This document shows, piece by piece, positions 1-64,000 of a stretch of 64,000 bases of DNA. Below the pieces are notes generated by a model, which was given only the letters and a program-made list of their open reading frames with translations, was not told the origin of the DNA and ran no database searches. Each line of letters begins with the position of its first letter. Position 1 is the first letter of the stretch. The position numbers and the translations under genes were made by a program. Origin of the DNA: a bacterium (GTDB lineage Bacteria; Chloroflexota; Dehalococcoidia; Tepidiformales; Tepidiformaceae); contig QEVS01000003.1 of assembly GCA_003577245.1 (NCBI GenBank), forward strand, positions 52,300-116,299, in the 5' to 3' direction.

Positions 1-827
1 TGAAGCGCGCCCTTGACGAGCAGATCGCCAGGAACCCGCTGCCGCCGCCCGTGGCCGGCCTCAGCCCCGAGCGCCAGGCCCGCGAGCTTGTGAGCCGCGC
101 CTGGGATAGCCACGGCGACCCTTTCCCTTCGGCGCTCGACGCGCTCAGGCTCGACCCCAACTGTGCCGATGCCTACGTGCTGCTCGGCACGCTCGCCGAA
201 GATGAGCCGGGCCTCTCCTTCATCCTCTATTCGCTGGGGATGATCGCCGGCTCCGAGTCGCTCGGCGAAGCGTTCATCGACGAGCACGCCGGCGAGCTCT
301 ACGCCTTCGTCCATGCCCGCCCATTCCTGGAGGCTATCGAAGGCGCCGGGCATAGCGCACTTGCTGCAGGCGCCGTGGAGCAGGCCGTCACCTTCTTCGA
401 CAGCGTCCTCCAGCTCGACTCCGGGGACCACCTGGGCGTGCGCTACACCATCCTTGCCATTGCCATGGCGCACGACGACCAGGAGCTGGCGGCGACACTC
501 TTCACCAGATTCCCCGATGAGGAAACCGTGTGGACCTACTGGGAGGCTCTCCACGCCTTCCGCGTCCATGGCGATAGGCCGCGGGCCCGGAAGCTGCTGG
601 GGAAGGCCCTGGAACTCAATCGCCATCTGCCCGCCTTCCTGCAGGGACGCCAGCCTCCGGCCGGCCGGGAGGGGGACCATGAGCCCGGCTCACCCGATGA
701 AGCCGCCGCTGCTGCCTGGGACATCGCTCCCGTCTGGCAGGCGACCCCTGGCGCGGCCGCGTGGCTTGCCGCCGGGGAAGAGGCAGCCCGAACAGGCCGG
801 CGCCAGTGGTTCATCGGCCTCGAGTGA
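1..827 (+). CDS. TPR-like (ST7-like) helical repeat protein; the frame is open to the window edge, so the 5' end may lie upstream
   Basis: ORF 51..827 (GTG at 51) has no in-frame stop between nt 3 and 51. Motif LRLDPNCADAYVLLG is typical of TPR/ST7-like repeats. Third codon positions are GC-rich. Confidence 0.5.
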   Translation, partial: KRALDEQIARNPLPPPVAGLSPERQARELVSRAWDSHGDPFPSALDALRLDPNCADAYVLLGTLAEDEPGLSFILYSLGMIAGSESLGEAFIDEHAGELYAFVHARPFLEAIEGAGHSALAAGAVEQAVTFFDSVLQLDSGDHLGVRYTILAIAMAHDDQELAATLFTRFPDEETVWTYWEALHAFRVHGDRPRARKLLGKALELNRHLPAFLQGRQPPAGREGDHEPGSPDEAAAAAWDIAPVWQATPGAAAWLAAGEEAARTGRRQWFIGLE

Positions 828-962
828 CGCTCTCCTTCACTCCCGGGTGACGCCACCGGGCTTCTCAAGGGCCTTCATGACCACCGGGGCTGGCACTGCG
901 ACCCGTGGTCACCCCAGGCGTGCTCAACCGCCTCGGTCCGTACGCCATGTGCCGCTCCTGCC

Positions 963-3071
963 CTACTTCTGCCGGCGTCGCCGGTCTCTTCCTCCCGCCT
1001 GGCTCCGTCCGTAGCGCAGTGGACCGCTCCTCCCGGCCACCGCCGCGAAGGCCGAGAGTTCCTCCGCATCGCTCCCCACAAGGGTGCGCCGCAACTCCAC
1101 AATCTGGTCGCGCAGGGCTGCCGCCTTTTCGAACTCCAGCGCCTTTGATGCTGCTTTCATCTGCGATTCGAGCTCCTTCACCAGCCGCAGCGCTTCGTCC
1201 TTTGGCAGGTCGCCGCGCGCGTCGTAGGCGGCTGGCTCCTCGGCCACCTGCCTCACGTGGTCGGTGATGTCGCGAATCGCCTTGATAATCCCGGCTGGCT
1301 CGATCCCGTGTTCGCGGTTGTGCTCCTCCTGGATCTTCCGCCTGCGATAGGTCTCATCGATGGCCGTCTGCATGCTCCCGGTCACCGTGTCGGCGTACAT
1401 GATCACGCGGCCTTCCGCGTGCCGCGCAGCCCGGCCGATCGTCTGGATGAGCGACCTGTTGGAGCGTAGGTACCCCTCCTTGTCCGCATCCAGGATGCAC
1501 ACGAGCGAGACCTCGGGCAGGTCGAGCCCCTCGCGCAGCAGGTTGATCCCCACCACCACGTCGTACACCCCCAGCCGCAGGTCGCGCAGGATCTCCACCC
1601 TGTCCAGCGTTTCGATCTCAGAGTGGAGATAGTGCGTCTTGATGCCCATCTCCTTCAGGTAGTCCGCCAGGTCCTCGGCCATCTTCTTCGTCAGGGTAGT
1701 TACCAGCACCCGTTGACCGCGGTCCACCACGCGCCGGATCTCCTCCATCAGGTCGTCGACCTGGTTCTTCGTTGGGCGCACCTCGATCTCCGGGTCGAGG
1801 AGCCCGGTCGGCCTGATTACCTGCTGCACAACCCGGGTCGAACGCTGGATCTCGTAGTCCGCCGGCGTAGCGCTTACAAATACCGCCTGGTTGATGTGCT
1901 GGTCGAACTCTTCGAACGTAAGGGGACGGTTGTCCAGCGCGCTCGGCAGCCGGAACCCGAACTCCACCAGCGTCTCCTTGCGCGCACGGTCCCCGAAGTA
2001 CTGCCCCTGCACCTGCGGCAGGGTGATGTGCGACTCGTCCACGATCAGCAGCCAATCGTCGGGGAAGTAGTCGAGCAGGCACCACGGCGTCGACCCCGGT
2101 TCGCGCCCCTGCAGGTGCCTGGAGTAGTTCTCGATGCCCGCGCAATACCCGGTCTCGCGCATCGATTCGATGTCGTAGTGAGTGCGCTCCTCCAGGCGCG
2201 CCGCTTCCAGAATGCGCCCCTTGCCGCGCAACACTTCGAGCTGCGCCGCCAGCTCCGCCTCGATGCCGCCAATCGCCTCGAGCAGCCTGTCCTTCGTCGT
2301 GACGAAGTGCTTCGCCGGGAAGATGTCGATTGCTTCGCGTTCGGCCACGATCTCTCCCGTGAGCGGGTCCAGCTCGACGATGCGCTCCACCTCGTCGCCG
2401 AAGAAGTCAATACGAACGGCCAGCTCTTCGTAGCTGGGCAGGATTGTCAGGGAATCCCCCCGCAACCGGAATTTCCCGCGGATGACGTTCATGTCATTCC
2501 GCTCGTACTGCATGCTCACCATGCGGCGGATCGCCTCGCCGCGGTCAAAGCGTTGCCCCCGCCGGAAGTGCAGCACAAACTGCTGGTACTCCGCCGGCTC
2601 CCCGAGGCCGTAGATGCAGCTCACGCTCGCGACGATGACCACGTCGCGCCGCGTGAACAGCGACCGCGTGGCCGCGTGGCGCAGCTTGTCGATCTCCTCG
2701 TTGATGTCAGCGTCCTTGGCGATGTACGTGTCGCTGCGCGGTATGTACGCCTCGGGCTGGTAGTAGTCGTAGTAGCTCACGAAGTACTCAACGGCGTTCT
2801 CGGGAAAGAACTCCTTGAGCTCCGAACAAAGCTGCGCCGCCAGCGTCTTGTTGTGGGCCAGCACCAGCGTGGGCCGCGCGGTCTGCGCGATGACGTTCGC
2901 CATCGTGAACGTCTTCCCCGAACCCGTGACGCCCAGCAGCGTCTGGTAGCGGTCCCCGCGAACGACACCTTCCACCAGCTGCTCAATGGCCTGCGGCTGG
3001 TCCCCCGTCGGCTGGAAGCCGGCCCGCAGATGGAACTCGGAGGGCGCCCCCGGGGGTGCAAACGAAGTCAT
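963..3071 (-). CDS. uvrB: excinuclease ABC subunit B
   Basis: Walker [11 protein letters not shown], helicase motifs and a C-terminal UVR motif ([19 protein letters not shown]). Start moved to ATG 3071 (MTSFAPP...) inside ORF 963..3119. Confidence 0.95.
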
Positions 3072-3100
3072 GCTGCCAGTGTAGCAACTGCCACGGCGCA

Positions 3101-3112
3101 GAACAGTTGTGC
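3101..3112. promoter_or_regulatory. weak LexA (Cheo-type) box-like site upstream of uvrB
   Basis: GAACAGTTGTGC lies about 30 nt upstream of the uvrB ATG. It has the same GAAC-N4-GTGC form as the site at 35691. One arm is imperfect. Confidence 0.2.
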
Positions 3113-3152
3113 TGCTCACGCCCCGGCAGGTTCCTCCGCGCCAGGCAGGCCG

Positions 3153-3407
3153 TTAGCGCTGTTGGTCCTTCTTCTCCGGGGCAGCCCGCATCTCGCCTCC
3201 CCCGCCGCCGCCCTGCGAGAGCTCCCCCTCCACGCTCCCCATCTTGATGAACCCGCCGCGGGCGGCTTCACCTGGTCCTCCCCCCGCGCCCATGAACTCC
3301 CCGCCGCTCGCCCCTCTAAGGCTTTCCCCCTCGACGCTCCCCATCTTGATGTAGCCGCCCGACCGCGCGGCCGCGTCCTCGGGATTCCCCTGCTCTTTCT
3401 CGCCCAT
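3153..3407 (-). CDS. glycine-rich 84-aa protein with two internal repeats (R-x-GG-[YF]-IKMGSVEGE)
   Basis: ATG 3407 is preceded by GGAGG with a 9-nt spacer. GC3 is high. The 34-aa (102-nt) internal repeat is visible in both DNA and protein. It lies inside ORF 3153..3449. Confidence 0.55.
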
Positions 3408-3455
3408 GGCAACGTCCCTCCATGTTCCTTGCGCCACACGAGCATACAACCCGCG

Positions 3456-4088
3456 TCAAGGCTCGCCGGCCGGCCCGGGCGGTTCGTCGTACTGCAGCCG
3501 GAACGTCTCCTCAACCAGGGTCAGCCATCCCACTCGTCGCAGCGCCGGGCCAGCTGAACCGGGGCACCCGGCATGCCGGAGCAGGAGAGGAACAGGCCCC
3601 AATTCGGCTCGAACTGCATTCCCTCCGGTTAGCCGATCAACGGCGGAGCGCATCATCCGCCACTCCGGCCGCATCGGCAGATAGGTCGCCGGGTCGAAGA
3701 AGAACACGTAGAAGGGGTACACCCGGCAGGCGTCCGGCCGGCCTTCGTACTGGCAGCAGAGCAGGTCCGCCCCCAGGAACCGGCAGACCCCTTCGCGCCG
3801 CGCCAGGAAGTACGGCCGGGTGGGGGGAAAAGCCCGGTGCGTGAGCGGTTCCCCATCCTCGCACTCGACCAGCTCCAGCGGAGGCAGGCCGCTCGCCCGC
3901 GACAGGCGGACCACCTCCCGGCCTCCAAGTGGCACAATCGTGAACACCCTGCAGCAGTGCGCCGGGCACCCGGCTGCCTGGCATACGAACGAGGCCGTAC
4001 CCGGCAGCACCAGGTCGAACTCCGGGCATCGCGAGGCAACCCGCCCCCAGAGCTCCCGAAGCCATTCATCTAGCTCCTCGCCCGCCAT
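3456..4088 (-). CDS. YkgJ/UPF0153-type cysteine-cluster (putative Fe-S/Zn) protein
   Basis: N-terminal cluster [11 protein letters not shown] and C-terminal [25 protein letters not shown] match the CxxCxxCC-family layout. Confidence 0.7.
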
Positions 4089-4218
4089 CCCGAAACCCTA
4101 CATCACACGTCAACCCTCGCCAGGCCGTTATCGCAGTTCGCGAGGACTTGTGGTGGGGGTAGCCATCCTCGCCCGGCGCCCCCGTATACTCTTGGCTCAT
4201 CAAGTCCGAGGTCGCGTC

Positions 4219-4386
4219 ATGGGTGAAAAGGAAACGGCAGCCCGGCCCCCCGAGAGCTCCGGGCTGGCGGGCCCCGGCCAGCCGGCGCCCGCCGCGAAGT
4301 CAACTCCATGGAAGGAACACGATGTCCAGAAGTCCATGGGTCCCGCCTCCCCCGCGAGCGCCCCTCCACAGGCCCCTTCCACCTGA
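4219..4386 (+). CDS. possible 55-aa Pro/Ala-rich small protein (very uncertain)
   Basis: ATG 4219 has GAGG 8 nt upstream and a TATACT hexamer at 4184..4189. The sequence is low complexity and there is no recognisable family. Confidence 0.15.
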   Translation: MGEKETAARPPESSGLAGPGQPAPAAKSTPWKEHDVQKSMGPASPASAPPQAPST

Positions 4387-4402
4387 ACAGCTGGGGACCG
4401 CG

Positions 4403-5239
4403 CTACCCTAGTTCCACGTTGTCGAGCAGCCGCGTGTGCCCGAACCGGACCACCAGCGAAAGCAGGGCTGGCCCCGTGATCTCCCCGTCAATCTCGTCAA
4501 GCTCCTGGTCGTCTGCCAGGCTCACGTATTCGATCTCCGCGCCGGGTACCGGGTAGATGAGGTCGTTCACAAGCGCGCGTAAGGCATCCGCGTCTCGCTC
4601 TCCCGCCTGGTAACGTTCGCGGGCTGAGCAGAGCGCCCGGTAGATGACCGGCGCGGCCGCTCTCTGCTCCGGCGAAAGGTAGACGTTGCGGCTGCTCATC
4701 GCCAGCCCGTCGGCTTCGCGCACAATCTCGCAGGGGACGATCTCCACCCCCATGTCGAGGTCCCTCACCATGCGCTGCACGACGCGGAGCTGCTGGGCGT
4801 CCTTCCGCCCGAAGTAGGCGCGGTCCGGCTCCACCGCGTTCAGCAGCTTGGCCACCACCGTCGTGACCCCCCGGAAGTGCCCCGGCCGGGCCGCCCCCTC
4901 GAGAGGCCGTGTCACGCGCTGCACATCCACCGCTGTCTGGTAGCCGTGCGGGTACATCTCGGCCGCGGACGGCAGGTAGACCGCATCGACGCCGCACTCG
5001 CGCAGCAGCTCCAGGTCGCGTACCTCATCGCGTGGGTACCGTTCGAAGTCCTCGCCCGGGCCGAACTGGGCCGGGTTCACGAAGATGCTGACCACAGTGC
5101 GGAAATTCTCCGCGCAGGAGCGGCGCACGAGCGCGAGGTGCCCTTCGTGGAGGTATCCCATGGTGGGCACGAATCCCGCCGAGCCGCCTTCGCCACGGCG
5201 CCATGCCCGCATCGCCCGGGGGGTAATCAGGACCTCCAC
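4403..5239 (-). CDS. panC: pantoate--beta-alanine ligase
   Basis: PTMGYLHEGHLALV HIGH-type motif. The N-terminus VEVLITPRAMRAW aligns with the canonical PanC start, so GTG 5239 is chosen inside ORF 4403..5365. Confidence 0.9.
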   Translation of the reverse strand: MEVLITPRAMRAWRRGEGGSAGFVPTMGYLHEGHLALVRRSCAENFRTVVSIFVNPAQFGPGEDFERYPRDEVRDLELLRECGVDAVYLPSAAEMYPHGYQTAVDVQRVTRPLEGAARPGHFRGVTTVVAKLLNAVEPDRAYFGRKDAQQLRVVQRMVRDLDMGVEIVPCEIVREADGLAMSSRNVYLSPEQRAAAPVIYRALCSARERYQAGERDADALRALVNDLIYPVPGAEIEYVSLADDQELDEIDGEITGPALLSLVVRFGHTRLLDNVELG

Positions 5240-5318
5240 GGCGCCATCATCGATAGTCCTTCGCGTTTTGTCGATCCTGCCCTGGGGCGCACCCGGACCG
5301 CGGCGGCCTGTCCGCCTG

Positions 5319-6161
5319 CTACCGGGTTTGCGCCAGCTCCGCCAGCGTTGCCTCTTCCATCTCAAAGCTGTTCGCAGCGGTGGGGAAGGCGCCTGACTCG
5401 ACTTCGCCGATGTACTCGCGAACCGCGCCCCGGATCGTCTCGCCGAGGTTGGCGTAGCGCTTCGCGTGCTTCAGCGGCCGGCAGTCGTCGTATATCCCGA
5501 GCAGGTCGTGGAACACCTGCACCTGGCCGTCGCAGCCGGTACCCGCGCCGATGCCGATGGTGGGGATGCTTATGCGCTCGGTCACCATCTTCGCCAGCGG
5601 CGCCGGAATGGTTTCGAGCACGATGGCAAAGGCGCCGGCTTCCTCTAGCGCGCGCGCATCGTTTAGCAGCCGGGCGGCGGCCGCCGGCGTCCTTCCCTGC
5701 ACCCTGTGCCCACCGAACTGGTTCACCGACTGCGGCGTGAGGCCGAGATGCCCCATGACCGGGATGCCGCATTCCACCATGCGCCGCACAAGGGAGACTA
5801 CGTGCGTTCCCCCTTCGAGCTTCACTGCCGTGGCGCCGCCCTCCTGGAGCAAACGGCCCGCGTTTCGCATCGCCTCATCGGGGGAGGCCTGGTAGCTCAT
5901 GAACGGCATATCGCCCACGACAATGGCCCGGCTGGTGGCGCGAGCCACTGCCCGCGTGTGATACACCACGTCATCCATCGTCACCGGGACGGTGGACTCA
6001 TACCCCAGCACCACGCTCCCCAGCGAGTCGCCCACCAGGATGATGGGAACGCCGGCCTGCTCCACGAGGCGTGCCGATGGGTAGTCGTAGGCAGTGAGCA
6101 TGGCGAACCGCCGGCCCTCCGCCTTCCATTCCTTGAGCTTGTGGATTGAGATGCGGGACAT
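5319..6161 (-). CDS. panB: 3-methyl-2-oxobutanoate hydroxymethyltransferase
   Basis: [28 protein letters not shown] is a typical PanB N-terminus. Start at ATG 6161 (MSRISIHKL). Confidence 0.95.
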
Positions 6162-6177
6162 CGTGACCCTCCTCGCC

Positions 6178-6570
6178 TCAGGCGATGCCGGCTGCCTCAC
6201 GGGCGCGAGCAGCGAATCCGTCGCCCCGTGATGTCCGGACGATCCGGTTGTGGGCGTCGACGTAGACGTGGCGTGGCGCGGCCCCTCGCGAGGCCTCCTC
6301 CGTCATCTGCTGGTAGGTGAGAATGATGACCAGGTCGCCCCGGTTCACCAGGTGGGCGGCGGCGCCGTTGATGCACGCCTCGCCCGTGCCCCGCCGGCCC
6401 TGGATGGCGTAGGTTTCGAGCCTGGCCCCGTTCGTGATATCGAGCACGTGCACCTGCTCATAGGGCAGGATTCCGGCGGCTTCCATCAGCTCCGGGTCGA
6501 GCGTGATGGAGCCTTCGTAGTTGACGTTGGCCTCGGTGACGGTGGCGCGGTGGATCTTGCCTGCGAGCAT
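6178..6570 (-). CDS. panD: aspartate 1-decarboxylase
   Basis: [25 protein letters not shown] contains the pyruvoyl-forming G-S site. Start at ATG 6570 inside ORF 6178..6696. Confidence 0.9.
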
Positions 6571-6598
6571 CGTGCGCAAGTCGGTTCCTCGGACCCCT

Positions 6599-6632
6599 CG
6601 AAACCAAAGCGCCCCGCCGGTGAGGGCGGGGC
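6599..6632 (-). terminator. intrinsic-terminator-like hairpin inside the panD leader
   Basis: Minus strand reads GCCCCGCC-CTCACC-GGCGGGGC followed by GCTTTGGTTT. It ends about 30 nt before the panD ATG and lies about 225 nt after the upstream gene's stop. Confidence 0.5.
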
Positions 6633-6856
6633 ACGGAATCACTTCTGCGGGGGCCGCGAAGGGCGGCTCTGGCGGTGTTCCATCCGTACCGGCCACTCAG
6701 GGTCCAGGCGGACTTTGACTTCGACAGGCTCTGTTTCGGCTCGCCTTCCCACGAGGGTGCGGCGGCAAGCCTATCGTTCCTGATGGCGAGGAGCCCTGTC
6801 AATACCCATTTTCTGCGCTATCAATGCCAGTTCGAGCCGCTCCGCTCCCAACGGCC

Positions 6857-7876
6857 TCACTGCCTCCCGCCGAGCCACTCCGCCGCCGAGGGGACGCCGT
6901 GAAGCCCCTTCGCCAGCCGCACGCTCTTCACCAGCGCGCGTTCAACCGCCCGGACGGCCATCACTCCCACGGTGAAGGCATCGTGCGGCTGGATGGCCAC
7001 CGCGCCCGTGGCGATGGCGAACGCCACGTCGCCGTCTCCAAAGGTGTGTGCGGGCATCACCACCCTCGCCAGCCCGTCATGTGCCTGGATCGCCACCCGC
7101 TGCAGCTGGTGGTGGTCGAGCCCAGCGTTCGTCGCAACACAGACCAGGGTCGTGTTTTCGAGGAGAGCGTCCATTTGCGCGGTCCGCCGCTCTATTGACT
7201 CCGGCAGGCCCACGAAATGGCCCTGCTCATCCCGCGGTCCGGCGATGAGCGCGCCGGTTTCGGGGTCGAACACGTGCCCGCTGGCGTTGTTGGCCACGAT
7301 GGCCCCCACCACGAGTCCCCTGGGGCCCACCACACTCGCGGTGCCGATCCCGCCCTTCAGGGCTCGTTCGGCCCCCAGCACCTTCGCCACTGTGGCCCCG
7401 GTCGCTGCTCCCACGCTGCCCTGGGCCACCCCCCCACCGGTCGCCCGCCCGGCAGCCAGCCTGCCCGCTTCCGCGCCGGGGAACGCGTCCGCGCGCCCCA
7501 CGCCCAGGTCGTAAAGCACGGCACCTGAAACGATAGGGATCTTCCGCGCCGCGGTCCCGAACCCCACATTACGTTCCGCCAGCCACTCCATGACCCCGGT
7601 TGCTGCCGCCAGGCCGAAAGCGCTTCCTCCTGAAAACAGGACCGCGTGGCACAGCCGCACGAGGTTCGCACCCGCCAGTACGTCAGTCTCTCGCGTTCCG
7701 GGAGCGCCCCCGCGCGCGTCGACCGCGGCCCCGGTGCTCTCCTCGCAGAGGATAACGGTGCAACCTGTCCCCGCTCTCCTGTCCGTCCAGTGGCCGACGC
7801 GAATCCCTCGCACGTCGGTGATGGCATCGCGGGGCCCACAGAGCCACTGGCCCGGTTCACTCACTGCTTTCTCCAT
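6857..7876 (-). CDS. DmpA/P1 (peptidase S58) family aminopeptidase
   Basis: GTGCTVIL...ARGGAPGTRETDVL and GGSAFGL motifs are typical of the DmpA/BapA family. Start at ATG 7876 (MEKAVSE). Confidence 0.8.
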   Translation of the reverse strand: MEKAVSEPGQWLCGPRDAITDVRGIRVGHWTDRRAGTGCTVILCEESTGAAVDARGGAPGTRETDVLAGANLVRLCHAVLFSGGSAFGLAAATGVMEWLAERNVGFGTAARKIPIVSGAVLYDLGVGRADAFPGAEAGRLAAGRATGGGVAQGSVGAATGATVAKVLGAERALKGGIGTASVVGPRGLVVGAIVANNASGHVFDPETGALIAGPRDEQGHFVGLPESIERRTAQMDALLENTTLVCVATNAGLDHHQLQRVAIQAHDGLARVVMPAHTFGDGDVAFAIATGAVAIQPHDAFTVGVMAVRAVERALVKSVRLAKGLHGVPSAAEWLGGRQ

Positions 7877-7901
7877 CTCATCCCGGTGGTCACGGGCGAT
7901 C

Positions 7902-8825
7902 TTACGACAGCCAGAGCGCCCCACGGATGGCCGCTGCCAGCGGGTGTGACCCCGCACCCCGGCGGATCCCGCCCTCAATCCGGTTGGCCGCGGTGTTGAG
8001 ACGGTATGTCGCGTTCTCGTCACCAAGGGCCATGACCTGGCGCCGGGGCAGAACCAGCAGCTCATGCAGGCCCCACCAGAGCGCAGCCAGGTCGGCAAGG
8101 TCCGCCGTCTCGTTTGCGGGAAGGCCCCGCGCGGCCGCGTAGCGCATGGACAGCTCGCGGCGCGCGCCGGCCTCGACGCCGGAAGTCAGCAGGAAGGCCG
8201 CCACGTCGAACAGCTGAAGCCCCAGCCCGGCTGCGTGAAACGAGATGAGCGCCGCGCCTCCAGGCCGAAGCAACACGTGATCTGCGGTGGCCGCTCCATG
8301 CACAAACCCGGCCGGTGAGGCCAGGAGCGCCTCCCGGGTTCCAGCCAGGGGCTCCCTCGCCGGTTCCCGCTCATGCGCTGCGAACCCCAGCCGATGCAGT
8401 GGGAACTCCGCCCCGGGCAACAGGCCGGCCGCATCCAACTCCCACCGCAAGCCCTCCCGGATGTTGAGCGCGTGCAGCGCAGCAAGCACGTCCATCGCCG
8501 CTTCCAGCGACCCCTCAGGCGGGGCCAGGGCCAGGGCGCTCACACCCGCCACCCACTCCTCGACAGCGTGGCCACCGGCAATGCCCAGCAACCGGGGTGA
8601 GTGCGCGAACCCGGTGCGGCCCAGGGCTTCGAGCACGGCCACATGGTTCTCGGCCTCTTCGCCGGCCACCCTGCGCACCACTGCGCGCCTGCTTTCCGCT
8701 TCGCCCGGCGCACCAACAATGGCGAGTTCGACTCCGTCCGCGGGGCCGGTAAGCGGCTCGCGCTCCACCACCGCATCGGCCGGCAGCCCAAGCATGCGGG
8801 CCAGCGTCCCGTCATCGATGGTCAC
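7902..8825 (-). CDS. aminoglycoside-phosphotransferase (APH/CotS) fold protein with a degenerate catalytic loop
   Basis: Kinase-like layout. FVHGAATADHVLL stands where HGDxxxxN is expected, and LISFHAAGLG...FDVA where IDFxxxxxG...DLA is expected. ATGA overlap with the mutM stop. Confidence 0.65.
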   Translation of the reverse strand: MTIDDGTLARMLGLPADAVVEREPLTGPADGVELAIVGAPGEAESRRAVVRRVAGEEAENHVAVLEALGRTGFAHSPRLLGIAGGHAVEEWVAGVSALALAPPEGSLEAAMDVLAALHALNIREGLRWELDAAGLLPGAEFPLHRLGFAAHEREPAREPLAGTREALLASPAGFVHGAATADHVLLRPGGAALISFHAAGLGLQLFDVAAFLLTSGVEAGARRELSMRYAAARGLPANETADLADLAALWWGLHELLVLPRRQVMALGDENATYRLNTAANRIEGGIRRGAGSHPLAAAIRGALWLS

Positions 8826-9667
8826 GAGCGGCTTCTCCGGCTACCGCGTTTCGGCTGGCACGTGGGGCAGAAGTGCGTCCCCCTGCCGGCCACCACGATG
8901 CGCTCGATCGTTGTCCCGCACGTGTAGCAGGGCTTCCCATGGCGGCGAAACACCTTCACGTACATGTGCTGCCTCCCCTGCTCGCCCTGGCCATCCACGT
9001 AGTCCCGGAAGCTTGCCCCGCGATTCGCTATCCCCTCTTCCAGTACCGCCCGGCAGGCTTCGAACAACCGCTTCGTGGCGGCCGGCCCGAGCAGGCCTGC
9101 GGTCTGATCCGGGCGCACCCGGGCCTGGTGGAGCGCCTCGTCGACGTAGATGTTCCCCAGCCCTGAGATGCGCCTCTGGTCGAGCAGCACCGCCTTCACG
9201 GGCGCCTTCCGCCCGGCCAGTGCCGCGCGGAACTGCCCGAGCGTGAAGGACGGGTCGATCGGCTCGGGGCCGAGACCCGCGGTTATCTCGCGCGTGTCGT
9301 TGACCACTCTCCAGGTGCCGAACTTGCGGAGGTCCGACCACCTCAGGTCGTGCCCATCGTCGAGCACGAGCCGGGCGCGTTCGTAAACTTCGGCAGGCCC
9401 ACCCGATTCGCGCCAGAGCAACCTGCCCGTCATTCGCAGATGGGCGACGAAGGCACGCCCGTCGTCGAGCCCGAACACCAGGTGCTTGCCGTAACGCCCA
9501 AGTGACGTCACCACCCGGCCCAACAGCCTCTCCCGCAGCGCATCGATCGGCACGCCCGCCAGGAGCGGGAGCGTGGCCGCATCCACTTCAACGCCCACGA
9601 TCCGGCGGCCTACGGCCAGCGGCTCAAGGTCGCGGCGAATCGTCTCCACTTCAGGCAGCTCGGGCAC
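8822..9667 (-). CDS. mutM: formamidopyrimidine-DNA glycosylase
   Basis: The N-terminus (V)PELPEVETIRRDL has the catalytic Pro2/Glu3. C-terminal zinc finger CYTCGTTIERIVVAGRGTHFCPTC. GTG 9667 chosen as start. Confidence 0.9.
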   Translation of the reverse strand: MPELPEVETIRRDLEPLAVGRRIVGVEVDAATLPLLAGVPIDALRERLLGRVVTSLGRYGKHLVFGLDDGRAFVAHLRMTGRLLWRESGGPAEVYERARLVLDDGHDLRWSDLRKFGTWRVVNDTREITAGLGPEPIDPSFTLGQFRAALAGRKAPVKAVLLDQRRISGLGNIYVDEALHQARVRPDQTAGLLGPAATKRLFEACRAVLEEGIANRGASFRDYVDGQGEQGRQHMYVKVFRRHGKPCYTCGTTIERIVVAGRGTHFCPTCQPKRGSRRSRS

Positions 9668-9749
9668 GCCACAAGCGTAAGGTCCCAGCAGACAATCGCA
9701 AAAGGCGGCGTGTTTCCCTCCTGCCGTGCCGCGGGCGATACTCCACGGC

Positions 9750-10412
9750 ATGATTACGCACATTCGCGGGCGCCTGGCGCGAATGGACCTCTCGGTACCC
9801 TCGGTCGAGGTCGATGTCGCGGGCGTCCGTTACGAAGTCCTGGTCCCTCTCTTCGCCTGGCCGGAGATCCAGGAGCTCGTGGGTGAATCGGACCTGTCGG
9901 ACGAAGCCGGGCAGCCAGAGGTTGGCCTTCACATCTACTACTCCGCCAGCGCCAACCAGCCCGTACCTGTCCTCGTCGGCTTTCTGCGCCGCGCCGAGCG
10001 CGACTTCTTCCGCAAGTTCACAACTGTCGAGGGCATCGGCCCGGCGAAGGGCGTCAAGGCGCTGACCATGAGCGTCAGCACCATCGCCCGCGCCATCGAG
10101 CAGGAGGACCGTGCAACCCTGACGCGGCTCCCCGGAATCGGGCCGCGTGCCGCCGACAAGGTAATCGCCTCTCTCCGGGGGAAGCTCGTTGCCGAAGCTG
10201 CTCTCCAGGATGGCGCCATCGCCCGCCCCGTCGACCCCGCGCATCTCGAACAGAACCGCGTCTTCGAAGATGCCGTGGAGGCGGTCGCCGCACTCGGCTA
10301 TCCCCGCAACCAGTCGAAGCAGTGGGTCGAAGAAGCCCGCGCCGCCGACCCATCGCTGGCCACCGTCGAAGACCTCACCCTTGCAGTGCTTCGCCGGCGC
10401 GATTCACGGTAA
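9750..10412 (+). CDS. ruvA: Holliday junction DNA helicase subunit RuvA
   Basis: MITHIRGRL...VEVDVAGVRYEV OB-fold start, HhH region LTRLPGIGPRAADKVI and a C-terminal domain III. Confidence 0.9.
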   Translation: MITHIRGRLARMDLSVPSVEVDVAGVRYEVLVPLFAWPEIQELVGESDLSDEAGQPEVGLHIYYSASANQPVPVLVGFLRRAERDFFRKFTTVEGIGPAKGVKALTMSVSTIARAIEQEDRATLTRLPGIGPRAADKVIASLRGKLVAEAALQDGAIARPVDPAHLEQNRVFEDAVEAVAALGYPRNQSKQWVEEARAADPSLATVEDLTLAVLRRRDSR

Positions 10413-10466
10413 AGTCCTTCCGCTCCTGCGTTCGCGGCTGCGCTGCATCCGCCCTACGATGGGAGC

Positions 10467-11405
10467 ATGCCAGATGACCCGGTCACTACCGGTTCCGTCC
10501 CTGAACCCGCCAGCTCCTCCGCCAACGCGGCCGGCGAGCCTTTGATGCAACTCCCACCGCCGTCAATTCCGCGCAGCCGTTCCGCTGGCCAGCCGCTGTG
10601 GACCTTCTTCCTGACCCCGGCCGCTGTGCTGCTGGGCTCCCTCGTCATCGCCGCCGCCGTCTGGTTTGCCAGCGATGACGAGGGAGGAAGCGCCACCTCC
10701 GGGGTACTCGCTGCTCCCGGTGGCGCGAGCAGCCCTGCACCTGCCGTCACGGGCACCACCGCGGCCGGCAACAGCACCCCTACGGACGTTCTCGATGCCT
10801 TCCTGGGCTACGCTGGCCAGCTCAGCCTCAACCAGGAGGCATTCAAGCAGTGCCTCGGCGATACGGAAAGCGCAGCAGTCATCAACACGCACCTGCAGCG
10901 TGGCTCCCAGCTGGGCGTGAATGGGACCCCAACGTTCTTCATCAACAACAAGAAGATCGTCGGCGCACAGCCATCCGCCGTCTTCGATGAGGTGATCGCC
11001 GCGGAGCTCAAAGGGAGCCCCACCTCGCTCGACGGCTACTCCGCCACCATCAAGCAGCTGGCGGCAAGCAACCCGCCCCGCTTCGAGATCGTGGCCTCAA
11101 AGGTCGATGTCTCCGATGCCTTCATCGAAGGCAACCCCGCCGCCAGGGTCATGATTGCCGAATTCAGCGACTTCCAGTGCCCCTTCTGCAAGCAATGGGT
11201 CGACGCGACCCTGAAGCGGACCCGGGCTCAGCTCGGAAACGACGTGGCCCTGGCCTTCCTCCATTTCCCAATCGTGCAAATCCACCCCAACGCCGGGAAG
11301 GCCAGCCTTGCCGCCGTCTGCGCTGGGGAACAGGGCAAGTTCTCGCAAATGCACGACATCCTTTTCAGCCGGCAGAATGAATGGGCGAAGCTGCCCTCTA
11401 ACTGA
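10467..11405 (+). CDS. membrane-anchored DsbA-like thiol:disulfide oxidoreductase (apparently circularly permuted)
   Basis: N-terminal TM segment. GVNGTPTFFINNKKIVG (normally the C-terminal part of the fold) comes before the AEFSDFQCPFCKQW active site (normally the N-terminal part). Confidence 0.75.
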   Translation: MPDDPVTTGSVPEPASSSANAAGEPLMQLPPPSIPRSRSAGQPLWTFFLTPAAVLLGSLVIAAAVWFASDDEGGSATSGVLAAPGGASSPAPAVTGTTAAGNSTPTDVLDAFLGYAGQLSLNQEAFKQCLGDTESAAVINTHLQRGSQLGVNGTPTFFINNKKIVGAQPSAVFDEVIAAELKGSPTSLDGYSATIKQLAASNPPRFEIVASKVDVSDAFIEGNPAARVMIAEFSDFQCPFCKQWVDATLKRTRAQLGNDVALAFLHFPIVQIHPNAGKASLAAVCAGEQGKFSQMHDILFSRQNEWAKLPSN

Positions 11406-11416
11406 GCGGGCTGCCC

Positions 11417-11977
11417 GTGCCCTGCATGGAGGCCACATTGGAACGCTGGGAAATCGAGGCGAAGCTCAACCGCGACCGCGCCTGGCTGCTCGAGACCTAC
11501 GCCGCGCTGAGCGCTGACGACCTCTTCCGGCCCTGCACGCCGAGTGAGCACGACCCCGCCACCATGTGGAGCGCCGCCGACCATCTCGCCCACCTCGCCG
11601 GAATCGAAGGCAGCTTCACCCGCATGATCCGCGACTTCCTCGGGGGCAGCCGCGACCCGATCGCCTTCTACAAGAACGCAGACGGCAGCGCCCGCACCGC
11701 CGAACAGGCCATGGCGGCCGTCCACGAGATGACCGAAGCCTGGGTCCGGCAACACCGGGGCAAGCCCTTCAGCGCCATCGTCGCGCTCGGGCAGGAAGCG
11801 CGCGCCGAGACACTGGCCCTCCTCGCCAGCCTCACCGGCGAGCAGCTCGCCCTGAAGCTGCCCGAAGCACCCTGGGCCGATGGCTCGATAGGCGGCGTGC
11901 TCGCAGTGAATGCCGACCACGGCCGCATGCACTACCGCTGGGTGAAAGAAGGCTGGGAGAGTTCGCGGGACGCCTGA
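11417..11977 (+). CDS. DinB/YfiT-like four-helix-bundle family protein
   Basis: The AADHLAHLAG and NADHGRMHYRW His motifs are typical of the DinB_2/MDMPI_N superfamily. Confidence 0.7.
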   Translation: MPCMEATLERWEIEAKLNRDRAWLLETYAALSADDLFRPCTPSEHDPATMWSAADHLAHLAGIEGSFTRMIRDFLGGSRDPIAFYKNADGSARTAEQAMAAVHEMTEAWVRQHRGKPFSAIVALGQEARAETLALLASLTGEQLALKLPEAPWADGSIGGVLAVNADHGRMHYRWVKEGWESSRDA

Positions 11978-11989
11978 CTCGCGTACGTG

Positions 11990-12421
11990 CTAGGAGCCGG
12001 CCGCCGGGCCGAGTCCCTCGCCCTGGCCTAGCCTCTCCAGGATGTGCCTCACAATTCGCCCGGTGCGGTCCATCCCCGCGCTGCAATGCACCAGCACCGG
12101 CTTGGGCAGCTGCAAGAACGCCTCCCACGCCTCCTCGTACTGCTCCGGCCGGAAGGGGACGGTCATCTGGTCAAAGGCGGGCACGTGGGCTACTTCCAGT
12201 CCCGCCTCGCGGTAGCAGGTCAGGAGGCCCTGCGGCAGCTCCCGGTGGTAAAGGGGCAACTGGTCGTCGTGGATGAGGCAGATGATTGACGCGATCCCGA
12301 AGTCGATTGACTCCCGCACCCACTCGTTCACCACGTCCCGGGGCACGTGCATCTCCGGTCCGGGCGCGTATCCCGGCCTTGGGCTGGTCGCAAGCAGCCC
12401 GTCGATCACCCAGTTCGGCAT
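11990..12421 (-). CDS. dual-specificity / tyrosine protein phosphatase
   Basis: Signature VLVHCSAGMDRTGRI (HCxxGxxRT P-loop). Confidence 0.8.
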   Translation of the reverse strand: MPNWVIDGLLATSPRPGYAPGPEMHVPRDVVNEWVRESIDFGIASIICLIHDDQLPLYHRELPQGLLTCYREAGLEVAHVPAFDQMTVPFRPEQYEEAWEAFLQLPKPVLVHCSAGMDRTGRIVRHILERLGQGEGLGPAAGS

Positions 12422-12564
12422 AGTGGTCTCAGTCTAGCGGATTCCGTTTTCGCGGTCGCCCGTAAGCGGGACACGGCAAGCGTCAACAGTCACTTTACGC
12501 ATGGCCCTTTCGGAAAAGCGGGCGCGCCGTAGAATACTGCTTCACTACCGGCTTGGAGGCGTAC

Positions 12565-13836
12565 TTGGCCGCTACGTGGCAAGTCACCACGCTGCCAAAC
12601 AGGCTCAGGATCATCACAACCCCGCTGCCGGCGACACAGGCCGTCTCGGTCAACCTGTTCGTGGGTGTGGGCTCCCGCTCTGAGCCCCGGCGCCTGAACG
12701 GCATCACTCACTTCCTCGAGCACATGGTGTTCAAAGGCACCGAAAGACGGCCCGATGCCGTGCTCATTGCCCAGGAGATCGAAGGCGCGGGCGGTACCCT
12801 GAACGCCTATACCAACAAGGAGTTCACCTGCTACTGGAATATCGTCCCCTTTGACCGCTTTGAGACGGCCCTCGACGTGGCCGCGGACATGCTCCTCAAC
12901 TCCCGCCTCGAACAGGAGGAGATAGACCGCGAGCGCACCGTTGTCCAGCAGGAGTTGAAGCGCAACCGTGACAATCCCGGCGCCTGGGCCGGGCGCCTCA
13001 TCGGTACGGCGGTCTATGGCGAACAGCCCCCCGGCTGGGACGTCGGCGGTTCCGTCGAGCTCGTTGAAGACATGCGTCGCCCCGACTTCATTGACCACAT
13101 CGGCCAGTGGTACCGGCCCTCGAACATCGTCCTCTCCGTCGCAGGAAATGTGAGCCACGAACAGGTTGTCGCGCAGGCCGAACCACTCTTCCGCGACCTC
13201 GAGGATGGCCCCATCCCGGCAGTCACCCCCTACGACGCCACCATCACCGGCCCGCGCGTCGCCATCGATAGCAGGCCCATCGACCAGTGCACCATGTTCC
13301 TGGGCTTTCCCATCTTCGGCCGGAACGACCCCGACCGGTACGCGCTCCGTGTGATGAACGACGTCCTCGGCGCCGGCATGTCCTCCCGCCTCTTCCGCGA
13401 AGTGCGGGAGCGCCGCGGGCTCGCCTACTCCGTAAGTTCAGGCTACGGCTACCTTGCCGATGCCGGGGTCTTCACCATCTCCGCCGGCGTCAACCGCGAC
13501 AAGCTCTCCGAGACCATTGGCGTATGCCTGTCTGAGGCCACCCGGCTGACCGAAGAAATCGTTCCCCCCGACGAGCTTCGTAAGGCCAAGGATCACAACA
13601 TCGGCCGTTTCCGCCTCTCTCTCGAAACCGCGCATTCGCTTGGTCAGCGCCATGGGGAGCTCCTCCTCACGAAAGACGCCGTCGAGTCCATCGATACCGT
13701 GGTCGAACAGATCGAAGCCATCACCGCCGAGGACGTTCGCGCTGTCGCTGGCCGTCTCCTGAGACCCGGGCAGGCGCATTGCGCCGTGGTGGGGCCCGAC
13801 CTGGACGAGGACGAGATCGCGCGCGCCCTCGGCTAA
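12565..13836 (+). CDS. M16 (pitrilysin/insulinase) family zinc peptidase
   Basis: Inverted zincin motif HFLEHMVFKGT. GGAGG at 12555 favours TTG 12565 over TTG 12553, so the start is uncertain by 12 nt. Confidence 0.85.
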   Translation: MAATWQVTTLPNRLRIITTPLPATQAVSVNLFVGVGSRSEPRRLNGITHFLEHMVFKGTERRPDAVLIAQEIEGAGGTLNAYTNKEFTCYWNIVPFDRFETALDVAADMLLNSRLEQEEIDRERTVVQQELKRNRDNPGAWAGRLIGTAVYGEQPPGWDVGGSVELVEDMRRPDFIDHIGQWYRPSNIVLSVAGNVSHEQVVAQAEPLFRDLEDGPIPAVTPYDATITGPRVAIDSRPIDQCTMFLGFPIFGRNDPDRYALRVMNDVLGAGMSSRLFREVRERRGLAYSVSSGYGYLADAGVFTISAGVNRDKLSETIGVCLSEATRLTEEIVPPDELRKAKDHNIGRFRLSLETAHSLGQRHGELLLTKDAVESIDTVVEQIEAITAEDVRAVAGRLLRPGQAHCAVVGPDLDEDEIARALG

Positions 13837-15398
13837 CCCTTTGCCCCGGGAACGCGGCCGTATGTGACCGCCAGGTCGCGAAGCCACGTCATCCGGCCTT
13901 CGTCGATCTGCTCGGCCCGGAACCGCCATCCCCAGTTGCCCATGGCCTGGCCCGGCACGTTCATGCGCGCCTCGCTCCCCAGTCGCAGCACGTCCTGCAT
14001 GGGCACAACTGCCATCTCCGCCACTGATGCGTACGCCACCCTTATCAGGTCGCTGACGATGTCGCTTCCATCCGTGGCAACGTAATGGTGCAGCCGGTCC
14101 CGCTCCCCGGGCGCCAGGGACGCATACCAGCCGGCAGTCGTGTCGTTGTCGTGCGTGCCCGTGTAGACAACGCTGTTGGCGGCGTAATTGTGCGGAAGGT
14201 ACGGGTTGCGCGAGTCATCGCCGAAGGCGAACTGCAGCACCTTCATCCCCGGGTACCCAAGGCTGTCCCGCAGTGCCCTCACCTTTCGCGTGATGACCCC
14301 CAGGTCCTCAATCACCAGCGGCAGCTTGCCAAGCGCTTCCTCTGCCTTGTCGAAGAAATCGCGGCCGGGACCCGGGACCCAGCGACCGTTCATCGCCGTC
14401 TCTTCTTGGGCCGGAACCTCCCAGGCCGCCTCGAACCCGCGGAAGTGGTCTATGCGGAGCAGGTCTACCAGGCCCAGGGTGTGCCGCAGCCGCTCAATCC
14501 ACCAGCCATACCCGTCATCCTTCAACACATCCCAGCGATAGTGCGGGTTTCCCCAGCGCTGGCCCGTGGCGGCGAACGCATCGGGTGGCACACCCGCGAC
14601 CACCTCGGGCCGGCCGCCTGGCCCGAGCTTGAAGATCCACTGGTTCGCCCATACGTCGGCACTGTCGAGCGCCACGAAGATCGGGATGTCGCCGAAGATC
14701 CTGACGCCCAGGCGGGTGCAGTGCTCCTTGAGTCCGTGCCACTGCCGCCAGAAGGCCCACTGCAGGAACTCGTGATAAGCGACCTCTTCCCGGAGCCGGT
14801 CGCGCGCGCCTGCAAGCGCTCGGGGGTCGCGCGACGCAAGCTCGGGCGGCCACTCCAGCCACGAACGCGCGGCGCGGCTTCGGACCGCCATGTAGAGGGC
14901 GTAGTCCTGCAACCAGCCCGCCGATCGCGCGAAGAACTCGTTCGCACCAGGCGCACAGCCCCTGTCAAAGCGTTCGAACGCCCTCCGGAAGAGGCCCTCC
15001 TTCCACCTTTCCACCGCGTCGAAGTCAACCCTGTCGCCCGGCGATGGAGGGGCGCCTTCAAGGTCCGCGGCCTCGGCCAGCCCGTCTGCAGCGAGCATCT
15101 CGGGCGAGATCAGCAGCGGAGAGCCGGCAAACGACGAGCGCGCGGCGTAGGGTGAGTTCCCCGGCCCCGTGGGTCCGAGCGGCATCACCTGCCAGAGGCG
15201 CTGCCCGCTCCTGCTCAGAAGCTCGGCAAAACGGTGCGCTTCGGGACCGATGTCTCCGATGCCGAACCGCCCCGGCAGCGATGCCGGGTGCAGCAGCACC
15301 CCCGCCGAACGTTCCGGCCAGGGCAGGTCTTCCGACTCGGGGTTGCCTTCGCCCGCGGACACCTGTTGAGCATATTCGGGCCGCGGTGACCGGGCCAT
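13833..15398 (-). CDS. malQ: 4-alpha-glucanotransferase (amylomaltase, GH77)
   Basis: RSAGVLLHPASLPGRFGIGDIG start, then IDHFRGF and TGTHDNDT motifs. Confidence 0.9.
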   Translation of the reverse strand: MARSPRPEYAQQVSAGEGNPESEDLPWPERSAGVLLHPASLPGRFGIGDIGPEAHRFAELLSRSGQRLWQVMPLGPTGPGNSPYAARSSFAGSPLLISPEMLAADGLAEAADLEGAPPSPGDRVDFDAVERWKEGLFRRAFERFDRGCAPGANEFFARSAGWLQDYALYMAVRSRAARSWLEWPPELASRDPRALAGARDRLREEVAYHEFLQWAFWRQWHGLKEHCTRLGVRIFGDIPIFVALDSADVWANQWIFKLGPGGRPEVVAGVPPDAFAATGQRWGNPHYRWDVLKDDGYGWWIERLRHTLGLVDLLRIDHFRGFEAAWEVPAQEETAMNGRWVPGPGRDFFDKAEEALGKLPLVIEDLGVITRKVRALRDSLGYPGMKVLQFAFGDDSRNPYLPHNYAANSVVYTGTHDNDTTAGWYASLAPGERDRLHHYVATDGSDIVSDLIRVAYASVAEMAVVPMQDVLRLGSEARMNVPGQAMGNWGWRFRAEQIDEGRMTWLRDLAVTYGRVPGAKG

Positions 15399-15413
15399 TC
15401 CTCGCCCTGTGTG

Positions 15414-17618
15414 CTAGAGCAGAACCTCGTAGGCGGCCCTCAATTCGCCGATCGCCACGTCAATTGGCCCCAGGCGCATCCTCCGCTCCTCGGTCGTGGT
15501 CCCGAGCTTCGACACCGGCACGGAAAGCTCCCTGGCCATTGCCACCAGCCGGCTCGCCGCACCGGGCCGCACGCTCACGACAATGCGCCCCTGGGCCTCG
15601 CCGAAGAGCGCCGCATCCAGCCGGCCCCTCACCTCGCAATCACCCTTGAAGCCCACGTCGCCGAGAAGGCACGCCTCGGCCAGGGCCACCGCCAGCCCGC
15701 CATCGGCGCAGTCGTGGGCGCTGAGCAGCAGCCCCTCCCCGTTTGCGTTCAGGACCAGCCGGTGGAGACGTTGTTCCGCCTCAAGGTCGATCGAGGGCAG
15801 GCCCGCCACTCTCCCGTGTGCGGCCTCCAGGTACTCGCTCCCGCCCAGCGTGGCGGCGTCCTGGTCCAAGGTCGCTCCCAGCAGCCATGCCTCCGCGCCG
15901 GGCCGTCCGAACGCCGCGCGGAGATGCTTCGTCACATCCTCCAGCAAGCCCAGCATTCCCACCACGGGCGTCGGATACACCGGCCGGCCGGCCGTCTCGT
16001 TGTACAGGCTCACGTTGCCGCTCACCACGGGCGTCCCGAAGACGGAGCAAGCCTCCGCTATCCCCCGGATGCAGTGCTCCAGCGTGTAGTAGACATCCGG
16101 CTTCTCCGGGTTGCCGAAGTTCAGGCAGTCGGTAACCGCCACCGGCGTGGCGCCCGTGCAGACGACGTTGCGCGCTGCCTCCGCCACCGCTGCGGCCCCG
16201 CCCGTGAACGGGTCCAGGTAGCAGAGCCTCCCGTTGCAGTCGGTCTTGAGCGCGATCCCGCGGCTGGTGTTCGCAATTCGCAGAACGGCCGCGTCGCCCC
16301 CGGGTTGCACCACCGTGTTTCCCAGCACCTGCTGGTCGTACTGGCGGAACACCCCGCGCTTGCTCGCGATGTTGGGCCGCGCAAGCAGCCGGAGCAGCAC
16401 CGCGGAGGCGTCCGCTGGCGCAAGGTCTGGCAGCGTTGCCGGGTCGAACCGGTTCACCTCCTCCAGTTCGGCCGGGCGAATCCCCTGCCGGCGGTACTGG
16501 GGCGGGTCGGTCGCTATCTCCACCGGTACCCTCGCCACCTCAACCCCGCCGTCGCGCACCACTACCTCGTTCCCGCCGGTGACCTGCCCAATCTCCTCGC
16601 AGTGGAGCTCCCAGCGCCGGAATAGCTCCTCCACCTCGGGCACGCACTCGCGCCGGGCGATCACCAGCATCCGCTCCTGGCTTTCGCTCAGCATCACTTC
16701 GTAAGGGGTCATCCCCTCCTCGCGGCGGGGAACCTTCGAAAGCTCCAGCTCTGCTCCGGAGCCCCCCTTCGCACAGCACTCCACCACCGAGCTGGTCAGG
16801 CCCGCCGCACCAAGGTCCTGCAGCCCCACGATCCATTCCCGGTGCTCCGAGGCCAGCTCGAAGCAGGCCTCCATGAGCAGCTTCTCCATGAACGGGTTCC
16901 CTACCTGCACGGCCGGGCGCATCTCCTCGAAGCGCGCCTCCGGGTCGGTGCGGCTGGCGAGGCCGCTCGCCCCGTGGATGCCGTCGCGGCCCGTGTCGGC
17001 CCCCACCAGCAGCAGCGCATTCCCGGCGCCGGTCGCCCGGGCACTGGCCAGCTTCGCCGTCTCGGCCACCCCCACGCACATTGCGTTCACCAGGGGATTG
17101 CCGCTGTACTCCTCCGCGAATAGCACCTCGCCGCCCACGTTGGGAATGCCCAGGCAGTTGCCATAACCACCGACACCGCCCACAACGTGCTCGAACAGGT
17201 AGCGGTTCTGCGCCTCCTCGAGTGGCCCGAAGCGGAGCGAATCAAGGATCGCAACCGGGTACGCTCCCATGGCGAAGATGTCCCGCACGATGCCGCCCAC
17301 CCCCGTCGCCGCGCCCTGGTAAGGCTCAATCGCGGACGGGTGGTTGTGCGATTCCACCTTCATCACCACGCACAGCCCGTCGCCGATATCGATTGCCCCT
17401 GCGTTCTCCGCGCCGATCTTGGTGAGGACCCGGTCGCTTCCCGTTGGGAAGATGCTCAGCAGCGGCTTGCTGTTCTTGTAGCCGCAATGCTCGCTCCACA
17501 ACGACCCGAACATCCCCAGCTCCACCGCGTTCGGTTCGCGTCCGAGCCGCTCGCAGAGCAGGTCATACTCAGCGCGGCTGAGCGCAACGGCATCGAGGGC
17601 TTCCTGGCCGGCGGGCAT
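15414..17618 (-). CDS. purL: phosphoribosylformylglycinamidine synthase subunit PurL
   Basis: FGSLWSEHCGYKNSK, VESHNHPSAIEP, and a duplicated AIR-synthase-like architecture. Confidence 0.95.
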   Translation of the reverse strand: MPAGQEALDAVALSRAEYDLLCERLGREPNAVELGMFGSLWSEHCGYKNSKPLLSIFPTGSDRVLTKIGAENAGAIDIGDGLCVVMKVESHNHPSAIEPYQGAATGVGGIVRDIFAMGAYPVAILDSLRFGPLEEAQNRYLFEHVVGGVGGYGNCLGIPNVGGEVLFAEEYSGNPLVNAMCVGVAETAKLASARATGAGNALLLVGADTGRDGIHGASGLASRTDPEARFEEMRPAVQVGNPFMEKLLMEACFELASEHREWIVGLQDLGAAGLTSSVVECCAKGGSGAELELSKVPRREEGMTPYEVMLSESQERMLVIARRECVPEVEELFRRWELHCEEIGQVTGGNEVVVRDGGVEVARVPVEIATDPPQYRRQGIRPAELEEVNRFDPATLPDLAPADASAVLLRLLARPNIASKRGVFRQYDQQVLGNTVVQPGGDAAVLRIANTSRGIALKTDCNGRLCYLDPFTGGAAAVAEAARNVVCTGATPVAVTDCLNFGNPEKPDVYYTLEHCIRGIAEACSVFGTPVVSGNVSLYNETAGRPVYPTPVVGMLGLLEDVTKHLRAAFGRPGAEAWLLGATLDQDAATLGGSEYLEAAHGRVAGLPSIDLEAEQRLHRLVLNANGEGLLLSAHDCADGGLAVALAEACLLGDVGFKGDCEVRGRLDAALFGEAQGRIVVSVRPGAASRLVAMARELSVPVSKLGTTTEERRMRLGPIDVAIGELRAAYEVLL

Positions 17619-17717
17619 GCCCCTAGCGTACAGGCGCTCCTGCGCACGGACGAGTGAGTATCTCGCCGCCCGCGCCCTTCATCGCGTACAGTGCGGCCAC
17701 ATCCCCGGAGGCGCCCA

Positions 17718-18545
17718 ATGGAACTGCACGATGTCCTCTACGAAGCAGACGGCGGCGTTGCCCGCATCACCCTCAACCGCCCGCAGTACCGCAACGCGCA
17801 AAGCTACCGTCTGCTCGACGAGCTGGACGTAGCCCTCGATCGCGCCATGGATGACCGGGCCGTAAAGGTGGTGATTGTGACTGGCGCCGGCGACCACTTC
17901 TCGTCCGGCCACGACCTCGGCACCCCCGAGTCACTGGAGGATCGACAGGCGCGCGGTATCCCCGAGTCCGGCATCGAGTATTACGACGCCTTCCGCAAGT
18001 ACAACTACGACCTCACGCATAAATGGCGGAACCTTCCCAGGCCCACAATCGCCATGGTGCGCGGCTACTGCATCTACGGAGGCTGGATGATCGCCTCCGC
18101 CATGGACCTCGTCTTCGCCTCTGAAGATGCGCTCTTCCTGGCCGGCCTCTTCGAGTACTTCTCAGTTCCCTGGGATCTCGGGCCGCGAAAGACCAAGGAG
18201 CTCCTCTTCGAAAGCCGGTTCATCACGGCCACGGAAGCCCACGATTTGGGCTTCGTCAATCGCGTCTACAGCAGCGATGATCTCGAACGCGAGACCGTCG
18301 CCTACGCCCGGCGTGTGGCCGAGAACGGCCACGTCCCCCTTCGTATGGCCAAGCTCTCGGTGAACAAGGCCATGGATATGCAGGGCTACAGCAGCTTTGT
18401 CGAGGCGGCCTTTGCCGACTACCTCGTCCAGTCGACACAGCGCGGCGTGGCCCGCACCGAGGGCGAGCGCCGCCTCAATGGCGTCGACCTCGCACTCAGG
18501 CACCTTCGTGGTCAGCGCGCCGGCCAGCCCGGTGGGGGCGCATAG
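17718..18545 (+). CDS. enoyl-CoA hydratase/isomerase (crotonase) family protein
   Basis: VARITLNRPQYRNA and TGAGDHFSSGHDL oxyanion-hole region. Start at ATG 17718 (MELHDV). Confidence 0.85.
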   Translation: MELHDVLYEADGGVARITLNRPQYRNAQSYRLLDELDVALDRAMDDRAVKVVIVTGAGDHFSSGHDLGTPESLEDRQARGIPESGIEYYDAFRKYNYDLTHKWRNLPRPTIAMVRGYCIYGGWMIASAMDLVFASEDALFLAGLFEYFSVPWDLGPRKTKELLFESRFITATEAHDLGFVNRVYSSDDLERETVAYARRVAENGHVPLRMAKLSVNKAMDMQGYSSFVEAAFADYLVQSTQRGVARTEGERRLNGVDLALRHLRGQRAGQPGGGA

Positions 18546-18622
18546 CCCCGGTTCCCTTCCCGCCAGCCCTCCCCGATAATCCCGGAAACCCCGGGGAGCG
18601 CGGGGTGCGAAAGGTGTTGCAC

Positions 18623-21070
18623 ATGCTTCTCTCGCCCTACCGCGTCCTCGACCTTGCTAATGAGCGCGGCATGCTTGGCGGCCAGGTCTTCGCCGACCTC
18701 GGCGCCGATGTCATTGCCGTGGAGCCGCCCGGTGGCTCGTCCGCACGGAACCTGGGGCCCTTCGAAGGCGACCACCGCGACCCCGAGCGCTCCTTCTGGT
18801 GGTGGTCGTACGCCCGGGGCAAGAGGAGCGTCGTCATCGATCTCGAGACCGGAGACGGCCGCGACCAGCTTCGGCGCCTGGCTGCCGGCGCCGACTTCCT
18901 CATCGAATCTGCTGCCCCCGGGTACATGGCATCGCTCGGCCTCGGCTATGAGGATCTCCAGAAGCTCAACCCTTCGCTCGTCTACGTTTCCGTGTCGCCC
19001 TTCGGGCAGGATGGCCCGAAGGCCGGCTATGCCGCCACCGACCTCATCACCCTGGCCGCCGGCGGGCCTCTCGCCGTTACCGGCGATGCCGACCGCGCAC
19101 CGCTGCGCGTGAGCGTCCCCCAGGGCTACCTCATGGCCGGTGGCGATGCCGCCGGCGGGGCCCTCGTGGCCCACTTCGAAAGACTCCAGACCGGCCGCGG
19201 CCAGCACGTTGACATCTCGGCCCAGGTCTCAACCGCGCAGGCCACCATGTCCTACGTGCTCGCTCCCGCCATTGGCGAAACCGATGCGCGCCGCATGGGG
19301 GGCGGTCTCAAGGTTGGCCCGCTCAACATCCGCCTCCTCTGGCCGGCGAAGGATGGCCACGTCTCCATCTCCTTCCTCTTTGGCAGCGCCGTTGGCCCCT
19401 TCACCCGCCGCTTCATGGAGTGGGTCTACGAAGAGGGCTTCTGCGACGAGGCGACCCGCGACAAGGACTGGATGAACTACACGATGCTGCTTCTCGGCGG
19501 GAAGGAGCCCATCAGCGAGTACGAGCGCATCAAGCTCGTCATCGAGGAGTTCACGAAGTCGAAAACCAAGGCGGAGCTCGTCGATGTGGCGATGAAGCGC
19601 CGCCTGCTCATCGCCCCCGCGAGCGACGTCCGGGACGTGGTCGAAAGCGAGCAGCTTGCCAGCCGCGACTACTGGCAGACTTTGGCCCACCCTCGTACAG
19701 GCGCTGCCATCAAGGCGCCCGGAGCATGGGCGAAATTCGGAGTCACTCCCCTGCAACTCGGCCGCCGCGCGCCCCGCCTGGGTGAGCATTCCGCGGAGGT
19801 GCTTTCGGAACCGCCACGAACACCTGCCGTGGCACTGGCGCCCGGCGCCACCACGGGGGACCCAAGGCCGCTCGAAGGCCTGAAGATCGTCGACCTCATG
19901 TGGGTTGTGGCCGGCCCCATCGTCACCCGCGCCTTCGTCGACTTTGGCGCCACCGTTGTGCGAATCGAGTCCACCACCCGCATCGATACCGGTCGCACCA
20001 TCCAGCCTTTCCACAATGGGACCCCGGGACCCGAAAACTCCGCTCTCTACCAGAACATGAACGCCGGGAAGCTGGGAATGACGCTCGACCTCGGCAAGCC
20101 CGAGGGGCGCGACGTGTTCCTTGACCTGGTTCGCTGGGCCGATATCGTCTGCGAGTCGTTCACGCCAAAGGCCATGCGCGCCTGGGGTCTCCACTACGAA
20201 GCGCTGCGCGAGGTCAACCCGGGAATCATCATGTTCAGCAGCTGCCTCATGGGGCAGACCGGCCCCATCAGCTCGTTCGCCGGCTACGGCAACCTCGCCG
20301 CCGCGTACGCCGGGTTCTTCGATGTCACGGGCTGGCCCGACCGCGCACCGGCCGGACCGTTCTCTGCCTACACGGACTTCGTTTCCCCCCGGTTCGCGCT
20401 CCCGTCGCTGCTTGCTGCGCTTGACCACCGTCGCCGGACGGGCCAGGGCCAGCACATCGACTTCGCCCAGGCCGAAGCCTCTGAGCACTTCCTGGCCCCG
20501 GCCATCCTCGATTACTCGGTCAACGGGCGCGTCTTCCGCGGCATCGGCAACGATGACCTGGACATGGCGCCCCACGGCGTCTACCCGGCCGCCGGCGAAG
20601 ACCGCTGGGTGGCAATCGCCGTCTCCACCGGCGGCCAGTGGCGGGCGCTTTGTGCCACCATGGGCCGCGACGACCTTGCCGCCGATGCCTCGCTCGCTTC
20701 CGCCGAAGGCCGCCTCACCCGCCGCCGCGAACTCGATGACGCCATCTCCGCCTGGACGAGCGCCCGCGACATGGCTGATTGCGAACAGCTTCTGCAGTCC
20801 CGCGGCGTGCCCGCCCACGCTGTCCAGAACGGGGCCGAATGCTATGCAGACCCGCAGCTCCACCACCGCGGGCACTACATCCCCCTCTCCCACCCGGTGC
20901 ACGGCTCCACCATGGTCGAAGGGCCTCGCTTCCGCCTTTCGCGCTCCCCTGCGCGCGTCACGCGGGCCGGCCCCACCTTCGGGGCGGACAACGAAACGGT
21001 ACTGCGCGAAATCCTGGGCTACGACGACGAACGCATCGCCCTGCTCGCAGGTGCGGGCGCGCTCGAATAG
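18623..21070 (+). CDS. tandem-fused family III (CaiB/BaiF) CoA-transferase, two full domains
   Basis: Two N-terminal Rossmann signatures are present: YRVLDLANERGMLGGQVFADLGADVIAVE, and again LKIVDLMWVVAGPIVTRAFVDFGATVVRIE about 400 aa later. Confidence 0.85.
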   Translation: MLLSPYRVLDLANERGMLGGQVFADLGADVIAVEPPGGSSARNLGPFEGDHRDPERSFWWWSYARGKRSVVIDLETGDGRDQLRRLAAGADFLIESAAPGYMASLGLGYEDLQKLNPSLVYVSVSPFGQDGPKAGYAATDLITLAAGGPLAVTGDADRAPLRVSVPQGYLMAGGDAAGGALVAHFERLQTGRGQHVDISAQVSTAQATMSYVLAPAIGETDARRMGGGLKVGPLNIRLLWPAKDGHVSISFLFGSAVGPFTRRFMEWVYEEGFCDEATRDKDWMNYTMLLLGGKEPISEYERIKLVIEEFTKSKTKAELVDVAMKRRLLIAPASDVRDVVESEQLASRDYWQTLAHPRTGAAIKAPGAWAKFGVTPLQLGRRAPRLGEHSAEVLSEPPRTPAVALAPGATTGDPRPLEGLKIVDLMWVVAGPIVTRAFVDFGATVVRIESTTRIDTGRTIQPFHNGTPGPENSALYQNMNAGKLGMTLDLGKPEGRDVFLDLVRWADIVCESFTPKAMRAWGLHYEALREVNPGIIMFSSCLMGQTGPISSFAGYGNLAAAYAGFFDVTGWPDRAPAGPFSAYTDFVSPRFALPSLLAALDHRRRTGQGQHIDFAQAEASEHFLAPAILDYSVNGRVFRGIGNDDLDMAPHGVYPAAGEDRWVAIAVSTGGQWRALCATMGRDDLAADASLASAEGRLTRRRELDDAISAWTSARDMADCEQLLQSRGVPAHAVQNGAECYADPQLHHRGHYIPLSHPVHGSTMVEGPRFRLSRSPARVTRAGPTFGADNETVLREILGYDDERIALLAGAGALE

Positions 21071-21073
21071 GGC

Positions 21074-21898
21074 TTAACGACCCTTGAAGGTCGCCTCCCG
21101 CTTTTCGAAGAACGCCTGCTGGGCCTCGCGACCGTCCTCGCTCCCCAGCGACTTCATGATGTTGGAGATTTCCAGGCGCAGGTGGGCTTCGAGGTCTATG
21201 GCCGTGGTGGCCTTCACCACATCGCGCTTCGTCAGCCGCGCCGTCACCGGCGAAACCTTCGCCAGCCGGGCGCAGTACTCGGCCAGGCGCGCTTCAAAGC
21301 GTTCGTCTTCCACCACCTCGCCCACCAGCCCCAGCCGCAGCGCCTCGTCCGCATCCACGGAGCGGTTCTCGAGCAGGAAGCGCATCGCCTGCTCGTAGCC
21401 GATGGCCTGCGGCAGCGTGAAGCTCATGCCCCCGTCGGGCGATCCGCCAATCCGCGGGTACCCCGCCATGATGCGCGCGCTCTTCGCCATCAGCCTGATG
21501 TCGCATGCAAGCGCCAACGAAAGCCCGCCTCCCACAGCCACGCCGTTGATGCCGCCCACGATCGGCTTGTCGCACTTCTGGCGCAGGACGGTGAGGAAAC
21601 GGCTGATCCAGGTGAGGTCGTCGAGGAAGAGGCTCTGGTCCGAAAGCGGCGAGTGGTTCTTTCGCTCCGACAGCACCGTGCCGCCGCGGAGATTCTGCTT
21701 CAGGTCAAGCCCGGCGCAGAAGGCCCGCCCCGCGCCAGTGATGGCGATCACCCAGACCGAGTCGTCGTTGACCGCCTCCTCCACCGCCCCCACAAGACCC
21801 CACGCCAGTTCGTCCGAAAGAGCGTTCAGCGCCTCCGGCCGGTTCAAAACGATGGTTCGAACACGCCCGGCGTTGCGCATCTCCAGCACGTCACTCAT
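21074..21898 (-). CDS. enoyl-CoA hydratase/isomerase (crotonase) family protein
   Basis: VRTIVLNRPEALNAL and TGAGRAFCAGLDL. Start at ATG 21898 (MSDVLEM). Confidence 0.85.
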   Translation of the reverse strand: MSDVLEMRNAGRVRTIVLNRPEALNALSDELAWGLVGAVEEAVNDDSVWVIAITGAGRAFCAGLDLKQNLRGGTVLSERKNHSPLSDQSLFLDDLTWISRFLTVLRQKCDKPIVGGINGVAVGGGLSLALACDIRLMAKSARIMAGYPRIGGSPDGGMSFTLPQAIGYEQAMRFLLENRSVDADEALRLGLVGEVVEDERFEARLAEYCARLAKVSPVTARLTKRDVVKATTAIDLEAHLRLEISNIMKSLGSEDGREAQQAFFEKREATFKGR

Positions 21899-21950
21899 GG
21901 CGACCTCCCCTGCGCGGCTGCGCACACCCGAGTATAGGGACCGCGCCGCC

Positions 21951-22670
21951 TTACTGCTTCACCTGGAAGTCGCGCAGGCTGCAGTCGTTGAGCTTCCCAT
22001 CCGAAAGGAAGCTGGAGTGTGCCCAGCCCTCCACGGGCGAGCTGACGCGGTACCAGCCCGTCCCCTGCTTTTCGCCTGAGGCCGGCGCAGTCAGCACAAA
22101 CTCCTCGGCCCGCACCCGTGTCGTGTCCTTCAACAGGGTGATAATCGGTGAATCGGCGCCGGGCGCCCGCCGCACGTTCAGCCCGTCCCCGTCAGCGCAA
22201 ACCGCCATGTCTGCGGGCAGGTTCCAAACGTGGTAGCTCTGATTCTGCGTGGGGAACCAGAGGTCCCACGCGCCGGCGCCATTGCGCCCGTAGATGGCCA
22301 CGAATCCCCCGTTCCCCGAGGCGGCTGAAACTCCGATCGCGAGTACCCCGCGCTCTGCCGAGGCTGCCGGCGAGGACAGCCAGGCGCACGGCTGCCCCCT
22401 GGGATTGTCCCGGCTGCACGGCTCCGTTGCGGGCCGGATGATCGCGTTGTACTTCATGGCCGCGGCCGCAAGCGCGGCGTCTGCGGCCGTTGCAGGCGGG
22501 TGCGTAGGGGTTGGCGCCGCTGTCGCCGATGATGCCGCGGTTGCCGCAAGCGTTGGCGATGAGGCCGTGGCTCCAGTGGTGGGCGTGGGGTCGCCGCCGT
22601 CGTCTCCGCCGCAGGCCGCCGCCAGCAGGGCAAAGGTCGCAAGCAGACCTGGCGCAACAAGGCGCATCAT
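21951..22670 (-). CDS. lipoprotein with a C-terminal bacterial SH3 domain
   Basis: Lipobox LLAAAC after MMRLVAPGLLATFA. C-terminal GLNVRRAPGADSPIITLLKDTTRV...GWYRV...GWAHSSFL resembles SH3_3. Confidence 0.6.
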   Translation of the reverse strand: MMRLVAPGLLATFALLAAACGGDDGGDPTPTTGATASSPTLAATAASSATAAPTPTHPPATAADAALAAAAMKYNAIIRPATEPCSRDNPRGQPCAWLSSPAASAERGVLAIGVSAASGNGGFVAIYGRNGAGAWDLWFPTQNQSYHVWNLPADMAVCADGDGLNVRRAPGADSPIITLLKDTTRVRAEEFVLTAPASGEKQGTGWYRVSSPVEGWAHSSFLSDGKLNDCSLRDFQVKQ

Positions 22671-22788
22671 GTTCCGCCCTCCCGGTGGAGCACCACCGCC
22701 GGGCGTAGCATAGCCCCTCAACGGGCCGTTGTATGCGCTATTCGCCCCGTTCCTGGTCGCGGCCCCGGCGGCTCCTCAGATTCGCTGG

Positions 22789-23781
22789 TCAGTTGTAGCG
22801 CCCGCCGCTGATCCTCTCCAGCTTGCGCCAGTGGTGCTCTGTCTGGATTCGCCTGATTGTGCCCGTCCGCCCGCGCATCACGAGCGATTCGCTCGTGGCT
22901 CCCCCGGAAACGTAGTCAACTCCCTTCAACAGGTCGCCCGTCGTTATCCCCGAGGCGGCGAAGAACACATCGTCGCTCGATACCAGGTCGTCGAGGGCCA
23001 GTACCCGGTCCAGGTCGATCCCCCGTTCCGAGGCCAGCCGGCGGTCGTCGTCGTGGCGCGGCCAGAGCCGCCCCTGCATGTCGCCCTCCAGCGACTTGAT
23101 GGCGCAGGCCGAAACAACGCCTTCGGGCGAACCTCCGATCCCCAGCAGCATGTCGACGCCCGTCCCGGCCATCGCCGCCATGATCGCCCCCGCCACGTCA
23201 CCATCGGTGATGAAGCGGATGCGGGCCTGGGTCTCGCGAATCGCGTCCACGATTTCGGTGTTCCGGTCGCGGTCGAGCACCACCACCGTGACTTCGTTCA
23301 CGGCGATGCCCTTCGCGCGCGCAACCTGCTCGATGTTCCAGCCGACAGGGGCAGAGATGTCGATCATCCCCCTCGCCTCGGGGCCGACCGCGATCTTGTC
23401 CATGTAGAAAATGTCGCGCGGATTGAACATCGTCCCCCGCGGCGCCACGGCAACTACGCTCAGCGCGTTCGGCCGCCCAAGGGAGAGCAGGCGCGTCCCA
23501 TCGATTGGGTCCACCGCCACATCTACCTGCGGCCCCCGCCCGTTGCCGACGCGCTCTCCGTTGTAGAGCATCGGAGCCTCGTCCTTCTCCCCCTCCCCGA
23601 TGACGATAATCCCGTCCATGTCGACGGTGTCGAGCATCATGCGCATGGCATCGACAGCCGCGCCGTCCGCGGAGTTCTTGTTGCCGCGGCCCATCCAGCG
23701 CGCGGCGGCCAGTGCCGCCGCCTCCGTGGTCCGCACCAGTTCCATGGCGATGTTCCGGTCCGGTACCTGCTCGTTCCTCAT
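22789..23781 (-). CDS. glpX: class II fructose-1,6-bisphosphatase
   Basis: Full-length match to the GlpX pattern (MELVRTTEAAALAAARWMGRG, DPIDGT, GIGGSPEGV). Confidence 0.9.
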   Translation of the reverse strand: MRNEQVPDRNIAMELVRTTEAAALAAARWMGRGNKNSADGAAVDAMRMMLDTVDMDGIIVIGEGEKDEAPMLYNGERVGNGRGPQVDVAVDPIDGTRLLSLGRPNALSVVAVAPRGTMFNPRDIFYMDKIAVGPEARGMIDISAPVGWNIEQVARAKGIAVNEVTVVVLDRDRNTEIVDAIRETQARIRFITDGDVAGAIMAAMAGTGVDMLLGIGGSPEGVVSACAIKSLEGDMQGRLWPRHDDDRRLASERGIDLDRVLALDDLVSSDDVFFAASGITTGDLLKGVDYVSGGATSESLVMRGRTGTIRRIQTEHHWRKLERISGGRYN

Positions 23782-23829
23782 GACATGCTCCGTTCCATTG
23801 AGTAGGGTTCCTCCCGGCGGCCCGGCCGC

Positions 23830-24387
23830 TCAGGGGTTGATGCCGAGCTGGCCTGCAACCGGCTTCAGCGCCTCGGCTACGAACCGGATGTGCTGGTCAA
23901 GCTCGACCCCCAGGTCGGCGGCCCCCTTAACCAGGTCGTCGCGGTTCACGGCACGCGCAAAGGCCTTGTCCTTCATCTTCTTCCGCACGGAACCCGGCTC
24001 AATTGAAGAGAGCGAACGGTCCGGCTTCACCAGAGTGCAGGCAATCACAAAGCCCGAGAGTTCGTCGCAGGCGTAGATGGCGCGGTCCATCTTCGACGTG
24101 TACTCCAGGCCCAGGAAGGGAGCATGGCACAGGATTGCGTACCGGATATCATCCGGCACACCCCTCGCGGCCAGGATCTTCGAGCCCTCCTTCGGATGCA
24201 GGTCCTCGTTAGGGTGGATCTCCCAGTCGAAGTCGTGGAGCAGCCCCACGATCCCCCACTTCTCTACATCCTCGTGCAACTCGCGTGCGTAGGCCTGCAT
24301 CACCGCCTCCACCGCGATGCCATGCTTGAGGGTGCGCTCCTCGCGGGCGTACTCCTGCAGGATCTTCCACGCGTCATCGCGGTTCAT
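23830..24387 (-). CDS. HD/HDIG-domain metal-dependent phosphohydrolase
   Basis: HGIAVEAVM...GLLHDFDWE HD motif. Start at ATG 24387 (MNRDDAW) inside ORF 23830..24663. Confidence 0.75.
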   Translation of the reverse strand: MNRDDAWKILQEYAREERTLKHGIAVEAVMQAYARELHEDVEKWGIVGLLHDFDWEIHPNEDLHPKEGSKILAARGVPDDIRYAILCHAPFLGLEYTSKMDRAIYACDELSGFVIACTLVKPDRSLSSIEPGSVRKKMKDKAFARAVNRDDLVKGAADLGVELDQHIRFVAEALKPVAGQLGINP

Positions 24388-24583
24388 GGCGGCTCCCGTT
24401 CCCTGTGGCAAGCGAATCGTAGCAGGTGCCGCCGGGCCGAACGAGCCATCTCGTGCCACCGCAAGCATGGCCAAACGATCCCTGGATTCAGCCTGACGGC
24501 AGCAGTCCTGCCGCGCCCCCGGCATTAGCTGATCCTGATCCGCGGGCGGGCCGGCGGCTAACGAATTGGCAAGTGATGGTCGG

Positions 24584-24589
24584 CTATAG
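24584..24589 (+). promoter_or_regulatory. -10-like hexamer TATAGT placed for a leaderless ATPase mRNA
   Basis: TATAGT ends 7 nt before ATG 24597. There is no SD in between and no convincing -35. Confidence 0.25.
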
Positions 24590-24596
24590 TCGAAAG

Positions 24597-27239
24597 ATGC
24601 CACCCGTGGCCTCATCCCCTCCGTTCCCCGGCCGGGAGCGCAACGGCGCGCTCGGAGAGTCACCGCTGGCCGAGCTTGTCGTCAACCTCGGCGCGGACCC
24701 TGAGATGGGCCTCACCGCATCTGAAGCGGCACAACGGCTCCGTCGTTTCGGCCCGAACGAACCGGCTCCCATCACCCGTCCGGGGTGGTACACCGTTCTC
24801 CTTCGCCAGTTCATCAACAGGCTTATCCTGCTGCTCATCTTCGCCACGGCGGTTTCGCTGGTGCTCGGCGAATCGCTCAACGCCCTGGCCATTGGTATCA
24901 CCGTCATCGTCTCTGGCGGCTTTGGCTTCATCAACGAATTCCGCTCCGAACGCGCCATCGCCGCGCTGCAGGCGCTCACCGCCCTCCGCGCCGAGGTGGT
25001 CCGCGGCGGCCTGCACGAAGAGATCGCCGCCTCGGAAATCGTCCCCGGCGACGTCATTGCCGTCGCCGAAGGCCGCGCCGTTCCGGCCGATGCCCGCCTC
25101 ATTGAGGCGCGGGGGCTCTTCGTCAACGAGTCCATCCTCACCGGCGAGCCCATCGCCGTCCTGAAGACCGAAGAACCGCACACCGATGTCGAGAGCGCAA
25201 CCCCGGCGACAGCGCTATACGCGGGCACCACGGTCGTGGCGGGAAGCGGACTGGCGCTGGTCGTCGCCACTGGCAGCGCTACCTCCCTCGGTTCCATCTT
25301 CACCGCCATGCGGGACGTTCGCCGCCGCTCGACGCCGCTGGAAGACCGGCTCGAGAGCCTGGGCAACCGGCTTATCCTTGCTTTCCTGGCGATGTGCCTT
25401 GCAATCGTCGTGGTAGGACTCCTCCAGGGACGCGACCTGCGCGTCATCATCGAGATGGCGGTTGCGCTCGCCGTTGGGGCCATCCCCGAAGGGCTCCCCG
25501 CAGTCGCGACCACCACGCTCGCAGTCGCCGTCCGGCGCCTTGCTGGCCGCAAGGTGCTCGTCCGGCGGCTCGATGCCGTCGAAACCCTCGGCTCCACCAC
25601 CGTCATCGCCACCGACAAGACGGGCACGCTCACGGAGAACAGGATGGTCATCCGCCAGGTTCTCCTCGCCGATGGCCGCGCTCTCGGTGTTGGCGTCACC
25701 GCCAGTGGCGCCCGGATCGCGACCGGCGTGGTCCGCGGCGACGGCGAACCGCCTTCCCGGGAAGAACAGGCCTCCGTTGAGCGCCTTCTCGTGGTTGCCG
25801 CGCTCTGCAGCGACGCCGTCGTCGAGCACGACGACGACCGCGGCTGGCATGCCCACGGCGACCCCTCCGAGGCCGCCATCGCCATCGCCGCCGCCGGGCT
25901 CGGCAATCACACGGCCGTTCTCGAGGCCAGCTTTCCCCGCACGCACACCCGGCCCTTCACATCGGCCACACGCTACATGCAGACTCGCCACCAGGACGGC
26001 GCCGGCGAATCGTTCGTCGCTATCAAGGGCGCCTTCGAGCAGGTCCGCGCGCTCACGGGCGGCGAAAACCCCCACCTCGACACCGCCGTGCAAGACCTGG
26101 CCGGGGCCGGTTACCGGGTGCTCGCCGTTGCCGAGGGCGCGGGTGACGCCGGCCCCGCGCTCCTGGGTGCAATCGTGCTTGAGGATCCCCTCCGCCCGGA
26201 TGCCGCCGCCGCCGTGGCTGCCTGCCGCGAAGCCGGCATCCGCGTCATGTTGATCACTGGAGACCAGTTGCAGACAGCGGCCAACGTAGCCACGCAGACG
26301 GGCATCCTCTCACCCGAAGGTCTCGCGCTTACCGGGTCCGGCGCGGCTGGTGCTCAACTCGCCCGCGCCGATGTCGTCGCCCGCGCCACCCACGATACGA
26401 AGGAGGCGATCGTTGCTGCGCTCCAGGACGGCGGCGAGGTGGTCGCCATGACGGGCGACGGCGTGAATGACGCTCCCGCTCTGCGCGCCGCCGACGTCGG
26501 TGTTGCTGTCGGGCCGGGCGCAACGGATGTCGCCATGGAGGCGGCCGACGTGGTACTCGCCGATGGGAGGCTCATGTCGCTCGTGGAGGGCATCAAGGAA
26601 GGACGCCTGATCGCCCGGAACCTCCGCCAGGCCATCATCTACCTGCTCACGGCCAGCTTCGGCACCATCTTCCTGATCACCCTCGCCATGGCGGCCGAAG
26701 ACGACCTTGCCCTCGGGCCGCTCCAGATCCTCTGGTTGAACCTCGTGGTTCACATCTTCCCGGCTCTTGCCCTTTCCACGGGCCGGGAGGCCGGTCCGGG
26801 ACCCACGGCGCCAACCACGGAGCTCTTTGCCCGCACGACATGGGCGGAGATAGGCGTGCGCGCGCTCGCCGTCGCTGCTTCCGGCCTGGTGGCGCTCGTG
26901 CTCACCGCCCGCACCGGCGAGACACCAGGGCAGGCCCAGGCCGTGGTCTTCACCGCCCTCGCCCTCGGCCTTGTGGGCCAGGCCTTCTTCATCGACGTCC
27001 GGTCGCTCACAGCATTCCGGAGGCGCGTGATGCGCCCGGGTCTCTGGCTCGGGGCTGCCATCTCTGTGTCGCTGATGCTCATGGCGCTCCAATGGCCCGG
27101 TTTCCGCGCCGCCCTGGAGCTTGATGCTATCGGCGCCCGCGAGTTTGGCCTCGCCCTGGCGTGCGCCGCGGCCTCGTGGTTCGGCGCCCAGGCCCTCCTC
27201 GCCCTTGGTCGCCGGCTGCCAGTCGTGAGCGACATCTGA
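24597..27239 (+). CDS. cation-translocating P-type ATPase (type II-like)
   Basis: N-terminal GLTASEAAQRLRRFGPNE, phosphorylation site DKTGTLTEN, hinge TGDGVNDAPAL, and multiple TM helices. ATG 24576 is an alternative start. Confidence 0.9.
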   Translation: MPPVASSPPFPGRERNGALGESPLAELVVNLGADPEMGLTASEAAQRLRRFGPNEPAPITRPGWYTVLLRQFINRLILLLIFATAVSLVLGESLNALAIGITVIVSGGFGFINEFRSERAIAALQALTALRAEVVRGGLHEEIAASEIVPGDVIAVAEGRAVPADARLIEARGLFVNESILTGEPIAVLKTEEPHTDVESATPATALYAGTTVVAGSGLALVVATGSATSLGSIFTAMRDVRRRSTPLEDRLESLGNRLILAFLAMCLAIVVVGLLQGRDLRVIIEMAVALAVGAIPEGLPAVATTTLAVAVRRLAGRKVLVRRLDAVETLGSTTVIATDKTGTLTENRMVIRQVLLADGRALGVGVTASGARIATGVVRGDGEPPSREEQASVERLLVVAALCSDAVVEHDDDRGWHAHGDPSEAAIAIAAAGLGNHTAVLEASFPRTHTRPFTSATRYMQTRHQDGAGESFVAIKGAFEQVRALTGGENPHLDTAVQDLAGAGYRVLAVAEGAGDAGPALLGAIVLEDPLRPDAAAAVAACREAGIRVMLITGDQLQTAANVATQTGILSPEGLALTGSGAAGAQLARADVVARATHDTKEAIVAALQDGGEVVAMTGDGVNDAPALRAADVGVAVGPGATDVAMEAADVVLADGRLMSLVEGIKEGRLIARNLRQAIIYLLTASFGTIFLITLAMAAEDDLALGPLQILWLNLVVHIFPALALSTGREAGPGPTAPTTELFARTTWAEIGVRALAVAASGLVALVLTARTGETPGQAQAVVFTALALGLVGQAFFIDVRSLTAFRRRVMRPGLWLGAAISVSLMLMALQWPGFRAALELDAIGAREFGLALACAAASWFGAQALLALGRRLPVVSDI

Positions 27240-27296
27240 CACCCGCATTCACCCGCGTTTCCTCTGGCCAATTGCCGCTCGCGGCCGATTCTCCAT

Positions 27297-28235
27297 GTGA
27301 TGGGTGGAGCCCGGAAGGCACTGGCGCGCGTCCCCGGGGCGGCGATTGCGCTTTTCGGCGCTACCGCGGTGCTTGGCGTCGTCGCGCTCGGCGCGGGCCA
27401 GGCAACCTCTGATGGCGTGGACCAGCCCGCACCCGGCGCCGAGTCGCAGGCCGCCGCTGATCCCACCGCCGCGGGAGCTGAGGAGTCAACCACGATCCTC
27501 GACGCCGGCGACCTCGTCCTGGGCCCGGCCGATGTGACAGCGATGCTCGAAGAAGGCGCCATCGAAGTACCCCTGCCGGGCGACCTCCCGCCCGATGATC
27601 GGCGCAAGGCGGCCAAAGACGGCCGCTTCGCCCTTCCCCTGAAGGCGTGGACCATCTTCACCGACCGCTACGGCGCCCCCCGGGGCAGAGGCTGGATTCA
27701 CGGCGGCCTCGACCTCTCCCTTGAGACCTACCCGGCCTCGGTCGTGTACGCGGCCTGCCAGGGAGTGGTTGCGACCGCGGCCTATTCGAGCTCCTACGGG
27801 AACCACGTGGTCGTCGATTGCGGGGAAGGCTGGAGCACGCTCTATGGGCACCTCAGCGCCACGCTCGTCGAAGCGCGCCAGCCCGTCACCTTCGATACCG
27901 CGCTCGGGATTTCGGGCTCGACCGGCTTCTCCACAGGAGAGCACCTCCACTTCGAGATCCGCTGGGAGGGGGCGCCGGTCAACCCCGAGGACTACCTGGA
28001 CTTCGGTATTCCCGAGGATGCCCCGCTTTCCAACGGGCCCCTCTGGTTCGGAGAGCCCGGAGCGCGTGCACGCACCACCAGTGTTCCCTCGTCCGGCGCC
28101 ACAGGTGCAGGGTCAGCCGACCCAAGGGCCGCTGTTGAACCAACCGCCACCCGGCCCCCGGCCACTGCCACGCCAACGCGCCCGGCGGCAACACCGACGC
28201 GCCCCGCTACGCCCACTCCCAAACCAGACCGTTAG
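27297..28235 (+). CDS. M23 (LytM-type) metallopeptidase with a Pro/Thr-rich tail
   Basis: GGLDL...YGNHVVVD...GSTGFSTGEHLHFEI motifs and an N-terminal signal-like segment. Confidence 0.85.
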   Translation: MMGGARKALARVPGAAIALFGATAVLGVVALGAGQATSDGVDQPAPGAESQAAADPTAAGAEESTTILDAGDLVLGPADVTAMLEEGAIEVPLPGDLPPDDRRKAAKDGRFALPLKAWTIFTDRYGAPRGRGWIHGGLDLSLETYPASVVYAACQGVVATAAYSSSYGNHVVVDCGEGWSTLYGHLSATLVEARQPVTFDTALGISGSTGFSTGEHLHFEIRWEGAPVNPEDYLDFGIPEDAPLSNGPLWFGEPGARARTTSVPSSGATGAGSADPRAAVEPTATRPPATATPTRPAATPTRPATPTPKPDR

Positions 28236-28244
28236 CGCAGGCTC

Positions 28245-28874
28245 CTAGCCCCCGTTTTCCAGGCCCTGAAGGTGCGTTGCGTCGTTGTACCCGAGCAACG
28301 TGAATCTGCCGCTCTTCGAGAACTGCATCCGCGTTATGGACGTGTTGTCGCAGGCAAACGACCACGTCGCCTCGATGGGCAGGCTCAGGAACTCGGCCAG
28401 CATGGCCATGATGGCGTTGCCGTGCGACACGAGGAGCACAGTCCCGCCACGGTGAGCTTCAACCGAACGCTGCACGGCCTCGCTCGTGCGCGTCCTCAGC
28501 TGCTGGAGGGTTTCACCCCCGGGCGCCCCGTGCAATCGCCCCAGGAAGAAGTCGCGCAGCAACTCCGGGTGCCGTTCGCCGAGTTCGCGTCCGGGCCGGC
28601 CCTCCCATTCGCCGTAGTGCATTTCGCGGAGCCCCGGGTCCGGCGCCGCCTCCAGGCCGGGCTTCTGCTCCAGGGCGTGCTCGGCTGTTTTCGCCGCGCG
28701 TGAGAGGTCGCTCGAATAGGCCGCGTCGATCTCCATCTCTCGCAGCCTGGCGCCGAGGGCCCGGGCCTGCCTCACGCCCAGCGGAGTCAACTCCGTTTCG
28801 GAATGCCCGCAGAACAGCCCCTCGATGTTCCCGTACGTCTGGCCGTGACGTACGACAATTACGCGCGTGATCAT
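28245..28874 (-). CDS. histidine phosphatase (phosphoglycerate mutase-like) family protein
   Basis: RHG motif VIVVRHGQTYGN and a downstream SHG. Confidence 0.85.
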   Translation of the reverse strand: MITRVIVVRHGQTYGNIEGLFCGHSETELTPLGVRQARALGARLREMEIDAAYSSDLSRAAKTAEHALEQKPGLEAAPDPGLREMHYGEWEGRPGRELGERHPELLRDFFLGRLHGAPGGETLQQLRTRTSEAVQRSVEAHRGGTVLLVSHGNAIMAMLAEFLSLPIEATWSFACDNTSITRMQFSKSGRFTLLGYNDATHLQGLENGG

Positions 28875-28939
28875 GCATCGAGTCTAGAGGACGCGTTCAT
28901 TACGGGCCCCTGCCACCCGGGCGGTTCAACTTCCATTTG

Positions 28940-28959
28940 TTTTACGAACGTTTTACGAA
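28940..28959. promoter_or_regulatory. tandem direct repeat TTTTACGAA-N2-TTTTACGAA (11-bp phasing)
   Basis: An exact 9-mer is repeated with an 11-bp period in the AT-richer divergent spacer between 28874 (-) and 29053 (+). Confidence 0.35.
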
Positions 28960-29052
28960 TTGATGCCCCCGGTTGCTGGTGCGCGTACACCCGGCGCTTG
29001 TTACGGTACCGTCGACGCTTTCCGGAAGAGCCCTTAAGGGGCGGGAGGAGCA

Positions 29053-29457
29053 ATGCGCGGAGTGTTTAGAAAAGGAACAATCGTGGCTGCGACCACGCTC
29101 GCCTTCGCCGCCATCCTTGGCGGCTCGCTCGGGTTGGCAACGGCCGGGACGCGGAGCAGCGGCCTTGTTGCAGGCCAGAACGTCATCGGCGGCCCGATCA
29201 AGGGCGATGTCGCTCCTGCCAAGTTCGTGAGCTGCCTCGGCAACTCCTGGACGGCTCTCTACATCTGGGACAACCGCTCAGCCGAACAGGGCGGTCAGCG
29301 CTGGCAGCACTACCTGAAGGGCGTCCCCGACTACGTCAACTCATCGGCGACGGGCGGAATCACCGTCGTACCACGGCTCGCCGGCGTCTACCTGTTCATG
29401 TCCGCGGCCATGTCGTCGCCGTTCCTCCCCGATTCCAACGCCGATACCTGCCCCTAA
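29053..29457 (+). CDS. small secreted protein of unknown function
   Basis: Signal peptide (TLAFAAILGGSLGLATA). Its core resembles the C-terminal domain of the CAP protein at 34331..35434. A strong terminator follows. Confidence 0.6.
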   Translation: MRGVFRKGTIVAATTLAFAAILGGSLGLATAGTRSSGLVAGQNVIGGPIKGDVAPAKFVSCLGNSWTALYIWDNRSAEQGGQRWQHYLKGVPDYVNSSATGGITVVPRLAGVYLFMSAAMSSPFLPDSNADTCP

Positions 29458-29484
29458 CCGGCGCCACAAGGACTCCCATTGAAA

Positions 29485-29513
29485 GCCCCCGCCCCTGGCG
29501 GGGGTTTTCGTTT
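29485..29513 (+). terminator. rho-independent terminator
   Basis: GCCCCCGCC-CCT-GGCGGGGG followed by TTTTCGTTT. Confidence 0.7.
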
Positions 29514-29569
29514 GGCTCGCGGGCGCACCCTACAATGGGGTTGCCAATCCGGCCTGAGGAGGGAGTGGC

Positions 29570-29989
29570 ATGGCCCATGCCATCCGGCTCCGCCAGGAGC
29601 ACATCGACGCCATGGTCAAACACGCGCTCGAAGACGCGCCCATTGAGTGCTGCGGCATCCTTGCCGCCGTGGACGGCGAGGTCGTCTCCGTGCACCGCGC
29701 CCGGAACGTGGAGGCCAGCCCCTACCGGTTCAGCATCCACGGCCTGGAGCAACGCCGCATCGAGGAGGCCATCGACGAGTCGGGCGCGCATCTCGCCGGC
29801 TTCTACCACTCCCACACCGGCTCCGAAGCCAGGCCAAGCCCTACCGACATCCGCATGATGAATGCCTTCTTTGGCCCTCCCTATGTCCACTTCGTGATCG
29901 GCGTCTCCGACCGGGAGAATCCCGTTGTGCGCGTCTTCTACATCGAAGACGGCGCCTCGTCCGAGCAGGAATTCGAGGTGGTTCACTGA
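29570..29989 (+). CDS. JAMM/MPN+ (Mov34) metalloprotease family protein
   Basis: Exact JAMM motif: E (PIECCG) ... HSHTGSEARPSPTD (HxHx7SxxD). Confidence 0.85.
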   Translation: MAHAIRLRQEHIDAMVKHALEDAPIECCGILAAVDGEVVSVHRARNVEASPYRFSIHGLEQRRIEEAIDESGAHLAGFYHSHTGSEARPSPTDIRMMNAFFGPPYVHFVIGVSDRENPVVRVFYIEDGASSEQEFEVVH

Positions 29990-30861
29990 GTCAGCCCTTC
30001 CCGGCCATCGCCCCGCTGCACCGCGACTACCGGGCGCCCGCACTCGAAATCCGCGGCCGCCGGTTCTCATGGGGCGAACGCACCTTCCTGATGGGCATAG
30101 TCAACGTCACACCCGATTCCTTCAGCGGCGATGGCACGGGCGCCGACCCCGCCGCCGCTGCCGCGCTTGCCGCACGTTTTGAAGCCGAAGGCGCCGACAT
30201 CCTCGATGTCGGCGGCGAATCAACCCGCCCGGGCGCCAGCCCGCTGGACCCCGAGGTGGAGCTCGCACGCGTGGTGCCCGCCATCCGCGCAGTCCGGGCG
30301 CGCACCAGCCTGCCAGTCTCCGTTGACACGTGTCACCCCGCGGTCGCGGCGGCAGCCATTGCCGCAGGAGCCGATGTCGTGAACGACATCTGGGGCCTCA
30401 GGTCCGATGCTGCCATGGCGGAAACAGTCGCTCGCGCAGGAGTCCCGCTCGTGGCCATGCACAACCAGCGCGGCCGGGCGCCCGGGGACGTCATCCAGGG
30501 CCTGCGCGCCGGCTTCACGGAAACCCTGCGACTGGCCGCGGAAGCCGGCATCCCGTCCGAACGCGTGATTCTTGACCCCGGCTTTGGGTTCGGCTGGGAA
30601 CCGGCGCAGAATCTCGAAATGGTGCGGCGCCTCCCCGAGCTCTGGGACTTCGCCATGCCCCTCCTTGTCGGGCCGTCACGCAAGTCCACCATCGGACTGG
30701 TCCTGGAAGCCCCGGTGGGAGAACGTCTCGAAGGCACCGGTGCGGCGGTCGCCCTCGCAATCGCCGGCGGGGCCGACATTGTCCGCGTTCACGATGTCCG
30801 CCAGGTCGCCCGCGTTGCCCGCGTCGCCGACGCCATCGTCCGCGACAACTGGCGTCCGTGA
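29986..30861 (+). CDS. folP: dihydropteroate synthase (probable CTG start)
   Basis: LMGIVNVTPDSFSGDG and the pterin-binding barrel motifs. There is no ATG/GTG/TTG between the JAMM stop and the conserved N-terminus. SD GAGGTGG (29975..29981) lies 4 nt before CTG 29986, which overlaps the JAMM TGA. Confidence 0.8.
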   Translation: MSQPFPAIAPLHRDYRAPALEIRGRRFSWGERTFLMGIVNVTPDSFSGDGTGADPAAAAALAARFEAEGADILDVGGESTRPGASPLDPEVELARVVPAIRAVRARTSLPVSVDTCHPAVAAAAIAAGADVVNDIWGLRSDAAMAETVARAGVPLVAMHNQRGRAPGDVIQGLRAGFTETLRLAAEAGIPSERVILDPGFGFGWEPAQNLEMVRRLPELWDFAMPLLVGPSRKSTIGLVLEAPVGERLEGTGAAVALAIAGGADIVRVHDVRQVARVARVADAIVRDNWRP

Positions 30862-31355
30862 CCTCCTCCGGGCCCATCCTCATAGCCCTCGGCAGCAACC
30901 TCGGCGACCGCGCGGCCAATCTCCGCGCCGCGCTCCGCCTGATGGCCTCTGCCCGGGTCACGCCTGTGCGCGTCTCGCAGGCCTGGGAATCAGAACCCGT
31001 TCCCGAAGGTCAGCCGCGATTCCTCAACGCCGTCGCCGCCGTCGAAACGGCCCTCTTGCCCCACGACCTGCTCGATGCCCTGAAGCAGATCGAGCAGGCC
31101 CTCGGACGCCGCCCCAGCAGGCGCTGGGGACCGCGCCCCATCGACCTCGACATCCTCTTCTATGACTGGATCGAGGCGTCCGCACCGGACCTCGTCATCC
31201 CCCACCCTCGCATCGCCGAGAGGCGATTCGTGCTCGCGCCGCTCTCCGAGGTCTACCCGGGCCCGCTGCCCATCCTTGGCCGCACTGCCCTCGAACTGCT
31301 CTGCGAGGCGCCGCCACTGGGAATCAGGCGCACGGGCATCAGCCTTGAAGGCTGA
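30858..31355 (+). CDS. folK: 2-amino-4-hydroxy-6-hydroxymethyldihydropteridine diphosphokinase
   Basis: IALGSNLGDR and RWGPRPIDLDIL motifs. GTGA overlap with the folP stop. Confidence 0.9.
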   Translation: MTSSGPILIALGSNLGDRAANLRAALRLMASARVTPVRVSQAWESEPVPEGQPRFLNAVAAVETALLPHDLLDALKQIEQALGRRPSRRWGPRPIDLDILFYDWIEASAPDLVIPHPRIAERRFVLAPLSEVYPGPLPILGRTALELLCEAPPLGIRRTGISLEG

Positions 31356-31364
31356 GCACGGGCG

Positions 31365-32345
31365 TCACCACTGCCCGTTCACGTCGCCTGGCGTCAGCAC
31401 GGGCATGATCCCGCGCCCTCGCCGGTCTGCGGCGCGAACAAGTCCGTAAAGGCTGTCAACGGTGGGCGCCGCCACCCCGAGTGCCCGAGCGCGCCGCGAA
31501 GGCTCGCCCAGGATCGCCTCAACCTCAAGCTCCCTTCCCAGCACGTAGTCAATGACCATGCTGGTCCGGTAGTCGCCAATGGCGCGTGTCTGGGCGAACA
31601 TCGCCTGCACCACGCTCTCGGCGTCCAGGCGCTCCTTCGCGCCCACGGCCTCAAGGTCGGCGTTGCCCGCCGCGGCCACCTCGCGCATCGCGCCCTCCGC
31701 TATTCTCGAAAGGGCCTCATCGCCCAGGATGGTCTGCGTTCCCACTCCCCCGGCAGCCACCGAAAGGCCGTTGAACGGCACGTTCCAGCACAGCTTCTCC
31801 CAGCGTGCGAAGCGGAGATTCGGCGCCACCACGACCTCAATCCCGCCCGACGCGAGCAGCGCGCGGAGCTCCTCCGCCTGTTCCGGGTCATCCTCGTAGT
31901 GGCCGATGCTCACACGGCCGTACACCAGGTGGTGGATGACTCCCGGGTCTCCCCGGTTGATGCAGACAAAGGCCATCCCACCGAAGACCCTCTCCCCTCC
32001 GAACCAGCCGGCGAACCGTTCCTCAATCCCGAGCCCGTTCATGAGCGCGAGCACGCGGGTGTTCGGAGCCATGCACGGCGCCACCAGTCTCTGCGCCTGT
32101 TCAATCGCCGTGGCCTTCAGCGAGCAGAGCACCCAGTCGACCGGCCCGATCTCTTCGGGCGTGCCGAATGCGGCCACCGGCTCCAGCCGGAAGTCGCCCG
32201 CGGGGCTGCGGATTTCCAGCCCGCCCGTCTGCACCGCTTCAAGGTCGCGCCGCATCAGGAAGCGAACGGCGTGGCCCGCGCGCGCCAGCAGCGCACCGTA
32301 GTAGCAGCCGACTGCTCCCGCGCCGATGACCGCCACCGTTGCCAT
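31365..32345 (-). CDS. panE: 2-dehydropantoate 2-reductase
   Basis: VAVIGAGAVGCYYGALLARAG Rossmann start and the ApbA/PanE C-terminal domain pattern. Confidence 0.85.
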   Translation of the reverse strand: MATVAVIGAGAVGCYYGALLARAGHAVRFLMRRDLEAVQTGGLEIRSPAGDFRLEPVAAFGTPEEIGPVDWVLCSLKATAIEQAQRLVAPCMAPNTRVLALMNGLGIEERFAGWFGGERVFGGMAFVCINRGDPGVIHHLVYGRVSIGHYEDDPEQAEELRALLASGGIEVVVAPNLRFARWEKLCWNVPFNGLSVAAGGVGTQTILGDEALSRIAEGAMREVAAAGNADLEAVGAKERLDAESVVQAMFAQTRAIGDYRTSMVIDYVLGRELEVEAILGEPSRRARALGVAAPTVDSLYGLVRAADRRGRGIMPVLTPGDVNGQW

Positions 32346-32399
32346 GCGGGCAGATTATTGGATCTGCCCCGTGGCAGCTACAGGCGCCTGCTTTTCGAG

Positions 32400-32420
32400 T
32401 AGAATACGAACAAAGGTTCG
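32400..32420 (+). promoter_or_regulatory. dinB promoter -10 (TAGAAT) abutting a perfect LexA/Cheo box CGAACAAAGGTTCG
   Basis: TAGAAT at 32400..32405. CGAAC-N4-GTTCG at 32407..32420 ends 2 nt before the dinB ATG. Confidence 0.6.
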
Positions 32421-32422
32421 CC

Positions 32423-33667
32423 ATGACCGCGCCCACCATCCTCCACGTTGACCTAGACGCCTTCTTCGTCTCGATGGAGCTCCTGCGGCGCCCGGAGCTG
32501 CGCGGGCTGCCCGTGGTGGTTGCCGGTGCCCTCGGCCCTCGCGGCGTGGTCAACACATGCAGCTACGAGGCACGCCGCTTCGGCGTTCGCTCGGCGATGC
32601 CCGTCTCCCAGGCGCGCCGCCTCTGCCCCTCGGCGGTCTTCCTCGAATCGGACTACAGCTTCTACAGCCCTGCATCGAAGCAGTTCCATGCCATCCTGCG
32701 CGATTTCACATCGCTGGTTGAGCCGGCCGGCGCCGACGAGGCCTATCTCGACGTATCCGGCAGCGAGCGCCTCTTCGGCGATGGGCCGGCCATCGCCCGC
32801 AGCATCCGGGCGCGGGTGGCGGCCGAGGCCGGCATCACCGCATCGGTGGGCGTCGCCACGAACAAGCTCGTCGCCAAGGTGGCTAGCGACGCGGCCAAGC
32901 CCGATGGCCTGCTCGTCGTCGCTCCCGGTGAAGAGGCGGCCTTCCTGGCTCCGCGCCCTCTGCGCGACCTTCCCATGGTGGGACCGAAGACGGCCGCCGT
33001 CCTCGCCGGGCTCGGCGTCAGGTCGATCGGCGACCTCCAGCGCATCCCGGTGCATGCACTCCAGGCCCGCTTCGGACGCCATGGCGCCGAGCTCCACACT
33101 CGCGCCATGGGCATCCACGATGCCACGGTCCTTGCCGGCCGCGCCGAGGCCAGGTCCATCTCGCGGGAAACCACCTTCGACACCGATGAACAGTCGGAGG
33201 AGCGTCTGCTCGCCGTGCTCCGCCGCCAGGCCGAACGCGTGGCCGCCGACCTCGCTCGCCAGGAGCGGAGCGCGCGCACTGTCACGCTGAAGCTCCGCTT
33301 CCCGCCCTTCGAAACCCTCACGCGGTCCTGGACGCCCGGCCCGCCAGTGGAGCTGGCGGAAGAGATCTTCGCCGCTGCCGGCGGCCTCTTCGAGCGCGCC
33401 TGGGCGGAAAACGCCCACCGGCCCGTCAGGCTCCTCGGGCTCGGTGTCGCCAACCTGCAGGAGCGGGCGCGCCAGCTGAAACTTGGCGAACCCGCCTCGC
33501 ACGGGCAACTCGACCGGGCCGTATCGTCCCTGCGTGACCGCTTCGGCGAAACCGCCGTCGTGCGCGCCGCCGAACTACCCGCGCCCGGCGCAACCCGTTC
33601 GCCATTGACAGCTCCCCTCGCTGGCCCGCACGATCAGATAGATTTGGAAGGATTCGAGGGAGTGTGA
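32423..33667 (+). CDS. dinB: DNA polymerase IV
   Basis: ILHVDLDAFFVSME catalytic motif and the Y-family palm/fingers/little-finger pattern. Start at ATG 32423. Confidence 0.9.
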   Translation: MTAPTILHVDLDAFFVSMELLRRPELRGLPVVVAGALGPRGVVNTCSYEARRFGVRSAMPVSQARRLCPSAVFLESDYSFYSPASKQFHAILRDFTSLVEPAGADEAYLDVSGSERLFGDGPAIARSIRARVAAEAGITASVGVATNKLVAKVASDAAKPDGLLVVAPGEEAAFLAPRPLRDLPMVGPKTAAVLAGLGVRSIGDLQRIPVHALQARFGRHGAELHTRAMGIHDATVLAGRAEARSISRETTFDTDEQSEERLLAVLRRQAERVAADLARQERSARTVTLKLRFPPFETLTRSWTPGPPVELAEEIFAAAGGLFERAWAENAHRPVRLLGLGVANLQERARQLKLGEPASHGQLDRAVSSLRDRFGETAVVRAAELPAPGATRSPLTAPLAGPHDQIDLEGFEGV

Positions 33668-34308
33668 ACGAACAGCCCCAGGCCTCCCGCCGCTGGATTC
33701 CCCTTGGCGCCGCCGCCGCGCTTCTTGGCGTGAGCGAATCAACCGTGCGCCGCTGGGTCGATTCGGGGGAGGTACGCTCCTTCCGGACTCGCGGCGGCCA
33801 CAGGCGGGTCCTCGAAGACGACCTCCGTGGCATCGTCGAGGCCACCGGCGCTCTTCCCGCGCGCGATGCCGATCGCATCAGCGACCTCGCCATTGCCCGC
33901 GTGCGCCGCCGAATGAGCCGCGGCCGCCAGACCCACACCATGCCCACATTCGCCGAGCTCAGCGACGCTGCCCGCGACCGCCTGCGCCTCATGGGGCGCC
34001 AGATGGTCGACCTGTTCGCACGCTACATCTCTTCGTCCACCAGGGGCGAGCGGTTTGTCGAGGACGCCCGCACCATCGGGCGCGAATACGGGCGCATGCT
34101 TGTGGCCGAAAAAGTGCGCCTCACCACCGCCATCGGCACGTTCAACTCGCTCCGGCGCTCGCTTGATGAGACCGCCTCGCAGATCGCCACCGAATCGGGG
34201 CTCTCCACCGACGAGGCCGTGGACGCCGTCGAGCGCACGCTCGAGCTCGCCGACGTGGTCCTGGAGGGCATGGCCGAGGTCTACGAAAGCTCCGCGACTT
34301 CGCCCTGA
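33664..34308 (+). CDS. excisionase/MerR-type HTH protein with an uncharacterised helical C-terminal domain
   Basis: WIPLGAAAALLGVSESTVRRWVDSGEVRSFRTRGGHRRV (HTH_17-like). GTGA overlap with the dinB stop. Confidence 0.65.
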   Translation: MNEQPQASRRWIPLGAAAALLGVSESTVRRWVDSGEVRSFRTRGGHRRVLEDDLRGIVEATGALPARDADRISDLAIARVRRRMSRGRQTHTMPTFAELSDAARDRLRLMGRQMVDLFARYISSSTRGERFVEDARTIGREYGRMLVAEKVRLTTAIGTFNSLRRSLDETASQIATESGLSTDEAVDAVERTLELADVVLEGMAEVYESSATSP

Positions 34309-34330
34309 CGGCCCGGGCGGTGCCCGTTTC

Positions 34331-35434
34331 TCAGTCGACGATCCGCAGCGAGGCCGTGCTCTTTGCCACGAACCAGTAGGCCCTGCCCTGCTCCATGGTG
34401 CGCAGGTTGTTCACGAAGGCCGGCAGTCCCGGTATGTAGCGGAGCCACTGACCGGACGCAGCATCCCACGTGTAGACGGCACTGACGCCCGAAGTCCCTT
34501 TCAGGGCCTCGCTTACCGGGGCGTTGCTGCCCGGCCAGGTGAGGAGGTTCGCTCCCGGTTGCAGCGGCAGCGAATTCGTCGGCGTGCTCGTGGGGCTCGG
34601 CGTCTTTGGCGGAGTCGCCGTGGCCGTCGGTGATTGCGCCGGTGTGCTCGTGGCCGGAACCGTAGGCGTGCTTGTGGGCTGCCACGTGGGCGTGGTGGCC
34701 GGCGGCTGCTGGGCCTGCGTGGGCGGAGCAACCGGGGTTGAGGTTGGCGCCTGGGTGGGCGCCGTTGTCGGTGTGCTCGCCGGCGGGACAGCCGGTGTTG
34801 GCGTGCTCGCGGGAGGCTGCGTGCTCGTGGGCGGAGTGGTCGGAGTGTTCGTGGGCGGCTGCGTGGGCGTGTTGGTCGGCGGCGGTGGTGGTGGAGCGCC
34901 CCCCGTTCCGTCGTCCGTTGCCCCGAAATTGGTTGCCCAGTACCAGCCGTAAGGCGAGCCCGGCACGTTGGCGCGCGAGATGCCGATCTGCTTGTAGTAG
35001 GTCCCAAGCATGTTTGCGTTGTGCCCGGGTGAGTTCTTCCACGCGTCAAAGGCCGATTGCGCACTCGACCAGCCGGTCCCGGCAGCGAGGTTCTCCCCCG
35101 CGCCCTGCGGATAGCCGCAGTCGAGGGCCCGCTGGTAGGGCGAACGCCCCAGCGAGTCCGTGTGCGAGAAGTAGCCGTTCGTCCCGAGGTCGTTGGTCAT
35201 CCACGTCGCGGCGCGGTTGAGATTGGTCGAGACGGTCAGCGTGCCCAGGCCGTTCTGGCTCCGGTAGTTGTTGATGAGCGTCAGGAACGTCTGCTCTTCA
35301 CCGTCCAGCCCCGTGTCGCCGGTCGTGCAGTCGCCGGCCGCGCGCGCTGGCGAGCTCCCTGCCGCGAACGCGCCAAGGCCCGCCAGGGCCATCCCCGTGA
35401 GTCCCAACAGCAGGGCAAGTGTACGTGTCCGCAT
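34331..35434 (-). CDS. secreted CAP/SCP (YkwD-like) domain protein with a Pro/Thr linker and a small C-terminal domain
   Basis: Signal peptide. INNYRSQNGL...WKNSPGHNANML CAP motifs, then about 110 aa of PT-rich linker. Confidence 0.8.
   Translation of the reverse strand: MRTRTLALLLGLTGMALAGLGAFAAGSSPARAAGDCTTGDTGLDGEEQTFLTLINNYRSQNGLGTLTVSTNLNRAATWMTNDLGTNGYFSHTDSLGRSPYQRALDCGYPQGAGENLAAGTGWSSAQSAFDAWKNSPGHNANMLGTYYKQIGISRANVPGSPYGWYWATNFGATDDGTGGAPPPPPPTNTPTQPPTNTPTTPPTSTQPPASTPTPAVPPASTPTTAPTQAPTSTPVAPPTQAQQPPATTPTWQPTSTPTVPATSTPAQSPTATATPPKTPSPTSTPTNSLPLQPGANLLTWPGSNAPVSEALKGTSGVSAVYTWDAASGQWLRYIPGLPAFVNNLRTMEQGRAYWFVAKSTASLRIVD
34564..34903 (-). repeat. low-complexity Pro/Thr-rich coding repeat region (linker)
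   Basis: Reiterated TPT/PPT codon blocks (e.g. PTNTPTQPPTNTPTTPPTSTQPP). The repeats are imperfect and have no spacer structure. Confidence 0.6.
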
Positions 35435-35660
35435 ATCTCGTTCCCAACCGCTTCCTGCCCCCGGTTTCGCTCAGGGGTCCCATTTGGAAGTTCGGCGGTT
35501 GGACGTTCCGTCCGAGTGGCCAGCCGGTGGACGGCCCGGGAAGGGAGGGGGGAGATGCGAAGGTCGGCGATGCGCCCTGGTGCCGGTGCGGACGCGCCAG
35601 GCTCCGGGAGTGGTCCGGCCTTCAGCCCGGCTGCAACGTGAACCACTGCTGCTGCACACG

Positions 35661-35689
35661 TTGACGCCGGGAGCACCCATCACCATAAT
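35661..35689 (+). promoter_or_regulatory. sigma-70-type promoter of the helicase gene
   Basis: TTGACG-17 nt-CATAAT. Confidence 0.6.
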
Positions 35690-35690
35690 G

Positions 35691-35704
35691 CGAACATCTG
35701 TGCG
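35691..35704 (+). promoter_or_regulatory. LexA-box-like site CGAACATCTGTGCG overlapping the predicted transcription start
   Basis: One mismatch from CGAAC-N4-GTTCG. It lies immediately after the -10 hexamer. Confidence 0.4.
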
Positions 35705-35717
35705 TATCGAGGCTCAC

Positions 35718-38012
35718 ATGGCCGAACCTGCCTATCCGGTCCTCGCCACCCGCACCATGCCGCCGGCCGCGGCTGCCGAGGCGGTGATCGCCGACCTGCG
35801 TGCCAGGCCAACGGAGACGACCGTTCGGCGCATCGAGGAAACGCCGGCCCGCTTCGCCAGCTGGCCCGGGGAGACCCACCCGGACCTCCTCGCCGAGCTT
35901 TCCCGGCGGGGCATCGATCGCCCCTATACCCACCAGTCCCTCGCCATAGAGCACGCCCTGGCCGGGCGGAGTGTGGTAGTCGTCACCCCCACGGCGAGCG
36001 GCAAGACCCTCTGTTATAACGCGCCCGTTCTCAGCACCATCCTCCGCGATCGGTCGGCCCGGGCCCTCTACCTCTTCCCGACCAAGGCGCTCGCACAGGA
36101 CCAGCTCGATGAGCTCAACGGCCTCGTCACCGCTCTCGGGGCCGAGATCGGCGCCTTCACCTATGACGGCGACACACCGGCCGACGCCCGTCGCGCCGTT
36201 CGTACGGCCGGGCACATCGTGCTCACCAACCCCGATATGCTGCACACGGCCATCCTTCCCCATCACACGAAGTGGGTGCAGCTCTTCGAGAGCCTTGAGT
36301 TCGTCGTGCTCGATGAGCTGCACACGTACCGCGGCGTTCTTGGCAGCCATGTTGCCAACGTCATCCGGCGGCTTCGCCGTATCTGCCAGTTCTACGGGTC
36401 CAATCCCACCTTCATCTTCTGTTCGGCCACCATTGGCAATCCCGCAGAGCTCGCCGAGGCGCTCCTCGGCGATGCCGTGGAGATGGTCGACGACAACGGC
36501 GCGCCCCAGGGGGAGCGCGTGGTGGTGGTTCACAATCCCCCGGTGGTCAACCGCGAGCTGGGAATCCGCCAGTCCGCTCTCAAGGCGGGCCGCGATATCG
36601 CCGCGCGCCTCATTCGCGCCGGTGTGCAGACCATCGTCTTTGCCCCCAGCCGCATCCGGGTGGAGTTGATGCTCACCTACCTGCGCGACTCCCTGAAGGA
36701 CAAACCCGGCGAACCCGAGCGCATCGCCGGCTACCGCGGCGGCTACCTGCCCCTCGAAAGGCGCAACATCGAACGGGGCCTGCGCAGCGGCGACGTGCGA
36801 TGCGTGGTCGCCACAAACGCGCTTGAGCTCGGCATCGACATCGGCGGTATGGGCGCGAGCGTGGTAGTGGGCTATCCCGGGACCCTCGCCAGCCTCTGGC
36901 AGCAGTTCGGGCGAGCCGGCCGCCGCCACGAAGGCTCCCTCTCGGTGCTGGTGGCATCCTCCAACCCCCTCGACCAGTACGTCGCCGCCAACCCGGGGTT
37001 CATCTTCGACCGCAGCATCGAGAACGCCCTCATCGACCCGGACAACATCTTCGTGCTGGCCAACCACCTGAAGTGCGCCGCCTTTGAGCTCCCCTTCGTG
37101 GTGGGCGAAGTCTTTGGCGCCCATACCGCCGAGATGCTCGAGCTCCTTGCCGATGAGGGGCTCATCCAGCGCTCCGGTGATCGCTATCACTGGATGACCG
37201 AGGCCTACCCCGCCGAACAGGTGAGCCTGCGCACCGCCAGCACAGACAACTTCGTCATCATCGAACAGGGGCCCCGGCCAAAGGTCATTGGAGAATGCGA
37301 CCGCCCGAGCGCCCCGTTGCTGATCCACGAGGATGCCATCTACATCCATCGCGGCCAGCAGTACCAGGTCGAATGGCTGGACTGGGACGACAAGAAGGCC
37401 TACGTCTCGCCCGTTTCCGTTGACTACTACACCGATGCGCAGCTCGCGGTTGAGCTCAAAGTCCTCGACTCCTTCCGCGCCGCCGACGCCCCCGGCGGCC
37501 GCCACGAGATGGGCGAGGTGGCCCTGACCTTCCTGGCCACCATCTTCAAGAAGGTGAAGCTCAACACACACGAAAACGTCGGCTGGGGGAAGATTGCCAT
37601 CCCCGAAGAGACCCTCCACACCACGGGCTACTGGCTTGGCTTCGAAGACGAAGCTACGAAGGGGCTTAAACGCGACGAGCTTGCTGCCGGGCTCGCGGGC
37701 GTCGCGCACCTCGCCCGGAATCTCGCCCCAATCTTCTGCATGTGCGATGCGCGCGACATCGGAAGCGAAGCCCACGTTCGTTCGACCTTCACCGGGCTGC
37801 CCACGGTCTACCTCTTCGACAATGTGCCCGGTGGCGTTGGCCTGGCCGAAAAGCTGTTCGACCTCCGCCACGAACTGGCCGAGGCGTGCCTCCGCGTGCT
37901 CCTGGCCTGCGATTGCCGGGACGGGTGTCCTGCCTGCGTCGGTCCACAGGTGGAATCAAAGAGCCCGGCCAGGAAAGCCGCCCGGCAACTGCTGGAGAAG
38001 CTGACCGGGTAG
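35718..38012 (+). CDS. MrfA/YprA-like DExH-box helicase with a C-terminal DUF1998 zinc module
   Basis: TPTASGKT Walker A, VLDELH, SAT, and C-terminal CDCRDGCPACV. ATG 35718 has GAGG 7 nt upstream. ATG 35688 lies inside the -10 hexamer. Confidence 0.9.
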   Translation: MAEPAYPVLATRTMPPAAAAEAVIADLRARPTETTVRRIEETPARFASWPGETHPDLLAELSRRGIDRPYTHQSLAIEHALAGRSVVVVTPTASGKTLCYNAPVLSTILRDRSARALYLFPTKALAQDQLDELNGLVTALGAEIGAFTYDGDTPADARRAVRTAGHIVLTNPDMLHTAILPHHTKWVQLFESLEFVVLDELHTYRGVLGSHVANVIRRLRRICQFYGSNPTFIFCSATIGNPAELAEALLGDAVEMVDDNGAPQGERVVVVHNPPVVNRELGIRQSALKAGRDIAARLIRAGVQTIVFAPSRIRVELMLTYLRDSLKDKPGEPERIAGYRGGYLPLERRNIERGLRSGDVRCVVATNALELGIDIGGMGASVVVGYPGTLASLWQQFGRAGRRHEGSLSVLVASSNPLDQYVAANPGFIFDRSIENALIDPDNIFVLANHLKCAAFELPFVVGEVFGAHTAEMLELLADEGLIQRSGDRYHWMTEAYPAEQVSLRTASTDNFVIIEQGPRPKVIGECDRPSAPLLIHEDAIYIHRGQQYQVEWLDWDDKKAYVSPVSVDYYTDAQLAVELKVLDSFRAADAPGGRHEMGEVALTFLATIFKKVKLNTHENVGWGKIAIPEETLHTTGYWLGFEDEATKGLKRDELAAGLAGVAHLARNLAPIFCMCDARDIGSEAHVRSTFTGLPTVYLFDNVPGGVGLAEKLFDLRHELAEACLRVLLACDCRDGCPACVGPQVESKSPARKAARQLLEKLTG

Positions 38013-38125
38013 TCTCCGCCCTACTTTCCCGCCTGCGCCTGGTTCGGGTTGTTTGCCAATGACACCTGACGGCTCCGCGGTTGCAGCAATGCGGAACTGA
38101 GGGGGAATCAACCCCCGCGTCTAAA

Positions 38126-38262
38126 CGCTAAATCGCTTGACACCTTTAGCAGTTCCCGCCAATATCACATCAGGACTTGCACTCGGCGGAACCCGGGACT
38201 CGAGACGAAGCCCTGGAACCTCGCCGGGCAGGCCACCTGAACTTCGCCAGCTAAGAGTCGTT
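38126..38262 (+). ncRNA. candidate ydaO-class (c-di-AMP) riboswitch-like element
   Basis: Ordered blocks CGCTAAATC (38126), GGCGGAACCC (38185), GAGACGAAGC (38202) and CCTGAAC..CAGCTAAG (38236..38255) resemble ydaO conserved blocks from memory. No covariance model was run. Confidence 0.3.
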
Positions 38263-38280
38263 CACCCCGCCTCTTGCTCT

Positions 38281-38314
38281 GAAGGGCTCCCCAACGGGAG
38301 CCCTTCGCTTTACG
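38281..38314 (+). terminator. terminator-like hairpin after the riboswitch-like element
   Basis: GAAGGGCTCCC-CAAC-GGGAGCCCTTC followed by GCTTTACG (short U tract). Confidence 0.5.
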
Positions 38315-38492
38315 TGAGGCAAACCATCAACGCCACGCGATTCATGTATCCTCAGATCAAGGGCACTGACGTTCTCCCCCTCGGTGACCGGTTCGCGACT
38401 ACGATCGAGGGGACGTAGACTTCCTCAGGGCAGTCCAGGGTCATGTCCGTCCCATAGTTTTCCGGCCATTCCGGGGAGGTTTGCACCAGGCA

Positions 38493-38864
38493 ATGATCAA
38501 GAAGATGCGCTCCGCGCTGCTCCTATTCTCCGCAGCCGTCCTGCTGGGCGGGCTGGCCGTAGCCTGCGGCGGGGATGACGACGACGGAGGTGACTCCAAG
38601 CCGGCCGAGATCCCGGCCGGGGCGCCAATGGTCGACCAGGACGACCTCACCTTCATCCCCAACAAGCTCACTGCGAAGACTGGCGAAAAGGTCTACTTCA
38701 AGAACAGCGAGACTGCCATCCACACCGTCACCATCAACGGCAAGAACGTCTCCGGGAACATGAAGGAGAACGACGTCGTGATCTGGATTCCCGAGAAGGC
38801 CGGCGAATACAAGATCACCTGCGACTACCACCCGCAGATGAAGGCCACGATCACGGTCGAGTAG
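38493..38864 (+). CDS. type 1 copper (amicyanin/plastocyanin-like cupredoxin) lipoprotein
   Basis: Lipobox LAVAC. Cu ligands are H (AIHTV) and C-x2-H-x2-M (CDYHPQM). ATG 38493 is preferred over TTG 38481. Confidence 0.8.
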   Translation: MIKKMRSALLLFSAAVLLGGLAVACGGDDDDGGDSKPAEIPAGAPMVDQDDLTFIPNKLTAKTGEKVYFKNSETAIHTVTINGKNVSGNMKENDVVIWIPEKAGEYKITCDYHPQMKATITVE

Positions 38865-38927
38865 CGCCCCCCAATCCTGCGCGCCCCATCCAAGTCCTCG
38901 GGGGAAGCCGCGGCGGCGTCCTTCCCC

Positions 38928-38933
38928 TAGAAT
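38928..38933 (+). promoter_or_regulatory. -10-like hexamer TAGAAT placed for a leaderless MFS mRNA
   Basis: TAGAAT ends 7 nt before ATG 38941. No SD is present and the -35 is weak. Confidence 0.25.
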
Positions 38934-38940
38934 CAGCGGA

Positions 38941-40200
38941 ATGATTGCGAACTGGTTCCGGACCACCTTCCAGTCGCTGGGGAACCGCAACTACCGCGTG
39001 CTCTGGTTCGGCACCACCCTCGCCTTCCTCTGCTTCATGATGTCCACCGTCGTGCAGTCCGTGGTCGCGTTCGACCTCACCGGTGAGAACAGGGCCGTGG
39101 GCGCGGTCTCGCTCGGCATGGGCATCGCCACCATCTTCATTTCGCCCTTCGGCGGGGTCATCGCCGACCGCGTCTCCAAGCGTAAGCTGCTCCTCGCCGG
39201 GCAGTCGCTCGTGGGGCTCAACTTCATTGCGGTCGGGGTCCTTGTCGTCACCGGCCACATCACACTTCCGCTTCTCATCGCCTCCACCTTCGTACTCGGC
39301 GCGGTGTTTTCGTTCATTGGCCCGGCGCGACAGGCATGGATTGGCGAAATCCTTCCCGGGCCGGCGCTCGCCAACGGGATAGCTCTCCAGCAGATAGCCA
39401 TGACGCTCACCCGCATCTTCGGCCCGTTTGTCGCCGGCGGGTTGATCGCCCTTTCCTTCATCGGCACCGGTGGCGCTTACCTCTTCATGGGCGCGGTGTT
39501 CGTGGTGGTCATTGCCACTCTTGCACAGCTCCCGGCCTCCACCGTGCTGCGCGAAGGGCCACCGCGCTCTGTGGCCGACGACTTCCGCTCCGGCTTTGGC
39601 TACATCGCCGGCACTCCCGTGCTCGCTCTTCTCTCGCTCACCTTCATTGGCGTGGTCATCACCGGTTACTCGTACCAGGTCCTGCTGCCGGGCTTTCTCG
39701 AAAACGAGCTGGGGCGCGACCCGCGCGACATGAGCTGGCTTCTTGGCATCGGCGCGGCGGCCGGGCTGGTCGTTACCCTCGGTATTGCCAGCGTGGTTGG
39801 CTCAAGGCACGCCTGGTGGCTCATGTTCACGGGCATCGCCATGCTCGGCGTTTCGCTCGCCCTGGCTGCGCTGGCGCAGTCGTTCACACAGGCGCTCGTG
39901 GCCATGATGTTCGTCGGCGCCGGGTCGAGCGGGTTCCAACTCCTGAACAACGCTCTCATCATGCAGGAGACGGAGCCAGCCTACTACGGACGCGTCATGT
40001 CCATCACCATGCTCGCCTGGGGGTTCAACGGTCTCGCCGGGCTTCCGTTCGGCGTGCTCGCCGACAGGACCGGCGAGCGCGAGGCGCTCTTCGTTATGGG
40101 CGTGCTCGTTCTTGCCGTGGCCGTCGTGGCCGCCCTCGCTCGCGCCGGGGCGGTGCGCGCCGTGGTCCCCGCTCCCGTCATCCCTTCAGGCGGCGAATGA
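38941..40200 (+). CDS. MFS transporter
   Basis: About 12 predicted hydrophobic helices and the GGVIADRVSKRK loop 2-3 motif. Confidence 0.85.
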   Translation: MIANWFRTTFQSLGNRNYRVLWFGTTLAFLCFMMSTVVQSVVAFDLTGENRAVGAVSLGMGIATIFISPFGGVIADRVSKRKLLLAGQSLVGLNFIAVGVLVVTGHITLPLLIASTFVLGAVFSFIGPARQAWIGEILPGPALANGIALQQIAMTLTRIFGPFVAGGLIALSFIGTGGAYLFMGAVFVVVIATLAQLPASTVLREGPPRSVADDFRSGFGYIAGTPVLALLSLTFIGVVITGYSYQVLLPGFLENELGRDPRDMSWLLGIGAAAGLVVTLGIASVVGSRHAWWLMFTGIAMLGVSLALAALAQSFTQALVAMMFVGAGSSGFQLLNNALIMQETEPAYYGRVMSITMLAWGFNGLAGLPFGVLADRTGEREALFVMGVLVLAVAVVAALARAGAVRAVVPAPVIPSGGE

Positions 40201-40256
40201 GCCGCACCCCTGCTACGCTTAGGGCACAGAACCCCCTCCGGAGCCAATCACTGCTC

Positions 40257-40481
40257 ATGAAACGTGAAGAGATCGCCGCGCTCATCGCTATCCTCCAGGC
40301 TCAGCTTGCACTTGGGCAGGAAAACGTGATCGTGGGCTCATGGAAGATCGGCTTCGACCGCCGCCGCCAGGCCTTCACCTTCGACAAGTGCGAGAACGAC
40401 GGTTACTGCGAGGAGCGCCCCGCCGTTGTCTCCCTGGCGGGCGAGATCCTGGACCCCGGCGGGCCCCTCTTCGGGGATTAG
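40257..40481 (+). CDS. 74-aa hypothetical protein
   Basis: ATG 40257 lies in the tail of the out-of-frame long ORF 39336..40481. Only this part is non-overlapping and it has good GC3. No family recognised. Confidence 0.5.
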   Translation: MKREEIAALIAILQAQLALGQENVIVGSWKIGFDRRRQAFTFDKCENDGYCEERPAVVSLAGEILDPGGPLFGD

Positions 40482-40573
40482 CGCTCGCGCCCGCTCTCTG
40501 TTCACCAGATCTCCCCTGATTTGGACACGTACCCCTCGTGAATCCGCCTTCTAGTGCCGATCAAAGAAGGAGA

Positions 40574-41554
40574 ATGCCTCCGCGAACCCTGTCCCCGGCC
40601 GGCGCACGTGCCGAGAGGCACGCCCTAGTTCGCGTGCTCGTCGTGGATCTTGAGATCGACGACGTCAAGCGATTGCGCGCTACATTCGAGGGCGACGGCG
40701 GCTTCCGCATCCATACGGCGCGCACCCTGGAAGAGGCCGAGGAGAGGCTTGCCTCTGGCGCTTTCGATGTGGCGCTCATCGAGAGCTCGCTCTGGAGCCC
40801 TGAAGGCGCCGACCTCGTCCGCTTCGTTCGTGATAGGCGCCTCGACATCGCGGTGGTGTTGCTCACCTCGGGCAGTCAGCGTGATGCCCTTCCCGCCCTC
40901 AAGCTTGGCGCTCATGACTTCATTAGCAAGCAGTTCCTCGACGATGCCGAGCACGTCACGGCGCGTGTGCTCGCTGCGGTGGCCGAAAGCCGCACCCTGC
41001 GCCGGCGCGAGACAATGGTTCGCTGGCTCGAGCGCGAGGCCCGGACCGACCACATGACCGGGCTCGCCAATCGCCGCGCGTTCGACGAGCACCTTCAGAA
41101 AACCTCCGATGAAGCCCGGCGCGCAGGCGAACCCCTCGCCCTCATCCTCGTTGATGTCACCGGCACCCGGCAGGTCAACGAAGCCTATGGTCACCCCTCC
41201 GGCGATGCCATGATCCGGCGCGCGGCCAGGGCGGTTGCCAGCAGCATCCGCGGCTGCGACTTCGCCGGCCGCATCGGCGGCGACGATTTCGGAGTGCTGA
41301 TCCGCGGGGGCGACATGGAGCTGGCGCGCCGCATCGCACGGCGGATCGCGCATGAGATTGAGCGCCTGAATAACGAAGGTCTGGACGGGGAGATCCCCGT
41401 GAGCGTGTCGTTTGGCGTCGCGAGTGGTCCCGCGAGCAATGCCGCGGACCTCTTCGCAGCCGCCGACCAGCAGCTATCCGCCCACAAGGGATTGCGGCCG
41501 GCAATCACCCCGTTCTTCCTGGCAGGCGAAGACGACGGCCCATCCGTCGCCTGA
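40574..41554 (+). CDS. response-regulator receiver + GGDEF-domain protein (variant GGDDF; receiver Asp replaced by Glu)
   Basis: REC-like LVVDLE...DVALIESSL...LLTSG...FISKQ. GGDEF domain DHMTGLANRRAF...RGCDFAGRIGGDDFGVLI. The start is ambiguous (ATG 40574 or GTG near 40631). Confidence 0.85.
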   Translation: MPPRTLSPAGARAERHALVRVLVVDLEIDDVKRLRATFEGDGGFRIHTARTLEEAEERLASGAFDVALIESSLWSPEGADLVRFVRDRRLDIAVVLLTSGSQRDALPALKLGAHDFISKQFLDDAEHVTARVLAAVAESRTLRRRETMVRWLEREARTDHMTGLANRRAFDEHLQKTSDEARRAGEPLALILVDVTGTRQVNEAYGHPSGDAMIRRAARAVASSIRGCDFAGRIGGDDFGVLIRGGDMELARRIARRIAHEIERLNNEGLDGEIPVSVSFGVASGPASNAADLFAAADQQLSAHKGLRPAITPFFLAGEDDGPSVA

Positions 41555-41591
41555 TGCGCTTTACGCCGACGGCAAGGTAAGAGGTGACCCA

Positions 41592-42179
41592 GTGTTTGGT
41601 TAACGGCGAAGCGCGCAGCAAGTAGAGACTCCCGTCGAGGTCGAAGACCCGTCCCGCCCGTGGACGATCGATGCCGAGACCGGCCTTGGCAACTACCGCC
41701 AGCTGAACGAGATCCTCCGCCGCGAGATCGCCCGGAGCCTGCGTTACGGCAATGGGAACGCGCTCGCGGTTTTCGATGTTCGCGTCGCCGGATTCAGGCC
41801 CACCGGCGAGCGGCCAGACCCCCCTTCACCGGCACAGTTCGTGGCCGATGTCCTGCTCCGGGAGGCGCGCGAGGCCGATGTGGTATGCCGGCTCGACCTC
41901 ACGCATTTCGTGGTGCTCCTCCTTGAGGCCGGCCTGGACGGCTCCGAGCAGTTCATCCACCGCGTCCGCACGGCAATTTCGCACGCGCCCTACAGCCGCA
42001 ACACCAACGGAAGCGGAATCTACGCCCGGACCTGGGCGGGGTGCGTGGGTTGGCGCCCCGGCCTCGCTACCCCCGCGGTCTACCTTGACGCGGCCATGGA
42101 AGCGCTGGAACGAACCCGCGCTGGCTATTTCACCCGCGAATCGCTTTTCGAAGAGCCGGTACCTTCGCCCAACGCCTGA
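41592..42179 (+). pseudogene. degenerate GGDEF-domain gene with an in-frame TAA at codon 4 (pseudogene or recoded)
   Basis: SD GAGGTGA (41581) + GTG 41592, then TTT GGT TAA (41601). The same frame continues IDAETGLGNYRQL...READVVCRLDLTHFVVLL to 42179. The next canonical start is GTG 41841. Confidence 0.5.
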
Positions 42180-42192
42180 TGCACCCGTGCTC

Positions 42193-42930
42193 TTATCGCC
42201 CTGCAGGAAGCCCGTCAACAGCGGGCAGGTAGCCGGCGCCGTCAATCCACCACGAGGCGGTCAGGGGGGCCCAGCTGGTCATGCGGGCCAGGGTCCCTTT
42301 CGTCTGGCCGTCCTTGCTCAGGATCCAGAGCTCCCTGCGCTCATCCCGCTGGGCCCAGTACGTCAGCAGCATCCATGCTCCGTCAGGTGACCACGTAACA
42401 AGCTGAGGCTGCCCGTGTCGAGGCACTTCGAAGCTCGCGATCTTGGTGCGCTCCACGCCGGACACCAGGATGACGTCTCCGTCCTCCTCGATCACGACCC
42501 TCTCCCCCTGGGGCGATTCGGCGCCTCTTTTTCCCTCGAAGTTCCCGGCCGCGATGCCCGTGTCGTGCTCCTCCCCCGTTGCCAGGTCGAGTTCGGTCCA
42601 CGTTGGCTCTCCGGGCCGGGGACGGTCCGCTGAGACCCGGGCTATCGTGTCCTGGTCAACCCACGACACCTTCCAGGTGTCGAGGCCCGGGCAGCTCACC
42701 CTGCTGCGCGATTCCCCCGAGGCGCGGGCGCGCACAATGCAGCCGTCCCCGTCAATGAACAAGATCTCCCCGGGGATTGCCGGGTTGGGGTTCCTCTCCA
42801 GCGACGGCGGCGAAGGGTCGTAGCGGCCGAACTTGAATACGAGCACCACCAGCACGAGCGCCGCCGTCACCCCCGCGATGGTCCCGGCCGCCCAGAGCCG
42901 CCGGGCTAGCTTACCGCTGTTCGAACCCAT
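42193..42930 (-). CDS. membrane-anchored beta-propeller-like (TolB-like WSPDG repeat) protein
   Basis: N-terminal TM (IAGVTAALVLVVLVF). WSPDGAWMLL-type motif. Confidence 0.6.
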   Translation of the reverse strand: MGSNSGKLARRLWAAGTIAGVTAALVLVVLVFKFGRYDPSPPSLERNPNPAIPGEILFIDGDGCIVRARASGESRSRVSCPGLDTWKVSWVDQDTIARVSADRPRPGEPTWTELDLATGEEHDTGIAAGNFEGKRGAESPQGERVVIEEDGDVILVSGVERTKIASFEVPRHGQPQLVTWSPDGAWMLLTYWAQRDERRELWILSKDGQTKGTLARMTSWAPLTASWWIDGAGYLPAVDGLPAGR

Positions 42931-43880
42931 GGCCGGAACCTCGCAAGGAAGGTAACAACTGCGATGAGCAGCGCGCCCATCAGAATGAGCAGGAGCGCTG
43001 CCGTCGTCTCTTCATCAACGTGCCGGGTGATGGTGCTGATCAACCCCCCGAAGATGCCGGCCACACCGGCCAGCATGTACACGAGTCCCCCGCGCCATAC
43101 GCTGAGGGCGATCACGGCCGCGCTCGCAACGAAAACGAGCGACTCCGCCCAGCCCTCGTCGAAACCGGCCGAGAAGGCGCCCCAGGTGATCGCAGCCGCA
43201 ACCACCGCGCGGGCCGGCAGCTGCGGTTCCAGCCAGCCGCGTTCCACCGCAAGGGCGCCGGCCCCGCCCACGATGGCGAGCGAAATCCCGGCCACAAGGA
43301 AGCTGAACTCGTCCGAACGCCCCCCGAGCGCGATCGAGAGCATGTACGCCGCACCGCCAATGCCGAGCACCTGCGGGTGGGCGGGGGCCAGAACCCAGAG
43401 CGCGAGCGCCAGGATCGTCGCGACCAACCCGGTTGCCAGCTGGATATCGTCCGCGCGCCATCCCGCGCTGTCCCCGGTCACGGCCGTTGCTCCCGAGAGG
43501 AGGACGCCCCCGGCCAACCAGGCGATGTGGCCACCGCGCACCATCCCCGGCTCGGGGAGCGTTCGCAGGCCGGCGCCGAGGGCCAGTGCCAGCACCCCCG
43601 GCACCCCCACCACCGCGATCCGTGCCCAGTCCTCCAGGTCCTCCCACGAGGTCCCAACCAGGATGACCACGCCGACAGCCGCCACTGCCAGGCCGAGGTA
43701 GATCAGCGCCTCAAGGATGCCGGGCCCTTCCCGGTCCCCGGTCTCCGGCTGCGACCTCGCGGAGTCGCGCTCGAACGCCCGGATGCGCTCGGCCGCGGCC
43801 TCGTCCAGGATGCCGGCCGCCCGCCATCGCTCCAGGTGTTCCTCGGACGATGCCACGCTGCCACCATAGGTGAGCCGCAT
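42906..43880 (-). CDS. polytopic membrane protein (DUF2157-like)
   Basis: Soluble N-terminus LERWRAAGILDEAAAERIRAFE followed by about 8 hydrophobic helices. 25-nt overlap with the downstream gene. Confidence 0.6.
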   Translation of the reverse strand: MRLTYGGSVASSEEHLERWRAAGILDEAAAERIRAFERDSARSQPETGDREGPGILEALIYLGLAVAAVGVVILVGTSWEDLEDWARIAVVGVPGVLALALGAGLRTLPEPGMVRGGHIAWLAGGVLLSGATAVTGDSAGWRADDIQLATGLVATILALALWVLAPAHPQVLGIGGAAYMLSIALGGRSDEFSFLVAGISLAIVGGAGALAVERGWLEPQLPARAVVAAAITWGAFSAGFDEGWAESLVFVASAAVIALSVWRGGLVYMLAGVAGIFGGLISTITRHVDEETTAALLLILMGALLIAVVTFLARFRPWVRTAVS

Positions 43881-43967
43881 TCGCCTTACAACCCCGGCAA
43901 TCCCGGGGGCGACTGAATCGCAGGCAGGGCGTAGGCTTTGGCTCCAGGACTCCCAGGGAGGTGGACG

Positions 43968-45161
43968 ATGTCGTTGCGTGGCAAGGCCGCAATCGTCGGC
44001 ATCGGCGAATTCAAGCCCTCGCGCTACACGGAAGGGGCGACCACGCTCGGGATGCTCGTCGAAGTAGGCCGCCAGGCTGTGGCCGATGCAGGGCTCGAAA
44101 TCGGCGAGGTCGACGGCCTCATCACCGAGAACTTCGCCGAGGCGCCGTTCATGGCTCCTTCCTCCGTGGTCGAGTACCTGGGCATCAGGGCGAAGTTCGC
44201 CGAGCTGGTCGACCTCGGCGGCGCCACCGGCGCAGGCATGGCCGCCCGCGCGGCGATGGCCATCGCCAGCGGCCTCTGCGAGACCGTGCTATGCGTCACG
44301 GGCACCCGCCGCGAAGCCCGCAGCCCTTCGGGCCAGCGCCGCTCCGCCAGCTCGGGCTACGCCGGGAGACGCGTTGACCGCACCCCCTACTCCGAGTTCG
44401 AAGCCCCCTTCGGGGCCATCGGAGCGAATTACGGCTACGCCATGATCGCCAACCGCTACCGCCACGAGTACGGCGTCACCCCCGAGCAGCTCGCGAAGAT
44501 CGCGGTGGCCCAGCGCTACAACGCCTGCCATAACCCCGATGCCATGTTCTTTGGCCAGCCAATCACCGTGGAGGACGTGCTCAACTCACCAGTCATCGTG
44601 GACCCGCTGCACATGCTTGAGATAGTCATGCCCTGCGCGGGAGCGGCTGCCCTCGTGGTCACCAGCGCGAAAAAGGCCCGGCGCATGAAGCGCCCGGCCG
44701 CCTACGTGCTCGGCGCTGGCGAGCAGACGACGCACAGGAGCATCACCTATGCGCCCAGCCTTACCCACACAGCGATCAAGGCCGCGGCCGACAAGGCCTT
44801 CGCCATGGCCGGCGTGCGCCGCAAGGATATCGACGTCGCCAGCATCTACGACTGCTACACCATCACAGTGCTCCTATCGATCGAGGACGCCGGCTTCTGC
44901 AAGAAAGGCCAGGGCGGCCGGTTTGTGGATGACCACAACCTGCAGTTCGATGGCGACTTCCCCCTGAATCCGCACGGGGGCCAGCTCTCGTTCGGGCAGG
45001 CGGGCACCGCGGGCGGCATGTCCCATGTCACCGAAGCCGCCCGCCAGGTGATGGGGCGCGCCCAGGGTCGCCAGGTCAAGAAGTGCCGGCTGGCCTTCGT
45101 AAACGGCAACGGCGGCACCATGAGCGAGCAGGTGTCACTCATCCTCGGGAGGGAGCCCTGA
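43968..45161 (+). CDS. SCP-x/Ltp-type thiolase-fold protein lacking the nucleophilic Cys
   Basis: KAAIVGIGEF start. GGATGAG stands where CxSG is expected, and FGQAGTAGG where GHPxGATG is expected. Confidence 0.85.
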   Translation: MSLRGKAAIVGIGEFKPSRYTEGATTLGMLVEVGRQAVADAGLEIGEVDGLITENFAEAPFMAPSSVVEYLGIRAKFAELVDLGGATGAGMAARAAMAIASGLCETVLCVTGTRREARSPSGQRRSASSGYAGRRVDRTPYSEFEAPFGAIGANYGYAMIANRYRHEYGVTPEQLAKIAVAQRYNACHNPDAMFFGQPITVEDVLNSPVIVDPLHMLEIVMPCAGAAALVVTSAKKARRMKRPAAYVLGAGEQTTHRSITYAPSLTHTAIKAAADKAFAMAGVRRKDIDVASIYDCYTITVLLSIEDAGFCKKGQGGRFVDDHNLQFDGDFPLNPHGGQLSFGQAGTAGGMSHVTEAARQVMGRAQGRQVKKCRLAFVNGNGGTMSEQVSLILGREP

Positions 45162-45619
45162 TGACCGAGCAAACTCATGAGTCCGCGGGCGCTGCTCCCG
45201 CCTCAACCCCAATGCCCTACAACAAGCCCCTGCCCGAGCCCACGCCGGTCACCCGTCCCTTCTGGGACGCCGCCCGCGAAGGCCGCCTGCTCATCCAGCG
45301 CTCGAAGAAGACCGGCAAGGCCGTCTTCTACCCGCGCTCCGTCTCGCCCTTCGGTCCCGACGACGAGCTCGAATGGTGCGAGGCCAGTGGCCGAGGGACC
45401 ATCTACACCTGTACCGTTGCCCGCCGCCCCGTCGCACCCCAGTGGGCGAACGACCCGCCCCTCATCATCGCCATCGTTGAGCTTGAAGAAGGCTGCCACC
45501 TGACCACCAACATCGTCGACTGCGACCCGGATGCCGTGCGCATCGGCATGCCCGTCACGGCCGTGTTCGAAGCGGTCACGCCCGAGGTCACCCTTGTCAA
45601 GTTCCGCCCGGCTGACTGA
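45161..45619 (+). CDS. DUF35 OB-fold acyl-CoA-associated protein (zinc-ribbon cysteines absent)
   Basis: PFWDAAREGRLLIQRS...EWCEASGRGTIYT...VELEEG pattern. TGATG overlap with the upstream gene. Confidence 0.8.
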   Translation: MTEQTHESAGAAPASTPMPYNKPLPEPTPVTRPFWDAAREGRLLIQRSKKTGKAVFYPRSVSPFGPDDELEWCEASGRGTIYTCTVARRPVAPQWANDPPLIIAIVELEEGCHLTTNIVDCDPDAVRIGMPVTAVFEAVTPEVTLVKFRPAD

Positions 45620-45696
45620 CGGGAGGCCTGGCGCATCAAGCCTCGCCGCCCGCATGCCGATAATCACCATGGCGATTACCACGGCGCAGGTGGAGC

Positions 45697-46143
45697 ATGG
45701 CATACACCTTCTTCCTTGTTGATGGCAGCGAAGCGGCCACAGAACGCAGAGACAAGCTCCTCGCCCTTGCCGGTCCGGGTGGTGAAGCTCTTCTTGCTTC
45801 ATCGGGACCTGCGGGGCTGGCGCTGCTCGACGATCTCCAGCTCCGCCCATCGCTGATCCTCGCCGGCTTCGCGATGGACGGCATGAACGTCATCGAGTTT
45901 CTCGGCGCCGTGCGGATGCGCCGCTGGCTCGAGGGCGTGCCCGTCGCAGTCTGCGCCAACGCCATAGCCGACCGGGAGATGATGGCCTGCTACCGGCTCG
46001 GGGTCTGTGCTGTGCTGGTGGAGCCACTTTCCCGCCACGAGCTGAAGTCGGTGATCGCCGAATGGGCACGCCCGTCCCACCGCGGCAGCGACGGCGCCAC
46101 TCCCCGGTTGCCGGACCAGGCCACGCACCGCAGGGTGGCCTGA
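45697..46143 (+). CDS. stand-alone receiver-like (pseudo-receiver) domain protein
   Basis: REC-like fold pattern FFLVDGSE...SLILAGFAMDGMN...VAVCANA...VLVEPL with the phospho-acceptor Asp and conserved Lys substituted. Confidence 0.65.
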   Translation: MAYTFFLVDGSEAATERRDKLLALAGPGGEALLASSGPAGLALLDDLQLRPSLILAGFAMDGMNVIEFLGAVRMRRWLEGVPVAVCANAIADREMMACYRLGVCAVLVEPLSRHELKSVIAEWARPSHRGSDGATPRLPDQATHRRVA

Positions 46144-46149
46144 CAGGCG

Positions 46150-47079
46150 TCAGCAGAGGGCGATCAAAGCCTCGCGTACCTCGGCGGCGCGCTCGACCGT
46201 TTCTTCCAGCGTGTCCTGTGCCGTGACAAGGTTCACATGGGAAGCCCCCGCTTCCACATACCGTGCGATGAACTCCGCGACCTCTGCCGGTGTCCCGTAA
46301 GGCGTGTACCGCTCGAAACGTTCGAAGGGTACCCGGTACATCGCCTCCATCCTGTCAGCGACCCGGCCGCGGGCCGCACTGCGATCCGGGCCCGCGCTGG
46401 TCCAGAACTGGATGCCCATCTCCACGCCCGCGGGGTCGCGGCCGGCCCCTGCCGCCTCTTCGCTGATGATCTCGCGCGCCTGCTGGAAACGTTCAACAGA
46501 CTGCCAGATGCCCGTGTAGCCATCGCCGTAGCGGCCCGCGCGCACCAGGGCAGCATCGCTCCGGCCCCCAACGAAGATGGGAACGGGCCGAAAGGGCCTT
46601 GGGTAAACGGTCACGTTCTCGATCTGGAAATGCCGCCCTGCGAATGTGACGCCATCCTCACGCCACAGTCTCCTGAGGATCTGGATTGCCTCATTGGTCC
46701 GGGCGCCGCGCGTGCGAGGGTCCACCCCGCAGCTCCAGAACTCGTGCGGGTCTTCGCCTCCGATGCCCACGCCAAGCACCAGGCGGCCCATGCTCAACTG
46801 GTCGATCTGCGCCACCTGCAAAGCCACGGGCACCGGGTGGCGCAGTGGCAGCAGGTAGACGCTCGTCTTTAGCTGCACCCGTTCGGTTACCGCCGCCATC
46901 GCCGCCAGCGTAATGAGGCCGTCATTCCCGTAGCCGTAGAACGTGACGTGGTCGCCCGCCATTATCCCGTCCAGCCCGAGCCCTTCGGCGCGCCTGGCCG
47001 CGTCAAGCGTCATGGCCGCCGTCGCGCCGAGGCGCACGTCCCATGCCCGGATCATCACAGACACGCTGGGCATTTCCAT
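46150..47079 (-). CDS. LLM-class (luciferase-like, probably F420-dependent) oxidoreductase
   Basis: GLGLDGIMAGDHV...LGVGIGGEDPHEF pattern. Start at ATG 47079. Confidence 0.85.
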   Translation of the reverse strand: MEMPSVSVMIRAWDVRLGATAAMTLDAARRAEGLGLDGIMAGDHVTFYGYGNDGLITLAAMAAVTERVQLKTSVYLLPLRHPVPVALQVAQIDQLSMGRLVLGVGIGGEDPHEFWSCGVDPRTRGARTNEAIQILRRLWREDGVTFAGRHFQIENVTVYPRPFRPVPIFVGGRSDAALVRAGRYGDGYTGIWQSVERFQQAREIISEEAAGAGRDPAGVEMGIQFWTSAGPDRSAARGRVADRMEAMYRVPFERFERYTPYGTPAEVAEFIARYVEAGASHVNLVTAQDTLEETVERAAEVREALIALC

Positions 47080-47182
47080 CGCGCAACTCCTCCTGTCCGA
47101 TTCTAACCCGCGCTCCGCGCCGCGATGTGGCCCCGTTAACCGCGGTCTGCGATAGTCGTCGTAGACGAACCCGGAGGGCCCC

Positions 47183-47893
47183 ATGAGCCTGCCACCCGCT
47201 CGAAACCCGATGATCTTCGATCGCGCCTTCCTCACCGGCGTCGAAGGCGTTACCGAGCTCGTGTTCGTCCGCCACGGCGAGCAGTTCATCCCCGACCCGC
47301 GCTCCGGCCCGGTGGGTGATACCTTCGACCCGCCTCTCAGCGAGCGCGGCCAGCAACAGGCCAGGCTCGTCGGCGAGCGCTTCTCGACCCAGAAGGTCGA
47401 TGCCGTTTACGCGAGCCCCCTCAAGCGGGCGCTCGATACCGGAGTTCAGATTGCGCGCCACCATCGGCTTGAGCCCGTGGTGCTCCCCGACCTGCGCGAA
47501 GTGGAGATCTTTCGCGACATCCCGCGCGACAAGTCTGCCCACGACTTCCTGGGCGCGGCGCTGCTGGCCGGCCTCCGCGAAAGGATGCTCAACGAGAAGA
47601 AGTGGGACGTGTACCCGTACTCCGAGTCCAGCTTCGAGTTTCGGAAGCGCACCGTGAACGCGGTCGAGGCCATCCTGGCCGAGAGCGAAGGCAAGCGGGT
47701 CGTGATCGCCTGTCACGGCGGCGTGATCAACGCCTACATCGGGCACATCATCGGCGCGCAGTACGACATGTTCTTTCGCCCCGCGCACACTTCCGTGAGC
47801 ATCGTCGCTGCGGGTGAAGGCATTCGCGCCCTCCATTCGCTCAACGATGTCCGCCACCTTGAGACGGCCGAAGGCAGCTTCCTGAGCCACTGA
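47183..47893 (+). CDS. histidine phosphatase family protein
   Basis: ELVFVRHGEQ RHG motif and CHGGVI. Confidence 0.8.
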   Translation: MSLPPARNPMIFDRAFLTGVEGVTELVFVRHGEQFIPDPRSGPVGDTFDPPLSERGQQQARLVGERFSTQKVDAVYASPLKRALDTGVQIARHHRLEPVVLPDLREVEIFRDIPRDKSAHDFLGAALLAGLRERMLNEKKWDVYPYSESSFEFRKRTVNAVEAILAESEGKRVVIACHGGVINAYIGHIIGAQYDMFFRPAHTSVSIVAAGEGIRALHSLNDVRHLETAEGSFLSH

Positions 47894-47985
47894 ACGGGCG
47901 CACCCGGACCCGCCCGGCGCCGCGCCCGTAGCGGCGAACGGCGTAGAATCACCCCCACTCACTCCCAGGATTGAAAGGGGACACC

Positions 47986-48753
47986 ATGCCCGTCGCCGAT
48001 TTCTCGCTCGCCGGTAAGGTCGCCATCGTCACCGGCGGCAGCCGCGGCATAGGCCGCTCGATTGCCATCGCCCTGGCCGAAGCCGGTGCCGGCGTCTGCG
48101 TCGCAGCCCGCAAGCTCGAGACGCTTGAAGAGAGCCTTGCTGCCGTCAAGGCCACTGGACGTCGCGGCATCGCCATCCCAACCAACGTCCGCGACCTGGA
48201 CGCCATCGAGAACCTCGTGAACGAGACAAAGCGGCAACTCGGACGGGTCGACATTCTCGTGAACAACGCTGCCACCAATCCCGTCTTCGGCCCAGTCCAG
48301 AAGATCGACGAGCGCGCCTGGGACGCCATCATGAACACGAACGTGAAGTCGGCCTTCTTCCTCAGCAAGCTCGTTCGCGAAGCCATCCTCGAACACGGCG
48401 AGGGAGGCAGCATTATCAACGTGAGCTCGACCGGTGGCCTCCGGGCCTCCATGGGCCTCGGCGGCTACTCGGTCTCCAAGGCCGCCATCATCATGCTGAC
48501 GCAGGTCTGTGCGAAGGAGTGGGGAGTCGATGGCATTCGCGTGAACTGCATCGCGCCCGGCCTCATCAAGACCGAGTTCTCTCGCGCGCTCTGGGAGAAC
48601 GAGGCCATCCTCAAGAACAGCCTCACCACGGCCGCCCTTCGCCGCATCGGCGAACCGGATGAAATGGCCGGCGCCGTGGTGTACTTCGCCAGCCCCGCGT
48701 CTTCCTTCGTTTCCGGCCAGACGCTCGTCCTCGATGGCGGAGGCATCGCCTAG
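47986..48753 (+). CDS. SDR family oxidoreductase (FabG-like)
   Basis: TGGSRGIG, NNAA and YSVSKAA catalytic motifs. Confidence 0.9.
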   Translation: MPVADFSLAGKVAIVTGGSRGIGRSIAIALAEAGAGVCVAARKLETLEESLAAVKATGRRGIAIPTNVRDLDAIENLVNETKRQLGRVDILVNNAATNPVFGPVQKIDERAWDAIMNTNVKSAFFLSKLVREAILEHGEGGSIINVSSTGGLRASMGLGGYSVSKAAIIMLTQVCAKEWGVDGIRVNCIAPGLIKTEFSRALWENEAILKNSLTTAALRRIGEPDEMAGAVVYFASPASSFVSGQTLVLDGGGIA

Positions 48754-48886
48754 CCCCACGGCCCACCGGGAAGCCGGCGAACTGCCCGTTTCCCGGTGGA
48801 GTGCGGTATTCCCCTGTTCACGGTGAGCGCAATGCAAGCAACTCGGCAAGGAGCGCGAGGGTAGGAAGCACGAGAATGTGTGAACA

Positions 48887-49054
48887 ATGTCCATTCTGAA
48901 AGGCCTTGCTCGCCCCGGCGCCCGGGCCGTGAACGCATTCCGCCGCCTGGCCTTCCGTCTGGTGCGCCTGGCCGTGACGGCTACCGCCATTGCCACCGTT
49001 GTGCTCGTGCTCGACGCGCTGCTGCTCAAGGACGAAGAGGCCGGGGACGAGTAG
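48887..49054 (+). CDS. possible 55-aa single-TM protein (below the ORF-track cutoff)
   Basis: MSILKGLARPGARAVNAFRRLAFRLVRLAVTATAIATVVLVLDALLLKDEEAGDE. GC3 is high. No clear SD. Confidence 0.25.
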   Translation: MSILKGLARPGARAVNAFRRLAFRLVRLAVTATAIATVVLVLDALLLKDEEAGDE

Positions 49055-49166
49055 CGCCACCCGCCCGGCAATGGCCGGATTGGTTCGAGGGTGGTACATT
49101 CTCGACGCTTTGCCCGCCGTTCGTTCAGCGGGCCGGAATTAACTAACCAGCGAGGTAGTACCAGAG

Positions 49167-50105
49167 ATGGCCGGGAGGCTCGAAGGCAAGGTCGCAATCG
49201 TTACAGGGTCCGGCCGCGGCATCGGCCGGGGCGAGGCTCTCCTGCTCGCCCGCGAAGGCTGCCGCGTCATCGTCAATGACATCGGTGGAAGCACCGCGGG
49301 CGAAGGAAGCGACACCACCCCCGCCGACGAGGTGGTCGCCGAAATCAAGAAGCTCGGCAGTGACGCCCTTGCCAACTACGACAGCGTCACCAGCATGGAA
49401 GGTGGAGAGCGCATGGTTAAGGCCGCGCTCGACAAATGGGGCCGCCTCGACATCCTCGTGAACAACGCCGGCATCCTCCGCGACCGCATGCTCTTCAACA
49501 TGGCCGAAGAGGAATGGGATGCGGTCATCGCCGTGCACCTGAAGGGGCACTTCACGGTTACAAAGCACGCCGCTCTCGTCTTCCGGCAGCAGCGGAGCGG
49601 GCGCATCGTCAACACCTCGTCCGAGTCTGGACTGGGCAATATGGGTCAGGCCAACTACTCGGCCGCGAAGGAAGGCATCGTCGGGCTCACCCGTACCGCC
49701 GCCCTCGACCTGGGACGTTACGGCGTCACAGTGAACGCCATCCGGCCCCGTGCCGGCACCCGCATGACCATTTCCCCGGAGCTCCGCGAGGCCATGGAGC
49801 GCGCACGGAGCGCCGCCGGTGGCCAGGGTCGGGGCGCCGAGGACCCGCTGGCGCAGCTTGAGGCGCTCAGGCCCGAGCTCGTTGCGCCCCTGGTGACCTA
49901 TCTCTGCACGGACGCCGCCGCCAACGTCAATGGCCGCGACTTCATTGTCGGTGGGAACGAGATCAGCCTGGTGTCGCTCCCCGGGAGAGAGCGGACCATC
50001 TATCGCGAAGGCGGCTGGGACCTCGACTCGCTGGATCGGATGTTCCCGACGACCCTCGGGGCCGGGCTGCGCAACCCGATGCCGCCGGCCCCTCCCAAGG
50101 AGTAG
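49167..50105 (+). CDS. SDR, MFE-2/Hsd4-type (3R)-hydroxyacyl-CoA dehydrogenase-like
   Basis: TGSGRGIG, LVNNAGILRD and YSAAKEG. Confidence 0.85.
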   Translation: MAGRLEGKVAIVTGSGRGIGRGEALLLAREGCRVIVNDIGGSTAGEGSDTTPADEVVAEIKKLGSDALANYDSVTSMEGGERMVKAALDKWGRLDILVNNAGILRDRMLFNMAEEEWDAVIAVHLKGHFTVTKHAALVFRQQRSGRIVNTSSESGLGNMGQANYSAAKEGIVGLTRTAALDLGRYGVTVNAIRPRAGTRMTISPELREAMERARSAAGGQGRGAEDPLAQLEALRPELVAPLVTYLCTDAAANVNGRDFIVGGNEISLVSLPGRERTIYREGGWDLDSLDRMFPTTLGAGLRNPMPPAPPKE

Positions 50106-50170
50106 CCACCGCTTTCCACAGGTGGAGTTCCAGCAGATGCCGGGCACTCCGCCCGGCATCTCCTCATGGT

Positions 50171-50419
50171 TCAGATTCTGCGCGGCAGTTCCCGCAGGCG
50201 GGCCGAGTCATCGTTGCCGAATAGAGGCGTTGCTGCCGTTCCCGGCTTCAACTCCCAGAAGCCGCAGGTGGTCTCGAAGTCGTCCATGAACGGGCCCACG
50301 CATTCCATGCCCTCACGCGCCCCGTGCTGGCAGATGTTCACCACCCCACCGATGCGCGCCGAATCAAGGGTCATCCGGTTGAAGGCGCACCGGGCCGCGT
50401 AGCGAGGCGAGGCTGTCAT
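50171..50419 (-). CDS. 82-aa Cys-rich hypothetical protein, translationally coupled to vapC
   Basis: ATGA overlap with the vapC stop (50416..50419). GC3 is high. Four Cys (C11, C30, C40, C52). No family recognised. Confidence 0.55.
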   Translation of the reverse strand: MTASPRYAARCAFNRMTLDSARIGGVVNICQHGAREGMECVGPFMDDFETTCGFWELKPGTAATPLFGNDDSARLRELPRRI

Positions 50420-50832
50420 TGCGCCGGCCCCTCCCGGCGCAGCCCCGGAATGCGGTCCAGGCCGCGGTCAAACGATACGAGCCGTCCCTCCGCCCGCTCG
50501 ATCGCATACGCCGCCAGGAGGCAGTCGTCCCAGTCGGGGTGTGCGGTTCGCAGGAGGGCGCAGGCCCGTGCGACCACGGACCTGTCAGACACGACCGCGT
50601 CCAGGTCCAGTACGGCCTCAACTGCCTCGGCCAGTCGCGCGCGTTCGAACCGAAGGCGCGGCCCACCAAGCACGTAGACGAGCTCGCGGATAGTGCTTGC
50701 GGAGATGAACGGCCTGGCTTTCCCTGACGCTGCCGCGCGAAAGTAGGCCCTGGCCGCCGGGCTCTGGACAGGGTCATCGTCCATGAGGAGTCGAACCAGC
50801 ACGTTGGTGTCGACGTACTCGGGCTCAGCCAC
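50416..50832 (-). CDS. vapC: PIN-domain ribonuclease toxin
   Basis: Acidic PIN residues in YVDTNVLV, IRELVYV, DWDDCLLAAYA and VSFDRG. GTG 50832 overlaps the vapB stop by 8 nt (GTGGCTGA). Confidence 0.85.
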   Translation of the reverse strand: MAEPEYVDTNVLVRLLMDDDPVQSPAARAYFRAAASGKARPFISASTIRELVYVLGGPRLRFERARLAEAVEAVLDLDAVVSDRSVVARACALLRTAHPDWDDCLLAAYAIERAEGRLVSFDRGLDRIPGLRREGPAQ

Positions 50833-51124
50833 GGGACTTTGTGGCCAAATCACGCTGGTAGGCTCGCTCGGCTCGCTCCCGGTGAGATTCCTGGATAGCC
50901 TGCTCAAGCTCAACGATCGAGAGCGGAGGTGCTCCTGGCCGCCTCAAGAGGCCATAGGCACGGTCCACCGGGTCCACGGCCTTGGTGAGGTGAATTCCCC
51001 CCTCTTGCATGGCAACTTCGATGTATGTCCCCGGCGTCGCATCCAGTGCGCGCAGCATTGCCGCCGGGATGGTCACCTGGTTGCGCTTTCCCACGCGGGT
51101 CACATGGCGAGCCTTCTTAATCAC
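50825..51124 (-). CDS. vapB: AbrB/SpoVT-fold antitoxin
   Basis: RVGKRNQVTIPAAMLRAL swapped-hairpin motif. It sits directly upstream of the PIN gene. Confidence 0.8.
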   Translation of the reverse strand: MIKKARHVTRVGKRNQVTIPAAMLRALDATPGTYIEVAMQEGGIHLTKAVDPVDRAYGLLRRPGAPPLSIVELEQAIQESHRERAERAYQRDLATKSRG

Positions 51125-51137
51125 TGTGACATGCTAA

Positions 51138-51183
51138 CACACTGAGAGTGCGTTGCTCAGTGCGCCACGGCACTCTCAGTGTG
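51138..51183. promoter_or_regulatory. perfect 14-bp inverted repeat (CACACTGAGAGTGC-N18-GCACTCTCAGTGTG)
   Basis: It lies between the thiolase stop (51194) and the vapB start (51124). A third CACTGAG copy sits in the loop. It could be an operator or a hairpin terminator without a U tract. Confidence 0.5.
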
Positions 51184-51193
51184 CAGCGAGCCG

Positions 51194-52378
51194 CTACTTC
51201 AGGCGCTCAACGACGGTTGCCGTGCCAATGCCGCCCCCAACGCACATGGTGATGAGGCCGTAGCGCCCATCAATGCGCTCGAGCTCGTTCAGGATTGTGC
51301 CGAAGAGCCGCGCGCCCGTGCAGCCCGTGGGATGACCGAGCGCGATCGCCCCCCCGTTGACGTTGACCTTGCTCATGTCCGGGTTCAGCTCGCGCTTCCA
51401 CGCGAGGACAACACTGGCGAAAGCCTCATTGATCTCGAAAAGGTCGATGTCCCGGATTGTCAGCCCGGCCCGCTGGAGCGCAAGCGGGGTTGCGGTGATC
51501 GGCCCCGTGAGCATCAGCTCGGGGTCAGACCCAACGACCGCCTGGGAAAGGATGCGGCCACGCGGCCTCCAGCCCATCTCCTTCGCCTTTTCCGGGTGTG
51601 TCAGCAGGACGGCGGCCGACCCATCCGTGATCTGGCTGGAGTTCCCGGCATGGTGGACGCCGTTCTCACGGAAGCTGGGTTTGAGCGCTGCCAGCACTTC
51701 GACCGTTGTCCCCGGCCGGATGCCCTCGTCCGCATCGACAATCGCGTCTTCCCAGGCGTCGGAGCCGTCCGGGTTCTTCGTCTTCTTCTTGCCCGGCACC
51801 GGGATGATCTCGTTCTTGAAACGGCCCTCGGCACGCGCGCGCGCAGCCTTCTCCTGGCTCTCCACCGCGAACTCATCGGCCTCTTCGCGGCTTATGCCGT
51901 ACTTGTCGGCGACACGTTCCGCGGAAAGCCCCTGCGAGGTGAGCGCATACTGCTCGCGCATGGCCTGCGTGAATGGGAAGCCCAGGTTCTGGCCGATGTT
52001 CGCGCCAAGCGGAATCTGCGACATCCACTCCGTCCCGCCCGCAACGACGACGTCGTGGGCGCCCGAGCCGATCTGATTCGAGGCGAAATGAACAGCCTGC
52101 TGGCTTGAGCTGCACTGGCGGTCGAGCGTGATCCCGGGAATCGTGTACGGCCACTTTGCGGTGAGCACGATGTTGCGCGCGAGGTTGGTCGACTGGGCGC
52201 CCACTTCGCTCACGCACCCGTAGATGACGTCGTCCACGACTTCGGGGTCGAGATGGTTCCTTTCGGCGAGAGCCCTCAGCAGCAGCGCCGACGTTTCGAT
52301 CGGGTGGTTCTGGCTTAGACCACCACCGCGACGGCCAAGGGGCGTGCGGATGGCGTCGATGATCACGGTTTCGCGCAT
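51194..52378 (-). CDS. acetyl-CoA C-acyltransferase (thiolase)
   Basis: Catalytic Cys in DRQCSSSQQA, GHPTGCTGARL and MCVGGGIG. Start at ATG 52378 (MRETVIIDA). Confidence 0.9.
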   Translation of the reverse strand: MRETVIIDAIRTPLGRRGGGLSQNHPIETSALLLRALAERNHLDPEVVDDVIYGCVSEVGAQSTNLARNIVLTAKWPYTIPGITLDRQCSSSQQAVHFASNQIGSGAHDVVVAGGTEWMSQIPLGANIGQNLGFPFTQAMREQYALTSQGLSAERVADKYGISREEADEFAVESQEKAARARAEGRFKNEIIPVPGKKKTKNPDGSDAWEDAIVDADEGIRPGTTVEVLAALKPSFRENGVHHAGNSSQITDGSAAVLLTHPEKAKEMGWRPRGRILSQAVVGSDPELMLTGPITATPLALQRAGLTIRDIDLFEINEAFASVVLAWKRELNPDMSKVNVNGGAIALGHPTGCTGARLFGTILNELERIDGRYGLITMCVGGGIGTATVVERLK

Positions 52379-52433
52379 TGAGTGTTCCTTCAATGGAGTT
52401 GAATTACGCGTTCGAGTGTAGCAGCAGCGGCCC

Positions 52434-55400
52434 CTACAGGAGGTGGCGACGCCCGGTTGCCGCCTGGCGCCGCCGCAGAAATGCACACGCCGCAAGAGCC
52501 GCCGTCAGCCCGGCACCGAGAAGGATCAGACCTGCTGGGCTTCGGCCTTGCTTCGCCACCGTCCCGGTTCCGGTGGCGGGAGCGATGGGTGTTGGCTTCG
52601 CACCCGCTGAGCCCTGGTTTGACCCGGGTGTGGCCGCACCGGCGACTGTCTCCACAGGGCCGGGTGTGGTCGCCGGCGCTGGCGAAGTCACGGCGGATGG
52701 CGTGCTTGCGGGCAACGCACCACCACCAGGGGTGACGGGCTCACACGCGATAGCGCACTCCGGGATGGTGACCTGGCGGTAGTTGGCGAAGCTCACAGTG
52801 TAGGTCCTGCCCGGTTCCGTAGCGTTCACCAGTTGCGAAACTGGCCCGGCAGCGAGGTACCCCGGCTTTGATGTGGGGTCCTCGAAGACCGTGTACGAAC
52901 AGAGCGCCAGTCCCGTCCACGTCACCGTGCCATCCGGACCTGTGGCTTGCGTCCCGGTGAAGCCACATCCGCTTATCGTCATCCGCCAGCCCTGCCCGGC
53001 CGAGCTTCCGGCAAGGTGGATTTCCGTCTTCCGCGCGGTCACGTTCACCAGCGGTTGGTTGTGGAACCGCGCGATCGCCTGCCCGCCATTTGGCACCTCT
53101 ACCACCACCGTCGCAGGGCTTGCTGCACGGTATCCGGCAGCCCCGGTGGCCTCGCGGACCGTGTAGTACCCGGCAACAAGGCCGCCGAGTGCCAGCTCGC
53201 CACCCGGGAGTGTGACCAGCTTGCCGTTTTCGAAGCCGGGCTCCGGGCCGCTGACCTCGACCTCCCACTCAACGAGGCTCTCACCGGGGTCACGCACGCC
53301 GTTGCCGTTGCGGTCTTCCACCTTCTCGATGACAAGCGCGCCGCGCCCGGCCACGGCATCGCAGGGGAAGTTCGTGATAGTGAACGTGATCTCCCCGCCC
53401 GGTTCGAGCCGAAGGGGCGACTGCGAGATGGCCGTTCCCCACGATGCGGCCGATCCCGGCGCGGTGGGGCAGACCCCCGGTCCCGCTTCCGCCTCGGCAA
53501 TCGAGTACTCCCCTGCGGCAGCGCCAGGAATCTCGACAGTTGTCTCCCTCGGCTCATCGCCAGGATTGACCGGGACCCCGCGCGTTTCCCCCGAGGGGCC
53601 GGAAAGGACGACTGTCCACGCTGGGGGGCGTCCGGGCGTTGCTGGCGTGGTGTGATCCGTCTTGACTATCCGGATTGTGCCCGGGCAGAGCGAAGGCTCG
53701 CCCTTCAGGCTGAAGCTGGCCTGCAGGCTATCGCCCGCCGCTGTGGGCACAGCCTGCCCGTCGAATGTGGCCGCAATCGAGTTGTCCACGTCCTGCGACT
53801 TGCACATTGGAGTGAGCGGGGTGGTGCTCACGTGAACCACGGTCTCGCCGGGGTGAAGGTCGAGCGTGCAGTCGCGGCCGGCTCCAGTCCCCGTGCAGGC
53901 AACTCCTCCGCCGGCGACTGCCGTGATCTTGTCAGCCCCGGCCGCCGTGTAAGTCTCGGTGAGGCTGACGTCCGCTGCTTCAGGGCCGGAGTTGACGAAC
54001 GTGATCGTCCATTCCCCGTTGCCCACGTTCTCCTTCTTCACGCTCAGGCAGGAGGCGTCTGCCACGGCTCCGATGGCGTAAATGCCGGAGTCGCTCGAAC
54101 CGGCCCCGGTGGCGCCCACGATGGAGGCCGTGTTGGTGATGGTGTGGTCAGTGCAGACATCCGGACTGATGGGCAGGTCAGTCACGACGGTGATTGTGGC
54201 GCTCCCTTTCGCCGGGACACCGCATGTCCACGGCCCCGCGCCCGAAACGGTCTCGTCACAGGTCGAAGAAACGGCAACGGCTGAGGGGTCGGAATCTGTG
54301 ACCGGGACGTCCTGCCCGTACTCTGCCGGGTTGGTGATGGTGATCGTCCAGTGCAGCTTGCCATCCGCAACCGTGGCGTCGCTCTTCTCAATTGTGGGGT
54401 CGCCGCCACAGAGGATGGTGACCGTGTTCTCTGCCGTGCCTCCACCGCCAATGCTGGCCGTGTTGGTGATGCGCCCACAGGCGTCGCCTGCCTGCACTGT
54501 AACTTCCAGGGTGATCGTGTAGCCGCTGCCCGTGGCGGCCCCTGCTGCGAGGGTGCAGCTCAGCGGGTCCAGGGTGCCGCACGATAGCCTGTCCGGGTCG
54601 TTGTGCGGGTCGCTGACCGCCAGGGAGTTCACAGTAAAGCCGGGCGGGATGGTGTCCGTGATAGTCACACCCGCATTCGTGGGCCCGTCAGTGACGGTGG
54701 CAGTGATGACCCAGTCGAAGGTGTCGCCCGGGGCGAAGGGGCCGTTGCCGGAGTGCGCCTTGGCGATTGTGACGGTCGGGTCAGGGGGTGTGTAGATGTT
54801 CTTGATGCACACTGTCTGGTCGCCCGTTGCGGGAACCGCCACACCCGAGGCCTGGGCGCCGCTGAAGGTCGCGCTGCTGCACTCCGCGGCGCTTGCCGCA
54901 AGCGCGTAGCCCCCAAAGCTCCATCGGCCCGAAAGAGAGGAGGTCTCGGTCACCGTCAGCGCCTCCGCAGCGACGCCCGGCTTCGTCACGGTCCCCGCGC
55001 CCGTGGTTTGCCAGGTGAGGCTGGTGCTGGCCCCGGTGATGGTCCCGTCGAAAGTGACCGCAGGCGCATTCGCGCCGTCCACTACCTTGACGATGCTGAC
55101 CGTGCGGGTAATGAGGAGGTCGTAGTGGACAACAACCTGGACGAAGTCCACGTTGTAGGTGCGGTTGGCGCCCGACTCGAGTCTGACTCTGAGCCAGGCC
55201 AGCTCCGCCGGCGCCCACGTTCGTCCCCAGTTGGTGGAACTGCTCCCGGCAATGCGAACGTTGTAGGTCGAGGTGAGGTCCGTGATCGCAGTCGAGGTGG
55301 TCCAGTTTGTACCACCGTCCCACGACAGGGACACGTTGAGGGGTGCACCTGCGTAGCTCGCAAGTCCACGGACCCTGACTTCAAGCCCCGTGATCTGAGC

Positions 55401-55694
55401 GGTCACGTCCACGGCACCAAAGACGTAGTTGCCGAGAACCATGACCTTGCTCCCAGTTGTGGTAATAGCGGGCTGGTTGTCTTGCCCACCAGTTGCCTTG
55501 GTTGGCGATGTCCAGTGGCCATTCGACGAACTCGCCGAACCGGCATAGGAGGCGGTGGTGTAGGCCGCCGCCCCGCCGCGTTGCGCGCCCGGCAACACAC
55601 CTCCCACAAAGGTGGCAGCGACCACCGTCAGCAGGGCACAGAGAACGAGGGCGCACCGCCGTGCGCGAGACTTGCCGTAGAGGGCGAGCGTCAT
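52434..55694 (-). CDS. 1086-aa surface adhesin-like protein (DUF11/Cna-B/SpaA-like repeats, C-terminal anchor)
   Basis: Signal peptide after ATG 55694. Repeats such as TITDTIPPGFTV and VIEKVEDRNGNGVRDPGE. The C-terminus is IAPATGTG..., a hydrophobic stretch, then RRRQ. Confidence 0.8.
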   Translation of the reverse strand: MTLALYGKSRARRCALVLCALLTVVAATFVGGVLPGAQRGGAAAYTTASYAGSASSSNGHWTSPTKATGGQDNQPAITTTGSKVMVLGNYVFGAVDVTAQITGLEVRVRGLASYAGAPLNVSLSWDGGTNWTTSTAITDLTSTYNVRIAGSSSTNWGRTWAPAELAWLRVRLESGANRTYNVDFVQVVVHYDLLITRTVSIVKVVDGANAPAVTFDGTITGASTSLTWQTTGAGTVTKPGVAAEALTVTETSSLSGRWSFGGYALAASAAECSSATFSGAQASGVAVPATGDQTVCIKNIYTPPDPTVTIAKAHSGNGPFAPGDTFDWVITATVTDGPTNAGVTITDTIPPGFTVNSLAVSDPHNDPDRLSCGTLDPLSCTLAAGAATGSGYTITLEVTVQAGDACGRITNTASIGGGGTAENTVTILCGGDPTIEKSDATVADGKLHWTITITNPAEYGQDVPVTDSDPSAVAVSSTCDETVSGAGPWTCGVPAKGSATITVVTDLPISPDVCTDHTITNTASIVGATGAGSSDSGIYAIGAVADASCLSVKKENVGNGEWTITFVNSGPEAADVSLTETYTAAGADKITAVAGGGVACTGTGAGRDCTLDLHPGETVVHVSTTPLTPMCKSQDVDNSIAATFDGQAVPTAAGDSLQASFSLKGEPSLCPGTIRIVKTDHTTPATPGRPPAWTVVLSGPSGETRGVPVNPGDEPRETTVEIPGAAAGEYSIAEAEAGPGVCPTAPGSAASWGTAISQSPLRLEPGGEITFTITNFPCDAVAGRGALVIEKVEDRNGNGVRDPGESLVEWEVEVSGPEPGFENGKLVTLPGGELALGGLVAGYYTVREATGAAGYRAASPATVVVEVPNGGQAIARFHNQPLVNVTARKTEIHLAGSSAGQGWRMTISGCGFTGTQATGPDGTVTWTGLALCSYTVFEDPTSKPGYLAAGPVSQLVNATEPGRTYTVSFANYRQVTIPECAIACEPVTPGGGALPASTPSAVTSPAPATTPGPVETVAGAATPGSNQGSAGAKPTPIAPATGTGTVAKQGRSPAGLILLGAGLTAALAACAFLRRRQAATGRRHLL

Positions 55695-56060
55695 GGAGTC
55701 ACACCGTCCTTGCGAGGGTGGGGAATCCCCACCCCGGGGGCCGGTGGCGCCCGGTTGTGGCGCTGTACGCCGCTTGCGATTGCGAAGCCCGATGCAGGGA
55801 CGCCGCATCTCGCGCCCACGAGGGGAGCCTCTGCCGGCGATTGGCGCCATTCCGGGTAAGAAGGCGGCTCGCGGGCGCGCCTGCCCCGGCTGTTCCGCAC
55901 CCGGCCCGCTTCGCCCCGCTGGTCCCGGGGGCGCCGGCTGGTGCCCGTTAAACCTCCCCAGAAGGAGGGCATCCCTTGCCGCCGCTCTGGCCGGGCGGCT
56001 TCAGCGCGTTGTTCGGGCCTGCGGCGTGTCCGGGGGCAGGCCACAACCAGCGCGGCGCGA

Positions 56061-56089
56061 ACAATAAGGGAAACTCACATGTATTTCAA
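56061..56089 (-). promoter_or_regulatory. sigma-70-type promoter upstream of the adhesin gene
   Basis: Minus strand reads TTGAAA-17 nt-TATTGT in the only AT-rich patch of the spacer. It implies a 5' UTR of about 360 nt. Confidence 0.5.
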
Positions 56090-56140
56090 TCGCTAATTTC
56101 CGGCAGCGCCCTGTGCCGGTACCAGAGGACGGGGCGCCGG

Positions 56141-59100
56141 CTACCGGGGCAGGTCCGCAAGCCGGAGCGAGAGCACCTTCGAGACGCCGTCGCGACCCAT
56201 GGAAACTCCGTAAATGGAGTCGGCCGCCTCCACCGTGCGGCGGTTGTGGGTGATAACCAGGAACTGCGTCTTCTGTGCGAGCGCCTCCAGCGCCCCCGTG
56301 AAGCGGCCCACGTTGGCCTCATCGAGGGCGGCATCGACTTCGTCGAGCACGCAGAAAGGCGCCGGGTTCACCGATAGCAGGGCGAAGAGAAGGGCCACCG
56401 CCGTCAGCGACCGCTCACCGCCCGAGAGCATGTTCAGGCTGGCGATGCGCTTGCCCGGCGGCTGCGCTTCCATCTCGATTCCCGCTTCGGCCACGTTGTC
56501 GGGATTGGAGAGCGCGAGGCGGGCCTGCCCTCCGCCGAAGAACGCCGAGAAGTACTCGCCGAAGGCCTGGTTCACTTTCTCGTAGGTGGCGCCGAAACGG
56601 GTATGAATCTCCTCGTTCAGCTCCGTGATGACCTGGCGCAGCTGGATCTCGGCATCCTCGAGGTCGCGCATCTGCGAGGTGAGGAACTCGTAGCGCTCCT
56701 GGCTTTCGCGGAAGTCCTCGGGCGCTTCTTCGTTCACAGGCCCCAGCCGCCGAATCTGACGGCGGAGCTCTTCAATGCGCGAACGCGTTTCCTCCACGTC
56801 GATGATGGCGCCCCCCTGGATGGCCGATGCCCCGCTCTGCTGCCCTTCGAACATGGGCGCCGTCGCCATCGCCTCATCCAGAGACACGATCCGCCCCGTG
56901 TGGTCCGGGCCGAGGCCCTCACGCTCCATCTCGATGCGGAGGCTCTCGATATGGTCACTGGCGCGGGCAAGCTCGGCTTCGATGTCGAGGCGGCGGCGTT
57001 CCACCTGGAGCAGCGTCGCCTGAGCCTCCTGGTAGTCGTCCTGCACCTGGCGCTCATGGTTTTCGAGGCGGTGAAGCTCGTCACGGTCGGGCGCGGCGTC
57101 GTTGGCGCGCTGCCCCTGCTCCAGGCGAACGGTCTCCAGCTCGGCCGCGAGCTTGCGAAGCCGCTCGTCGATGGCGCCCGCCTCCAGCTCGAGGTTGCGC
57201 GCCTGCAGCCGGCGAGCGGATATCTGTCCCGCCAGCCGCTCGATGGCCTTCTCGTGCTGTTCGCGCATCGCTGCCAGGGTCTTGCGTTCCCCTTCGATGG
57301 TTGCGACCCGTGCGCTCGCTTCGCCGACCGCACTCAGAGCAGCCTCACGGCGGGCGGTGACGGCGCGAAGGTCGGTCTCGAGCTGAGCGATAGCCGTCCG
57401 GCGCTCCTCCCTGCGCGCGACTGCCTGGGTCATTGCCGTGGTTGACTGGGCGATGAGCCGCTGGCGACCTTCCGCCTCGCGGGCGATATCGGCTCGCCGG
57501 GCCTTGATGGCGTCCATCTCGCGCCGCAGCCGGTGCAGACGGTCCCGCTCTCGTTCGAGGTCGAGCCGCGCCGTGTCGAGCTGGCGCCTCACCGAGTCGT
57601 ACTGCGCGTCGGCCTCCTGCGACCGCTGTGCCAGCTGCTCGATGGCGCCCCTCGCGTCGCGCAGCCGCTGCGAGCTCACGGCCGCCCGGTCGCGCAGCTC
57701 CGCGATCTTCACCGGGAGCTCTTCCAGCTCCCGCTGGCGGGAGAACGTGCTCTCCTCGGCGCCTGAGGCCCCACCCGTCATCACGCCGGTGGGCTCGATG
57801 TACGTCCCGTCGAGCGTGACTACCGACCCCAGGGCGCGCCGGATCATGCGAAGCCCGGTCTGCGTGTCTTCAACGATGATCACGCGGCCCAGCAGCGTGT
57901 CGATGAGGGGCCGGAACTGGTTTTCGCAGCGGACAAGCTTGGCCGCGACGCCAACCACGCCGCGCTCTTTCTGCAGATTCAAGGGATAGACGTGGCGCAC
58001 CGAATCCAGCGCCAGGAACTGCGCCCGCCCGTGCCGTCTCCGCCGGAGCAGCTCAATCGCCTGCAGCGCCTGCTCCTCGTTCTGGACGATGACCGCGTGG
58101 AGACGCTGCTCGAGTGCAGCATTGATCGCCGTCTCGAGGCCCGCGGGAACGCGGATCTGGCGCGACAGAAGGCCAAGCACACCGGGAACCTCGGACGGCT
58201 CGCCGAGGCTGCCGGGCTCAACCCCCTCGATGAGCGCCTGCCCCATGATGAGCACATTGCGCGTGCCTGCAGCCACGCCTTCCTGCTCGGCCTGGATGCG
58301 CCGGAGCGCATCGAGGCGGCCTTCAAGATGGTCAAGCTCGCGGAGATCTTGGTTGCCGGCCGCCTCATAAGAGCGCGTCTCTTCCTGCACGCGGAGCAGG
58401 CGCTCGCGGGCTTCTTCGGCGCCGCGGCGGGCGGTGCTGAGCTCTCCCTCCGCCACGCCGAGCTGCTCCCGCAGCTGCAAGAAGCGGCGCCCGTACCCGA
58501 TGAGCTCCACCAGCGCCTGCTTGCGCCGGACACCCGACTGGTTGTACTCCCGGTCCAGCTCTTCGATGCGCCGCTCCGCGGCCTGGATATCTGCTTCCAT
58601 TGCGCCGGTCCGGCGCTCGTCGGCGTCGGCCGCGTCGCGCAGCTCCTGGAGCCGGCTACGCGTGGCGGAGTAGTCTCTTTCGGCCGCGTCGAGAGCTTCC
58701 CGCGCTTCACCGGCCTGCGCTTTCGCCTGCTCGATCTCGCCGCTCACCTCGAGCCCACGGCGGCCCTCATCGACGTCGGTGCTCGTGAGCGAGAGGCGTT
58801 CGGCCTCCATCGCGTCGATCTCGCGCTGGAGCTCGTCGCGCCGGGCGGCCGTCATGGCGTGGCGTTCGCGGTCCAGGGCGATCGCCTGCTCGGTCGTGCG
58901 GAGCCGCTGTTCGAGTTCGAGGTGACGTGTGTCCCGGCGTTGGATGGCCTCGCGGCGCTTGCGAATCTCATCGCCCAGCGCGCGCATCTGTTCGCGCAAC
59001 TGGCTCACGCGCTCGGCGGCTGCGGCGTCCTCGGCCGCGCGCTGGTCGAGCGCCGCTCGAGCCCGGACGAGGGCATTCTGAGCCTCGCTCCAGCGGTGTC

Positions 59101-59791
59101 CGCAGTAGGCGCGCAGCAAGTCGGCAAGCTCCGCCGAAAGGCGGGTGTGCTCGCTCGCGCGTTCGGCCTGGCGGCTGAGCTGGGCCAGCCGGGGCTCAAT
59201 CTCCGCCGTGAGCAACGTCACGCGGTCGATGTTCTCTCGCGTGGCCAGGAGACGGTCCTGCGCCTCCTTTATCTTCATGCGAAACCGCTTCACGTCCGCC
59301 GCTTCGTCCAGGAGTGTCCGGCGCTCGTCGGGGGACATGCTCAGCACTTCGTCGACCAGGCCCTGCCCCATGATGGCGTAGCTGTTCTGGCCCACATCGC
59401 CCTTCATGAGCAGGTCAACGACGTCGCGCAGGCGAACCCGCGAGCCGTTCAGCAGGTACTCGGACTCGCCGTTGCGATAGACGCGGCGTCCCACCTCCAC
59501 CTCGCCGAAGTCCAGGGGAAGCCAGCGGTCCTCGTTGTCGAGGGTGATGATGACTTCGGCCATGCCCACGGCGGCCCGGGCGCCGGTCCCCGAGAAGATG
59601 ACGTCTTCGGACTTCTTCGCGCGGAGGAGGCGGGTGCTCTGTTCGCCCAGCACCCAGCGGATGGCGTCGGAAACGTTGCTCTTGCCCGAGCCGTTGGGGC
59701 CGACGACGGCCGTGATGCCCGTCCCAAAGTCAAACGTGGTGCGGTTGGGGAAGCTCTTGAATCCCTGGATGGAGAGTCTCTTCAGGTACAC
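56141..59791 (-). CDS. smc: chromosome segregation protein SMC
   Basis: MYLKRLSIQGFKSF, GPNGSGKSN, long coiled coils, hinge, LSGGE and VLDEVDAALD. Confidence 0.95.
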   Translation of the reverse strand: MYLKRLSIQGFKSFPNRTTFDFGTGITAVVGPNGSGKSNVSDAIRWVLGEQSTRLLRAKKSEDVIFSGTGARAAVGMAEVIITLDNEDRWLPLDFGEVEVGRRVYRNGESEYLLNGSRVRLRDVVDLLMKGDVGQNSYAIMGQGLVDEVLSMSPDERRTLLDEAADVKRFRMKIKEAQDRLLATRENIDRVTLLTAEIEPRLAQLSRQAERASEHTRLSAELADLLRAYCGHRWSEAQNALVRARAALDQRAAEDAAAAERVSQLREQMRALGDEIRKRREAIQRRDTRHLELEQRLRTTEQAIALDRERHAMTAARRDELQREIDAMEAERLSLTSTDVDEGRRGLEVSGEIEQAKAQAGEAREALDAAERDYSATRSRLQELRDAADADERRTGAMEADIQAAERRIEELDREYNQSGVRRKQALVELIGYGRRFLQLREQLGVAEGELSTARRGAEEARERLLRVQEETRSYEAAGNQDLRELDHLEGRLDALRRIQAEQEGVAAGTRNVLIMGQALIEGVEPGSLGEPSEVPGVLGLLSRQIRVPAGLETAINAALEQRLHAVIVQNEEQALQAIELLRRRRHGRAQFLALDSVRHVYPLNLQKERGVVGVAAKLVRCENQFRPLIDTLLGRVIIVEDTQTGLRMIRRALGSVVTLDGTYIEPTGVMTGGASGAEESTFSRQRELEELPVKIAELRDRAAVSSQRLRDARGAIEQLAQRSQEADAQYDSVRRQLDTARLDLERERDRLHRLRREMDAIKARRADIAREAEGRQRLIAQSTTAMTQAVARREERRTAIAQLETDLRAVTARREAALSAVGEASARVATIEGERKTLAAMREQHEKAIERLAGQISARRLQARNLELEAGAIDERLRKLAAELETVRLEQGQRANDAAPDRDELHRLENHERQVQDDYQEAQATLLQVERRRLDIEAELARASDHIESLRIEMEREGLGPDHTGRIVSLDEAMATAPMFEGQQSGASAIQGGAIIDVEETRSRIEELRRQIRRLGPVNEEAPEDFRESQERYEFLTSQMRDLEDAEIQLRQVITELNEEIHTRFGATYEKVNQAFGEYFSAFFGGGQARLALSNPDNVAEAGIEMEAQPPGKRIASLNMLSGGERSLTAVALLFALLSVNPAPFCVLDEVDAALDEANVGRFTGALEALAQKTQFLVITHNRRTVEAADSIYGVSMGRDGVSKVLSLRLADLPR

Positions 59792-59793
59792 CG

Positions 59794-60522
59794 CTACGCC
59801 TCCTCCCCCGAAAGCCGCGCCACCGCTTCGCGGGCGGCCTCTTGCTGGGCATCGCGTTTGCTGGGGCCGCTGCCCCGGCCGAGAGTCGTGCCTCCGATGC
59901 GGACCTCGACGGTGAACCTGCGGCCTTGACCGGCGGCCTCCTCGTCAACCGTCACATAATCCGGCGGTTCGTGCCAGCGCGCCTGGACCATGTGTTGCAG
60001 GCTCGATTTCGGGTCAAGGCTGGCCCCCTCGCGGCGGACCTGGTCAAGCTCGGGGGCAAGCATGCGCAGGATGAACGAGCGAGCCGCCCTGTACCCCTGG
60101 TCGCGGTACACCGCCCCGATAATGGCTTCGAAGACGCCGGCCAGGTTCCGTTCGCGCATGCGCCCGCCCGCTGCCTCTTCGCCGCGGCCGAGGACGATAT
60201 GGTCGCCTATGTCCAGCCGGGCCGCCGCCCGGGCCAACGCCGACCCTCTCACAATCTCGGCACGCATCCGTGTCAGGTCGCCCTCGCCTGCGGCGGGGAA
60301 CAGGCGAAAGAGCTCGTGTCCGACAACCATTCCCAGCACTGCGTCGCCAAGGAACTCCAACCGCTCATTTGATTCGGCATCAGCCCCGGACTCGTTCAGA
60401 AACGAAGCGTGCGTGAGGGCCTGTTCCAGGAGAGCGCCGGGCAACGGCCTTCCACCCAGCCGTTGAATGAGGTCATCGAGTGCAGGCGGCGGGGCCAGTG
60501 GCACTGAACCTCCCTGGCGCAC
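59794..60522 (-). CDS. rnc: ribonuclease III
   Basis: ERLEFLGDAVLGMVV signature and a C-terminal dsRBD. The stop is 2 nt before the smc GTG. Confidence 0.9.
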   Translation of the reverse strand: MRQGGSVPLAPPPALDDLIQRLGGRPLPGALLEQALTHASFLNESGADAESNERLEFLGDAVLGMVVGHELFRLFPAAGEGDLTRMRAEIVRGSALARAAARLDIGDHIVLGRGEEAAGGRMRERNLAGVFEAIIGAVYRDQGYRAARSFILRMLAPELDQVRREGASLDPKSSLQHMVQARWHEPPDYVTVDEEAAGQGRRFTVEVRIGGTTLGRGSGPSKRDAQQEAAREAVARLSGEEA

Positions 60523-60628
60523 GGCCCTGGGTCCGAAGAAACAGGGAAATGCTAACTTTGCATGATCATATCGACCATTCGGGCCGTGTCAAGGATACGG
60601 TAGAATCGAAGCGAAGCCCGCCAACACT

Positions 60629-61006
60629 ATGACAAGCGCGATAATTTCATGTTCGGTCTGCCTCCTCGAGCTCGAAGAGCATATGGTGGCGCTTTGCAAC
60701 GCTTGCGGGCAGGCCTATCACCTCAATCAGCGCAACGACCGGCCCGGCACGGACTGCGGCGAGGTGTGGGTCAACGAAGAGCACCTCGCACTCGAGTTTG
60801 CCTGCAACACCTGCCTGCATCCGCCCGTGGAAGAGACGCTCTCGGCCGTCCTGGATACTGCGGAAGCGGCCGCCCTCGCCGGGCTCTCCGAGGCCGCTCT
60901 GCAGGCCGCCGCCGATGCCGGGCTTGTCCGCAGCCGGCGAACGTCGAGCGGCATCTACCTGTTTGAGCGCGGCGACGTGATTGCGTTCGCCCGGGGGCGG
61001 CCGTGA
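60629..61006 (+). CDS. PHD-like C4HC3 zinc-finger + excisionase-type HTH protein
   Basis: C8-x2-C11-x11-C23-x2-C26-x4-H31-x11-C43-x15-C59-x2-C62, then LDTAEAAALAGLSEAALQ...IYLFERGDV (HTH_17-like). Confidence 0.6.
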   Translation: MTSAIISCSVCLLELEEHMVALCNACGQAYHLNQRNDRPGTDCGEVWVNEEHLALEFACNTCLHPPVEETLSAVLDTAEAAALAGLSEAALQAAADAGLVRSRRTSSGIYLFERGDVIAFARGRP

Positions 61007-61233
61007 GTGCCGGGCTGTGTTGCGAATGCAAGGGGCCCGCGAGCGGACGCAGCATGCTCATCTGTGCCTGCTGCCGGGGCCGGTTCCACTATCCCGATGA
61101 GCGCGTGAAGGAGGCGGGCCGGCGCTGCGGCGTGCACGAGATCGGCTTTCGCGACATCCTTGGTCGAGACGTTGTGCCGCTCTGCCTTCGCTGCGACATG
61201 GCATTCAGGCTCGAGAACGGGATTCCCGCATGA
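61003..61233 (+). CDS. 76-aa stand-alone paralog of the same zinc-finger domain
   Basis: C6-x2-C9-x11-C21-x2-C24-x4-H29-x12-C42-x18-C61-x2-C64. GTGA overlap with the upstream gene. Confidence 0.55.
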   Translation: MSAGLCCECKGPASGRSMLICACCRGRFHYPDERVKEAGRRCGVHEIGFRDILGRDVVPLCLRCDMAFRLENGIPA

Positions 61234-61568
61234 CCTCCACACGCAAGCGTTCCCGCCGCGACCGTGCCGCGGCCCCTCCCGCCCCCGCCTCGCAGGGGGT
61301 GGCCCCGGTCCAGGCCGGCCGTGCCCTCAAGCCGCCGCCGGAATGGCGCTGGCGCACCTTCCCCGTCTACTTCGCCTTTTCGCTGGCGCTCTTCGTGGGC
61401 GTGTACGTGGGGCTGCTCGCTGCGGCGGCGAATGATGCGGGCAACGGGAGCATTTCGCTCCTCCTGGCCGGGATACCCGCGGTCATGCTGGGGCTGGGGC
61501 TCTCCCGCATCGTGGTGCGTTTCATGATGACGCGCGGGGTCATTCGCCCGCGGGCAAAACGCAAGTAG
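61230..61568 (+). CDS. 112-aa two-TM membrane protein with basic termini
   Basis: ATGA overlap with the upstream gene. Two hydrophobic helices (FPVYFAFSLALFVGVYVGLLAAA; ISLLLAGIPAVMLGLGL). Confidence 0.55.
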   Translation: MTSTRKRSRRDRAAAPPAPASQGVAPVQAGRALKPPPEWRWRTFPVYFAFSLALFVGVYVGLLAAAANDAGNGSISLLLAGIPAVMLGLGLSRIVVRFMMTRGVIRPRAKRK

Positions 61569-61571
61569 CCG

Positions 61572-62351
61572 TTAGCAGTAGCGCTTCAAGACCCGCCCGT
61601 GAGGCAGCGTGAAGTCGTACCGTGTGTAAACGGCGCCGGTGATTCGCCCAACCGGCAGGCAGTGCCACGGGTCCAGCGCCGATGCCGTGTCGAAGCTCAG
61701 GGTCCCGGTTCCCGCCCACGCCTCGTGCGTCACGCTCTCCATGTTCGATACCTCAATGAGCTCCGCCAGGGCGGGAGGGGCTCCCTCCCCGGCCGCGGGG
61801 ATGACGCGCAACGACAGGCTGCCCCCTCCACCGTCGCCGGAAGGCAATGGCAATGGCCGTTCCATGCGCATGGCAGCAGTGATCAGACGTACACCGCGGG
61901 GCCGCTCCAGGGTCCCGCGCAGGAACTCCGCCTCCTGCTCGATCTCAATGTGTGCCATCTTCTTCGGGTAGCCCCATACCTCCCGTCCGGCGACAAGCGG
62001 CGGGACCTCGGTCACGGCAATGTGCGCGATGTAGAAGCGCGGTGCACCCTGCCAGAGGCACTCGAGGCCCAGTATCGCTTCGTTGTAGGGGCCAAAAGTC
62101 GAAAACGGGTAGCGCACCAGCATCAGCCGCGCCATGGCAGGCAGGGGCAGTTCGAGCCCTTCGGGAAGCAGCGCGGCCGCCGCCCCCGCGTCTGTTTCGT
62201 AGGCTATTGTCATTGCCCGGGCGTCGCGGAAGTAGAACGGCGGCTCCTGGTAGTAGGGCGCATCGACCGGCATTGAGCGGCGGATGCGCCCGGGCCCAAG
62301 CTGGCCGGGCAGCGTTCGTACAGCGGGTTGCGTGACTGTTTCGGCTGTCAT
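61572..62351 (-). CDS. acetoacetate decarboxylase (ADC) family protein
   Basis: YYQEPPFYFRDARAMTIAYETD...GREVWGYPKK is a typical ADC-family core. Start at ATG 62351. Confidence 0.8.
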   Translation of the reverse strand: MTAETVTQPAVRTLPGQLGPGRIRRSMPVDAPYYQEPPFYFRDARAMTIAYETDAGAAAALLPEGLELPLPAMARLMLVRYPFSTFGPYNEAILGLECLWQGAPRFYIAHIAVTEVPPLVAGREVWGYPKKMAHIEIEQEAEFLRGTLERPRGVRLITAAMRMERPLPLPSGDGGGGSLSLRVIPAAGEGAPPALAELIEVSNMESVTHEAWAGTGTLSFDTASALDPWHCLPVGRITGAVYTRYDFTLPHGRVLKRYC

Positions 62352-62459
62352 TCGTGCGCCTCCTGCTCGCCCGGCCAGTCCTGCTTCGCGTGTCAGGCCG
62401 CAGGCCGGGCGGCCTGACTGTAATCCCCTTGCCAGGGGCTGGCAATCACCCGTGGGGGG

Positions 62460-62483
62460 CTTAGTGTAAGGTTGACACGAAGT
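62460..62483. promoter_or_regulatory. imperfect palindromic operator A upstream of nadA (overlaps a TTGACA -35)
   Basis: CTTAGTGTA-AGGTT-GACACGAAGT has 2 arm mismatches relative to site B. TTGACA at 62472..62477 is followed by 17 nt and then CATGCT. Confidence 0.4.
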
Positions 62484-62511
62484 CATCCGTCAGGCATGCT
62501 GAATCTGCCTG

Positions 62512-62536
62512 ACTTAGTGTATGAAGTACACTAAGT
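62512..62536. promoter_or_regulatory. perfect palindromic operator B upstream of nadA
   Basis: ACTTAGTGTA-TGAAG-TACACTAAGT (10-bp arms), 20 nt before the nadA ATG. The centre is 52 bp from site A. Confidence 0.5.
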
Positions 62537-62555
62537 CCGTCGAGGAGGGAACGGA

Positions 62556-63782
62556 ATGACACCACCTGCCGCCGCCACCACGCTCGCTCCCGCGGCCGCC
62601 GCGGAAGCCCTGGCGCTCTACTCCGACCCCGAGACCTGCCCCTCCGATAGCCTCGCGCCCGTTCCTCTCGCTGAAGAGCGCGCCTTTGTGGCCTGGCAGC
62701 AGGACATCCCCCGCGAGTACCTGGCCCTTTCCGCGGACGAGCTCGACCGCCGCATTCGCAAGGCCCGCGCTGCCCTTGGTGCCAAGCTCGTGATTCTCGG
62801 CCACCACTACCAGCGCGATGAGGTCATCAAGTACGCCGACTTCACCGGCGACAGCTTCAAGCTCGCCCAGCACGCCGCCGCCGCCAAGCAGGCCGAGTAC
62901 GTGCTCTTCTGCGGCGTTCACTTCATGGCCGAATCCGCCGATATCCTCACCCGGCCGGGAGTCAGGGTCATCCTGCCCAACATGGCCGCCGGCTGCTCCA
63001 TGGCAGACATGGCCGACCCCGAGGACGTCTATGAGGCCTGGGACACCATCCAGGACGTGCTCGGCGGTACCGCGAAGGTCATCCCTCTCACCTACATGAA
63101 CAGCGCCGCCAGCCTGAAAGCGTTTGTAGGCGAACGCGAAGGCCTGGTTTGTACTTCAAGCAACGCGCCGAAGACGTTCGAGTACGCCTTCGCCCGCGGC
63201 GAAAAGATCCTCTTCTTCCCCGACCAGCACCTGGGCCGGAACACCGGCTGGCAGATGGGAATCCCCCTTGAGGAGATGGTTCTCTGGAACTGGCGGCGGC
63301 CCATGGGCGGCCTCACCCCGGACGAAATCCGCCGGGCGAAGGTCATCCTCTGGCAGGGGCACTGCTCGACCCATCAGCGATTCAACGTCGCCCAGGTTGA
63401 AAAGGCGCGCGAAGAGATTCCCGGCGTGCGCATCATCGTCCACCCCGAATGCCGCTGGGAGGTTGTACAGGCTGCCGATCACTCGGGCTCAACCGAGCGC
63501 ATCATCAAGGTGGTCAGCGAATCGGAGCCGGGCTCGGCCTGGGGCGTGGGCACCGAGATCAACCTCGTGAACCGCCTCGCGAAGGCCAACCCGGATAAGC
63601 GCGTATTCTGCCTCGACCCGGTGGTCTGCCCCTGCAGCACCATGTACCGCATTCACCCGGCCTATCTTGCCTGGACGCTCGAAGGGCTCGTCGCCGGACA
63701 CGTGGTCAACGAAGTGCGCGTCGATGCAGAGACCCGGAAGTGGGCGCTCGTGGCCCTCGAGCGCATGCTTGCCCTCAAGTAG
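62556..63782 (+). CDS. nadA: quinolinate synthase
   Basis: ILGHHYQRDEVIKYADFTGDS, AGCSMADM, GHCSTH, HPEC and VGTE motifs. Confidence 0.9.
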   Translation: MTPPAAATTLAPAAAAEALALYSDPETCPSDSLAPVPLAEERAFVAWQQDIPREYLALSADELDRRIRKARAALGAKLVILGHHYQRDEVIKYADFTGDSFKLAQHAAAAKQAEYVLFCGVHFMAESADILTRPGVRVILPNMAAGCSMADMADPEDVYEAWDTIQDVLGGTAKVIPLTYMNSAASLKAFVGEREGLVCTSSNAPKTFEYAFARGEKILFFPDQHLGRNTGWQMGIPLEEMVLWNWRRPMGGLTPDEIRRAKVILWQGHCSTHQRFNVAQVEKAREEIPGVRIIVHPECRWEVVQAADHSGSTERIIKVVSESEPGSAWGVGTEINLVNRLAKANPDKRVFCLDPVVCPCSTMYRIHPAYLAWTLEGLVAGHVVNEVRVDAETRKWALVALERMLALK

Positions 63783-63794
63783 CGGCGCTCCAGC

Positions 63795-64000
63795 CTAGTT
63801 CCGAGCGCCAAACCCTTCGAACTTGCGCCGCCGGTAGTCCACCACTTCTTCCTGTGTGCGTTCCAGCAATTCGTCGAGCACCTCGGCCAGCAGCGCCACC
63901 CGCTCTGCTGCGGGTTCGATTTCAAGCAGGCGCTGCTTCACCTCCTCGTCCGCCTTGAGGAGCGGCGCCACCTGGTTCACAAGGGCATGGGCTCCCTGCG
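63795..64000 (-). CDS. C-terminal part of a gene running off the window (possibly a LON N-terminal-domain-like protein)
   Basis: The frame is open to the window edge. The helical tail LLEIEPAAERVALLAEVLDELLER resembles the C-termini of LON substrate-binding-domain proteins. Weak call. Confidence 0.3.
   Translation of the reverse strand, partial: QGAHALVNQVAPLLKADEEVKQRLLEIEPAAERVALLAEVLDELLERTQEEVVDYRRRKFEGFGARN

Follow-up and report, generated by a model that had tools for sequence, protein, structure and literature searches.

Cross-braced zinc fingers of the PHD and FYVE type typically belong to eukaryotes; in bacteria they are rare and for the most part have received little study. As for function, the PHD, FYVE and rabphilin fingers are modules which bind peptides, proteins or lipids. 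The PHD fingers read histones; in contrast, the finger described here belongs to bacterial, histone-less hosts of the Chloroflexota. Prokaryotic RING-like and binuclear treble-clef fingers have been catalogued (Burroughs, Iyer and Aravind, 2011, as covered by PMC4506424). The Prok-RING_1 finger (PF14446) is, like ours, a bacterial two-zinc treble-clef finger, but the loci presented here have no ubiquitin-like, E1/E2-like or JAB genes, and the context of our finger (rnc-smc, a nucleotidyltransferase gene and a membrane hairpin) is unlike that of Prok-RING_1.

For the helix-turn-helix (HTH) domain discussed below the described counterparts are BldC, a developmental regulator of Streptomyces, Xis and the N-terminal domain of RacA. 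They have neither the dimerisation helix nor the effector domain of the MerR family, and the same is true for the first protein of our operon. Through RacA, DNA is anchored to a partner which is associated with the membrane. A small membrane protein is also part of the operon, and here the actinobacterial CrgA can be mentioned, one of the small polybasic proteins of Gram-positive lineages with ~100 residues, a basic cytoplasmic N-terminus and two transmembrane (TM) helices, which our protein would resemble in architecture only.

The window analysed is a stretch of 64,000 nucleotides from a bacterium of the Tepidiformaceae. Three genes in it, P1, P2 and P3 (Table 1), form a genuine, translationally coupled chromosomal operon of Tepidiformales (Chloroflexota). 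The initial annotation had described three open reading frames which are chained by GTGA and ATGA overlaps and divergent from rnc, and both coordinates and overlaps were verified: the GTGA holds the stop of P1 and the start of P2, the ATGA the stop of P2 and the start of P3. Purifying selection acts on each of the three genes, with dN/dS values against six relatives of 0.11-0.26 for P1, 0.12-0.22 for P2 and 0.14-0.48 for P3. That they should be spurious open reading frames of GC-rich DNA is ruled out by the conservation of the zinc ligands, by the dN/dS values (0.11-0.48) and by the gene coupling. An Rfam scan of positions 59500-62500 gave zero matches.

Table 1. Positions of the genes, domains and promoter elements of the operon and of the neighbouring rnc gene in the window.
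Feature	Position	Strand	Description
P1 gene	60629..61006	+	125 aa, ATG start; N-terminal two-zinc C4HC3 finger and C-terminal winged HTH
P1 finger domain	60629..60838	+	aa 1-70; from invariant columns and domain profile
MerR-like winged HTH of P1	60848..61003	+	aa 74-125; BldC/excisionase type; from Pfam and Foldseek
P2 gene	61003..61233	+	76 aa, GTG start; lone divergent paralogue (by profile alignment) of the P1 finger
P3 gene	61230..61568	+	112 aa, ATG start; two-TM hairpin membrane protein
TM1 of P3 (predicted)	61356..61430	+	about aa 43-67; Kyte-Doolittle
TM2 of P3 (predicted)	61449..61529	+	about aa 74-100; Kyte-Doolittle
rnc	59794-60522	-	divergent from P1, 106 bp apart; smc behind rnc
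rnc-smc promoter	60565..60592	-	near-consensus sigma-70-type, TTGACA-16-TATGAT; scan 11/12 against 0.1 expected by chance
Candidate P1 operon -10 box	60601..60606	+	TAGAAT, 22 nt before ATG; from upstream alignment
TGCTAA box	60550..60555	+	TTAGCA in rnc orientation, immediately downstream of the -10 box of rnc

Homologues of P1 fall into 80 clusters, all of them from Chloroflexota/Dehalococcoidia/Tepidiformaceae, and homologues of P2 into 75 clusters. P1 and P3 are adjacent in 76 of 80 loci from different species, the remaining four being contigs which end too early, and in these 76 loci P3 stands after P1 or P2. P2 is found in 46 of the 80 loci. Overlaps of 4 bp predominate at the P1-P2 and P2-P3 junctions and also at the P1-P3 junctions of loci without P2. 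The conserved core is thus P1 with P3, and P2 is an add-on; the expectation that the three-gene unit would be syntenic in relatives holds for the core but not for P2. The neighbour is rnc-smc in 75 of the 80 Tepidiformales loci (species-level genomes). In one locus (L033) all three genes have been relocated together, away from rnc. The complete genome of T. flava has the operon as well (L048).

The ligands of the P1 finger are spaced C8-x2-C11-x11-C23-x2-C26-x4-H31-x11-C43-x15-C59-x2-C62 and those of the P2 finger C6-x2-C9-x11-C21-x2-C24-x4-H29-x12-C42-x18-C61-x2-C64, and reading of both sequences confirmed the eight-ligand spacing first proposed. Conservation of the Cys/His positions in homologues had been named as a check which could refute the finger, and it was found that all eight are invariant in 62 P1-type and 63 P2-type sequences. 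The Gly after the sixth ligand (the "CG") is invariant as well; its presence in both proteins had been noted at the outset. Another supposedly shared stretch, M-[VL]-x-[LI]-C, does not survive the comparison: it is one residue out of register in P2 (S-M-L-I-C21) and its Met is unconserved in both families. HLNQR and DCG are invariant in the P1 finger. The net charge of the P1 finger is -9 (the finger family has a median of -6 and a range from -14 to 0), while the P2 finger is near-neutral. In hhalign P1 matched the P2 family with 80% probability (E 1.4e-5) and the broad finger family matched it with 95.4% (E 1.7e-8), which agrees with the initial view that the two fingers are paralogous; P2 is a divergent paralogue of the P1 finger.

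The AF2 models have a pLDDT of 90.2 for P1 and a pLDDT of 88.9 with a pTM of 0.76 for P2. They give the fingers two beta-hairpins and a C-terminal helix. A cross-brace, in which ligands 1, 2, 5 and 6 would hold one zinc and ligands 3, 4, 7 and 8 the other, is compatible with this secondary structure, which comes from models without zinc, and with the folds that match best (FYVE, rabphilin and PHD, at Foldseek E values of 0.12 or higher). A comparison of P2 with a viral structure library gave nothing useful.

The PHD finger (PF00628) has the C4HC3 ligand order in common with P1 and P2, and its spacing of ligands 1-5 is the same, C-x2-C-x11-C-x2-C-x4-H, with a hydrophobic-x-C-x2-C-x3-[FY]-H core. 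The two types differ between ligands 5 and 6, where the PHD finger has H-x2-C but P1 has H-x11-C and P2 H-x12-C; in the wider family a single representative departs from a gap of 10-14 residues. Against the PF00628 threshold of 24 bits P1 scored 13.3 bits (E 0.087) and its relatives 13.6-17.2 bits, and P2 gave no match. Against the Prok-RING_1 threshold of 29.1 bits the scores were 14.2 bits (E 0.042) for P1 and 22.0 bits (E 1.6e-4) for the best relative, P0171. When the broad profile was compared to PDB sequences its match to the PHD finger of WSTF reached E 2.1e-4, and dozens of PHD fingers were matched at marginal E-values; profiles made from Tepidiformales only gave nothing but marginal PHD matches. 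For the P2 model the best Foldseek matches were rabphilin-3A and FYVE domains (TM 0.55-0.59, rmsd ~3 Å, E 0.12 or worse), and PHD folds were also found. The likeness to the eukaryotic PHD core pointed out in the initial annotation therefore stands at the profile level, but a canonical PHD finger it is not, given the gap of 11-12 instead of 2 residues and the sub-threshold PHD and Prok-RING_1 scores. Nor is it a canonical FYVE domain, since the PI3P-binding motifs R(R/K)HHCR and WxxD are absent from P1, P2 and the family consensus and the finger is acidic.

Detection by a domain profile, with the family pattern C-x2-C-x10-13-C-x2-C-x4-H-x10-14-(D/N/E)-C-G-x14-19-C-x2-C, gave at least 201 clusters at 50% identity which carry the finger. 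They are bacterial and so far confined to Chloroflexota, and all eight ligands are kept in 125 of the 127 full domains among the family representatives. The broad profile scores 84 bits with P1, 17.7 bits with P2 and 24-32 bits with the P2 family; motifs which are invariant and family-specific are HLNQR, DCG-x-VW and LALEF. No model in Pfam or NCBIfam covers the finger domain, for which P1 has sub-threshold matches only and P2 none, and P3 has zero matches in either collection; the failure to recognise a described family at first sight was thus well founded. A literature search on PHD fingers in Chloroflexi found nothing. Judged by its profile the finger is a previously undescribed Chloroflexota-wide family, distantly related to the PHD and FYVE fingers. 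Even should its role turn out to be modest, the domain deserves to be defined as a family, since its present annotation is no more than "hypothetical protein".

P3 had been described as a two-TM protein with Arg/Lys-rich ends, and this is what is found. There are two hydrophobic stretches, at about residues 43-68 and 73-100 (Kyte-Doolittle windows of 19 residues exceed 1.6 with starts at residues 43-52 for TM1 and 73-82 for TM2) and two basic ends of +7 each, a poly-Arg N-terminal tail (M-S-x-x-R-R-R-R-R) and a basic C-terminal tail, both of which are predicted to face the cytoplasm. Ahead of TM1 lies the motif W-x-W-R-T-F-P-V, in which W39, W41, T43, P45 and V46 are invariant. The external loop is merely ~5-10 residues long, which leaves the early idea of a signalling module unsupported. 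The P3 profile has a single match among PDB sequences, the mycobacterial PRSAF1 (6adq_D), at an E value of 0.12 which is at chance level; PRSAF1 is similar to P3 in length (~100 residues), in its two TM helices and in the basic tail which its N-terminus extends into the cytoplasm.

Outside Tepidiformales the finger is found without the HTH, and most members of the family are HTH-less. In all eight non-HTH members examined a gene of PF01743 (the tRNA-nucleotidyltransferase family, PolyA_pol) lies directly 5' of the finger gene. The overlap of the two genes is 4 bp in L083, L086 and L088 at least, 8 bp in L091 and 20 bp in L081, and in seven of the eight loci the pair is divergent from rnc(-smc). 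A P3-like gene follows the finger in about six of the eight, including the distant lineages L083, L084, L086 and L088. Two proteins, P0251 and P0266, are single polypeptides consisting of the finger, a Pro/Ala linker, an Arg-rich segment, two TM helices and a basic tail. In sequence P3 resembles these distant membrane segments, whether fused or encoded downstream, only weakly (8-19 bits against a set of six sequences), and their homology rests mainly on the common architecture. The non-HTH relatives have conserved basic C-terminal tails, RRYRRID and ARDIVRRKRR; EPPVxxGH is a further tail type of the finger family. The P1-P3 module is a lineage-specific form of a wider Chloroflexota pair of finger and membrane hairpin, which normally is coupled to the tRNA-nucleotidyltransferase-family gene and has no HTH. 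It follows that a DNA-centred role, such as the partition-type function suggested at the outset, cannot be ancestral.

The commonest neighbour in the family is the tRNA-nucleotidyltransferase-family gene and not P3, which points to an RNA-related ancestral role. An explanation built on this hypothesizes that the finger protein works with the adjacent tRNA-nucleotidyltransferase/poly(A)-polymerase-family enzyme, with RNase III or with both, be it as subunit, regulator or membrane-localiser, and that the Tepidiformales operon is a remnant from which the enzyme gene has moved away. The position of the PF01743 gene and the divergence from rnc in the non-HTH loci speak for it, the link to rnc has been kept in Tepidiformales, and the basic tails of the relatives could bind RNA. 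It should be noted, however, that a PolyA_pol gene is absent from the window and from within 6 kb in the 80 Tepidiformales loci, and yet finger and P3 are under purifying selection. Furthermore the finger domain is acidic, the domain added in P1 is of a DNA-binding type, and the neighbouring PF01743-family enzymes all stay below every NCBIfam equivalog cut-off. Operon neighbours within a single phylum can also mirror common ancestry and not common function. We consider this explanation unlikely, although within reason.

The C-terminal domain of P1 had been called an excisionase/MerR-type HTH, and this assignment is backed by a sub-threshold match to HTH_17 (PF12728; 21.1 bits, E 3.9e-4, under the gathering threshold of 27 bits) and by fold matches to BldC and RdfS. 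Among the 80 P1 homologue clusters, 14 carry a precomputed PF12728 assignment. The top Foldseek matches are BldC (6ama and 6amk; TM 0.75-0.83 on the target, rmsd 1.5-2.3 Å, 28-29% identity) and the next ones SoxR, CarH, RacA and RdfS; the Foldseek probability is 1.00 for BldC, SoxR, NmlR, CarH, RacA and GlnR, with an rmsd of 1.5-2.9 Å over 48-56 columns. The domain superposes on the DNA-bound forms of BldC, SoxR, CarH and RacA, and on an entry of the RdfS excisionase without DNA. With a pLDDT of 92-96 in the core (residues 81-120) and 74-87 at the edges, the AF2 model presents it as a winged HTH with the fold of the MerR N-terminal domain. The matches to SoxR, CueR and other MerR proteins span only their N-terminal 46-51 residues, and the P1 chain stops at residue 125, directly behind the final helix of its winged HTH. 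P1 was rejected as a MerR-family factor proper, having no coiled-coil dimerisation helix and no effector domain. It differs from BldC and the excisionases in that its HTH sits C-terminally in a zinc-finger protein, and from the excisionases also in that the flanks inspected have no integrase or att context.

One could take P1 for a component of a mobile element or a defence system, namely an excisionase/recombination directionality factor or a small defence HTH protein to which P2 and P3 are accessory. The HTH matches that invite this thought are HTH_17 itself, PADLOC mad1 (6.3e-6), the RDF and excisionase families of PHROGs (0.006-0.075) and, among the folds, the RdfS excisionase. But it is the generic HTH alone which matches; PADLOC and PHROGs gave nothing for the finger or for P3. 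The chromosomal address of the operon, by rnc-smc, is fixed, no integrase or mobile-element genes were noticed in the window or in the flanks of L033 and L044, and tblastn of P1 against 50,697 phage and 72,556 plasmid records was without a homologue. The idea is extremely improbable. The narrower candidate, an excisionase or recombination directionality factor beside an integrase, was rejected on the rnc-smc address (75/80), the lack of an integrase in the window and in the same flanks and the lack of homologues in the phage and plasmid collections.

The region between rnc and P1 is 106 bp long. The promoter of rnc-smc overlaps the region upstream of the P1 promoter and both of its hexamers are conserved in ~70 loci. 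In the aligned upstream regions TAnnnT is conserved at the TAGAAT sequence, which is likely the -10 box of the P1 operon and would then function as part of its promoter. This candidate box is 8 bp from the -35 box of rnc, so the two promoters would be back to back and overlapping. Each of 68 loci has a single TGCTAA box, and the window, for which 0.09 would be expected, likewise has one. With P1 displaced by 1 kb in L044 the box stays beside rnc, and in L033, where the operon has moved, it is absent; therefore it belongs to rnc and not to P1. The longer element TGCTAA-N7-T.ATCATA, which is absent from the rnc intergenic regions of the non-HTH lineages, was rejected on the same two loci as an operator for P1 and is part of the rnc promoter and leader. 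No operator for P1 was found among the conserved intergenic elements.

Zinc-thiolate sites are known redox sensors, and the P1 finger, with seven Cys and one His as ligands, sits beside an HTH of the MerR superfamily. This could make P1 a soluble redox- or metal-sensing transcription factor, in which a thiol switch at the zinc site, comparable to that of zinc-containing anti-sigma factors, controls the HTH for autoregulation of the operon and/or control of rnc-smc, with P3 merely being co-transcribed. The overlap of the divergent promoters fits such a regulator. However, most members of the finger family have no HTH, fusions of finger and membrane hairpin exist, the finger fold resembles structural protein-binding fingers and not sensor sites, and the conserved intergenic box tracks rnc, with no operator found for P1. 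We find a sensor of this kind improbable.

The model which we prefer, tentatively and with a chance that we put just short of even, postulates that the finger is a protein-docking module by which P3 brings P1 to the membrane. The finger would dock to protein rather than bind nucleic acid, its most plausible target being one of the poly-arginine cytoplasmic tails or the W-x-W-R-T-F-P segment of P3, and the binding to P3 would keep the finger protein membrane-bound. The ancestral basic C-terminal tail of the finger protein would in Tepidiformales have been replaced by the winged HTH of BldC/excisionase type, and therefore the P1-P3 complex would hold a DNA-binding domain at the membrane, where it could serve as a sequestered regulator or tie DNA to the membrane. 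The tethering of DNA to the membrane by RacA is by analogy the kind of role proposed for P1. The nearest candidate DNA target would be the overlapping divergent promoters of rnc-smc and P1. P2, an extra near-neutral finger in one subclade only, may be an adaptor or a competitor which modulates the assembly.

The finger-hairpin fusions, the P3-like genes behind the finger in distant lineages, the opposite charges of the finger (-9) and the P3 tails (+7 each) and the likeness of the finger to PHD, FYVE and rabphilin were taken as support for docking, and the fold of the HTH and the geometry of the promoters as support for the DNA side of the model. Counted against it were the PF01743-family gene, a steadier neighbour (8/8) than P3 (~6/8), the weak similarity of P3 to its distant counterparts and the conserved intergenic box, which goes with rnc.

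A bolder form of the docking model, quite improbable in our view, supposes by analogy that the acidic PHD-like finger reads the free Arg-rich N-terminal tail of P3 as a eukaryotic PHD finger reads the basic N-terminal tail of H3 and, with the BldC-type HTH, pins DNA to the membrane near the SMC condensin genes. If true, prokaryotes would have in such a tail-reader complex a forerunner, or an analogue, of PHD-tail recognition which serves nucleoid organisation.

The finger family is sizeable, with its 201 or more clusters, and is without a curated model. Its strict ligands, its fixed address by rnc-smc and the tRNA-nucleotidyltransferase-family gene and its natural fusions to the hairpin lead to specific predictions of interaction. 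Tepidiforma is culturable and T. flava carries the operon, which makes genetics and localisation feasible. The operon may represent a new way to place a DNA-binding protein, or in other Chloroflexota the partner of an RNA enzyme, at the membrane.

The window sequence bears out the initial annotation of three chained ORFs divergent from rnc, coding for P1 (a zinc finger plus an HTH), P2 (a stand-alone finger) and P3 (a two-TM hairpin protein); the junctions read GTGA (P1/P2) and ATGA (P2/P3). Both fingers have the eight-ligand C4HC3 spacing which had been described, C8-x2-C11-x11-C23-x2-C26-x4-H31-x11-C43-x15-C59-x2-C62 in P1, and the last two long gaps are x12 and x18 in P2 against x11 and x15 in P1. 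A motif said to be shared by the two fingers, M-[VL]-x-[LI]-C, did not stand up, since it is one residue out of register in P2 and shows no conservation.

Positions of the genes and of elements in the rnc-P1 spacer
Feature	Position	Strand	Remarks
SMC	56141-59791	-	same strand as rnc, behind rnc
RNase III (rnc)	59794-60522	-	opposite strand to P1-P3, 106 bp upstream of P1
Region with the rnc-smc promoter, a conserved segment near the predicted rnc transcript start, and inverted repeats	60523-60592	-	conserved segment GCAAC-x-TTAGCA-(A/T)-TT
rnc(-smc) promoter	in the 106-bp spacer	-	near-consensus sigma-70, TTGACA-16-TATGAT, 11/12
TAnnnT box	22 nt before P1 start codon		conserved across loci
Predicted P1 5' leader	60613-60631		~15 nt
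P1 ORF	60629-61006	+	125 aa
P2 ORF	61003-61233	+	76 aa, GTG start
P3 ORF	61230-61568	+	112 aa
Acetoacetate-decarboxylase (ADC)-family gene	61572-62486	-	Pfam ADC, E 6e-55

The operon is real. Homologues fall into 80 clusters for P1 and 75 for P2. A single P2 cluster is labelled Hyphomicrobiales; all other named clusters are from Chloroflexota (Dehalococcoidia, Tepidiformaceae or "Thermoflexaceae"). The eight ligands are invariant in alignments of 62 P1-type and 63 P2-type sequences, and so are HLNQR, D42 and G44 in the P1 family. Pairwise dN/dS values against six relatives are 0.11-0.26 for P1, 0.12-0.22 for P2 and 0.14-0.48 for P3.

A scan with one genome per species gave a P1 relative in 113 genomes, and 80 loci were retrieved, all of them Tepidiformales-like; L048 is from Tepidiforma flava, a cultured species with a complete genome. 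When the window proteins were compared with these loci by tblastn, P1 was present in all 80 and P3 lay directly downstream in 76, the other four contigs stopping before P3 could show; rnc was found upstream and divergent in 75, smc in 74, and P2 in 46, confined to the clade nearest the window. Gene junctions are dominated by 4-bp overlaps, including that of P1 with P3 in loci without P2. From these counts and overlaps the conserved unit is P1 with P3, which form an obligate gene pair, and P2 is a later insertion into it. In one locus (L033) the three genes are kept together at a site apart from rnc. The downstream genes ADC and NadA show no conservation across the 80 loci, an ADC gene occupying the site after P3 in 3 of them; in the window the P3 and ADC genes converge with 3 bp between their stops (61568-61572), a gap in which no terminator-like hairpin was detected. 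It should be noted that two contigs (L057 and L070) of the MAG DATCGT01 (SMAG_U7814) carry different P1 copies, a sign of mixed strains in the bin or else of a true duplication.

In the rnc-P1 spacer both hexamers of the rnc promoter are conserved across loci. The TAnnnT box is a putative P1 promoter element. With the rnc -35 box 8 bp away, it would put the P1 and rnc promoters back to back and overlapping. A TGCTAA box, conserved once per locus in 68 loci, was ruled out as a P1 box: it belongs to rnc, because it stays beside rnc in L044, where an insertion parts rnc from P1, and is missing in L033. No operator for P1 was found. The insertion in L044, a Thermoflexaceae MAG, is about 1 kb of extra DNA (4967-6000) that sets P1 apart from the rnc promoter region; its coding content is uncertain (one 231-aa ORF), and it breaks a spacer otherwise constant at 100 bp. 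The GCAAC segment on the rnc strand is conserved in the same region of the 80 loci (L001-L080), and 3' of it are short inverted repeats whose sequence varies by genome while complementarity is kept (CCCTG...CAGGG in the window, GTGGAT...ATCCAC in L008, GGCCAC...GTGGCC in L014). They may fold into a hairpin in the rnc leader, possibly a site of autoregulation by RNase III. GGAGG precedes rnc, whereas the P1 leader has no recognisable Shine-Dalgarno sequence.

The relation of the two fingers to each other and to known families was analyzed with profiles. The P1 and P2 families align over ligands 1-6 (hhalign, 80% probability, E 1.4e-5), the broad, Chloroflexota-wide finger family aligns with the P2 family at 95.4% (E 1.7e-8). 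Scored against the broad family, each of the 63 P2 sequences reaches 24-32 bits. Pfam matches are below threshold (PHD 13.3 bits against 24, Prok-RING_1 14.2 against 29.1) and the finger proteins have no NCBIfam match. Among PDB sequences the finger profiles find PHD fingers at marginal E-values, and the match of the broad profile to the WSTF PHD finger (E 2.1e-4) is restricted to ligands 1-5. By these matches the finger is distantly related to PHD/FYVE fingers. It falls outside every curated family, since ligand 6 comes 11-12 residues past the His, and not two as in a PHD finger.

In the AF2 model of P1 (pLDDT 90.2), residues 20-63 make up two beta-hairpins with a short helix, and residues 74-122 a winged HTH. 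In Foldseek this C-terminal domain groups with minimal MerR-like winged HTH proteins, the best match being DNA-bound BldC (6ama and 6amk; TM 0.75-0.83 against the target, rmsd 1.5-2.3 A, 28-29% identity), followed by SoxR, NmlR, CarH, RacA, GlnR/TnrA and the RdfS excisionase. P1 thus bears a BldC-like winged HTH, and it has neither the dimerisation helix nor the effector domain of the MerR family. The P2 model (pLDDT 88.9, pTM 0.76) has the strand order of the P1 finger and a longer C-terminal helix. It superposes best on FYVE domains and the rabphilin-3A zinc finger (TM 0.55-0.59, rmsd ~3 A), with PHD fingers ranked below and all E-values 0.12 or worse. In the models ligands 3 and 4 lie in a hairpin knuckle and ligands 7 and 8 where a strand ends and a helix begins, positions which fit a cross-braced binuclear treble clef with a putative ligand pairing.

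A profile built on just the finger domain of P1 was run against 1.84 billion representative proteins. At a cut-off of E <= 1e-3 it matched 201 representatives, of which 85 reached E <= 1e-10; where members carry a source label, which few do, it reads Chloroflexota or Chloroflexi. The eight ligands are kept in 125 of 127 full-length domains, and the commonest spacing, 11/11/15, is that of P1. This is a new phylum-wide two-zinc finger family, remotely related to PHD/FYVE. Most members lack an HTH. Four kinds can be told apart: fingers that stand alone (65-90 aa); fingers that a low-complexity linker joins to a basic peptide conserved at the C-terminus (RRYRRID, ARDIVRRKRR or RRYARR...); HTH-bearing proteins like P1; and two finger-membrane fusions (P0251, P0266), in which a Pro/Ala linker and an Arg-rich stretch lead from the finger to a pair of TM helices and then a basic tail, placing finger and P3 architecture on one chain.

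Eight non-HTH members could be placed on contigs (L081, L083, L084, L085, L086, L088, L089, L091). In all eight a PF01743 gene (tRNA nucleotidyltransferase / poly(A) polymerase family) lies directly 5' of the finger gene and is translationally coupled to it, with overlaps of 4 bp (at least L083, L086 and L088), 8 bp (L091) and 20 bp (L081), and in seven the pair is divergent from rnc(-smc). This is the most constant finger neighbour outside Tepidiformales, and the main rival explanation is for that reason that the primary partner of the finger family is the nucleotidyltransferase or RNA-processing machinery. Readings of P1 as a redox sensor, or of the operon as part of a mobile element or defence system, are less likely. 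No PF01743-type gene was found in the 64-kb window or within 6 kb at the 80 Tepidiformales loci. In these other Chloroflexota the PF01743 proteins fall short of all NCBIfam equivalog cut-offs; addition of CCA, addition of A and poly(A) synthesis are candidate activities. Genes for a DinG-like RNase_T-helicase and a PHP_C protein recur downstream in several of the loci. In four loci the next gene after the finger codes for a small protein with two hydrophobic helices between an Arg-rich N-terminus and a basic C-terminus; a fifth has an uncharacterised 164-aa ORF, and in P0266 the membrane part is fused. The P3 profile matches these segments weakly (8-19 bits), so the case for a homologous membrane partner throughout the phylum is mainly one of shared architecture and position. 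The ancestral order was likely rnc-smc / nucleotidyltransferase - finger - membrane hairpin. From there the enzyme gene likely moved out of this position in Tepidiformales and the finger protein gained its BldC-type HTH, and P2 is likely the product of a subsequent finger duplication in one subclade.

The net charge of the P1 finger is -9 (family median -6, range -14 to 0) and that of P2 is +3 (family median +1), while P3 has +7 over its first 40 residues and +7 over its last 16. By the positive-inside rule both P3 ends are predicted to be cytoplasmic, and a loop of ~5-10 residues between the two hydrophobic segments leaves no space for an external sensor domain. The only PDB sequence match of the P3 profile, mycobacterial PRSAF1 (6adq_D, E 0.12, residues 1-80), a small membrane protein associated with the respiratory supercomplex, is probably compositional. 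We infer that the acidic finger docks onto the basic cytoplasmic parts of P3; such docking would bring P1 to the membrane, where it would serve either to tether DNA or as a sequestered regulator, and the assembly would be modulated by P2. The initial interpretation is supported in part. The fold class, PHD/FYVE-type, is already known, and the system lends itself to clear predictions of interaction that can be tested.
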